In this document: positions 1-64,000 of the stretch, piece by piece
How the letters are laid out: every line of letters begins with the position of its first letter
Position numbering within the stretch: the first letter of the stretch is position 1
Source of the DNA: a marine bacterium AO1-C
Lineage (GTDB): Bacteria; Bacteroidota; Bacteroidia; Cytophagales; Microscillaceae
Length of the DNA: 64,000 bases
NCBI GenBank assembly: GCA_001890965.1
Contig: MLAY01000008.1
Span: 360,341-424,340 of the forward strand
Direction of reading: 5' to 3'
Program-made: the position numbers and the translations under genes
The notes under the pieces: generated by a model
The model's input: the letters and a program-made list of their open reading frames with translations, nothing else
Told to the model about the DNA's origin: nothing
Databases searched by the model: none

Positions 1-2
1 GG

Positions 3-173
3 CAAACCAAAGATGGAAAAGAAAAATTACTGTATCTCAAAAAACATAAAATCACCACTCCAGTCTCCAAACTACGCATCAAGATAAAACAACGCCCCAT
101 TAAAGCAGGTATTGATCCATTGAATATTTTGATGGATAAAAATGTGGAGAATAATGTGATAGGGCTAGAGTAA
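3..173 (+). CDS. possible 3' end of an upstream gene (frame 3: ...KLRIKIKQRPIKAGIDPLNILMDKNVENNVIGLE*)
   Basis: Open frame from the window edge to TAA at 171-173; no recognisable domain in the fragment; followed by a hairpin at 232-276. Confidence 0.2.
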   Translation, partial: QTKDGKEKLLYLKKHKITTPVSKLRIKIKQRPIKAGIDPLNILMDKNVENNVIGLE

Positions 174-231
174 GAACACCAAGTAACACGGTTATCTACT
201 TTTTGAATTATATGGTTCAATTGTTCAACTA

Positions 232-276
232 CTTTATGGTTTCGCAAAGACTGGCGGAACCATAAAGTCTTTTGAT
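232..276 (+). terminator. hairpin (10-bp perfect stem ctttatggtt/aaccataaag) followed by a T-rich tract
   Basis: Inverted repeat read directly; tcttttgat follows the 3' arm. Confidence 0.3.
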
Positions 277-590
277 TATACAATCGACTAAAAAACAATC
301 AGTTGGCTAAAAAACTACATCTTCTCTTGGTATAATATTCAGAAAAAACCCTTCTGATGAATTTTGAAGCACATTTGTGAAATTTTTCTCAATAATGATT
401 TTCGGGGGACCACTCTCTAAAAACACGTTATGATTTGATTAACAAGCGGTTAAATCGAAAAAAATAATCCATGTTTTTTATTTGATTAATAATTTTCTAT
501 ATATTTAAAGCTGAAATATGTTGAATATGAAGGCTTTAGCCCTCTTTAACTAAGATTATTCGCAATTCGCAAAACCTAAAATAAAATATC

Positions 591-1538
591 ATGGCAGAAG
601 ATTTAGATTTTGACATTGACGACAAGGACGAACCAAGAGGTGGTTTGAACGGTCAGACACTTGCTATTGTCGGTCTAGCTTTAGCTCTAGTGGTAAGTAT
701 CATCTTTGCTTATCGCTTCTACAGCAGCAACAAAAAGTTTAAAGCCGTTGACAAAGAACAAAAACAAGCAGTAGACAGCCTCAAAGGGTTGAGCTCTAGC
801 TTGAAAGATTCGGTAGCTAGCAAAACTACCGAGAACGAAGAACTTGTAAAGCGTAAATTTGAGTTGGAAGACAAACTCAATGCCGCTGAAGATCAGCGTG
901 ATTCAGTACAAAAGTTATTGAACAACTCTCGTTACCGTGAGCGTCGCTATCGTTTAGAAGCTGCTCGCCTGAAAAAATTATTAGAAGACTCTGAAGACAA
1001 AGTAGATTCATTGCAAAAAGCGTATGATGAAATCGCTGCTGGTAGTGGTTCTACATTGGCTGAGTATCGCAAGCAAATTGAGCAATTGACTACCGAGCGT
1101 AACAGCCTGGCCAGTCAAAACCAAAGCTTGCAAGCTGAAATCAGTAAATTAAAGGATGATAACAAAAATCCTTTGTTTGCTGAAAGCTTAAGAGTAATAC
1201 CTGGTGAAATTCAAAGAGGTCGTTTTAGCCCTTCTACCCGAGCACGTCGTACTGACCGCCTACAGGTACAGTTCAAACTAACCCGTGCATCGTCACCAGA
1301 AGAAAATATTGTCATTAAGTTGTTTGATGCTACCAATAAGGAGATTCCACTGAAGCCTTCTTATCGTAACAACATTGGTAAGCCAACGCCTACCAACCAA
1401 CAATTCATTGTAGAACCAGATGTAGATGCTAAACGCAAGTTTTCTCGTGGCAACTACTCTATCCGTATGTTCTTAACCAATGTAAACCAAGGCATCAATA
1501 ACCAAAGCATTGGAATTGCTGAGTTTTCTTTGCGTTAA
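591..1538 (+). CDS. membrane-anchored coiled-coil protein, paralog 1 of a tandem family; novel ~110-aa C-terminal domain
   Basis: Acidic N-terminus, one TM (LAIVGLALALVVSIIFAYRFY), long heptad-like coiled coil (LDSVQKLLNNSRYRERRYRLEAARLKKLLE...), C-terminal domain with motifs RGRFSPSTRARRTDR / FSRGNYSIRMFL / IGIAEFSLR shared with the next three genes. Confidence 0.7.
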   Translation: MAEDLDFDIDDKDEPRGGLNGQTLAIVGLALALVVSIIFAYRFYSSNKKFKAVDKEQKQAVDSLKGLSSSLKDSVASKTTENEELVKRKFELEDKLNAAEDQRDSVQKLLNNSRYRERRYRLEAARLKKLLEDSEDKVDSLQKAYDEIAAGSGSTLAEYRKQIEQLTTERNSLASQNQSLQAEISKLKDDNKNPLFAESLRVIPGEIQRGRFSPSTRARRTDRLQVQFKLTRASSPEENIVIKLFDATNKEIPLKPSYRNNIGKPTPTNQQFIVEPDVDAKRKFSRGNYSIRMFLTNVNQGINNQSIGIAEFSLR

Positions 1539-1586
1539 AACTAACCTTTATCGCTCTTGACGTAAGAAAATCTCCACATGATATTG

Positions 1587-1626
1587 CCCATAGAAGTGTG
1601 ACACCCACTTCTATGGGCTTTTTTTG
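1587..1626 (+). terminator. rho-independent terminator (12-bp perfect stem cccatagaagtg/cacttctatggg, 7-nt loop, T8 run)
   Basis: Read directly; 49 bp downstream of paralog 1 stop. Confidence 0.6.
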
Positions 1627-1656
1627 TATTTTTGCAGTGTATCAAACTTATTGTTT

Positions 1657-2514
1657 ATGAAGCATTTATTATTCACTTTGTGGCTATGTAGTACCATTAT
1701 TTGTATTTCAAGTCCCGCGAAGTCGCAAAACAATCCCACATCAAAGAAAAACGATAGCTTAAAAAGCCTACTCTCCTCCTATCAAGATTCTTTAGCATTT
1801 TATAAGTTAGGGGATAAAATGCTCAGAGAAACCAAGCTAAAGCTTGAAGACAAACTTTGGGCAACAGAAAACCAACTTGACTCGGTACAAAAACTATTGA
1901 ATAACGCTCGCTATCGAGAACGTCGTTATCGTACAGAAGCTGCTCGCTTGAAAAATCTACTGGAAGGCTTTGAAAGTAAGGTTGATTCACTACAAAAAGC
2001 ATATGACGAGATTGCCGTGAGCAGTGGAGCTACCCTGGCTGAGTATCGCAAGCAAATAGAACAACTAACTACTGAGCGTAATAATTTGGCCAATAAGGTT
2101 CAGCATTCGTCAAAGCAATCAGTAAAACCAGCAAAAGAAAATGGAATGGCTTTGTTTGCAGTAAACATTCAGGCTACTTCTGGTAAGATATATCAAGGTC
2201 GTTTTAAAACTATTACCCGAGCACTCCTGGCAGATAGGATCAGGGTAATATTCACGCTTACTCGTGCACCATCTTCCAATGAAAAAATTGTAATCAAGCT
2301 ATTTGATAGTAGCAATCAGGAGATAGCTTTGATAAATGATTACCAAAATAAATCAGGAAGCCTCACTGCTACCCAACAGTTGATTATCAAACCTGCTATT
2401 GATGCTCCACAAAAGTTTTCCAGAGGCAACTATTCTATCCGCCTCTTTCTAAGCAATACCAAGCAAGGCATTCAAAATCAGCCGATTGGCATTGGAGAAT
2501 TTTCTTTACATTAA
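1657..2514 (+). CDS. secreted/anchored coiled-coil protein, paralog 2 of tandem family
   Basis: Signal-peptide-like MKHLLFTLWLCSTIICISSPAKSQ (alternative start 1624); coiled coil nearly identical in protein to paralog 1 (LDSVQKLLNNARYRERRYRTEAARLKNLLE...TLAEYRKQIEQLTTERN); same C-terminal domain (FSRGNYSIRLFL...IGIGEFSLH). Confidence 0.7.
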   Translation: MKHLLFTLWLCSTIICISSPAKSQNNPTSKKNDSLKSLLSSYQDSLAFYKLGDKMLRETKLKLEDKLWATENQLDSVQKLLNNARYRERRYRTEAARLKNLLEGFESKVDSLQKAYDEIAVSSGATLAEYRKQIEQLTTERNNLANKVQHSSKQSVKPAKENGMALFAVNIQATSGKIYQGRFKTITRALLADRIRVIFTLTRAPSSNEKIVIKLFDSSNQEIALINDYQNKSGSLTATQQLIIKPAIDAPQKFSRGNYSIRLFLSNTKQGIQNQPIGIGEFSLH

Positions 2515-2584
2515 ACTAATGAAGAGAAACTCTTAAAAATTCCTGTGTACTTTTTATTTAAAATACAACTAACAACTATTCATA

Positions 2585-3406
2585 ATGAAAGGCATCTATC
2601 ACTTGTGGTTTAGTCTGGTAACATTGCTCACATTTCAGGCCTGTACTTCCACTAAAAACATTGCTAAAAAGCCCCAAAAACAAACCCCTAAAGCTTTTTA
2701 TGAAAACATTCCTGTATCCAGTACCAAAACTTATGATCCAACTTATTTTTTGAAGGATATGCCATCTGAATTAATACTTGATCCCCCTAATATCAATCCA
2801 ACTAACCCTATTGAAGCAATTCAGAGTTATCGTCTGAGAGCACAACAATTGCGAAACCTGCTGGACAGTTCGTTGAACGTAGTAGATTCTCTGGAAAAGA
2901 GCTTTGAAGCAATTAGCAAACTAAAGCCTACCTCTCAAGACGAAAATCAAAAAGTAATCAAGGCATTAAAAAACGAACTTGCGGATTTAAAAGGCGAAAA
3001 CCTCATGCTTTCTTTTAAGGTTTCCAAGGCTCAGAGAGCGCATCAAAACGCTTTATTTGCCCTTCAGATGCAGGCTACTCCTGGTAGAATAAAAAGAGAA
3101 AAATATTTTAGTGCTGCTATCAGAGCCAGGAACGTCTCTATGGTAAAGGTCAATATATACCTTACCCGCGCTCTGGAGCCAACTGATGAGGTAGTAATTA
3201 AGTTGATGGATGAAGCCAACAATGAGATCCCCCTACAATCTATCAAGGGTTCTTTTAATCAACCCAATATGCAATTAATGCTCACGCCTGATGCCAATCA
3301 AAGAACCTTTTTTAAGGGAAAATATACCATCTACCTTATTCTCAACAACTCAAAACAAAAAATTCAGGAGCAAACCATTGGTATGACAACTTTTACGTTG
3401 AAATAA
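2585..3406 (+). CDS. lipoprotein, paralog 3 of tandem family
   Basis: Lipobox-like LLTFQAC; shorter coiled coil; C-terminal domain alignable to paralogs 1, 2 and 4 (…KGKYTIYLILNNSKQKIQEQTIGMTTFTLK). Confidence 0.65.
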   Translation: MKGIYHLWFSLVTLLTFQACTSTKNIAKKPQKQTPKAFYENIPVSSTKTYDPTYFLKDMPSELILDPPNINPTNPIEAIQSYRLRAQQLRNLLDSSLNVVDSLEKSFEAISKLKPTSQDENQKVIKALKNELADLKGENLMLSFKVSKAQRAHQNALFALQMQATPGRIKREKYFSAAIRARNVSMVKVNIYLTRALEPTDEVVIKLMDEANNEIPLQSIKGSFNQPNMQLMLTPDANQRTFFKGKYTIYLILNNSKQKIQEQTIGMTTFTLK

Positions 3407-3511
3407 AGGCTGTTAGATTAGCAATCATAGGTATGGTTTAGCTAGTCAAATGTCTAAATATGGCATTAGAACCTTCATCGTTTTTAAGATAGAAAATTCA
3501 CCCAGGACATT

Positions 3512-3553
3512 GCCTATAAAAGGACACGATCTACTTTTATGGGCTTTTTTTTG
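3512..3553 (+). terminator. terminator-like hairpin (11-bp stem gcctataaaag/cttttatgggc incl. one G-U) + T8
   Basis: Read directly; its 3' arm onward repeats the motif tatgggcttttttt-gtatttttg-N-ggtgt-N-tcaaacttat also found at 1610-1648. Confidence 0.45.
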
Positions 3554-3584
3554 TATTTTTGAGGTGTGTCAAACTTATGAATAA

Positions 3585-3628
3585 ATGAAAACCTTCATGT
3601 GGGTATTGGGGAGTTTTCTTTACGTTAA
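3585..3628 (+). pseudogene. relic of a fifth family paralog (start region fused out-of-frame to last ~9 codons ...VGIGEFSLR*)
   Basis: atgaaaacc... start-like segment preceded by the same conserved upstream motif as paralog 2; 3' part gtgggtattggggagttttctttacgttaa translates in another frame to VGIGEFSLR*, matching the C-termini of paralogs 1 and 2. Confidence 0.45.
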
Positions 3629-3641
3629 AATTTAATAAATT

Positions 3642-4244
3642 ATGAAAGATAATAAGTGGTCAATTGTTATAATATCATTGATGCTCCTAATCACTGTTTT
3701 ATATTTTGTAGATCAGTCTTTAGAAAAACAGTCAGACTCAAGTCTACCTCCCCCTCGTAAAGTAATTACATATAAAGACTACCTGCGAGATGTAAAAATT
3801 CCACAACTCTATGAAAAAATTGCACAACACAAAAAAGAAATGCTTCGTTTTGCCAAGCTCAAACAAAAATATCCTGATTCCTTATTTTTGATAAACCTAG
3901 AAGTAGTGCCTGGCGAACTACGTCGTGATCAATTTAGTCCTTCGACTAGAGCCCGCAGAAGTGATCGAGCAAAAATAACAGGTATTCTGAGCAGAAGGTT
4001 AAGCGCTAAAGAAAAGCTCAAAGTTGTATTAACCTGTAATAGCAAGGACGCAAAAAATGAGCAAATAAATTTAATTCAAGAAACCTTTAGAATCTCAGAT
4101 TTAGAGATTGATCTCTTTATCTTCCCAAAAACCAATACACTTCGAAAGTTTATTAGAGGCACATATAATCTACAAATTTGGCGTATCAATACCCAATCAA
4201 ACAACAAGGTATTATGGGCTAATACACAGTTCGAATTAAGATGA
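3642..4244 (+). CDS. membrane-anchored paralog 4 (no coiled coil) of tandem family
   Basis: N-terminal TM (WSIVIISLMLLITVLYFV); C-terminal domain with VVPGELRRDQFSPSTRARRSDR and ...FIRGTYNLQIWRIN...TQFELR matching paralog 1. Confidence 0.65.
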   Translation: MKDNKWSIVIISLMLLITVLYFVDQSLEKQSDSSLPPPRKVITYKDYLRDVKIPQLYEKIAQHKKEMLRFAKLKQKYPDSLFLINLEVVPGELRRDQFSPSTRARRSDRAKITGILSRRLSAKEKLKVVLTCNSKDAKNEQINLIQETFRISDLEIDLFIFPKTNTLRKFIRGTYNLQIWRINTQSNNKVLWANTQFELR

Positions 4245-4436
4245 TACCTCACAATGGGTTACCTACTTGCCTTTGGCGGATTAATTCTTAACATTTGCAA
4301 AAATTTATCACATTGTTTAGAGATGAAGCTTTGATTTAAACGAAAAAAACTTGTTTTTTGTAGCTAATTCTTTATATTGTTTAAGTGTGTAACTATACTA
4401 CACACATTTATTTTTTAACTAAACCGAAGAAGTACT

Positions 4437-5165
4437 ATTAGCAGACAACCCAGAAGAAGAGGACCTCGTGGAAGGCGAGAAGACCCTCACAAGATCAATG
4501 AGCGCATTAAAGCCCAGGAAATACGATTGGTGGGCGACAATGTAGAACAGGGCATTTATCCTACTCGTAAGGCGTTGGAAATGGCCCGGGAACAGAGTTT
4601 AGATTTGGTAGAAATTTCTCCAAATGCTACTCCTCCTGTATGCAAAATCATTGACTATTCTAAATTTCGTTACGACCAAAAGAAAAAGCAAAAGGAACTT
4701 AAAGCCAAAGCTCAGAAGGTAGTAATGAAGGAAATCCGTTTCGGTCCTAATACCGACGATCACGACTTTAATTTCAAGCTTAACCACGCCAAAAACTTTT
4801 TGGAAGGTGGCGCTAAGCTTAAGGCTTATGTACACTTTGTAGGTCGTACAATTGTTTTTAAAGAACGTGGAGAACAACTTTTATTAAAGTTTGCCCTGGA
4901 ACTGGAGGAATATGGCAAGGTAGAACAAATGCCTAGACTTGAAGGTAAGCGAATGACTCTTTTTATAGCACCAAAAGTTACCAAAAAAGCTATTAAACCT
5001 AAAAAAGATGATCAAGACACTACCAACAAGAGAAAAAACCGTGGTAACAAAAATCAAAAATCAGAGGAAGAAACTAAAGCAGAAACTGACACAGACACTA
5101 AAGTCGAACCTACTGATAAAGCCACCAACGACCAAGAGGCAACCCAAACCGAAGAAAAGAGTTAA
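4437..5165 (+). CDS. infC: translation initiation factor IF-3
   Basis: …[68 protein letters not shown]… is canonical IF-3. The homologous N-terminus extends upstream of the TTG at 4527 to an in-frame ATT at 4437 (TAA at 4416); infC classically uses an AUU start. Lys/Glu/Thr-rich C-terminal extension. Confidence 0.85.
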
Positions 5166-5183
5166 TCTTTTAGATATCTACCT

Positions 5184-5242
5184 AACAACCTGATTTCACC
5201 TGTAGCTTTTAAGATACAAAATTGATCAGGTTGTTATTTTTG
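5184..5242 (+). terminator. hairpin (11-bp perfect stem aacaacctgat/atcaggttgtt, ~30-nt loop) + T-run; possible attenuator/terminator between infC and rpmI
   Basis: Read directly. Confidence 0.3.
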
Positions 5243-5406
5243 TTTGATATAATGGCCTGGCGAGCTATTGTATCAATCATGGGGTAGTCATACATCTCTC
5301 ACATAAAATGCGCTAATCACTCGATTTCCCTATTTTTTTTCTTATCTTTGCGTGCTCAAATCTAAAGCCATTTAAGCGCTAAATCGCTTACTTAAATTGT
5401 TGGATC

Positions 5407-5598
5407 ATGAAGGTTAAGAAAAATTCAAGCGCAAAAAAACGCTTTAAGCTTACAGGTACTGGCAAAATCAAAAGAAAAAAAGCCTATAAGAGACACATTC
5501 TTACCAAAAAAGGCACTAAACAAAAGAGACGTTTGGGTCAAACTGGTTTAGTAACTAAAGCCGATGAAAAATTGGTAAAGCAAATGTTGAATCTTTAA
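5407..5598 (+). CDS. rpmI: 50S ribosomal protein L35
   Basis: [35 protein letters not shown]… is typical L35; candidate Bacteroidetes -7 box TATCTTTG at 5343-5350. Confidence 0.9.
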
Positions 5599-5705
5599 CA
5601 CTTGTCCGCTTTAAAACTTTTTTTATTTCACCTGATGTCTGGCCTAAAGTATTACCTTGTTTTTTAGAAACAAGAAAATCGCCAGTTGTCGTAAATATTA
5701 ATTAA

Positions 5706-6050
5706 ATGCCACGTTCAGTAAATGTAGTTGCAGCTCGTCGCCGAAGAAAAAAGATGATGAAAGAGGCCAGAGGTTACTTTGGTCGTCGTAAAAATGTATG
5801 GACGGTTGCAAAAAACGCCATAGAAAAAGGAAGACAATATGCGTATCGTGACCGTAAGGTTAAGAAGCGTAATTTCCGCTCTCTATGGATCCAGCGTATC
5901 AACGCAGGAGCTCGTTTGCACGGGTTGTCTTACTCTCAGTTTATGGGAAAATTGCACGCTGCTAATATTGATTTAAACCGAAAAGTATTGGCTGACTTAG
6001 CTATGAATCACCCAGAAGCTTTCAAAGCAGTGGTTGATAAAGTAAAATAG
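5706..6050 (+). CDS. rplT: 50S ribosomal protein L20
   Basis: [30 protein letters not shown]…; classical infC-rpmI-rplT order. Confidence 0.9.
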
Positions 6051-6075
6051 CTTTTATTAGTGCATTCAAAATACA

Positions 6076-6110
6076 AGGCTGGAAGTTATAAAACTTTCAG
6101 CCTTTTTTAT
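6076..6110. terminator. bidirectional terminator hairpin between convergent rplT and protease genes
   Basis: aggctggaag/ctttcagcct stem followed by tttttatttttag. Confidence 0.5.
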
Positions 6111-6144
6111 TTTTAGATAATGAAATCGTCGCGCCCTCAAGCTT

Positions 6145-7338
6145 TTAAATCATTGCCCTTAGTTTAATCTGCACCAACTTTACCCGGCCTTTGCGCTTGA
6201 TCTTTAAGGTTACCTCACGATTGGGTATTCCCAGTTGTTTTTTGATCCAGCGTAAATCTTTACTTGTCACCCGCTTACCTTGCACTTCTAAAACATGGTC
6301 TCCCTTTTTTAGCCCAGCCTGTTGAGCAGGTGCACCTGCGATCACCTGGTGAACTTCTAATTGCTGAAAGTTATCAGTAAAGCCGAATAAAATACCTGCA
6401 CAGTTTCTCTCAAAAGCTCTTTGATACGCTTGGTTGGGCTCCCAATACGCACGTCGAGTCTTGTAATTGAAGGTAATATTGAAACGTTTGAGAATACGAT
6501 TGCCCAAAATTCCCCCATTCCGATAAGTCCCCAGTACTCCTCGTCGGGTATTACTAATCGAAACAGGAATGTCTTGAAAAGCATAACCTCCTAAGGTTAA
6601 CTCTGGTAATTTGGCAGCTTCCAGGTACGTCTTGTTAGTAGTAGCTCCCGAAGTATAAAAACGGTATTTCTTATCAAATTTTTTAGCCAATTGGTGAGTC
6701 TTGCTAAAACTGGTAGTGAACCCAACACAGGCACCAGCACCTGTATCTATCAAAAAATCATCCGTGTGTTTTTCACCGTTGGGGAGCTTTATCGTCAGAG
6801 GGCACATAGCCAGCCTTCCCATCATTTTTAACCGCATTCGTTTACCTTTTCCTGCATACTTAAATCCTTCGAAATTAAAGAAACGTAAGAGCTTCTGGTC
6901 ATAATCAATTTGGATAACATAGCGTATCAACAAATCAGCCCCAATAATTCCATCAATCCTCTTCCCCAGTTTATGCTCCAGATGTTTCATTGGAAAGCCA
7001 ATTGCATTGGCTCGCAGCTTAATTTTTCCTACTGATAACCGTAAGCTTGAATAACGAGGTGCTGTGACCATCCCTCCTACTCCGCGAGCACTTAATACTC
7101 CAGTAGATTGAATGTTCAAATCTTTGGCCGTGTTGGGGTTTAGCACTGCCATACCAGCTCCTGTATCAAAAACAAAATTCAGGGGGCGAGAATCATTGAC
7201 TTTCACCTGGAAAAACATGTGTTGATGCTCCATTTCGAAAGGAACCTCAACAATGGGTTGAGAGGCAGCTAACAAGTAGCCTTTGAGAAATGCCACTGAG
7301 CTTATCAGTAATAGCGAAAGGGAAATAAATTTTTTCAT
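6145..7338 (-). CDS. secreted retropepsin-like aspartyl protease with C-terminal PDZ domain
   Basis: Signal peptide; two D-T-G-A motifs (FVFDTGAGMAVLN, FLIDTGAGACVGF) giving a pseudo-dimeric aspartic protease; C-terminal PDZ-like segment (AGAPAQQAGLKKGDHVLEVQGKRV). Confidence 0.65.
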   Translation of the reverse strand: MKKFISLSLLLISSVAFLKGYLLAASQPIVEVPFEMEHQHMFFQVKVNDSRPLNFVFDTGAGMAVLNPNTAKDLNIQSTGVLSARGVGGMVTAPRYSSLRLSVGKIKLRANAIGFPMKHLEHKLGKRIDGIIGADLLIRYVIQIDYDQKLLRFFNFEGFKYAGKGKRMRLKMMGRLAMCPLTIKLPNGEKHTDDFLIDTGAGACVGFTTSFSKTHQLAKKFDKKYRFYTSGATTNKTYLEAAKLPELTLGGYAFQDIPVSISNTRRGVLGTYRNGGILGNRILKRFNITFNYKTRRAYWEPNQAYQRAFERNCAGILFGFTDNFQQLEVHQVIAGAPAQQAGLKKGDHVLEVQGKRVTSKDLRWIKKQLGIPNREVTLKIKRKGRVKLVQIKLRAMI

Positions 7339-7511
7339 GAGGTTATATGATTAATGGCTTTATAGTATAGACTGGATTATTGATCCAAAAAGTTGTTAAA
7401 ACATAAAAAACTTACGAACCCGTTTCTTGCGAACTTTAGCCCTAACATTTCCTTTGTGTCATAAGTTGGTTATTTTGGCTCATAAATTTTGTAAGTAATT
7501 CAACACAATCA

Positions 7512-8402
7512 ATGACTATCAAAATACCTACCCCTCCCCTATTTAGTTTTCAAGAATGTTTATGGTTTCTAGATCGTAACTATGACGATTGCCTCCATGT
7601 AGTCACGCCCAATTCGGTATTGAAGGCCATCGAGCTACAGGGACAAATGGTATTGTTTGAGGTAAAAGAGGAAGAAGATCATTTGCAGATAGAAGTTCTC
7701 AAAGGCCATATAACTGATGAGTACCAATTGGCTCACTATTATATCAAAGATTGGTTCGATGTAGATCGTGACCTACGCCCTTTTTATGATGCCTTGAGTC
7801 AAGATGATGATTTTGCCTTTATGCAAACCAAGTATAACGGTTTACGACTGATGGGTATTGAGAATTTATTTGAGACACTGGGCTGGACTATTATTGGGCA
7901 GCAAATTAACCTCAAGTTTGCTTATACCCTCAAGCGAAGCTTGGTAGAACACTGGGGTAAAAAACTTACGCATCAAGGACAAGCCTATTACATATTTCCT
8001 GAACCGGCCACTATTGCGGCCTTAAAGGTAGAAGATTTAAGAGCACTAAAATTTACAACTCGTAAAGCCGAATATTTAATTGGGGTAGCTCAGCTTTTTG
8101 CTCAAAATCAATTGAGTAAAAGTGGACTTTTGGCTTTGGCAAGCGAAGAAAAAATACTAGCTGAGTTGCTTAAGATCAGAGGCATTGGCAAATGGACGGC
8201 CCATTACGCAATGATGAAATGCCTGCGAACTGCCAATAATATTCCTTATGGAGATACTGGACTCTATACTGCTTTGAATAATCTCAAAAATCTGGGAAAG
8301 CGAGCAACCATAGAAGAAATAGACGCAGTGTACGCCTCATTTGAGGGTTGGAAATCTTATTTGACCATTTATTTGTGGCGAACGTTGAGTGATCAAAAAT
8401 AG
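7512..8402 (+). CDS. DNA-3-methyladenine glycosylase II (AlkA-like, HhH-GPD superfamily)
   Basis: HhH-GPD signature LLKIRGIGKWTAHYAMMKCLRTANNIPYGDTGL. Confidence 0.7.
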   Translation: MTIKIPTPPLFSFQECLWFLDRNYDDCLHVVTPNSVLKAIELQGQMVLFEVKEEEDHLQIEVLKGHITDEYQLAHYYIKDWFDVDRDLRPFYDALSQDDDFAFMQTKYNGLRLMGIENLFETLGWTIIGQQINLKFAYTLKRSLVEHWGKKLTHQGQAYYIFPEPATIAALKVEDLRALKFTTRKAEYLIGVAQLFAQNQLSKSGLLALASEEKILAELLKIRGIGKWTAHYAMMKCLRTANNIPYGDTGLYTALNNLKNLGKRATIEEIDAVYASFEGWKSYLTIYLWRTLSDQK

Positions 8403-8438
8403 AATCAAGGTTGAATCATTTCCAACCTTGATCTTTGG

Positions 8439-9875
8439 TTACTTATTGAACTTTGCCAAGTTTGCATTATAGTACTCTACAAAATATCGATGCATCCAAA
8501 ATACATCAAATTTATAACTGATGGTATTGATATTGACTGGCTTGATCGTGATTAAACCTGAACGATCTAATACTTCACTCACGTTGAAACGTAAGGTTTT
8601 ATGAGCCATTTTTACGGTCAATTCTTCACTCGATGCTACTGAAAACCAACCCGTTTTTTTATTCAGTTCTTCAGATTTGGTATAGTGAGCAGCAACTTTA
8701 GCCAACATTGCATAGTACTCTTTCGAGAACAACCCATTGGCACGAGGTCTACTGTGGGTATCTTGATTACGCCTTAGAGCTAGATCTACGATGTGCTTTC
8801 TCATCTTTTGTTCTTCTACTTTCCAGTTGGTAGGTGCCAATTCATTTACACATATACCTTGAATGTAGTCAAAAACTTTGTCACTGCTTGAGGCATTACT
8901 AAGCGATAACACTAAATATGGGAACTGCTTGAAATACTTTAGTGCCTGTCCAAAGATATCAACTTTTTGACTTTGATCTCTAAGCTTTCGTGTGGCCCAG
9001 TTATCAAACCGTACCTTTAGTTCTGATTTGTTCTTATATATTGGTGTTTGTAAATTCACTACTTTTACCTCACGGAATGAACGTCTGTGGGTATTATTCA
9101 AATGAGGGTAAAAAGCCTCAGGACGGCCAAACACAATAAAACTAATGGATGGCTTGGTAGCAGAACGATAATAGTTTTCCAACTTTCGTAATATTTGCTT
9201 TGATGCCTGGGGGTGTATCTCATCTAAATCATCAATTACCACTATGCGTTCTTTAGAAGCACCAGTAATTTTAAGTAATTGCTCTATGGAGATTTCAAAA
9301 TAGGGCATTTCACTCACTGTCACAGGGTTCTCAGCCACTCCTGGCAAGGTTACCCGCATTTTCAAATCAGGCTTTTGCGACACGTTGATGCCTGTAATTG
9401 GTGTGATAGGTTTCACAAACAGCTTACGCAAACTGATCATCTTCATTTTTTTTCCAAATACCTGTTTAGTTATCCCCAATCCTATCCAAGACTTTCCTGC
9501 ACCTGCTGATGCAGTAACATAGGTAATACTGGCATAAAGAGAATCACGTGTTGCCTTTAACTTTATAGTTTCCAAGCGGCTCTTAAGACGATCATTTACA
9601 TTGAAATAATGCGTCTGATTGTTCAGAAAGCGCGCCTTGCCTGGTGTATGAACAGAATATTTATTGGCTGCGCTCTTTTCTATATTCTTCAATACCTGAA
9701 TTTTAACCTCTGGAGAGCGTTTAAAATTATCTTTTAAATGACCACGAATAGTCAGCAAGCCTACCGCAACTGCCGAAACAGCTACCAAAGTATTTAATAC
9801 TTTCTGGATTTTGCTCGTCTTTTCAGGCTCTTTCTTCTTTCGTGACAGGAGTCTCTTTTTTCTAACCTTGTTCAT
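8439..9875 (-). CDS. membrane-anchored P-loop NTPase of unknown function
   Basis: Basic N-terminus + one TM (VLNTLVAVSAVAVGLLTI); Walker A SAGAGKSW; Walker B IVVIDDLDE; ~250-aa C-terminal region with no motif I recognise. Confidence 0.6.
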   Translation of the reverse strand: MNKVRKKRLLSRKKKEPEKTSKIQKVLNTLVAVSAVAVGLLTIRGHLKDNFKRSPEVKIQVLKNIEKSAANKYSVHTPGKARFLNNQTHYFNVNDRLKSRLETIKLKATRDSLYASITYVTASAGAGKSWIGLGITKQVFGKKMKMISLRKLFVKPITPITGINVSQKPDLKMRVTLPGVAENPVTVSEMPYFEISIEQLLKITGASKERIVVIDDLDEIHPQASKQILRKLENYYRSATKPSISFIVFGRPEAFYPHLNNTHRRSFREVKVVNLQTPIYKNKSELKVRFDNWATRKLRDQSQKVDIFGQALKYFKQFPYLVLSLSNASSSDKVFDYIQGICVNELAPTNWKVEEQKMRKHIVDLALRRNQDTHSRPRANGLFSKEYYAMLAKVAAHYTKSEELNKKTGWFSVASSEELTVKMAHKTLRFNVSEVLDRSGLITIKPVNINTISYKFDVFWMHRYFVEYYNANLAKFNK

Positions 9876-10497
9876 CTTTTTGATTATTTAGTGTTTTGGT
9901 AATTAATATTGTGGTGTTTATTTATCATATTCCCTCACTGTCTAAGTGAAGTTTTCTATATATACTCTTCAAAACATTTCTTTATGCTTTAATTCTCTCA
10001 ATCAGGCAAATCAATGTCGAGGCAATTTGAATAATTCCTTCGGTTACAAACAATGCAACCTCATAATGTATCGGTTTTGATCTTTTCAACAATTCTTTTT
10101 GATCCAACCTCTTTATCGTTTTTAGGGTAATGTTTTGACTCATCATAACCATACTGTTTAAATGTGCTTTGGGTAATTATTTATTCAAGTATACTATTCA
10201 AAGCTACTCAAAGCCATTGTTTTGGGTGAATTCAAAGATTTGCAGGGTGAATTATGATGAATAAAGGGTGGGCAAATTTTCGTAAGAAAGTAACGCTAGC
10301 CAGACTCCTAGACATAATGATGCAACAAGGTAATCACTCATAATAAAACCACAGTTTATATCGTTGGAAAAGCTCAAAACAACAACTTATTCTTTTTTAC
10401 TATGAGAAATAAAAAATCAAACAATAGTATCTTAATTATTAGCGAATAAAATTCTAAAGAGAATATAATACCTTCAATATCTATACTTGTTCAAAAG

Positions 10498-10791
10498 TTG
10501 GGGTTAATGATAGGAGGCATTGCCCATAATTATCAGCAGGCCTTGGATTTTTTTAGAAAGTCACCTCCAAACCTTATTATATGTGATTTTATCGAAGGTA
10601 AGCAATGGGATGGGATTGCCATTGTTAAAAAAATAAGTGAGCACTATCTTATCCCTGTCATACTTATTGCCGAAGAAGCCAACACCATTATTTTAGAAAA
10701 AGCCAGAGGTACTACTTTGGTGGGGTTTGTAACTAAACCACTTCCTCTCAGGCAACTCGAGATCAATATTGAGCTAGCGCTCAATGCTTAG
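10498..10791 (+). pseudogene. orphan/truncated response-regulator receiver domain (lacks N-terminal acidic pocket)
   Basis: Has receiver-like LIICDF (phospho-Asp-like), PVILIAEE, GFVTKP (conserved Lys) but starts on TTG and the frame opens only at 10450, so the first ~30 receiver residues (DD pocket) are missing; no output domain. Confidence 0.4.
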
Positions 10792-11001
10792 TATTATTTT
10801 TGAAAAGATGGGGTTCGGTAAATCATGTAGTATATCAAGGTATGCCTCACCCCTACCTATTTTACCGTGGTTTCTCCAACAAGCATTCCTTCATTCACCC
10901 TCGATATTCACTCATTTACCCTCAGGATTTTCTTGCTCACTGCTCTCAATATATCGTTCTCTCTTCATTCCGTGTAATTAAGTAACCACTTAATTCACAA
11001 T

Positions 11002-11370
11002 ATGACATTACAACTAATCACTATCGAACAAGCCCAGAAAATTGCCAACGAAAGTTTGTCTCAATTGAAAGCCTGGATTGATGATGGCAAAATAGAAACT
11101 TACAACAATCAGATTGTTCTAAGCAGCCTGAAAGCATATTTGCAAAAAAGACTCCTCAAGCAGTTGAAATTAAAGTTTGATGACAAAATCAACAATAATC
11201 CAGAATTTTTATCTAGCTACCAACGAATACGAAAACTTGATGAGATAGCCCCAATGAGTAAAGAAGACCTGATAGATGAGCCATTACCTGGCCCTCCTCA
11301 AGTAGGCATGCATGTTATTTTTATAATCCTGGGAACTTTAGGATTTGTCTTGTACACTATTTTTGGATAA
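11002..11370 (+). CDS. hypothetical tail-anchored membrane protein
   Basis: 122 aa, single C-terminal TM (MHVIFIILGTLGFVLYTIFG). Confidence 0.4.
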   Translation: MTLQLITIEQAQKIANESLSQLKAWIDDGKIETYNNQIVLSSLKAYLQKRLLKQLKLKFDDKINNNPEFLSSYQRIRKLDEIAPMSKEDLIDEPLPGPPQVGMHVIFIILGTLGFVLYTIFG

Positions 11371-11450
11371 ATATACTCTACTTACCCTTACCCATAAAAA
11401 AAGTGCTACCTGTTTCCAGGCAGCACTTTCATTTTATTGAAAGGCTCAAA

Positions 11451-13670
11451 TTATTTTTGAGAACCTTTTTTCTCTTTCATTTCCTTGAATTTAGAAGTCT
11501 TCGCATCTTTTCGTGGGAATGAATTGTTTTTAGTATCAATATCGGCAGTAGCCAATTTAGGATCTAAGGTAAACTGTACTACTTCTTTTTGAGTTACAAA
11601 TACTTTAGATACCTTTTTAGGGCTCATTTTCCAGATTTCAGCGGGAACAGTCACGATTTCGCTTGAACCATCCTTAAACTTCATTCCTACAATGATAGGC
11701 ATCAACAAACCACCCTTGTTTTCAAAGTCTAACTGATAGAAATAGCTCTTAGAGCTCATCACCTCTTTATCCTTCTTGGTAACGCTCAACCCACGTGCCT
11801 TTACACGAGCCATAATTCCATCAATGTATTTTTGATCATAAAACTTAGGCTTAAACACCATACCTGCGGTTGCATTCTTGTTAGCTTCGCTAGGTATACG
11901 GAATAACTTTACGCCTTCAATAGAAATGTCGCAAGGTTCAGTGCTATAGAACCAACCTCTCCAGAACCAATCTAAATCAACTCCAGAAGCATCTTCCATA
12001 GTACGGAAAAAATCAGCTGGTTTTGGGTGTTTAAACATCCATTTTTGAGAATACTCACGGAAAGCATAGTCAAACAACTCAGGACCCATTACTGTCTCAC
12101 GCAAAATGTTCAATGCCGTAGCAGGCTTGCTGTAAGCATTAGGTCCAAAGAAAGGAATAGACTCAGAGTTGGTCATAATTGGCACCATACGCTTAGGATC
12201 TATACGCATATAACGAATGATGTCTTTTGGGAATCCAGAACGAGAAGGGAATCCTTTTTTGTATACATCAGGAGCCCAAGGCTGCTTTTCTACTTCACGC
12301 TCAGTCAAGAACTGCACAAAAGAGTTCAAGCCTTCATCCATCCAGGTCCACTGTCTTTCGTCTGAGTTTACAATCATTGGGAAGAAGTTGTGTCCTACTT
12401 CGTGAATAATTACCCCAAACATACCATTTCTGGTTCTTGGGTTTACTTTGCCATCAGGACCAGGACGTCCGTAGTTGAAGCAAATCATTGGGTATTCCAT
12501 CCCGTTAGAAGCTTCTACCGAAATAGCTACTGGGTAAGGATAGTCAAAAGTATACTTAGAATAAGTTTTTAGTGTAAGGGCAATGATACGGGTAGAGTAT
12601 TTTCCCCAAAGTGGGTTAGCCTCTTTTGGATAGTAAGACATCGCCATTACTTTTTTACCACCTACGCTTACACCCATGGCATCCCAAATGTGCTTACGAG
12701 AACTGGTAAAAGCAAAATCTCTTACATTCTTAGCCTTATAAACCCAGGTCTTGGTCTTTTTAGACTTGGTTTTTTCTTTGGCTTCTGCTTCCTTTTGAGT
12801 AACTATTTCTACTGGGTCTTTTGCATTTTGAGCCTTCTTCCAACGCTTCATTTGCTCTTTGCTCAAAATATCTTTAGGGTTTTGCAACTCACCAGTAGCT
12901 CCTACAATATGATCTGCAGGTACAGTCAATGCCACCTCATAGTCTCCAAAAGTCAAGGCAAACTCACCACGACCTAAAAACTGCTTGTTTTGCCAGCCGT
13001 TTACATCATCGTACACACACATTCTTGGAAACCACTGCGCAATCGCATATACACTGTTACCATCTTTTGGAAAGAACTCATAGCCACCACGGCCACCAAT
13101 CTTCATGCGCTCACGCATCTTGTTTTTCCAATCTAAAGAAAAGGTAAAAGAACCGCCATTGGCTGCAATAGGCTTAGGCAATTCAATGCGCATCATAGTA
13201 CCATTGATGGTTATCTTTAAAGGATTACCACTTTTGTCTTTTACATTGGCAATCTTGTAACCATACTCATCATTGGTAACCGATACCCAACGAAACAAAC
13301 CATTAATGCTTCTTGGGCTATTGCTCAATTTCATCGTAGATATTTTGTAAGCAGTAGCATCTTTAGCAAATCGGTTTTGATCCAATTGCACCCAAAGGTA
13401 ACGCATGGGTAGTGGAGAGTTGTTAAAATAAGTAATGGTTTCAGAACCAGTAATCACATTTGTCTCCTCGTTCAAATTAGCCTTGATTTTATAATCAGCT
13501 TTTTGTTGCCAATATTTAGGGCCAGGAGAGCCATCACCAGTACGATAAACATTGGGGGTAGGTAAAGTTTGACCCAACTGCGCAAATTTAGAACTCACGT
13601 AAGGAGGATCTTGCTGAGCCATTGCGGCCACAGTCACGCAAGAGAACAAGAATAATAGAAGTTTTTTCAT
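11451..13670 (-). CDS. secreted M1-family (gluzincin) metallopeptidase, aminopeptidase N-like
   Basis: Signal peptide; HEVGHNFF then E 18 residues later within WMDEGLNSF (HExxH-X18-E); GMEYP upstream resembling GAMEN; K/E-rich C-terminal tail. Confidence 0.7.
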   Translation of the reverse strand: MKKLLLFLFSCVTVAAMAQQDPPYVSSKFAQLGQTLPTPNVYRTGDGSPGPKYWQQKADYKIKANLNEETNVITGSETITYFNNSPLPMRYLWVQLDQNRFAKDATAYKISTMKLSNSPRSINGLFRWVSVTNDEYGYKIANVKDKSGNPLKITINGTMMRIELPKPIAANGGSFTFSLDWKNKMRERMKIGGRGGYEFFPKDGNSVYAIAQWFPRMCVYDDVNGWQNKQFLGRGEFALTFGDYEVALTVPADHIVGATGELQNPKDILSKEQMKRWKKAQNAKDPVEIVTQKEAEAKEKTKSKKTKTWVYKAKNVRDFAFTSSRKHIWDAMGVSVGGKKVMAMSYYPKEANPLWGKYSTRIIALTLKTYSKYTFDYPYPVAISVEASNGMEYPMICFNYGRPGPDGKVNPRTRNGMFGVIIHEVGHNFFPMIVNSDERQWTWMDEGLNSFVQFLTEREVEKQPWAPDVYKKGFPSRSGFPKDIIRYMRIDPKRMVPIMTNSESIPFFGPNAYSKPATALNILRETVMGPELFDYAFREYSQKWMFKHPKPADFFRTMEDASGVDLDWFWRGWFYSTEPCDISIEGVKLFRIPSEANKNATAGMVFKPKFYDQKYIDGIMARVKARGLSVTKKDKEVMSSKSYFYQLDFENKGGLLMPIIVGMKFKDGSSEIVTVPAEIWKMSPKKVSKVFVTQKEVVQFTLDPKLATADIDTKNNSFPRKDAKTSKFKEMKEKKGSQK

Positions 13671-13929
13671 AAACTAATTTTTTTTAGAGTAGTGTAAAAA
13701 CAATTCCATAGAAGCTACTCAATAATTTTAGTGATATAAGCTTGGACCTGTTTTAAACAAATTTAGCCAGAAATAGGGGATTTGTCAGGATCGTTATAAC
13801 TTTTTTAACAAGTTATTTACATCCAGATGCAACATTGATGCATAAATAAACCACTTAATTTTACACCTTTTTACCTGATTTTGAGTTAGATATATTAGTA
13901 AATACACCCAACTAAAATATTTTTCAATT

Positions 13930-14397
13930 ATGATGATGACCTTTGTATTCATTTTCTATATGGCTACCAATATGGTACCTGCCAATGTAGATCAGTTTAA
14001 GATTGAAGCCCAAAATCCCAGCGACAAAACCGATACGATTATCTTGAACTTTGATCGAGATAAAACTGGCCGTTGGAAAGTGGTACCTAATCATAAACCA
14101 GATGATATCATGTTTTTTAAGTTTGATGACCAATCAAACTTTATCATGCAAGATGGCCAGGAAGGCAAAGAAAAAACCTATCCCTTGTTACAAAAAATGT
14201 CGGTAGAAAAAAATCATAAAAAGTGGAAAAAGGCAACAAGTGTTACTTTTAAAAATATAGAAAAAGACAAAAAGGGTTTGAAAGGCCTGGTGTTCGATAT
14301 CCAAAAGTCTGGTAAACGTAAAAGAACGATTACTATGGATACTGACAAAAACAAGGATATTGGAGAGCTACCAACAATGACCGTAATTTGGGAATAA
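13930..14397 (+). CDS. small Lys-rich hypothetical protein, paralog 1 of tandem triplet
   Basis: Hydrophobic N-terminus MMMTFVFIFYMATNMVPANVDQF; shared pattern …NF…K…W…PD…F.FD…PL…K.HKKWKK…VFDIQK.GK.KR.I with the next two genes. Confidence 0.55.
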   Translation: MMMTFVFIFYMATNMVPANVDQFKIEAQNPSDKTDTIILNFDRDKTGRWKVVPNHKPDDIMFFKFDDQSNFIMQDGQEGKEKTYPLLQKMSVEKNHKKWKKATSVTFKNIEKDKKGLKGLVFDIQKSGKRKRTITMDTDKNKDIGELPTMTVIWE

Positions 14398-14441
14398 AGC
14401 CGATATGTATGATGGACACTGAAAGCTTTCTAAACTTAAAA

Positions 14442-14903
14442 ATGGCCTATATTATTATCTTTTATTTGGCCACAAATGTTATTCCTGTCAATGTGGATCA
14501 GTTTTCTGTTGACATGACCAATCTTAAAGATAATTCAGAAAACCTGACCTTTAATTTTACTAAGCAAAAAGATAATTGGTGGCGGACAAAAGCCCAACAG
14601 CACCCTGATGAACCGCTCAATTTCAGGTTTGATAAAAACCTTGATTGCCACTTTTATGATCGCGATAGAGTTGCTCGCAAAGACGTTATTCCTTTGGGTA
14701 AATTGATGGAAATCAAAAAGGATCACAGAAAGTGGAAAAAAGCCAGGCAGGTTACACTTGAGAGCAGAAAAAAGTACCAGGGAAAAAGCAAAATTCTGGT
14801 ATTTGACATTCAAAAAACTGGCAAACAAAAGCGTAAGATTCAATTTAATGCGACCAAGAGTTCTGTTGACAGAAAACTCCCGGAAATACAGGTAAATTGG
14901 TAA
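14442..14903 (+). CDS. small Lys-rich hypothetical protein, paralog 2 of triplet
   Basis: Start moved to the ATG giving MAYIIIFYLATNVIPVNVDQF by homology with neighbours (ORF track start 14388). Confidence 0.55.
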   Translation: MAYIIIFYLATNVIPVNVDQFSVDMTNLKDNSENLTFNFTKQKDNWWRTKAQQHPDEPLNFRFDKNLDCHFYDRDRVARKDVIPLGKLMEIKKDHRKWKKARQVTLESRKKYQGKSKILVFDIQKTGKQKRKIQFNATKSSVDRKLPEIQVNW

Positions 14904-14945
14904 TAAATAACAATACCTATGGAACAAGTAAATATTTTGAATACA

Positions 14946-15404
14946 ATGGTGGCTTATACAATTATATTCTATTTAGCCACTAATATAGTGCCTGCCAATG
15001 CGGATAGGTTTTATATAGATACTCAGAATCTCAAGGACCCATCTCAAAAAATGACCTTGAATTTTACCAAACAAAAAGATGGTAATTGGAAAGTAGTACC
15101 AGATGTGGCTCCTGATGACCCTTTATATTTTAGTTTTGATAAAAATCTCAATTTTTATTCCCTTGAGGGGCGAAGTGGACAACGAGACACACTGCCATTA
15201 AGCAAGCTTATAAAAATTAAGAAAAACCATAAAAAATGGAAGAAAGTAACCGAGGTTATGATAAAACCCCGAAGTGCCGATTCACAAGAACGCCTTAGTT
15301 TTGTAGTAGAAAAAAAGGGGAAGAAACAAAGGATTATCAGGCCTGGAGATGATGTTAAAACTGAAGTAAAAGAAATTCCATCCATGCATCTTCGTTGGGA
15401 ATAA
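14946..15404 (+). CDS. small Lys-rich hypothetical protein, paralog 3 of triplet
   Basis: MVAYTIIFYLATNIVPANADRF…; start adjusted by homology (ORF track 14919). Confidence 0.55.
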   Translation: MVAYTIIFYLATNIVPANADRFYIDTQNLKDPSQKMTLNFTKQKDGNWKVVPDVAPDDPLYFSFDKNLNFYSLEGRSGQRDTLPLSKLIKIKKNHKKWKKVTEVMIKPRSADSQERLSFVVEKKGKKQRIIRPGDDVKTEVKEIPSMHLRWE

Positions 15405-15424
15405 GCATTCTTTTTTAGCTTAAG

Positions 15425-15486
15425 AACTCCTCTCGTTTTTTAATGATTAGTAAAATCATTTTAACATACGAGAGGAGTTTTGTTTA
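15425..15486 (+). terminator. long nested hairpin terminator (12-bp perfect stem aactcctctcgt/acgagaggagtt) + T-run
   Basis: Read directly, 20 bp after the triplet. Confidence 0.55.
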
Positions 15487-15767
15487 TATAGCTATGGCTA
15501 GTAATAGTACTCCAGCCAAAAGTAACGTTCCGATTAATAAAATTTCCTGTCCAGATAAATTCCGTTTCATAAATTATCTATTTGATGAGGTTAGCTATTT
15601 AGCTTGTTTTGAAATAAAAAAGAATGACAAATATCATTTACCCAAATAAAATTTCACAAAAACAAAACAATTCATAACATGTTGGGTTATAATGACACCT
15701 ACTTGTTTAACTTACACTACCCCAACATTAAACAAGCTAACATTGTGAACATTCAATTTTAAGAATT

Positions 15768-16001
15768 ATGAAAGGCATTCGCATTCCTATTTTTGTGACT
15801 ACCCTCTACCTTTTTATTTACACGCTTACTCCTCATCTCAACATTTCTCATAAAGTTACCATTACCATGTTTTTGTTTTCTCCATTTCTGATGGCCTGGA
15901 TGGTGCTCAGTATTTTGATTAAAGGAGAACCCAGCACTAAAAAATTCTCGGATGGTCACTGGTACGAAGACGTAGATAAAGTATATTCTAAGGACGCCTA
16001 A
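15768..16001 (+). CDS. possible small two-TM membrane protein
   Basis: 77-aa ORF with two hydrophobic helices upstream of the Crp-family gene; no homology I recognise. Confidence 0.25.
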   Translation: MKGIRIPIFVTTLYLFIYTLTPHLNISHKVTITMFLFSPFLMAWMVLSILIKGEPSTKKFSDGHWYEDVDKVYSKDA

Positions 16002-16191
16002 AAGCTTATCATTGTAAGGTTGTAGACACAGTTTCGAAAGATAGTGGTGTTACGGTGAAAAAAACCTTCGAAATCAGTAAATTAACCAACTGATTTTCAG
16101 AGCATTACTATTATTCAAAATAAGTTTAAATTTTAATCAGCCTTAAGGCAACCTTTTACCCCCTATTACTTGTACTGTCAATACTTGAAAA

Positions 16192-16890
16192 TTGAACCCA
16201 AAGTATTGCACCATGGAACAAGTATGGTTTTTAGAAAAAGTGGACCTGTTTAACTTACTGTGTCCACATAAATTCAAAGAGTTTCAGAAAACTCATCAAT
16301 TCAAAGAATATGGTCGTAATGAATTCATTTATTTGGATCAAGACGACGCCGACAAGATCTACCTCATTGTCAATGGAAAGGTAAAAATCTCCTCTTATAC
16401 CGAAGAAGGAGACGAAATCGTAAAAGCTATCCTAACCAAAGGAGAAGTTTTTGGCGAATTGGCCGCTCTTGGCGAAGACAAACGAGATGATTACGCACAA
16501 TCGGTAAGTTCTACCACTATTTGTGCGGTAGACAATCAAACCCTCCAGTCCTTATTACGCGATCACAAGGATTTTAGCATTAGTATTTATAAACTGGCCG
16601 GATGGCGCATCAAAAAATTAGAGCGACGCTTATCTTTGCTCATGTTTAAAGATGCTCGTACTCGTTTGCTTGAGTTTTTGAAAAACCTGGGACAAGAGCA
16701 AGGCCGAACCATTGGAGATACTATAGAAATTCAGCATTCGCTTACTCAAAAAGATATTGCGGATTTAATTGGAATCTCTCGCCCTACCCTAAACTCATTA
16801 TTAAATGAGCTTAAAAATCAAGGAATTGTAGATTTTCAGCGAAAAATTATTCGCCTTTATAAGAATAAACGGCAAATGTTAGCCAGCTAA
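16192..16890 (+). CDS. Crp/Fnr-family transcriptional regulator
   Basis: cNMP-binding-like GEVFGELAAL; C-terminal HTH TQKDIADLIGISRPTLNSLLNELKNQGIV. Confidence 0.75.
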   Translation: MNPKYCTMEQVWFLEKVDLFNLLCPHKFKEFQKTHQFKEYGRNEFIYLDQDDADKIYLIVNGKVKISSYTEEGDEIVKAILTKGEVFGELAALGEDKRDDYAQSVSSTTICAVDNQTLQSLLRDHKDFSISIYKLAGWRIKKLERRLSLLMFKDARTRLLEFLKNLGQEQGRTIGDTIEIQHSLTQKDIADLIGISRPTLNSLLNELKNQGIVDFQRKIIRLYKNKRQMLAS

Positions 16891-16957
16891 CACTTTAGTT
16901 TAACAATTTCGCTTGTTTTGCATTAAGAAAGTAAAAAACAACAATTTTTAAACTCTT

Positions 16958-17833
16958 ATGCAAAAACAAATCTTATTTATCGTTGCCCTATTCATGTTTG
17001 CTTTGGCAGGATGTCAAAAAGATGATAGTACTCCCAGCAATGGTGACCTAACCTTGAACCTTACCGGATTAGATGATTTAGGAAGTGACTTCGTATACGA
17101 AGGATGGGTAATTGTAGGAGGGGCTCCAGTAAGTACTGGAACATTTACTGTAAATTCTAGCGGTGCTTTGTCAAGTACTACTTTTTCAGTAAGCAAATCT
17201 AACCTTGACAATGCTACAGGTTTTGTATTGTCTATTGAGCCTGCTAATGATCCTGATCCTGCACCTTCTGCAGTAAAAATATTATCAGGAGATTTCTCAG
17301 GAAACACTGCTAACGTAAATATTACCTCTATAGTAGGTGATTTTAGTTCTTCTAGTGGAAAATATTTTCTCGCTACACCAACCGATGGCAACCAAAATCC
17401 TTTGAGTGGTGTATGGTTTATAGATAACAGTACTGGCACTAACACCGCTGGATTGAAAAACCTTCCAACCCTTGGCGATGGCTGGGTATACGAAGGTTGG
17501 GCAGTAATTAATGGTACTCCTGTAAGTACAGGTACTTTCAAAACTGCTAGTGGAGCAGATATGGGCCCTACGCCTACTTTTAGTGGACCAATGGGTGGCC
17601 CTGCTTATCCAGGGGAGGATTTCTTGATGAATGCACCTACCGGGTTGACATTCCCAACGAATCTATCAGGAGCAACCATCGTAGTTTCGGTAGAACCAGT
17701 GCCAGACAATAGCTCGGCTCCATTTACGCTCAAACCTTTGACAGGTATGGTACCTGCCACTGCAATGGGCGGAACAAATTATTCACTGGCTTTCAGTGCT
17801 ACATCATTCCCAACCGGCTCTGTGAGTCGCTAA
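16958..17833 (+). CDS. lipoprotein with two internal repeats resembling anti-sigma-K factor RskA C-terminal domain
   Basis: Lipobox FALAGCQKDD; repeated DFVYEGWVIVGGAPVSTGTF / DGWVYEGWAVINGTPVSTGTF. Resemblance to PF10099 is from memory and unverified. Confidence 0.4.
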   Translation: MQKQILFIVALFMFALAGCQKDDSTPSNGDLTLNLTGLDDLGSDFVYEGWVIVGGAPVSTGTFTVNSSGALSSTTFSVSKSNLDNATGFVLSIEPANDPDPAPSAVKILSGDFSGNTANVNITSIVGDFSSSSGKYFLATPTDGNQNPLSGVWFIDNSTGTNTAGLKNLPTLGDGWVYEGWAVINGTPVSTGTFKTASGADMGPTPTFSGPMGGPAYPGEDFLMNAPTGLTFPTNLSGATIVVSVEPVPDNSSAPFTLKPLTGMVPATAMGGTNYSLAFSATSFPTGSVSR

Positions 17834-17929
17834 TTGCAAGTGTATGCCGATTGGTGATCGGGTAAATTTTCAAGTTTCTCAATGGAAGTGCTTTGCGCTT
17901 CCATTGTTTGATTTAAGGGGTTTCAGTTA

Positions 17930-18994
17930 TTATATTTTGCGTTTTCTGGCGCGTTTTACCAACCATTGCCTTAGAAGCAATATCACAGAAGTCAATAAAG
18001 CTACCATCAAAAAAGCAATATGCCAGTATTGAATCAGTGATGGAGTGTCAACAGATTCAGGCACATCATTAGACACTGCTTGCCCTTCTAACTCTACTCG
18101 CTTTAAATATTTCATAGCTTTGAAAAAACCAGGCGCTTGCTCTATTTTTTCCAAAGCTTTTACTGATGGATTCATTGAAATGTATTTGGGTGATGGCTTT
18201 TGTATAGGAGTAATCTTTTGATAATAATCAGCTTGATCCCATATGCTTTCATAATTAATTATTTTTATGGACAAATCAGGTGCTTTATCTATAATCCAAA
18301 CCGTAAACCACCGATACCAATCATATTTTAATTCCTTATTTTTTTTATCCGCTTTCTCAGGAAATTCTGTACGTACATTGAGGTAATAGACATTACCACG
18401 TTTCTTAAGGTTTACCTCATATGTTTTCTGCTCCCAGCTTTTGGTGTAAGGAAAGGTTTTTAGGATACCCTTTTTTAGATCAAGGTAATGTTCTAGTTTT
18501 TCATCATAGATGTAAAGCTTCCCTTTACGCTTTAGTTTAAATACTTGATGAAAACCCACCTTTTCGTCATATTCTTTCAATTCTTTTTTTATCTGTGCTT
18601 CCTCTGCTGATAAATCTGACTTTTTTATGAGCGCATCTAATTGATTTTTTAAGGTATCATTGTAGTACCATAAAAAATCACCCACTATTTGAAAGTATTC
18701 TGGATGAGGATGTTTTTGAATCATTTCTTTGGTAAAAACTTTGTAAGACGTTTTCACCATTTGGTGGGGAGTCAATCGCTTGACCTCAGTATATCGTTCT
18801 CCTATTAGGTAGGCTTTTTCATCACCTGCTTTTTGGTAAACACCTTCCCAGTTCTTAGGAATCAAGGTGATATTTGGGTACTGAGCAGACGGCAATGGTT
18901 TTTTGGTAAAGACACAACTCTGCAAAAGCAAAATTATCCCAAGTAGGTACCCAAGGTGTCTAATATCAATATTTAAATATGTCTGTGGTTTCAA
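17930..18994 (-). CDS. hypothetical lipoprotein with C-terminal TM
   Basis: LLLQSCVF lipobox-like; K/E/Y-rich; C-terminal helix IAFLMVALLTSVILLL + basic tail. Confidence 0.45.
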   Translation of the reverse strand: MKPQTYLNIDIRHLGYLLGIILLLQSCVFTKKPLPSAQYPNITLIPKNWEGVYQKAGDEKAYLIGERYTEVKRLTPHQMVKTSYKVFTKEMIQKHPHPEYFQIVGDFLWYYNDTLKNQLDALIKKSDLSAEEAQIKKELKEYDEKVGFHQVFKLKRKGKLYIYDEKLEHYLDLKKGILKTFPYTKSWEQKTYEVNLKKRGNVYYLNVRTEFPEKADKKNKELKYDWYRWFTVWIIDKAPDLSIKIINYESIWDQADYYQKITPIQKPSPKYISMNPSVKALEKIEQAPGFFKAMKYLKRVELEGQAVSNDVPESVDTPSLIQYWHIAFLMVALLTSVILLLRQWLVKRARKRKI

Positions 18995-19123
18995 TCGTTA
19001 TTTCCGTTACGTAAAACTGGATCGCATGTTTGTCTTAAAAAAACGGAGAAATAACTTTGCCAAAAAATAGCAATAAGAAAAAATGGCAGGAAGATAGGTC
19101 AGCAAACTAATAAGATCGTGCTT

Positions 19124-19543
19124 TTAATGACCTATAGGATTACTTTGTAGCCAATCCAAGGCTCTAGTTTCATCATCAAAGTATTTGGTAATGCTATAGA
19201 AGGTCGTGTTTTTGAGCCGTTGCGAAACAGTTTGGCTGGCAAGTCTTACAAAAAGAGATTTGGAGGGCAAAATAGCCATGTATACATTTTCATTAACCAA
19301 TTGCTCCAAAGCTGGAAACCATCTGATAGACAACCAAGCCTGAGCTTCTGACCCAACAAATTCCAAAGCTCTTTGATCAATCAAAAAGCGAACAACCTGA
19401 TGTTGTTCTACTATTTCCAGACATTTGGATAAAGCAATTTTATATGCTTCTAATTCTACTCGATCACGCCAATCGAGCCGTAAATAGCCATCTGCTTTGT
19501 TCCAATAAAGGTCTACCTGGGGATGTTCAAATAGTTTTTCCAT
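19124..19543 (-). CDS. hypothetical protein
   Basis: Likely start at MEKLFEHPQV; no confident domain call. Confidence 0.4.
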   Translation of the reverse strand: MEKLFEHPQVDLYWNKADGYLRLDWRDRVELEAYKIALSKCLEIVEQHQVVRFLIDQRALEFVGSEAQAWLSIRWFPALEQLVNENVYMAILPSKSLFVRLASQTVSQRLKNTTFYSITKYFDDETRALDWLQSNPIGH

Positions 19544-19595
19544 AATAAAAAAATGACTTGACCCCAAGCGGAGTCAAGTCACTAAACTGATGTAC

Positions 19596-20441
19596 TTATT
19601 CAATAAAACCTCTAATCGTTTTCAAAATCTCGGTAGCGCCCTGCTCGTACAACATGGTCTGGTGATTGCCCGAAACCTCTTGATACTGGCAGTTTGGTAA
19701 TGTTTGTACCGTTTCCAATGCTAAATCTTTTGGTAATAATGGAGGAGCACCTTTTGCTCCATAGGCTCCCGTGGCATTGATCAGGATGCCAGGTTGCGAA
19801 ATATCTGGAAGGTACTCCGTCCAGGGCTCACCCAATGCACCATCTACTGCTGCCAGCATATGTTTTGCCTGTGAGCGGGGGGTTACGGTACCATCGTTAT
19901 GCATAAGTACATCTGCCTGATAGTAGCCCAACATTGTATCTGACCAAGCCTCTTCTAAAAAAGGCATTTGTTGTATCTTGTGCAGGTAATCTTCAAATGA
20001 CACAAATGATTGCTCCAAACGGCTCAAGGTAGGTTTAAGCAATTCGCGGGTATCGGGGTGTAACTGAGCAGCTGCATCTAGTAGCAACATTTTTTCTACC
20101 CTTTCGGGGTAATGTTTTGCCATATATAATGTAAGCAATGCTCCAAACGAATGCCCACCCAAAATTACTTGTTGATATTCCAAACCATCCAGTAGACCAA
20201 TGATATCCAAGGCATGATCGGCCATTGTATAACCTGTGTCAGGTTGGTCGCTTAATCCTCTTCCTCTTAAGTCTACGGTAATTATCCGGTATTTTTCAGC
20301 CAGTCCCACCTCAATCAGGCCATCAAAACAATGTGCATTGGCGGTGAGTCCGTGCATGAGCACTATAGCTGGGCCAGTATTGCCATACTCAAGATAATGT
20401 AATTGAATACCGTTGGTGGTAATAAATTTACTTTGTGTCAT
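19596..20441 (-). CDS. alpha/beta-fold hydrolase
   Basis: VLMHGLTANAHCFD and nucleophile elbow GHSFGA. Confidence 0.7.
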   Translation of the reverse strand: MTQSKFITTNGIQLHYLEYGNTGPAIVLMHGLTANAHCFDGLIEVGLAEKYRIITVDLRGRGLSDQPDTGYTMADHALDIIGLLDGLEYQQVILGGHSFGALLTLYMAKHYPERVEKMLLLDAAAQLHPDTRELLKPTLSRLEQSFVSFEDYLHKIQQMPFLEEAWSDTMLGYYQADVLMHNDGTVTPRSQAKHMLAAVDGALGEPWTEYLPDISQPGILINATGAYGAKGAPPLLPKDLALETVQTLPNCQYQEVSGNHQTMLYEQGATEILKTIRGFIE

Positions 20442-20546
20442 GTACCTGGTAAGTTATTGTTGAGACTCCAGATAATACTGGAGATCTTAAAATTTGAATG
20501 GTTGCGCGATGAATTGCCCAACCATTCAACAAAGAAGCAAAAAGTA

Positions 20547-23051
20547 CTACTTAAAGGCTGGTAAATTAACTTTCAATTCTATGGAGAAGAGTCGTCCAAT
20601 AGATGGAGAAGCCACAAACTCACGAACCTCAGAGTCAAACAAGTTGGTCACCTGGCCTGAGATCGTAAACATTTTATTGATATGATACCCCAAGCTCAAA
20701 TCTATATTGACAAATCCACCCAAAGGCCCGTAATTCCAGGTACGTCCCACTCGGGCATTTTCTACTACTGGGTCACCTCCTACCGTAAGGTCATTGTTTG
20801 TTTTAGATGCTACATTAATTCCCGAGAAGAAATTGTAAGCGTGTACATAACGAGTAAAGATAGAACCAAAGAGTTTGCCTGAGCTATAATTCAACCCTAA
20901 GCTTAGTTTGTGTTCTGGAGTATTAATAGGCAAGTCAGTTGCTTCTACCACTCCATTTTTGTTACCATCATTTTTCAGGTCGTTTTCGTCCAACTGAAAA
21001 CCAAAGTAGGAGTAGTTTACAGCTACATTAAAAGCCTTATTGATATAATAATTGATGCCTGCGTCAAACCCAAAAGTGGTTACATTTCCAAAGTTTACAT
21101 AGGTCAATACAATGGGGGAACCTGCATCGGTAGCAATGCCTGGCTGTAACTGAGATAAAGGCTGGTCGCCACGTTGAGTCACCAATACTCCATTGGCAGG
21201 ATCAGCAATATTGATTGCAGGGCTTAAGAAATCTCTCGAGATATTATAATAAACATTTGCATCAAGGTATAATTTGTCAGTAAGTTTTCCTTTATACCCC
21301 AACTCGATGGTTTGAATGGTTTCTACCTTCAGTTTTTCTATTTTGGTGCCATTGCTCAAAGTAAAGCCTTGGCCGTTTCCTAATAATAGACCACCGAAAA
21401 TATCACCTTCCAGGTTTAAAATGGTGGGTGCGGCAATTCCTTGTCCGTAAGTCAAGCGCCAGGTTCCTTTTTTACCAATCTTCAACAAAGCCGCTTTGGG
21501 TACAAAGTTAAATCCATATAAGTCGTGGTTATCAGCTCGGGCGGCCAATACGGTTTTAAAGCCATTGCCTAAAGATTTTTCAAACTGGGCATATACCCCA
21601 ATTTGTCCTACATCGATGCCTTCTCCGTTATTATCTAATAAGTAAGTACCTAGACTATTGGCCATATCTAACTGATACTGAGCACCTACGATTACATTCA
21701 TCCCGCTTACGCCAAAATCATTATTGTACTGAATTTCTCCATTGATACGCTTAGAATCGTCACGGAATAAAGCACCACGATTGAGTGCCACACCTACTGT
21801 AGGACTCACGCCCGCCCAAGCTTCGGTCAATGAACGACGACGGGCTTCATCTTCGCTAAATCCAGCCAGGATAAACGATTGGTAGTTTTGAGTACGTTGG
21901 TTGATAGCATAAGTCTCATCGGTTTTACTCATAGTGTAATAGGCTTGAGCAAACAAGCGAGGAGAAGTATAACGCAAGTGGAAATATTGCACTGACCAAT
22001 CTTTGATTTGGTTGCGTCCTGCATTGGTTTGTGCCAGGTTGTTGCTATTGCTATAGCCATAAGAAAAGATAATGTCTGAGTTATCGGTTGGGCTATAATA
22101 CAAGGCCGCTTCACCTCTTAGTGCATCAAACTTACGATCCAGCAAATATTCGTCAAATGCAGTTCCTCCAATATATACTGAATCTACATAGTCGAACTCC
22201 TCACCTTGGGTATATTCTCCGCTTATTTTGAAAGCAAACTTATCATTGATTTTGGTAGCGTGACGCAAACGTCCTGAAAACACGCTTTGGTTACCAGCAC
22301 CTAGCGCAAAAGTGGTTCCCTGAGAAGTACGAGGGTCTTTAGTAATCGTATTTACCAAACCATTGTGGGCGTTTGGTCCATACAAGGCAGCCGAAGGCCC
22401 TAAGATTACCTCAATACGTTCAATGTCTTCTTTTACTACTGTACCCAACGGGCCAAAAGGCAAACCAGTGGCAATCAGAGTAGACAAACGTCCATCGTTC
22501 ATTTGTAGGTTTTTGGGGTTAAAAGCACTGTTAAAACCTCGTACGTTCACTCCTGTACCCAGTACCCCTGAGCGCACATAATCTACCCCTTTTTGGCGAG
22601 CAATCAACTCTCCTACATTAAAGGAAGGCAACTCCGCAATGTTTTTAGAATTAATAATAGAAATCGTAGCAGGTGCTTCGGTAATTTTCTCTGCACGACG
22701 CGAAGCAGATACCACCACACTTTCGAGGGTTACAGCGGTTTGTCCCATTTTAATGGTCAGGTTGCTTAGGTTGGTCTTTTCGTCTACCAACATATCTTTA
22801 GTGGCAAACCCAATCATTGAGAAAGTTAAAGTGAAAGGCTTTTTAAGCGTAACATTGAGTGCAAATGAGCCATTGGCATCAGTTACGGTTCCCTGAGTGG
22901 TGCCTTTTACATACACGCTTACCCCAGCCAAACCTTCTCCGGTTTCGTCATCGGTTACTTTACCATTGATGGCGGTTTGGGCTTGAGCAATAAACGCCCA
23001 GCTCATGAGGAGCATCAAAGTAAAAAATTTGATAGTGTAATTTCTGATCAT
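20547..23051 (-). CDS. TonB-dependent outer-membrane receptor with N-terminal carboxypeptidase-regulatory-like domain (SusC-like architecture)
   Basis: Signal peptide (start chosen at MIRNYTIKFF…; ORF track 23090); INGKVTDDETGEGLAGVSVYVKG…DANGSFAL; plug and barrel motifs. Confidence 0.75.
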   Translation of the reverse strand: MIRNYTIKFFTLMLLMSWAFIAQAQTAINGKVTDDETGEGLAGVSVYVKGTTQGTVTDANGSFALNVTLKKPFTLTFSMIGFATKDMLVDEKTNLSNLTIKMGQTAVTLESVVVSASRRAEKITEAPATISIINSKNIAELPSFNVGELIARQKGVDYVRSGVLGTGVNVRGFNSAFNPKNLQMNDGRLSTLIATGLPFGPLGTVVKEDIERIEVILGPSAALYGPNAHNGLVNTITKDPRTSQGTTFALGAGNQSVFSGRLRHATKINDKFAFKISGEYTQGEEFDYVDSVYIGGTAFDEYLLDRKFDALRGEAALYYSPTDNSDIIFSYGYSNSNNLAQTNAGRNQIKDWSVQYFHLRYTSPRLFAQAYYTMSKTDETYAINQRTQNYQSFILAGFSEDEARRRSLTEAWAGVSPTVGVALNRGALFRDDSKRINGEIQYNNDFGVSGMNVIVGAQYQLDMANSLGTYLLDNNGEGIDVGQIGVYAQFEKSLGNGFKTVLAARADNHDLYGFNFVPKAALLKIGKKGTWRLTYGQGIAAPTILNLEGDIFGGLLLGNGQGFTLSNGTKIEKLKVETIQTIELGYKGKLTDKLYLDANVYYNISRDFLSPAINIADPANGVLVTQRGDQPLSQLQPGIATDAGSPIVLTYVNFGNVTTFGFDAGINYYINKAFNVAVNYSYFGFQLDENDLKNDGNKNGVVEATDLPINTPEHKLSLGLNYSSGKLFGSIFTRYVHAYNFFSGINVASKTNNDLTVGGDPVVENARVGRTWNYGPLGGFVNIDLSLGYHINKMFTISGQVTNLFDSEVREFVASPSIGRLFSIELKVNLPAFK

Positions 23052-23118
23052 ATCTATACAAATTATTGGGTGATACATTTTATTAGTCAATAGCCTTGGA
23101 GCTATAAAATTTCTTGCA

Positions 23119-24681
23119 TTAATAATTGTCTACAACCTCTGCTTTGGTCTGTTTGATAGTTGCCGAATCTTGTCGGTTTTTTAATAGTGCCAGCAAAATA
23201 AAACTTACTACTACTGAGCTAAGAATAGCCAACGCAGAAGCTACCCCTGGATTGCGTACTGGTTCTTGCATATAAGGTGTAAGGCGTCCATAATATATTC
23301 CAAAATGGACAACTACCGCCGTAATCGAGGCCACCACTGGGGCAATCAAGGGAATGTTTCGTCCAAAAGTACCTAATAACACTGGAACAAATGCCGCTGA
23401 AAAATAAGCGTAAACGCCATTTTGGGCCAAGATACCCACGCTCAAATTAGGCGATACAATTTGTTGGTAAGAGATGATGGTAGATACTACCGCCAATACA
23501 ATAATTACAAGACGATTAAACCACACTTCTGAAATCAACCCTGTTGTGGATTTTTCTTCGCCCTTAAACAATTGCTTGCCCACCAATGGTTTTACAATAT
23601 CGGAGGTAATGGTAGTAGACAGGGCTTGAATCAAACCTTCGAGGGTAGATAATCCAGCCGAAATCAAGCCCATCACTACCAGCAAACCCACATATACTGG
23701 AAATTCCTGGATTACATAGGTAGACATAATAGTGTCCATAGGCATAGGCTTACCATTGAGGGTAAGATCGGGAAAACGCAAACGCGCGTACAAACCCGCA
23801 ATCACTACTAAAAAGAATAGCAACTCTACCACGATTCCTACCAAAAGGTATTTATTGACATCTTTGGCGTTTTTGAGCAATAGTGATTTGGTAATGATAT
23901 GGGGCTGGCATACAATGGCTACTCCCACAATGATTTGGCAAACGATGATTTCAAAGAAATCGCGGAATAATGGGCTTTTGGTGTTGGTAGTGCTTGCCAA
24001 AGCGGGATCAATGGCAGCTAGTTTGTCTAAAAAGCCTTTAATTCCATTGCTAAAGTGCTCATAACCAGAACCCAGTAATACTATAGCTACTACAATCATT
24101 ATACAAGCCTGAATAAGATTGGTATATACCATAGAATTGGCCCCACCAAACATCATATACCCAAATACAAAAGTGACAATGGCAATGAGTACATATAAGG
24201 AATCTACATTGAGGGCTTTGGATAAAATAGCGGTGAGCCCCACACAAATAAGGACAATAAAAGTGATGAGCAATAGCGATAGAAATGCAAAAAACAAGGC
24301 GTAGTTTTTATTTTGATAACGATTACCAATCCATTGAGCCATTGTAAGCGCTTTGACTGCGGTGCCTTGTTTGCGAAAACCTTTGGTAAGAAAATAAAGC
24401 GAAACCATGGCTGCTAGTGGCAACACAATGGCGAGAGAGATAAAACCACTCACTCCGTACAAAGCCACAAAACCCGGATTGATAATAAAGGTGGCGGCAC
24501 TTGTCATAGAAGCAGCCAATGACAACCCCACTGCTACTGGAGAAAAACTCACATTCCCTACGGCATAGTCTGACATGTTTTTGATCCGAAGGGCGCCTCT
24601 GATCACCAAAAACAAAATCACCACCATATAAATGCTTACTAAAATCCAGGTAGCCGTTACCAGCTCTTGTGATGCGTGCAT
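23119..24681 (-). CDS. sodium:solute symporter (SSS) family transporter
   Basis: ~13 TM; N-terminal region typical of SSS permeases. Confidence 0.7.
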   Translation of the reverse strand: MHASQELVTATWILVSIYMVVILFLVIRGALRIKNMSDYAVGNVSFSPVAVGLSLAASMTSAATFIINPGFVALYGVSGFISLAIVLPLAAMVSLYFLTKGFRKQGTAVKALTMAQWIGNRYQNKNYALFFAFLSLLLITFIVLICVGLTAILSKALNVDSLYVLIAIVTFVFGYMMFGGANSMVYTNLIQACIMIVVAIVLLGSGYEHFSNGIKGFLDKLAAIDPALASTTNTKSPLFRDFFEIIVCQIIVGVAIVCQPHIITKSLLLKNAKDVNKYLLVGIVVELLFFLVVIAGLYARLRFPDLTLNGKPMPMDTIMSTYVIQEFPVYVGLLVVMGLISAGLSTLEGLIQALSTTITSDIVKPLVGKQLFKGEEKSTTGLISEVWFNRLVIIVLAVVSTIISYQQIVSPNLSVGILAQNGVYAYFSAAFVPVLLGTFGRNIPLIAPVVASITAVVVHFGIYYGRLTPYMQEPVRNPGVASALAILSSVVVSFILLALLKNRQDSATIKQTKAEVVDNY

Positions 24682-25288
24682 GGTTTACTTAAATTTAAAA
24701 TGAATAAAATTACATAACACCAGGGCAATGCTTGCACTCTGCCTTGATCATTCGGTACATTTCAAAGGTAAGTAGGATTAAAATCAGAAAAGTTTGAATT
24801 TTAGTGAATGGATGGTTTTTCGAGGTAAAGGGATTTTGAGAAGAAGGGAAAGAAAGAACCTACCAATTAAGTTTGTTTATATTTCATCTCTTGTATAGTC
24901 TTAGCGAAGTGAAGTTATGTAATGTTCTCTTTGCTCTCCTTATTATTAACATTGAGAGAATATTGATTAACGAATCCTGATCAGTGATTTTAGAAGGAAG
25001 TTAATACTAGTGCTCTGTCAAGATTAAAATTTAGGGTCTTCAGGGTAAATAGTTTTATATTCCAGTGTTGTAAAAAACTTGCGTAGCTATCCTTGAACTA
25101 TTTTGCTATTTCCTTCAGACATGCTCTAATTACAGCCCTTGGCAAGCACCAGGAACAGAAGAACTAATCAATATCTCAAAATTTTACCCTTCATTATTCG
25201 AAGTTCGTTGATCGATACTAAGTATTCATTTTGTAAGATAAAAGGTTTGATAAGAAGCCCCTGGAACTATTAGAAAGTCAGATTCAAC

Positions 25289-26065
25289 TCAATCATTATC
25301 CGTTTCCACTTCCCAATCAAGCGATGGCAATGAATCTTCTGGGATTTCAGGATCTACTTCAAGTAAGGAATCAATGTTGACTGGTGGGAAACTTGTAGGC
25401 AAGGTGGGCAACTCATCTATGGCTATAAATAACGCAAAAGGCAATTCTTTTTTCAGATAAGCCACTTGCTCAACAGTTAAGTCGCAAAAGCTTTTTTGAT
25501 AATGTTTTTGGGCCAACTGGTTGTAGGCTAATAAGTACCCGTCTAATATTTGATAAATCATTTTGGAAAGGCCACCAGAAGAAAATGGGATAGACCAACG
25601 GAGAGAACTTCTTAATTGGTCATATTGGGTAGTTTTGGCAGATAAGGCTTTAAAAATATCCCAAGGGATAGAATCTCTCCCAATATACTCTAGGTTAAGC
25701 GCCAATATTTTACCTGGAGTTTCCCATACCTTTACCTTTGGCCCCATTGGAAAGCATCTGATAATTTTACAATCCTTTTCTATCCAGGCACTTACCGCAA
25801 ATTGAGGGCTTAACTGTATCCCAAAGTTTATAAGCGTATCACACAAGTCTGATTGTAAACTATCTTGTAGCGCTATACCAAATTTTACAGAGCTACTATC
25901 TCCCTGAGTCGATATTTTTGTCACCGAATCGGGGGCGGTAAATAACATATAAGCATTGGCACAATATCGTTTTCTTGCAGGCTTTTCTGTTTTATTGTTG
26001 GAAACACAAGCCGAAAAAACCAGGCTTGCCAATACGACTACCCAAATGACTTTGATCTTTCTCAT
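25289..26065 (-). CDS. hypothetical lipoprotein with acidic C-terminus
   Basis: VFSACVSNN lipobox; downstream of and same strand as the TIGR04222-like gene. Confidence 0.45.
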   Translation of the reverse strand: MRKIKVIWVVVLASLVFSACVSNNKTEKPARKRYCANAYMLFTAPDSVTKISTQGDSSSVKFGIALQDSLQSDLCDTLINFGIQLSPQFAVSAWIEKDCKIIRCFPMGPKVKVWETPGKILALNLEYIGRDSIPWDIFKALSAKTTQYDQLRSSLRWSIPFSSGGLSKMIYQILDGYLLAYNQLAQKHYQKSFCDLTVEQVAYLKKELPFALFIAIDELPTLPTSFPPVNIDSLLEVDPEIPEDSLPSLDWEVETDND

Positions 26066-26335
26066 ATCTTGAGAGCATGTTTAAAAATTATACTCTAGGC
26101 TAAAAAAGTACCTTTTCCGCGTGGTTGAAACCTATTTTTGCAGCAATAGCTTACCGTCACCTGAGCTGGCTCAACAGCCACTGGCTGTTGCCATCTTAAA
26201 AATAGTCCTCAGCCACACAAAAAACTCATCATTTTTATCTCTGAAGACAAAATTTAAACATACTCTAGAAATAGATCCAGAAAGTAGCCTAAATTTAAAC
26301 TCCTTTCTGGATTCATTATACTCTTTGTGCTGGTA

Positions 26336-27697
26336 TCATCCTCCACAGCCGCCACAACCACCACCGCAGCCACCTCCCCCACAGGAGCTACCACAGCTTG
26401 TACCACACGAAGAACCTCCACTGCTGTTTTTATCAATATAACCAGCCACTGGGGCAAAAGCCACATCGAGTGCATCATCGCCCAAAAGGAAATAATTCCA
26501 ATCCCAGCGCTTTTTCAGTTCTTTATTCTTTTTTACTGTTTTCCTGTACAGTTTAGGGATGGTGCTCGTCATCGCCAAACGAGTAAGTCTAACAAGGTAA
26601 GCAATACTGGCTACCAAAGTAATTACTGATAAAACAACGATATACATCACGGGCTTTTCACGACTTAGGCCAATAAAAATTCGAGTCGCTCCAATCATTG
26701 CCAACACCCAAAACACTATAAAATTAAGGTAAAAAACAGCGCCAAATTGAGTGGTCTTATTGATATGGCTCTTTAACTGTTTCATCGCATTGGTTGTATT
26801 CAAGAAAATGGGTTTCGCAGCCAATTGTTGCAATAAAGCTGGATAATGGGTAGAGCCCAGATCTTTCAAAGTAGCCACAATGGTTTCTTGCTCTTGAGTA
26901 CCATCGGTTTTCCGTCCCTTTAATTTCATTTTATAATCGCTATCAATCTGAATCGCTCTTTTTGAAACTAGCTGATCCACATAGCCATTGATCAGCTTGG
27001 ATGGGTTTTGAGTTTTCAGGTAAATAAGCTCTGATGGCTGTAGCTTATACAAGAATGATTGATTATCGGCTTTTCCAATAATTTTTTTCAACCGGGAATG
27101 ATTAAATAACTCTAGCAAGATAAAGGAAGCTACTGCCAGAAATAAAAAGCCTTCTAAAAACGTAGTACCCTGAATGGTTACATAGAAGGGCTCAAGTACC
27201 TCCATCAAAGGGAAAATTGCCAGCAAAAAAGCTACCCATCCCAAAAATACAAAGGTAGTAAGGCCTAGTTTGGATTTGCGCAAGTTTAGGCTATCCATCA
27301 TTTGGTCGTTTTTCCAAATGTTCTTGGGCTGTTCGCCAAAATTTTTGATATACAGGTGTTTGGTACGAGAAGCTGCTTCTTGAAATTTCCTAAAATCTTT
27401 TTTGTCGTGAGTAGAAGGGATGTGTTGGATGTTTTTGCCCAGAATCTTACAAAACTCATCATAAGATTGGGTAAAGATCAAGTGTTGATGCCAGACAATG
27501 TCTACAATCTTGGAAGGAGACACCATTCCGTTAGAAGTAGCCGCCAGGTACATAAACTTTTTGTACTCCAAAATGGCTTGATTAGTAAAACTTTTGGTCC
27601 AGTGATTTTCGTCAGCCAACCGGATGGTAAAGCTGTATTCGGCGGGTGGGTTGTCGAAATCGAATGCGACGATTTTGTCCCAGAGTAGTTTGTCCAT
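26336..27697 (-). CDS. TIGR04222/DUF1399-like membrane protein with Gly/Cys-rich C-terminal tail
   Basis: N-terminal soluble domain (…VDIVWHQHLIFTQSYDEFC…) that I recall as DUF1399/GRDP-like; 4-6 TM helices; terminal NSSGGSSCGTSCGSSCGGGGCGGGCGGCGG. Confidence 0.55.
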   Translation of the reverse strand: MDKLLWDKIVAFDFDNPPAEYSFTIRLADENHWTKSFTNQAILEYKKFMYLAATSNGMVSPSKIVDIVWHQHLIFTQSYDEFCKILGKNIQHIPSTHDKKDFRKFQEAASRTKHLYIKNFGEQPKNIWKNDQMMDSLNLRKSKLGLTTFVFLGWVAFLLAIFPLMEVLEPFYVTIQGTTFLEGFLFLAVASFILLELFNHSRLKKIIGKADNQSFLYKLQPSELIYLKTQNPSKLINGYVDQLVSKRAIQIDSDYKMKLKGRKTDGTQEQETIVATLKDLGSTHYPALLQQLAAKPIFLNTTNAMKQLKSHINKTTQFGAVFYLNFIVFWVLAMIGATRIFIGLSREKPVMYIVVLSVITLVASIAYLVRLTRLAMTSTIPKLYRKTVKKNKELKKRWDWNYFLLGDDALDVAFAPVAGYIDKNSSGGSSCGTSCGSSCGGGGCGGGCGGCGG

Positions 27698-28020
27698 ACT
27701 TATTTCGTTTTAGTGAATTGATCTTCGAATCCGCCAGATTCGATTATTTTCCATATGCCCCAATTTTATTGCAGTGGGCTTTTGCTATAAAATACGCAAA
27801 ACATTCACAAAGGTTTTAAAGATAAAACCTTTTAATATTTTATAAATACAACATATACCAAATAAAAACTGGATTCCTGTAGTAAAATAAGTGAATAAGT
27901 TTAATTACCAGAAATGCCACTGCACCACCAGAGATTGCCACAAAATATCGGATATCATCTTTGACTATTCTATAAATTGATACCGATATTTTTCGCAAAC
28001 GTACCCACTTAAGTTAAAAG

Positions 28021-28764
28021 CTAAATTATCCTTAATCGCTCGATTAAGTCTGATTTGTAGGTTTTACCGATGGGAATGTATTGCTCTTTGATTATCAGGT
28101 TATTATCCTCGATGGCATCTATGCTATCCAAGGCTACCATATACGAACGATGTACCCGCATAAACGAAGTAGATGGGAATTGTTTTTCGAGTTTCTTGAG
28201 GGTATGGCTCACCACATATTGCCCTTTAGTGGTTTTGATGACACAATAAATATCCTTGGCCTCGAGCCAGAGTACATCTTCTAAATGCACTTTTTCTAAG
28301 CGGTTTTTCGCTTTTACGAAAAAGTGATTGTTCATAAAAAAGCTTTCCTGATGCGCCTCGGCAGGCTTGGTAGTAGCTTCATTATTTTTGGCTGATTTAT
28401 ACAAAGCAATCTCAATGGCATTCCGAAGAGGCTCACTTTCTACCGGCTTGATCAAGTAAGCTTGTGGTTCCGTAATTTTGGCGCGTTCCAGAGTAGGTCG
28501 ATCCGAAAGTGCTGTTAAGAATATAAAGGGAATATCAAAGGTTTTTTTGAGTTGTTGGGCAGTGTCTATGCCATCTAAAGCCCCAGCCAGGTTGATATCC
28601 AACAAGATCAAATCCGGGATTTCCTGCTGCAATACTTCAAGCAAAGCTTCGCCGGAATCTAATACCTGGGTAACCTGATAATCCATCTTTTTGAGCATCA
28701 TTTGGAGGTTCTTGGCAATCACCAAATCATCTTCCACAATCAATATTTTATGCTTTTGCAACAT
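28021..28764 (-). CDS. LytTR-family response regulator
   Basis: Receiver (KILIVEDD…LLDINL…FIFLTA) + LytTR DNA-binding domain; start chosen at MLQKHK (ORF track 28794). Confidence 0.8.
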   Translation of the reverse strand: MLQKHKILIVEDDLVIAKNLQMMLKKMDYQVTQVLDSGEALLEVLQQEIPDLILLDINLAGALDGIDTAQQLKKTFDIPFIFLTALSDRPTLERAKITEPQAYLIKPVESEPLRNAIEIALYKSAKNNEATTKPAEAHQESFFMNNHFFVKAKNRLEKVHLEDVLWLEAKDIYCVIKTTKGQYVVSHTLKKLEKQFPSTSFMRVHRSYMVALDSIDAIEDNNLIIKEQYIPIGKTYKSDLIERLRII

Positions 28765-28992
28765 TCTACCCTCAACCGTTTTGAGTACAAACAAATACCT
28801 GTAAAATACAAAGATAGAGATAATTTATGGGAATGGTTCAATTGTTTGATGGCTCTTTGTTTGAGTTGTTCTATGGTTATATTCTTAAATTGTTTCGCAA
28901 TGCATCACAGCATACCTTGCACTGAGCGAAGCTTAAGAAACTAATAATCAACGAAGTAGAACAAATCACATGAGTATTGTATATTTGGAACA

Positions 28993-31065
28993 ATGAATCG
29001 GGGCATTATCAAGGTATTTTTAGCAACCAATGTTTTTTTGAGCTTGCTTACAGGCAACACAACTACTGCCTTGGCTCAGGATATGCTCTCTTTAGATACC
29101 ACTTCCTTCCTTGCTTCCCCACGACACTTAAATGTTTTTGTCGATAGTACCCAACAACTATCATTGGCCCAAGTCACCAATCAAAAGTTTACTCCTTCCA
29201 GTGTAGCACTTCCTCTGCAAACCAGGCATATCTATTGGTTGCGAGTAAAGCTAAACAATCGTACCAACCAACCTCAAAAACGCTATTTGTATGTAGGCAA
29301 CTGGGCATATATTGATCTGTATGCCAATGGCCGTTTGGTTGGCAAATCGGGGCGGATGAGAAATTACCAAGAGCGATCGGTGCCCAACCAACGACAATTG
29401 ATTGAGTATACTCTAAGCCCCAAACAAAGCCAAACATTGTATTTCCGATTACAGGAAACGATGGCATTTTATCTCAAATCATCCTTTGAGTTTACAGCTC
29501 AAAGCCAGGCTCAGGTACAGAAACAAACCAATAATATTCGTTTCTCGCAAGGCATTTTTTTGGGGATTATCATTGTCATGGCCTTGTACAATCTCTTCAT
29601 ATTCTTTTCGGTCAAAGACGTTAGTTTTTTGTACTATGTGTTTTCTATCGTGGGGGTAGGCTTGTATTTTATGTTTTATTATGGTTTTACCCTAGAGTTT
29701 GTCTGGACTCAGGCTGCCATTTGGAATGCCCATAGCTACGGAATTATTGTGCCCCTTACTCGTATTACCTGGGTGCTATTCACTAAATCGTACTTACACC
29801 TCCGAGAGTTTCTTCCCCGTTGGAATCGTTGGGTTAACTGGCTCATTTACTTATATTTAGTCCCCATTATACTCACGATACTTACCCTTGTTACTGGTCA
29901 GGATTTTAGCACCTCTATTGTCAATTGGGTAGGTACTTTAGGGGTCATTGTATTAAGTATAATGGTATTGATGGGGTTCCTGGCTTTGCGCAAAGGTTTC
30001 AAGCCTGCGTTTTACTTTTTGATCGCCAATATCTTCTTTTCTATCGGCTTGATCTTGTTTATTTTTGAGGAAACAGGCTATGCTCCAGCCAGCGACACTA
30101 CTCGCTATATTGCTCAATTGGGGATTATTTTTCAAGTCACCTTGTTTTCGTTGGGTTTGGCCAACCGCCTCAATTCGGCTCAAAAAGCCCTGGCCCAAAA
30201 AGAAATCGAGAAAGAAGTAGAGCGTAAACAGTTGATCGAGCAGCAAAAAAAACAACTGGAAGTAACCGTCACTGAACGTACATCTGACTTGCGTCAAAAA
30301 ACCCAGGAGTTGGAAGATGCAGTACAAAAACTTCAAAAATCTGAGAAAGACCTGAAAGAACTCAATCATATCAAAGACAAGTTTTTCTCGATTATCTCGC
30401 ACGACTTGCGCAGTCCATTTGCCACCCTCACTTCTTTCTTGAACATCCTCATCAACTTTGCCGATGAGTTTAGCAAAGAAGAAATGGAAGAATTGGCTAA
30501 ACGCACCCAGCAATCGGTCAAAAACCTGTCTTCCTTATTGGAAAACCTGCTACAATGGGCGATGAGTCAAATGGATCAAAATCAGTTTCGTCCCCAGGAA
30601 ATTGTACTGAAAAAAATCATTCAGGAAACTACAAACCTGCTGGCCGTAAGTGCCGAAGAAAAGAAGATTACAATTGATTGGGATATCCCTCAGGACACTT
30701 TGTTGTATACCGACTATAATATGTTGAGCTTCATTATTCGTAACCTGCTCATTAATGCAATTAAGTATACCCCCACTCAAGGAAGAATCACGATTACTGC
30801 CCACACCCAAAACGCTTCAGATGCTCAGCCTTGGGTACAAATCTGCGTGGCCGATACAGGCATTGGCATCCCCGAAACCGAACTGCCTAAGCTCTTTAAT
30901 GCGCAAGAGCACTATACCCGCAAGGGCACCCAAAACGAAAAAGGGGTTGGCCTTGGCCTTATGCTTTGTAAAGAATTCGTAGAAAAAAGCGGAGGAACCA
31001 TTAGTGTAACTAGTAAACTCAATGAGGGGACAGTTTTTTGTTTTGAAGTGCCTGGGAGCGCATAG
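28993..31065 (+). CDS. 7TMR-DISM-type sensor histidine kinase
   Basis: Signal peptide, periplasmic domain, 7 TM, coiled-coil linker, HisKA H-box ISHDLRSPFATL, HATPase_c N/G boxes. Confidence 0.75.
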   Translation: MNRGIIKVFLATNVFLSLLTGNTTTALAQDMLSLDTTSFLASPRHLNVFVDSTQQLSLAQVTNQKFTPSSVALPLQTRHIYWLRVKLNNRTNQPQKRYLYVGNWAYIDLYANGRLVGKSGRMRNYQERSVPNQRQLIEYTLSPKQSQTLYFRLQETMAFYLKSSFEFTAQSQAQVQKQTNNIRFSQGIFLGIIIVMALYNLFIFFSVKDVSFLYYVFSIVGVGLYFMFYYGFTLEFVWTQAAIWNAHSYGIIVPLTRITWVLFTKSYLHLREFLPRWNRWVNWLIYLYLVPIILTILTLVTGQDFSTSIVNWVGTLGVIVLSIMVLMGFLALRKGFKPAFYFLIANIFFSIGLILFIFEETGYAPASDTTRYIAQLGIIFQVTLFSLGLANRLNSAQKALAQKEIEKEVERKQLIEQQKKQLEVTVTERTSDLRQKTQELEDAVQKLQKSEKDLKELNHIKDKFFSIISHDLRSPFATLTSFLNILINFADEFSKEEMEELAKRTQQSVKNLSSLLENLLQWAMSQMDQNQFRPQEIVLKKIIQETTNLLAVSAEEKKITIDWDIPQDTLLYTDYNMLSFIIRNLLINAIKYTPTQGRITITAHTQNASDAQPWVQICVADTGIGIPETELPKLFNAQEHYTRKGTQNEKGVGLGLMLCKEFVEKSGGTISVTSKLNEGTVFCFEVPGSA

Positions 31066-31112
31066 GTTACGTATAAGGAAGCACCCAAATCATTGAAAGT
31101 AATTCTGCAAAA

Positions 31113-33053
31113 ATGAAAGAAATTCAAGAACTAGAAGAGATTTTAGGCATCAAGCTTGAAGAAAAACGATATGGAAGGTCATACGACCGAAATCAAAAAA
31201 ACACTTACTCCATCCGTCGAGAACACATTGAGAGTTTGCGACTTGATGATGTAGTGATTGATAATTTTTCTAAATTATTTCCACACCTACAAAAGCTAAG
31301 GCATTTAGAAATCAACCACTCAACTATTCCTAACTTTTCTCAATTATTAGAACGAAATTATTCTGACCTGCGCCTGAATGGGGTAGTTTTTAATAACAAT
31401 GATTGTGACATTACAGGTAAGATTCCCCGACACCTTATGTTTTCTAATATGACACTTGACGCAAAGTGTTTTGAGTGCCTCGAGAAAAGTAATATAGTAG
31501 GTTTTAGGCAGGTTGAATTTAAGAACTGCCACATAGATAATATCCAGGCAATTGATCAGGTGGATTATATCTCTCTTTTGATATTTGACAAGATTACCTA
31601 TACCTACCACCCCCAAAAAGCATCAAAAAAGGCCACTCGCCGTTTAACGATTCATAACTCGAGCTTTGCAGATGTTGCTTTCTTGCCTTTTGCTAATTCA
31701 TTAAAAGATATTACGTTTGAAAATTGCCAAATTGGTAGCATTGCTGGGCTTGCTCAATTTCCTAAACTTGAAGAAATCACGATTGATTCTGATACTACCA
31801 TTGAGGATAAATCTACCTCAACAAATACCTTTCACAACGAAATCACTTGTACCCTCAATCAAGGAAAGCAACCTTTGAATTTGCAGGAAATAGTTTCTAT
31901 CAAAGATGCTATCTATCAACTACAATTGAATGATTACGCAGAAAAAACCATTGACTTCATTGAAGCATTTAAAAATACAAAACACTTATCATTCTATGAA
32001 TCAACCGTTTATGTAAATGCTTTTTTGCCCATTGCTAAACAAATCGAGACCATAAGTGTTACAAAATCCATCATCAAGAAGCACAACTACTTTGGATATT
32101 TTAAAAACCTGACAAGTTTTCAAACTACCAATTATGATGAAGATAATAAAGGGTTAAGCACTTTTAAAAAGCTACTTCCACTAAAACATCAGCTAAAGAG
32201 TTTGGAGATTTATGATCATCAAAAAATCCATGCATCCCACCTGATTAAGGAATTTGTCGCATTGGAATCTTTAAAAATCGCCTACGCAGTTCCTGTGCAA
32301 ACAGCAGAATATATTCTTACGCTTCAAAACTTAAAAAAACTATCATTAAGCGTCGAGGAAAAGGCTTGTACTTTGAGCTTGGAAAACTTGAAAGAATTAG
32401 AGTTTTTAATTTTAGAAGCAGATGTTAAATTCACAGGCTTTGAACACCTTAAGCACCTAAAATCTTTAAAAATTGGAGAATCCATCTCAGAACCAATGAT
32501 TGATGTCAACACGCTACCCAAAATGGAAAGCCTAAAGCGCTTGAATTTGGTGAGTTATGATTATGAAATCAAAGGATTGGAGCAGTTTCCTAATCTGGAA
32601 GCCTTGAAGCTTAAAGGAAGCCCTAAGGTGAAGTTAGCAAAACTCGAAAAGCTTAAGGTATTGAGTTTAGAAAATTCGACTATCGAGGACTTTTCTACAT
32701 TTGAAGAATTACCAAACCTCGAAAAATTAGACTTATCAAGTATCTATAGCAAACTAAACCTGGAGGATTTCCATAAGTTTAGAAACCTAAAATATTTAAC
32801 CTTTTTGGAAAGTGAGGTAGATGATATATCAGCCTTAGAACCACTTAAAAAGCTGGAATACCTTGATTTGTATTATACCGCAGTTTCAGATGTGCGAGTA
32901 CTCAATACATTACCAAATCTGAAGGAAGTAAACTTAGCGGTCGCTTCTCCTGATGGCCTTGAGGAACAATTAGACAAACCTGAAATTGTGATTTATTGTG
33001 GATTGCCTAATATCAATCTTTGGATTTGGGATAAAGATGAGTTTGGGATTTAA
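31113..33053 (+). CDS. cytoplasmic leucine-rich-repeat (LRR) protein
   Basis: No signal peptide; many LxxLxxLxL repeats; 47 bp after the kinase. Confidence 0.65.
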   Translation: MKEIQELEEILGIKLEEKRYGRSYDRNQKNTYSIRREHIESLRLDDVVIDNFSKLFPHLQKLRHLEINHSTIPNFSQLLERNYSDLRLNGVVFNNNDCDITGKIPRHLMFSNMTLDAKCFECLEKSNIVGFRQVEFKNCHIDNIQAIDQVDYISLLIFDKITYTYHPQKASKKATRRLTIHNSSFADVAFLPFANSLKDITFENCQIGSIAGLAQFPKLEEITIDSDTTIEDKSTSTNTFHNEITCTLNQGKQPLNLQEIVSIKDAIYQLQLNDYAEKTIDFIEAFKNTKHLSFYESTVYVNAFLPIAKQIETISVTKSIIKKHNYFGYFKNLTSFQTTNYDEDNKGLSTFKKLLPLKHQLKSLEIYDHQKIHASHLIKEFVALESLKIAYAVPVQTAEYILTLQNLKKLSLSVEEKACTLSLENLKELEFLILEADVKFTGFEHLKHLKSLKIGESISEPMIDVNTLPKMESLKRLNLVSYDYEIKGLEQFPNLEALKLKGSPKVKLAKLEKLKVLSLENSTIEDFSTFEELPNLEKLDLSSIYSKLNLEDFHKFRNLKYLTFLESEVDDISALEPLKKLEYLDLYYTAVSDVRVLNTLPNLKEVNLAVASPDGLEEQLDKPEIVIYCGLPNINLWIWDKDEFGI

Positions 33054-33143
33054 GGTACATTTAACCAGATATTATCCTCAGTATTCAAGCCTAAAATACA
33101 AAAGCAACTCTCTAAAAATCAGAAAGTTGCTTTTATATTATAA

Positions 33144-33326
33144 GTAGTTATTCAATCAACCTATTTGTCTCTCAAGTCTTTGGTCTTACCGATAGGGAGA
33201 CCAAAGAACCGACAACATTCGGGGAATGTTGGGCGAGCTTGTGGGACGCTGGTCTCGCTTTGCTAAGACCCTACAAGAGGTGGTTGAATAGTTATTCAAT
33301 CAACCTATTCGTCTTTTAGTACTTTG
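33144..33326. repeat. ~39-bp imperfect direct repeat flanking a ~105-bp hairpin-containing segment at the 3' end of the permease gene
   Basis: tagttattcaatcaacctatttgtct…agtctttgg (33144-) vs tagttattcaatcaacctattcgtct…agtactttgg (33288-); copy 2 encodes the permease C-terminus (…KVLKDE*); internal 9-bp stem ctttggtct/agaccaaag. Confidence 0.45.
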
Positions 33327-35698
33327 GCAGGGTTTACCCTCGTAGTTTGCCAAATAAATGGGCTAATCGTGAGCAGGGTAGTCACCACAGATATCAAGGC
33401 TGTCAAGGCAATGTGTCTAAAGTCGATGTCTATATGGTAGGCAAAGTCTTCCAACCAAGTCTGCATCACATAGTAAGCAATGCCCATTCCTATCACAGAA
33501 GCTATCCCAATCCATATAGCATAGGATTTAAATATCCAGCGAATGATTTGTCGGATAGATGCTCCCAAAACCTTGTGAATGCCAATTTCTTTTTGGTTTT
33601 CCTGCAAAGCGTGGGCAGCCAGTCCAAACAAGCCCAGACAGGCAATCAATATGGCCAAAAAGGCAAAATAATTCATTGCCTTGAGCAAACTCTGCTCACT
33701 TTTGTATAACTGCTCAAAGTCGGCATCTAAGAAGCGATACTCAAATGGATATACTGGGTTATGCTTTTGCCATGCTTTACGAACACTGGCCAACTCCTGT
33801 GTAATATTTTCTCCTTTGAGCTTTATATAACTTTGGTTAAAGTTTGAAATGAGCGCAAAAGACAAAGGGGTTATTTTATTATAGAGCGATTTGAAATGAT
33901 AATCTTTCACTACCCCGATTACTTTTACTTTTTTGCCATTCATTTCTACAGTGGCATTCACAGGATCTTTTAGGCCCATCATACTCACGGCCTTTTCGTT
34001 GAGCAAAATGCACTGCTTATCTTGAGCAAATTCTTTAGAAAAGCTCCTCCCCTCCTTTAATTTAATTCCAAAAGTTTGAAGATAATCATAGCCCACCCAG
34101 GCGGTGTTCATTGGTATCTTTCGCCCGTCAGGCAAGTCCATCCAATAATCACTCAAATAATTGGTAATATGATGTCGCGCCCCCGAAACACCCTTTACAC
34201 CTGGTATCTTCAATAAGTCATTTTTTAGCCTTGAATAGTAATTGGGGTCTTTTGCCTGCTGGGCATAATTGAGCTCAAAACCGATGATATTATCACTATT
34301 AAAACCTAAGTTTTTGTTGCTGATGTAGTTGAATTGATGATAAATAATGAGAGTGGTCATTACCAGTGCGGTTGATAAAGAAAACTGCACAATCATCAAC
34401 CCTCGTTTTAGTTTTCGCCCTTTTCTGCTCTTCGCAAACTTGCCCTTCAATACCTTGGTAGGTGCAAAATCTGCCAATACAAATGCCGGATAACTACCTG
34501 CCAATAAGCCAGTGAAAAGTACGCCTCCCAACAAATACAGGATAAAACGTACACCTACAAAATCAATGTTTAACCTTTTGCCCACCATATTGTTGAACTC
34601 AGGCAAAAACAACTCAACGATCGTGATACCAATGACTGAAGCGATCAAGGTAACAAATAATGCTTCGCCCAGAAATTGTTGAATGAGCTGGCCCCGAGTG
34701 GCCCCTACTACTTTGCGCAAGCCTACTTCTTTGGCCCGTCGCAAAGACAATGATGTAGACAAATTGACAAAATTTACACAGGCAATCAGAAAAATAAACA
34801 AGGCAATGAGTCCTAACATATATACTTGTTGGATTCGTTTGCTTTTACCATCAGTTTGGCTATGCAGGTATACGTCGTTTACTGGTCGCAAAAAAAGCGA
34901 TACTTTAGATTCTGGATAGTACTTCTTGATGATATTCTCTACTTTGGTATTGGCCAGACTGGCATTTTCTTCCTTGTGCAACAGCACATAGGTATTTAGC
35001 CAGTTGCCTCGATTCCAGGCAGTAAAAAGCTTGGGATTTACACTTTTTTGCAGACGTCTGGTGGGTATTACAAAATTAAACTGAAGGTGAGATTGAGTGG
35101 GTATATCCTTGATTACTCCTGTTACCTTTGCACTAAACGATTCACTCATTTTGATGGTTTTACCCAACGGATTTTGATTGCCAAAGTACTTGTATGCCAA
35201 GCTTTGGGTAATTACTATTACATTTACCCCGCTTAGTGCTGTTTTCGGATTCCCCTTAACAAAGGAAAAGCTAAACATATCAAAAAACTGTTTACCAGCA
35301 TAAATTCCTTTTTCGTAGCTTTTCTTGCCTTCATAATCCAGCAAATGTCTGGTGTTGTATAAGCGAATAGATTGGTCAATCTCAGGGATTTCGTTTTTCA
35401 AGGCTGGACTCAAAGGCGCAGGCGTTCCCGAAACTTCGGTGATGGTATTGTCTTGGGTTTCGTTACCCATTACCATAAAAAGTCGATCTTTCTTCGTATG
35501 AAACTGGTCATAGCTCAGTTCGTCTTGTATCCAGGCAATGATCAATACACAGGTAGCTATGCCCAGTGCAAGTCCCAGAATGTTTACCGTAGAATGAATC
35601 TTATTATTGAATAAACTCCTAAAAGCAATTTTAATATAGTTCTTTAACATGGTATGATGGTATTGATTTTTTATAGTATCATGGTTTAATCGCAACAC
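33305..35698 (-). CDS. ABC transporter permease, FtsX/MacB-like with two permease modules
   Basis: 797 aa, N-terminal TM + large periplasmic domain + 3 TM, duplicated. Confidence 0.7.
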   Translation of the reverse strand: MLRLNHDTIKNQYHHTMLKNYIKIAFRSLFNNKIHSTVNILGLALGIATCVLIIAWIQDELSYDQFHTKKDRLFMVMGNETQDNTITEVSGTPAPLSPALKNEIPEIDQSIRLYNTRHLLDYEGKKSYEKGIYAGKQFFDMFSFSFVKGNPKTALSGVNVIVITQSLAYKYFGNQNPLGKTIKMSESFSAKVTGVIKDIPTQSHLQFNFVIPTRRLQKSVNPKLFTAWNRGNWLNTYVLLHKEENASLANTKVENIIKKYYPESKVSLFLRPVNDVYLHSQTDGKSKRIQQVYMLGLIALFIFLIACVNFVNLSTSLSLRRAKEVGLRKVVGATRGQLIQQFLGEALFVTLIASVIGITIVELFLPEFNNMVGKRLNIDFVGVRFILYLLGGVLFTGLLAGSYPAFVLADFAPTKVLKGKFAKSRKGRKLKRGLMIVQFSLSTALVMTTLIIYHQFNYISNKNLGFNSDNIIGFELNYAQQAKDPNYYSRLKNDLLKIPGVKGVSGARHHITNYLSDYWMDLPDGRKIPMNTAWVGYDYLQTFGIKLKEGRSFSKEFAQDKQCILLNEKAVSMMGLKDPVNATVEMNGKKVKVIGVVKDYHFKSLYNKITPLSFALISNFNQSYIKLKGENITQELASVRKAWQKHNPVYPFEYRFLDADFEQLYKSEQSLLKAMNYFAFLAILIACLGLFGLAAHALQENQKEIGIHKVLGASIRQIIRWIFKSYAIWIGIASVIGMGIAYYVMQTWLEDFAYHIDIDFRHIALTALISVVTTLLTISPFIWQTTRVNPAKVLKDE

Positions 35699-36041
35699 TG
35701 TATTTGCGAAGGGAATGCCAAATCTATAAACTACTTAAAATCAAACATTTAAAAAGGCAAGTTGCATAGATAGATGTGCATTTTCGATGAAAAGTGTGCG
35801 ATAATGAACAGTCATAGTGATCAGGTGAGATGTATAATCGAAGTACTTATTGTTTTATTCTATCGATGTCTCATGATACTACCAACCGCATGCAACAACC
35901 TGAAATATTTTTTCGCCCAGAAGACCAGTAAGTTGAGGTGATTACAGGTATCAATACTTACCTTCATGAATTGTTAAAAATAAGTATTTTGGGTACCTGT
36001 TGCTAATCATTCAATCTTTTCATCTTAAACTTATCCGAACT

Positions 36042-37085
36042 ATGGCTGATTATTATTTAGATACGAACACTAAACGACCGTATAGCTGGTATGACCCCAT
36101 TACCCAAGAAGAAAGCTCTATCAATATTTATCGCATCAAGCCCACTGCCAACTTTACTGCGGCTGATGGCACCGAAGTAACCACCAATGGAACTTATGGT
36201 TGGGTACAAGAGAAGGCAAATCTGGACATTAGCAATGGCGCTTGGGTCTTTGACAATGCCATAGTATTTGGCGATGCCGTGGTCAAAGACCAAGCGACGA
36301 TACACGGCAATGCGATTATTTATTCTACTGGTGCTCCTGGAGATTCAGGCACACATGCTACCCAAGTAAAGGGGCAGGTCAAGGTATCTGACAATGCACA
36401 AGTAGGCATAGGATGTACTGCAGATGGCACTGCTACCATACAAGATAATGGACAACTCAAAGATAGTAGTCAATTGGGAGGAACCGCTAAAATTGCAGAA
36501 AACGGGATTGTACAAGATGATAGTGAGGTAAAAGATAGTACCATTCAAGGTAATGCTGTAGTGCAAGATGGAAGCAAGGTTTATGACGAAGCAACCATTA
36601 CAGATGCAGCTCGAGTAGAAGATGCTTGTGACATAATTGGGAAAGTAACCCTCAAAGGCAATAGTAAAATAGAAGATAATTCTACTATAGATGCTAGTGT
36701 GGGCACCATTATCATCTCAGAAGGTGCTAGAGTAGCCGATTTTGCCACAATTATCACTGAAGACCAAGGGAATACTGTACAAATCAGCGGGAATGTGCAG
36801 GTAAATGGGGTTATTCAGAACGGTACTACTGGTCAAACATACCAAGCACCAAAAATATCAGGACAAGTAAATTTAAGTGGTAATGCTCGAGTAACAGGTC
36901 AGGTAGTGATGAGTGAACAAGCTACTCTAGAAGACAATGCTCAGGCCGAACAGGTAGATTTTGATAACCTGGAGGGAACACTCACTTTAAAAGGCACCAT
37001 TACAATCTCTGAAAATGCTCGCGCTATTGGTACTAGCACCTACAGCAGTGGATCGTGGAAAGGCAATACTGTAAATGGCGAGTAA
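36042..37085 (+). CDS. hexapeptide-repeat (left-handed beta-helix-like) protein with no recognisable catalytic domain
   Basis: ~40 consecutive period-6 repeats [IVL]-x-[DG]-x-[AS]-x; start at ATG 36042 (ORF track TTG 36000). Confidence 0.5.
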   Translation: MADYYLDTNTKRPYSWYDPITQEESSINIYRIKPTANFTAADGTEVTTNGTYGWVQEKANLDISNGAWVFDNAIVFGDAVVKDQATIHGNAIIYSTGAPGDSGTHATQVKGQVKVSDNAQVGIGCTADGTATIQDNGQLKDSSQLGGTAKIAENGIVQDDSEVKDSTIQGNAVVQDGSKVYDEATITDAARVEDACDIIGKVTLKGNSKIEDNSTIDASVGTIIISEGARVADFATIITEDQGNTVQISGNVQVNGVIQNGTTGQTYQAPKISGQVNLSGNARVTGQVVMSEQATLEDNAQAEQVDFDNLEGTLTLKGTITISENARAIGTSTYSSGSWKGNTVNGE

Positions 37086-37151
37086 TTATGAGACAAGTAT
37101 TGTTTTCCAAGTCTTGATCTCATTATTTGTAGTACATCAATGATGTATGGC

Positions 37152-37196
37152 CTTTAAAAAACAAAAAACCTCTTCAATCAAAATATTGAAGAGGTT
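37152..37196 (-). terminator. terminator for the tRNA-Glu pair (12-bp perfect stem aacctcttcaat/attgaagaggtt then T6-C-T6 on the minus strand)
   Basis: Read directly. Confidence 0.6.
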
Positions 37197-37199
37197 TTG

Positions 37200-37271
37200 T
37201 AGCCCGTAGGGGAATCGAACCCCTGTTTCCAGGATGAAAACCTGGCGTCCTAACCCCTAGACGAACGGGCC
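37200..37271 (-). tRNA. tRNA-Glu (anticodon UUC)
   Basis: Minus-strand sequence GGCCCGTTCGTCTAGGGGTTAGGACGCCAGGTTTTCATCCTGGAAACAGGGGTTCGATTCCCCTACGGGCTA; 7-bp acceptor stem, anticodon stem CCAGG/CCTGG with loop TTTTCAT, T-arm GGGGTTCGATTCCCC; CCA not encoded. Confidence 0.85.
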
Positions 37272-37315
37272 ATAGTAGTACTATGAAAATATTTTATTTT
37301 AAGAAAGAGAAGTGG

Positions 37316-37387
37316 TAGCCCGTAGGGGAATCGAACCCCTGTTTCCAGGATGAAAACCTGGCGTCCTAACCCCTAGACGAACGGGCC
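37316..37387 (-). tRNA. tRNA-Glu (anticodon UUC), identical tandem copy
   Basis: Identical 72-nt sequence 116 bp from the first copy. Confidence 0.85.
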
Positions 37388-37711
37388 AAGGGTGTCTCTT
37401 TCAAAAAACGTGGTGCAAATGTAGGCGAACGAAATGAATATATCAAGTGATACGCCATAATTTTTTAGAAAAAATTCATTTTTTGTTGGTGTTACCCTAT
37501 CTGAACCTCCAACAAACAAAAATTAAAAAGGCAAAATTGAAAAAAGTAGGCAAGCAAATGGTACCCACTGCTTGCCCCAAGTCAAGAACTTTCCATAATA
37601 CCCGTTTAATGTATGCGTTTGCAATACCCCTGGTCGGTTTCCTAGCCGACAAAGCCAAAACGGTTAAGTATTACTTATGCGAACTCTAACTTGTTTTCTC
37701 AAAGTCTGCCC

Positions 37712-38077
<366 letters not shown>

Positions 38078-38574
38078 TTAGTTTAGTAATGTGTTCGCGA
38101 CAACCGTCCAGCTTGGTCTTATTTCCCTTTGTTATAATTCGTCCCTTTTTGCTCGTAGCTATGGCTACAAACGCAAAACTTATCCTGTAAGGAACTTTGG
38201 GTCTAACATTGAGTAATTTCACCAAACCTCAACGCTTATTTTGAAAACGTTACTGAATGAAAAAATAAATACACAAGGGCTTTTCAAAGCTCAAGGCTAC
38301 ACAAAAAACCTGGCTATATTAATATTCTGAGAATTGTATCCGCAAAGTATTGGGGTTAAAAAAAGAGATTGGCTACTTTTGCAGCCGCATACATCTAAGA
38401 ATGGCCCCTACCAGTTAACAACAGGCCTTGCGAATGCAACAACAAAGAATAATTGGTAGGTTGATGTACAACATTAGAGTAATTTGAAAGTGTCCTTAGA
38501 TGCTAACAAAAATAAGGATTGATTGTTTCAAATGAAATCTTACGCAAAGAATTGTATAATTTTAAGATTGGGTT

Positions 38575-39594
38575 ATGAATATCACACAAAAAATTAATGC
38601 TTTTGTACAATTAGGGAATACAATTCGGGAATTTTCAGCCGATCAAAAGGCCGCATTAGGGCAAATGATTAAAACCAAGAATGACTGGTTTACTCCAGAA
38701 AACCTGGATTTGGCGCTTAATGGCTTGCAACAATATTTAGATAAAACCAACCTCGAGCAGTGGATCGCTCGTTATCCTGATTTGCAAACCACACGTACCC
38801 CTCGCAAAGTAGGTGTAGTGATGGCGGGCAACATTCCAGCGGTAGGGTTTCACGACTTACTGAGTGTAGTAATGAGTGGCCATGTCCTCCACGCTAAGCT
38901 TAGCTCGCAAGATGCGGTATTGATGAAAGAATTGATTCGCTTATTGCTGGATATTGCTCCTGAGCTTAAAGAACAAATCGTGATTACTGAGCAGCTGAAA
39001 GGCGTGGAAGCCATGATTGCTACAGGTAGTGATAACTCGTCTCGTTATTTTGAAGCTTATTTTGGGCATTTACCTCACATTATCCGAAAAAACCGCAGTT
39101 CGGTAGCAGTATTGGACGGCAACGAGTCTAAGGAAGAGCTCACTTTACTAAGTCATGATATCTTTCAGTATTTTGGTTTGGGTTGCCGCAATGTATCTAA
39201 GCTGTTTGTACCCAAGGGTTATAAATTTGATCCATTTTTTGAGGCTATTTTTCCTTGGGGAGAATCGCTGTTGGCGCATTCTAAGTATGCCAACAATTAC
39301 GAGTATCATCGAGCTTTATTCCTAATGAAGAAAATGAATATGCTTGATAACAACTTTTTGATGGTAGCCGAATACGAAAGTATGGTGTCGCCAGTGGGGG
39401 TTATGTTTTTTGAGTATTATGACAATGAAGCTGAAATTCAGCAAAAGCTACAGGATAATGCAGATAAGATACAAGCAGTAGTGGCTAAAAACGAAGCATT
39501 TGAAAAACAAGTAGCGTTTGGTCAAGCTCAAAAACCTCAGCTTTGGGATTATGCCGATGGCGTAGATACAATGGCGTTTTTGACGAAACTTTAA
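38575..39594 (+). CDS. acyl-CoA reductase (LuxC-like) family protein
   Basis: Size and N-terminal sequence resemble Bacteroidetes LuxC-type proteins; from memory. Confidence 0.4.
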   Translation: MNITQKINAFVQLGNTIREFSADQKAALGQMIKTKNDWFTPENLDLALNGLQQYLDKTNLEQWIARYPDLQTTRTPRKVGVVMAGNIPAVGFHDLLSVVMSGHVLHAKLSSQDAVLMKELIRLLLDIAPELKEQIVITEQLKGVEAMIATGSDNSSRYFEAYFGHLPHIIRKNRSSVAVLDGNESKEELTLLSHDIFQYFGLGCRNVSKLFVPKGYKFDPFFEAIFPWGESLLAHSKYANNYEYHRALFLMKKMNMLDNNFLMVAEYESMVSPVGVMFFEYYDNEAEIQQKLQDNADKIQAVVAKNEAFEKQVAFGQAQKPQLWDYADGVDTMAFLTKL

Positions 39595-39680
39595 TTGTTA
39601 TCGCTTTGCTTATGGCTATATTGTTACATTGTTTGAATAGTTGTTATCAAACAATGTAGCCATTTTTAAATTAGATATTC

Positions 39681-59789: not shown

Positions 59790-59918
59790 AGTTTTATCTT
59801 CGTGATGAGTATTGAGTGGCCAACGGTGTTTACCACCATTGACCCTCAAAATTTATCTAAAAAAACTAAAGTTGCGAACTGATTCAAATAAATTGTACAA
59901 AAAAGGCTTATTTCTGTA

Positions 59919-62435
59919 CTATTTACCTAAAGACAAAATGTTGGCCATCAAACGATAAGCGCCTGATACTCCGGCAGGTAACTCTCGGAAAAACGATAGC
60001 CCAGTATACACATAATACCCCTTCCCATATTTAGTGACTAGTAAGCTTCCTTTTTTAGCGGTCTCACCAGGGTCTTTACAAGAGAAAATAGCTTCGTATT
60101 TATCATCCCATTTGTTGGGGAAATATAAACCTCGCTCTTGTACCCAGTTGTTAAAATCAGCCTGAGTAATTTTGTTAGGCTTGTTCAACACAGGGTGGGC
60201 AGGTTTTAGAAATTCCATCTTGGCTTCTTCTACTGTTACCCGATCTCTAGATAAAGTTAATGGATAAGGGCCAAGGTTTTTGGTACGAATTCGGCGGCTG
60301 GTATTGTATTGCACCACCATATTCCCTCCATTTTTCACATATTCCAATAATGTATTTTGGTGAAACTTCATCCGTGGATTGGTGTTGTAAGCTCGAATAC
60401 CCACCATTACTGCATCATACTTTTTAAGGTTACCAGCCGTAATATCTTCATCTTTGAGTAAGTCTACCCGATAACCAATCTGGCGTAATGATTCAGGCAC
60501 TTTATCACCAGCCCCCATAATGTAACCAATCAAGTTTCCTTTTTTGTCGAGTTGTAACTTGGTAATCTTGGCCTCGGCCATTGGGAAAATAGTTTGTATT
60601 GGAATGTGTTTATAGTCAATGGTAACCAAACCACGCATATATTTTTTACCTGCAATCTCTACTACCGCTTTCAAGGTTCCTTCTGAGGCTCCTCTGGGAG
60701 GAATCACCTCAAAGCTAAATTTTTGCTCCTGATATCTTTCTTTAAGGTTTACATCAAAAGTAGCAGGTTTGCTTTTCCATCCTTGAGGCAGGTTTAGTGA
60801 TACTTTACCTTGCATATTGGCTTGCATGGCTTTTACTACTACATCTACTTTTTGGGCCTCATTGGTAAACAGGTATACCGGATCGGCAATATTTACGGTA
60901 GCAGGAGGGGTGATTTCCAGGGTACGGTAGCGCTCTCCATATTGAGGAATTACCCATTTATGAAAAATAGGTGCTACATCGGTTAAAGTAAGATCTCCTA
61001 CTTTGAAAGTAAAAGTTACCGGAATGGCTGGTTTGTTTTCGGGTAAGCCAATCAGGTTTTGATCTCTTACTTTAAACATTCCTTTGTCAGGGCGTTCCTG
61101 TAGCCAATAAGGTTGTGAGTTTTGGGCATCAGCCGGTATTGCTATATTCATAGCAATGCGCTCTAATTTATTGTTTTTTAAAGTCTTGGCTTCTGTATAC
61201 TTTTTATAAGTGGCGTCTATGCTTTCCAAGGTTACAGGATAATTGGAACGTTTGATTACCTGAATGCTTAGGTTTACGTCGTTGCCACTGGCTACGCTAT
61301 AAGCTGGGCTTAATGCTTCGTACCACACTCCTGCACACTGAAAAATCAAGTTTTTTGTCTCTTCTAGTTTAGCCATTACCAAAGCTGACTTTGGCAAGGT
61401 TTGCATCATTTTGTAAGCCTTGATTAAATGTGGGATAATTTTGGTAGGATTTTCAATATCAAATTCTTTGTAAGCTTTTTCCAAAACAGGGATCAATTTT
61501 TTACCTCCCTTTACTCGGTTCCAGGTAATGTCTATCCCAGCAAACAAATCCCCATCTTTGCCATCTCCCATGTTGGTGCCATCTACCAACTCTAAATATT
61601 CTATTTGCTGACCGCGTCCTTTTCTAGAACCAAATCCCTGACTACGGTGCATACTACGGCTTTCGGCAGCAATTTCTCCGTATCCTTTGCCTAACAATAC
61701 ATTGTAAGCTCCGGCATCTACCCGAGGATACTTCGACATATCTACCTTGCCTTTGCTGCGAGTAAAACGACGATACTGACGATAGCTATTCCAGGCAATA
61801 CGCTTGGGCTTCCAGGGCTTTACATACTTCAGTTGTTCAGGGAATTTGGTAGGATCACCTGCCAACGTAAATACCTCAGTGGCAAACATAGCTGAAGCTA
61901 CGTGGTGTCCGTGGTTACCCAGCGTAAATTCATTATGAGAAAATCGGGTAACAATCACATCGGGCTGAAACTTTCGCACTACCCATACCATATCTGCCAG
62001 CACCTGATTTTTGTCCCAAATTTGTTGTGTTTCCTGAGCATTTTTGGAGTAACCAAAATCGTTGGCACGGGTAAAAAACTGCTGTCCTCCATCGGTGCGA
62101 CGAGCCGCTAATAATTCCTGAGTACGAATGACTCCTAATAGTTCTCGTACTTCTGTTCCTATCAGGTTTTGTCCCCCATCGCCCCTGGTCAAGGCCAAGT
62201 AAGCGGTTCGCAATAACCGTCCTTTGGAAAGATAAGAAATCAGACGAGTGTTTTCGTCGTCAGGGTGGGCCGCAAGGTATAAGGCGGTTCCGGTTACTTG
62301 CAATTTTTTGAGGGCAAGCTTTATCTCTGCGGCATTCATTTGAGGACGTGGCCCGGCCAAAGATTGGGCCTTCACATTGATGCACATCATAAGGAGCACC
62401 AAGGCTAGTAACCACTGCTTACTATACTTGATCAT
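59919..62435 (-). CDS. PIG-L/LmbE-family deacetylase, large Bacteroidetes-type
   Basis: Signal peptide; AHPDDE and GDGGQN motifs. Confidence 0.65.
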   Translation of the reverse strand: MIKYSKQWLLALVLLMMCINVKAQSLAGPRPQMNAAEIKLALKKLQVTGTALYLAAHPDDENTRLISYLSKGRLLRTAYLALTRGDGGQNLIGTEVRELLGVIRTQELLAARRTDGGQQFFTRANDFGYSKNAQETQQIWDKNQVLADMVWVVRKFQPDVIVTRFSHNEFTLGNHGHHVASAMFATEVFTLAGDPTKFPEQLKYVKPWKPKRIAWNSYRQYRRFTRSKGKVDMSKYPRVDAGAYNVLLGKGYGEIAAESRSMHRSQGFGSRKGRGQQIEYLELVDGTNMGDGKDGDLFAGIDITWNRVKGGKKLIPVLEKAYKEFDIENPTKIIPHLIKAYKMMQTLPKSALVMAKLEETKNLIFQCAGVWYEALSPAYSVASGNDVNLSIQVIKRSNYPVTLESIDATYKKYTEAKTLKNNKLERIAMNIAIPADAQNSQPYWLQERPDKGMFKVRDQNLIGLPENKPAIPVTFTFKVGDLTLTDVAPIFHKWVIPQYGERYRTLEITPPATVNIADPVYLFTNEAQKVDVVVKAMQANMQGKVSLNLPQGWKSKPATFDVNLKERYQEQKFSFEVIPPRGASEGTLKAVVEIAGKKYMRGLVTIDYKHIPIQTIFPMAEAKITKLQLDKKGNLIGYIMGAGDKVPESLRQIGYRVDLLKDEDITAGNLKKYDAVMVGIRAYNTNPRMKFHQNTLLEYVKNGGNMVVQYNTSRRIRTKNLGPYPLTLSRDRVTVEEAKMEFLKPAHPVLNKPNKITQADFNNWVQERGLYFPNKWDDKYEAIFSCKDPGETAKKGSLLVTKYGKGYYVYTGLSFFRELPAGVSGAYRLMANILSLGK

Positions 62436-62603
62436 AAGTATTGGGGGTTTACGGTTTGGGGGTTTAATTTTTTTAATGATGAATTTGATTGAAGAACAAG
62501 TGTGTAATATTTACAAATAAAACACGAAATCAATGTGTTTTACAAAATCAATGAACAAAAAAGGGGAAATGTGCATTTCCCCTTCAATTTGTCAACCAAT
62601 ATA

Positions 62604-63482
62604 TTATTTCCAGGCTTTCATGCCTTCGTCTAATTTAGACTCGATGTTGGTTTTGTAGTAGTTTTTCCAACCAGCACGCTTTTCTTTTGCGTAAAACTCT
62701 TTTACTTTTTTACCTAGCTTCTTAGCTTCCGATTTTTTACCCATCTTGGCCAATACTGCGGCATGCCACCAGGTGTTGATCATGTTTTCACCGCTCATCG
62801 CTACTGATGCCTTGATCATGCTATGTGCCAATTTCATGTCTTTATCGTTGCTTGAATAGCTCAACAATTGATACCCCGCATTTCCTAATTGGAACCAGTT
62901 GGCTTGGCCAGCAAATTTTTTGATGCTTGCTACCGCTGCTTTGTCGGTGCTTACATTGAAAGGGAAAGAAATTTCTCGCTTCTCCCAACGAAGGCTTACT
63001 ACACCCTCGGTGTTGCTATTTGCTGAAATGTAGTAAGTCAAACGCTCTTTGTTGCGTAAACCTTTTACAATACCTGCCTTAAGGCGAACTACTTCGTGCT
63101 TTTTGGCCAGCTTGTAGTTAAACTGACTTCCTTTGGTGGTCAAAATCCACTCAAATTTGTTGTCGTTGTGCAAGTACAACAACATAATATAATCTCCTTT
63201 TTTTACGTCTACTCCGTTGATTTTCACATTATTACTAAAAGTAATTTTAGTAGGTGCATTGGCTCCTGCACGCCACACACTGTCGTAAGGCTGCAGGCCT
63301 CCCCAAATCTTACGGCCTTTTACAGCAGGACTTGAATATACGATGGTAACATCGGTAAGTCCTACGGTTTGTTTTATTTCTGCTGATGGGCTTGGCTGTG
63401 GTAATTTAGGTTGCGCAACTGCCAATGTAGTTGCAAAGACAAAACAGACTAATGTGAATAAGAAGTGTTGAAAATTTCTCAT
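62604..63482 (-). CDS. DUF2911-like secreted protein
   Basis: …KGRKIWGGLQPYDSVWRAGANAPTKITF… matches my memory of DUF2911. Confidence 0.5.
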   Translation of the reverse strand: MRNFQHFLFTLVCFVFATTLAVAQPKLPQPSPSAEIKQTVGLTDVTIVYSSPAVKGRKIWGGLQPYDSVWRAGANAPTKITFSNNVKINGVDVKKGDYIMLLYLHNDNKFEWILTTKGSQFNYKLAKKHEVVRLKAGIVKGLRNKERLTYYISANSNTEGVVSLRWEKREISFPFNVSTDKAAVASIKKFAGQANWFQLGNAGYQLLSYSSNDKDMKLAHSMIKASVAMSGENMINTWWHAAVLAKMGKKSEAKKLGKKVKEFYAKEKRAGWKNYYKTNIESKLDEGMKAWK

Positions 63483-63849
63483 AAGATTGTTATGAATTAG
63501 ATGTTTAGTTATAAAGTACTCTTGATTTATTAGAATAGTAGGGTGATAAAATTACATTCCCCAATTAAATGTTAGCTGATCAAATATAGAGTTTCGGCCT
63601 AATTTGGCCTGTTATTGAGTAGTTATTTAGATGTTAAATTGGTGTTAAAGGGGTTTTACGCTGAATTTTTTCAAAAAAAATGAAATGTCATGAACTGAAT
63701 GCCCATTTTTTACACATATGCTCACAAAATATTAGCAAAAACATTTCACATTTTGTAATTTTGCTTAAAACCATCTCAATTCACACTCAGTTTTGGATTG
63801 AGTTTAGGCATTCACAATATTTTTTTGGACTATTTGCTCATACCCTCCC

Positions 63850-64000
63850 ATGGATCAGCAAACAACACATGTGGCTACTACCGAAGCAGATGCACCGCTG
63901 TCGGACGAAACACTACAACCTCTTGATACCACTGGAAAAATCAATGTAGTGTGGTTTAAGCGGGATTTGCGTTTACAGGATCACGCCCCCCTCAAGGCTG
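63850..64000 (+). CDS. photolyase/cryptochrome family protein, 5' fragment
   Basis: …KINVVWFKRDLRLQDHAPL… is the typical photolyase N-terminal motif; runs off the window. Confidence 0.6.
   Translation, partial: MDQQTTHVATTEADAPLSDETLQPLDTTGKINVVWFKRDLRLQDHAPLKA

Follow-up and report, generated by a model that had tools for sequence, protein, structure and literature searches.

What is encoded by the genes clustered upstream of infC in the marine bacterium AO1-C, and how have the copies come to differ? We analyzed a window of 64,000 nucleotides (GenBank assembly GCA_001890965.1, contig MLAY01000008.1, positions 360,341–424,340), in which a reading made from the letters alone (the sequence-only reading) had described four same-strand open reading frames in tandem, differing in anchor and all ending in a common domain. 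Both coordinates and anchors were as claimed. Four intact paralogs and one deleted remnant stand here in tandem, all members of a small uncharacterised family whose products are extracytoplasmic envelope proteins. The array and its downstream neighbors are laid out as follows:

591–1538, + strand: g1, 315 amino acids, recognized by identity to database protein P0038 and corresponding to NCBI BKI52_24160 (hypothetical protein)
1657–2514, + strand: g2, 285 amino acids, signal-peptide paralog with the full stalk
2585–3406, + strand: g3, 273 amino acids, lipoprotein paralog in which the lipobox ..TFQAC and a proline-rich linker precede a shorter stalk and then the domain
3470–3630, + strand: remnant of a fifth, g2-like paralog, comprising a spacer copy, the g2 5′ leader and then the last codons
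3642–4244, + strand: g4, 200 amino acids, short TM-anchored paralog lacking a long stalk, corresponding to NCBI BKI52_24175
4437–5165, + strand: infC (IF3), ATT start codon, the conserved downstream neighbor of the family
5407–5598: rpmI, downstream of infC
5706–6050: rplT, downstream of rpmI

The g1 product begins with an acidic 22-residue tail (residues 1–22), followed by a TM segment at about 23–45, with its strongest hydrophobic segment at residues 23–41 (mean Kyte–Doolittle 2.5); a heptad-periodic helical stalk then extends to residue ~187 and precedes an Ig-like beta-sandwich at 195–315. For g2, the mechanical open reading frame opens at TTG 1624, but the ATG at 1657 (285 amino acids) yields a classical signal peptide, MKHLLFTLWLCSTIICISSPA/KSQ (slash, cleavage), with ..SQA/QS and ..VQA/QR in relatives; the database protein P0004 (285 amino acids), identical to the g2 frame, also begins at this ATG. 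The g3 lipobox, ..LLTFQAC, is kept as ..SFQAC in its ortholog. The g4 anchor is an uncleaved hydrophobic segment at residues 6–24 (Kyte–Doolittle 2.2). The sequence-only reading had denied g4 any coiled coil, and a long stalk is indeed missing, but some 25 helix-prone residues (IPQLYEKIAQHKKEMLRFAKLKQKY) lie between anchor and domain. Uncleaved TM anchors of the kind seen in g1 and g4 occur in about half of the family representatives.

All four genes end in a homologous C-terminal domain, whose alignment contains 21 invariant columns. Pairwise BLASTP of the domains was significant throughout, with E-values from 2e-18 to 1e-9, and even the most distant pairs were recovered (g1 versus g4, E = 2e-18; g3 versus g4, E = 1e-9). 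The common domain is therefore real, although its size is nearer 120 amino acids than the ~110 first proposed:

1167–1535, + strand: C-terminal domain of g1, predicted as a seven-strand Ig-like beta-sandwich with net charge +9
2146–2511, + strand: C-terminal domain of g2, from the domain alignment
3047–3403, + strand: C-terminal domain of g3, from the domain alignment
3876–4241, + strand: C-terminal domain of g4, from the domain alignment and BLASTP

The earlier statement that this domain could not be placed in a known family held up in searches of Pfam-A, NCBIfam, PHROGs, PADLOC and profiles against PDB sequences. Pfam-A (in a copy without PF28532) and NCBIfam gave nothing credible on the domain at E ≤ 1; at that threshold g3 and g4 were essentially blank, and g1 and g2 drew only coiled-coil matches on the stalk, below curated cut-offs. 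PHROGs matched none of the four domains, PADLOC matches were confined to SMC-type coiled-coil noise along the stalks of g1 and g2, and the PDB-sequence profiles retrieved generic coiled coils only. A newer Pfam entry, PF28532 (DUF8428), is recorded in precomputed, "faint" matches for P0001 and P0036 but for no other family protein, g1 and g4 included; no mention of it was found in the literature searched. Structure prediction, which the sequence-only reading had suggested as a check, gave a model at pLDDT 90.7 with a seven-strand, two-sheet sandwich that superposes on Ig-like domains, consistent with the Ig-like/E-set fold class. Foldseek searches with this model stayed below a TM-score of 0.5, with no match at E ≤ 1e-3. 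The neighbors were Ig-like only, namely GH2 Ig-like domains (7rsk, 5t9a), macroglobulin MG, FN3 and NPC2/RhoGDI-type sandwiches; they share 5–17% sequence identity with the domain, none of their proteins has the anchor–stalk–domain architecture, and their ligand sites are not transferable. The modeled domain is an Ig-like sandwich of generic type, without a specific structural relative.

The family is tiny. Among 1.84 billion cluster representatives there were 35 matches at E ≤ 1e-3, or 34 once the false positive P0033 was excluded, and all taxon names returned were Microscillaceae or other Cytophagales. The scope is accordingly narrow, a single bacterial family with 34 cluster representatives, and has no tie to any long-standing open question; the domain merits a family entry of its own. 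Across the family, the architecture runs from an N-terminal anchor through a ~140-residue heptad-periodic helix to the seven-strand Ig-like beta-sandwich, which is always the last domain. Hydrophobic residues recur along the stalk with a periodicity of 3.5 residues, and an AF2 model of full-length g1 as a monomer shows a disordered tail of ~20 residues, a single helix from 21 to 187 with a dip in pLDDT at a GSGS hinge (residues 150–160), and then the sandwich. In most TM-type members the domain begins at residue 182–197, despite only ~25–45% domain identity to g1. A family-wide stalk motif, DSxQKLL...R..ER...RL...L...DSLQKxY[DE]E, is kept in the paralogs.

Comparison of family members places the stalk and domain, by prediction, outside the cytoplasm, because paralogs exchange the TM segment for cleavable signal peptides or lipoboxes and because in one relative, P0032, a Ser/Thr kinase precedes the TM segment, followed by stalk and domain. 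The P0032 gene has Pkinase Pfam matches and sits in a PP2C/FHA/kinase cluster. For g1 itself the positive-inside rule is ambiguous (two K/R before the TM segment, five after), and its N-in topology is thus drawn from its paralogs together with P0032.

We next consider which copy is the oldest. The expected synteny upstream of infC was recovered: at 11 distinct loci, covering all relatives with sufficient context, g1 lies directly upstream of infC-rpmI-rplT, and in the most compact relative, L012, there is little or no called intergenic space beside these genes. In divergent relatives g1 is single-copy at this position and the other flanks differ, as between L012 and L013, which identifies g1 as the ancestral housekeeping member. 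It is 95% identical in a relative, with dN 0.031 and omega 0.034 against the L001 ortholog, a rate ~3x above those of IF3 and L20 and 3–4x below those of ordinary neighboring genes. Conserved nearly to the level of ribosomal proteins and fixed in place beside infC, g1 is likely an important gene that has gone without annotation. Alternatively, the adjacency to infC may owe nothing to functional coupling and reflect phylogenetic inertia in a single clade.

The best explanation, which we regard as an even call, is an envelope array in which g1 is an ancestral housekeeping stalk or tether and the fast paralogs g2–g4 are derived from it. From the architecture, we infer that g1 is a putative inner-membrane stalk whose basic domain would be held out in the periplasm for binding. 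It would be anchored in the inner membrane with its short acidic tail in the cytoplasm; the coiled-coil stalk, at roughly 20 nm (140 residues × 0.15 nm; an upper estimate, because AF2 gave a monomer model and the helix may not be straight at the GSGS hinge), would cross the periplasm and place the basic, putatively binding Ig-like head near the peptidoglycan or the outer-membrane side. g1 could thereby act as an envelope tether, spacer or adaptor, and its place next to infC-rpmI-rplT would tie its production to growth. The paralogs would add soluble (g2), lipid-anchored (g3) and membrane-proximal (g4) heads; since they keep the family-wide stalk motif, they probably co-assemble or compete with g1, or else the likeness of g1 and g2 may stem from an external partner that both share. 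In working principle only, the family is comparable to Braun's lipoprotein Lpp and other periplasmic coiled-coil spacers, in that coiled-coil length may set or sense the inter-membrane distance; Lpp is a 58-residue trimeric lipoprotein, covalently bound to peptidoglycan, with no globular head and no homology to the family. If g1 does span the periplasm as a tether or ruler, this would represent a lineage-specific way of setting envelope spacing in Bacteroidota without Lpp.

The same architecture could serve extracytoplasmic sensing or signaling, which we consider unlikely. Here the Ig-like head would bind a periplasmic ligand and the stalk would relay the signal to a cytoplasmic output, either the kinase fused in some relatives or a partner of the g1 acidic tail, with secreted paralogs modulating or titrating the ligand. 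The domain order of P0032 and its kinase cluster fit such a role, as do the g1 tail, nearly invariant among g1 orthologs (MAEDLDFDIDDKDEPRGGLNGQ), and the aromatic FF motif at the N-terminus of several distant TM-type members (NFFQSI, GFFRNI, TFFQDF). However, only 1 of 34 family representatives carries an output domain, disorder is predicted for the tail of ~20 residues, which is poorly conserved family-wide (mean column conservation 0.22), and paralogs with a signal peptide or lipobox could not reach the cytoplasm.

The divergence of the copies can be followed in g1 and g2, whose near-identical coiled coils had been attributed to an old duplication under purifying selection rather than to recent conversion. 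Our comparison agrees. In the stalk block (g1 residues 104–171, g2 residues 75–142), 59 of 68 amino acids are identical (87%) against 158 of 204 nucleotides, and different codons are used at 29 of the 59 identical residues; the DNA strings quoted for the two coiled coils were found at 915 and 1894, differing at 8 of 36 bases. By the Nei–Gojobori method, synonymous sites are saturated (overall pS 0.74), and conserved stalk windows show pS of 0.57–0.89 with pN of only 0.07–0.14. Gene conversion does occur in a relative, L001, in which g2–g4 are partly homogenised; there, pS between g1 and g2 falls to 0.16–0.25 across the last 60 codons.

g2–g4 are products of tandem duplication with anchor swapping, and they evolve quickly. 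Between the window and the L001/L003 lineage, dN is 0.011 for infC, 0.011 for rplT, 0.031 for g1, 0.097 for the AlkA-like and 0.135 for the protease-PDZ neighbor, and 0.355, 0.42 and 0.40 for g3, g2 and g4, so that g2–g4 run ~12x above g1 and 3–4x above ordinary neighbors. Domain identity to the L001 orthologs is 58% for g3 and 45% for g4 (P0003). Family copies at the infC site number 4/4/4/3/2/2/1/1/1/1/1 across the 11 relatives' loci, and lineages differ in both the number and the type of paralogs. The sequence-only reading had counted absent or pseudogenised paralogs in close relatives against itself; such losses were found in part for g2–g4, while g1 is universally kept. Between two strains, L007 and L009, the middle of the array has been replaced as a cassette within flanks that are 98.5–98.9% identical. 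In the window, the remnant at 3470–3630 carries a copy of the g1–g2 spacer, with its terminator hairpin and promoter-like block, about 80% identical to 1543–1652, and ends in GIGEFSLR-stop at 3602–3630, about 0.8 kb of coding sequence having been deleted. The array thus provides a clean natural case of asymmetric paralog evolution, in which one copy is frozen and the remaining ones diverge, swap anchors, and undergo conversion, deletion or cassette replacement.

These rates raise the possibility, rather improbable in our judgment, that g2–g4 form a polymorphic envelope set under diversifying selection on the g1 scaffold, with turnover and not housekeeping as the main feature; phage or predator interaction, decoys and kin recognition between filaments would be examples. 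The elevated dN, the range of one to four copies with lineage-specific composition, the cassette replacement, the deleted fifth copy and the L001 conversion tract are all compatible with it. However, pairwise omega is 0.12–0.15 wherever measurable and dS is saturated, which leaves positive selection unsupported, and the rates are equally explained by a relaxation of constraint following duplication. Moreover, g3 lacks an acidic lipoprotein-export-type motif after its Cys, nothing points to surface exposure of the set, and PADLOC and PHROGs offered no matches beyond coiled-coil noise. A further scheme, quite doubtful to us, is an undescribed two-tier envelope system of filamentous gliding Microscillaceae. 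Its first tier would be the near-invariant g1, an inner-membrane-anchored, periplasm-spanning ruler or tether genetically coupled to infC-rpmI-rplT; its second, hypervariable tier would consist of secreted, lipidated or short-anchored paralogs that share one stalk or target as docking site and pass as cassettes between strains, forming a polymorphic layer that serves to evade phages or predators or to recognize kin.

It is very unlikely that the family is a divergent branch of the bitopic coiled-coil envelope proteins of the divisome, elongasome or motility machinery (FtsB/FtsL/DivIC, MreC, PorM/GldM, Skp/OmpH). The general architecture of TM, helix and beta-rich periplasmic part is alike, and residues 154–190 of g1 give weak matches to DivIC (E 0.003, 17.8 bits) and FtsB/FtsL (FtsL at 9.7 bits, confined to these residues). 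However, these matches fall below the curated cut-offs (28.9 bits for PF04977, 42.45 bits for TIGR02209) and cover the coiled coil only, the PDB-sequence profiles likewise return generic coiled coils, the domain fold has no specific match, and PorM/GldM, MreC and Skp/OmpH HMMs gave no match at E ≤ 1. PorM/GldM, of type IX secretion and gliding, are bitopic inner-membrane proteins whose periplasm-spanning part starts helical and ends in Ig-like domains. The family shares this plan and the phylum (Bacteroidota), whereas PorM has four periplasmic domains rather than a single 140-residue helix and is encoded in porKLMN/gldKLMN, not beside infC.

That the sandwich is instead a type IX secretion C-terminal sorting domain on secreted or surface-attached cargo is hardly credible: position at the extreme C-terminus, size, Ig-like fold and phylum are alike, but Por_Secre_tail (PF18962), TIGR04183 and TIGR04131 are negative even at E ≤ 1, about half of the family, with g4 and the ancestral g1 among them, has in place of a cleavable Sec signal peptide an uncleaved TM anchor that is incompatible with release to the secretion system, the helix would be the sole "cargo", and in the kinase fusion the domain stays attached to the inner membrane.

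The spacers of the array hold candidate signals, including the following:

1586–1625, + strand: intrinsic-terminator-like hairpin 3′ of g1, 13-bp stem, −22.9 kcal/mol, T7 run

After this hairpin and its T7 run comes TTTTTTTGTATTTTTG, which may be a g2 promoter element of the Bacteroidota −7 type. In the window, a weak hairpin and a promoter-like, conserved leader stand between g4 and infC, which counts against functional coupling of the array to infC; the ATT-start leader of infC is conserved in L006.

Upstream of infC, the window carries a paralog array of an uncharacterised extracytoplasmic family built from an anchor, a stalk and an Ig head, in which the ancestral copy, linked to infC, is frozen and the accessory copies turn over rapidly. 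The overall interpretation of the sequence-only reading, which had described tandem anchored coiled-coil proteins with an unrecognised C-terminal domain, is supported. The genes and their flanks are as follows.

Window 1–172: 3′ end of a membrane/Peptidase_M1 fusion gene, upstream of g1
591–1538, + strand: g1, ORF of 315 aa, identical to NCBI BKI52_24160
1657–2514, + strand: g2, ORF of 285 aa from ATG 1657, identical to database protein P0004
2585–3406, + strand: g3, ORF of 273 aa
3642–4244, + strand: g4, ORF of 200 aa, identical to "hypothetical protein BKI52_24175 [marine bacterium AO1-C]"
Downstream of g4: infC (ATT start at 4437), rpmI and rplT

The four genes carry four different anchors, as had been read from the sequence: an acidic tail of 22 residues followed by a strong transmembrane (TM) segment in g1, a cleavable signal peptide in g2, a lipobox in g3 (..TFQAC; ..SFQAC in the ortholog) and an uncleaved N-terminal TM segment in g4. 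The signal peptide of g2 appears when translation is started at ATG 1657, downstream of the TTG at 1624 that opens the mechanical ORF. The common C-terminal domain was also recovered, with ~120 residues aligning across g1–g4 and 21 columns invariant, and even the most distant pairs were individually significant (g1 vs g4, E = 2e-18; g3 vs g4, E = 1e-9). The near-identity claimed for the g1 and g2 stalks holds for 59 of 68 residues (g1 aa 104–171 vs g2 aa 75–142). The DNA strings quoted for this block were located at window 915 and 1894; 158 of its 204 bases are the same, and 29 of the 59 identical residues are encoded by different codons. The full-length predicted model of g1 (pLDDT 81) comprises a disordered tail (1–21), a single continuous helix (21–187) with a confidence dip at a conserved GSGS (150–160), a short linker and a beta-sandwich. 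Hydrophobic residues recur every 3.5 residues along the helix. The family as a whole keeps a stalk motif, DSxxxLL...R..E...RL...L...DSLQKxY.., and this motif shows that the helix is not just a spacer.

When 1.84 billion cluster representatives were searched exhaustively with HMMER, 35 proteins scored at E ≤ 1e-3; named relatives are annotated as Microscillaceae, Microscilla, Cytophagaceae or Cytophagia. This was the informative search: word-indexed searches were insensitive (three matches with a 4-sequence domain profile, two with a 29-sequence domain-only profile), and a full-length-alignment search was swamped by coiled-coil words and stopped at 8000 candidates. The related-locus search used a closer 10-sequence alignment that reaches pattern-matching relatives only, and the family may therefore be taxonomically broader than these loci suggest. 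We discarded one hit, P0033, as a false positive: it is a 1440-aa protein with ricin-type repeats, and its E of 2.5e-5 covers a 27-residue stretch only. The domain is the last element in every family member, preceded by stalk and anchor where the N-terminus is intact; by inspection, the anchors comprise ~17 TM segments, ~9 signal peptides and ~4 lipoboxes. Most TM-type members begin their domain at residue 182–197 despite ~25–45% domain identity to g1, and stalk length is thus conserved in the TM class. At least one further AO1-C member lies away from infC: BKI52_39645 (P0016), a TM-type protein of 311 aa with 39% domain identity to g1, encoded between MatE and MFS transporter genes (L026 8001–8936). 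P0016 and a Microscillaceae MAG protein cluster together at 90% identity, so the family has another conserved lineage. Neither the MatE/MFS context of P0016/P0047 nor the cNMP-binding protein gene adjoining P0028 offered a functional lead.

In P0032, whose gene lies in a PP2C/FHA/kinase cluster, the order is Ser/Thr-kinase, TM segment, stalk and domain. This fusion and the forms with signal peptides or lipoboxes place stalk and head outside the cytoplasm. The g1 head is basic (20 K/R vs 11 D/E) and its tail acidic (8 D/E vs 2 K/R). We propose that g1 would be a coiled coil anchored in the inner membrane, up to ~20 nm long, that would hold a basic binding head far into the periplasm and serve as a tether, spacer or adaptor. 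Because the stalk motif is common to both, the paralogs probably co-assemble or compete with g1, placing heads at other positions. The family might instead be a sensor or signalling module, a reading favoured by the kinase fusion and by the conserved tail. The kinase fusion at L015 6001–8178 (GCA_013297825.1) encodes 725 aa, with a low-complexity Q/N-rich linker between the Ser/Thr kinase and the TM segment, then a coiled coil and the C-terminal domain of the family; its cluster also encodes a PP2C, a pair of FHA proteins and two further kinases.

As for synteny, one or more family genes lie directly upstream of infC-rpmI-rplT in 11 distinct loci. The opposite flank differs in distant loci, with FtsX/MacB_PCD at L012 and an RHS-like gene in reverse orientation at L013.

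Copies of the family at the infC site
Four: window; L001/L021; L007/L008/L019
Three: L009/L010
Two: L006; L020
One: L011, L012, L013, L022, L023

An apparent split of g1 into two ORFs at L006 was rejected as an assembly artefact, since an Illumina adapter (CAAGCAGAAGACGGCATACGAGAT) lies inside the gene (~1700–1760). The artefactual ORFs (..FFFKQKTAYEI.. and ..FFFQAEDGIRD..) were not counted as pseudogenisation, and the embedded adapter makes P0001 a chimeric protein record.

Several features of the flanks were observed in passing. In close relatives (window 1–172; L001/L007/L011) the upstream genes are conserved and encode a LytTR response regulator, a His_kinase, an ABC ATPase and a ~1210-aa ABC2-membrane/Peptidase_M1 protein, an unusual transporter-aminopeptidase fusion. 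Translation of infC begins at ATT (ISRQPRRRG...), at window 4437 and also at L006 ~3620; this unusual start codon is known from E. coli infC. The window and L006 share a conserved infC leader that includes a promoter-like block (AAAAAAACTTGTTTTTTGTAGCTAATTC).

Evolutionary rates separate g1 from its paralogs.

dN between the window and the L001/L003 lineage
infC: 0.011
rplT: 0.011
g1: 0.031 (95% aa identity; dS 0.92; omega 0.034)
AlkA-like: 0.097
protease-PDZ: 0.135
g3: 0.355
g4: 0.40
g2: 0.42

By these values g1 lies ~3-fold above the translation proteins, and g2–g4 evolve ~12x faster than g1 and 3–4x faster than ordinary neighbours. In the domain tree, g1 orthologs form a tight clade, and window g3 and g4 each have their counterpart in L001 as ortholog. 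At L007 the four genes are g1 and three signal-peptide paralogs, without a lipoprotein or short-TM type, and therefore arrays of the same size came about in different ways. The g1 protein is identical in L007 and L009, and the two share 98.5–98.9% DNA identity on both flanks. Their array middles look unrelated and gave no high-identity alignment: 1.55 kb with two 259-aa genes in L007 (11154–12708), and 0.82 kb inside a single 312-aa gene in L009 (1543–2363). The difference is a cassette-like replacement between near-identical (metagenomic) strains. Simple unequal crossing-over was rejected as the origin of the 312-aa gene, whose domain is only 52–58% identical to that of either L007 middle gene. 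Within the window, the g3–g4 spacer (3470–3579) is ~80–91% identical to the g1–g2 spacer, including a terminator hairpin and a promoter-like TTTTTTTGTATTTTTG block, and is followed by a g2 leader and the last eight codons of a conserved gene end (GIGEFSLR-stop, 3602–3630). Window 3470–3630 is thus what is left of a fifth, g2-like paralog with ~0.8 kb of its interior deleted.

The g1/g2 duplication had been called old and held by purifying selection, and the Nei–Gojobori estimates bear this out: pS between the two genes is saturated over the whole length (0.74). Within the conserved stalk windows it ranges over 0.57–0.89 and pN over 0.07–0.14, compared with pN of 0.2–0.7 elsewhere, as fits strong purifying selection acting on the stalk block. 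In L001, g1 (7163–8110) and g2 (8233–9063) show pS of 0.16–0.25 in the last ~60 codons and 0.7–0.9 elsewhere, and the g2 domain nests within the g1 clade at 85% identity. Gene conversion does occur in the family, then: L001 carries a recent conversion tract with g1 as donor and g2 as recipient. As an alternative reading, a polymorphic set under diversifying selection draws support from array turnover and cassette replacement, although omega is below 1 wherever measurable. The evolutionary pattern and the g1–infC linkage are clean and unexpected, in a narrow family whose function we infer.

The view that the domain belongs to no recognised family stands for the curated libraries searched, as no Pfam-A or NCBIfam model covers it. 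Against the same libraries the stalk gave only sub-threshold coiled-coil matches, a profile search of PDB sequences returned coiled coils only (noise), and PADLOC and PHROGs searches added nothing. A T9SS sorting domain is argued against by the HMMs and by the TM anchors, and no match supports assigning the proteins, as divergent members, to a known family of the divisome or of motility. Literature searches turned up nothing relevant on DUF8428, the strain, or Microscilla with coiled-coil or periplasm. No family member is characterised; the architecture and fold class are themselves familiar. PF28532 (DUF8428), a newer Pfam DUF, has faint precomputed matches on two family members only. Elsewhere in the window, two tRNA-Glu(TTC) genes lie in tandem at 37199–37387 on the − strand.
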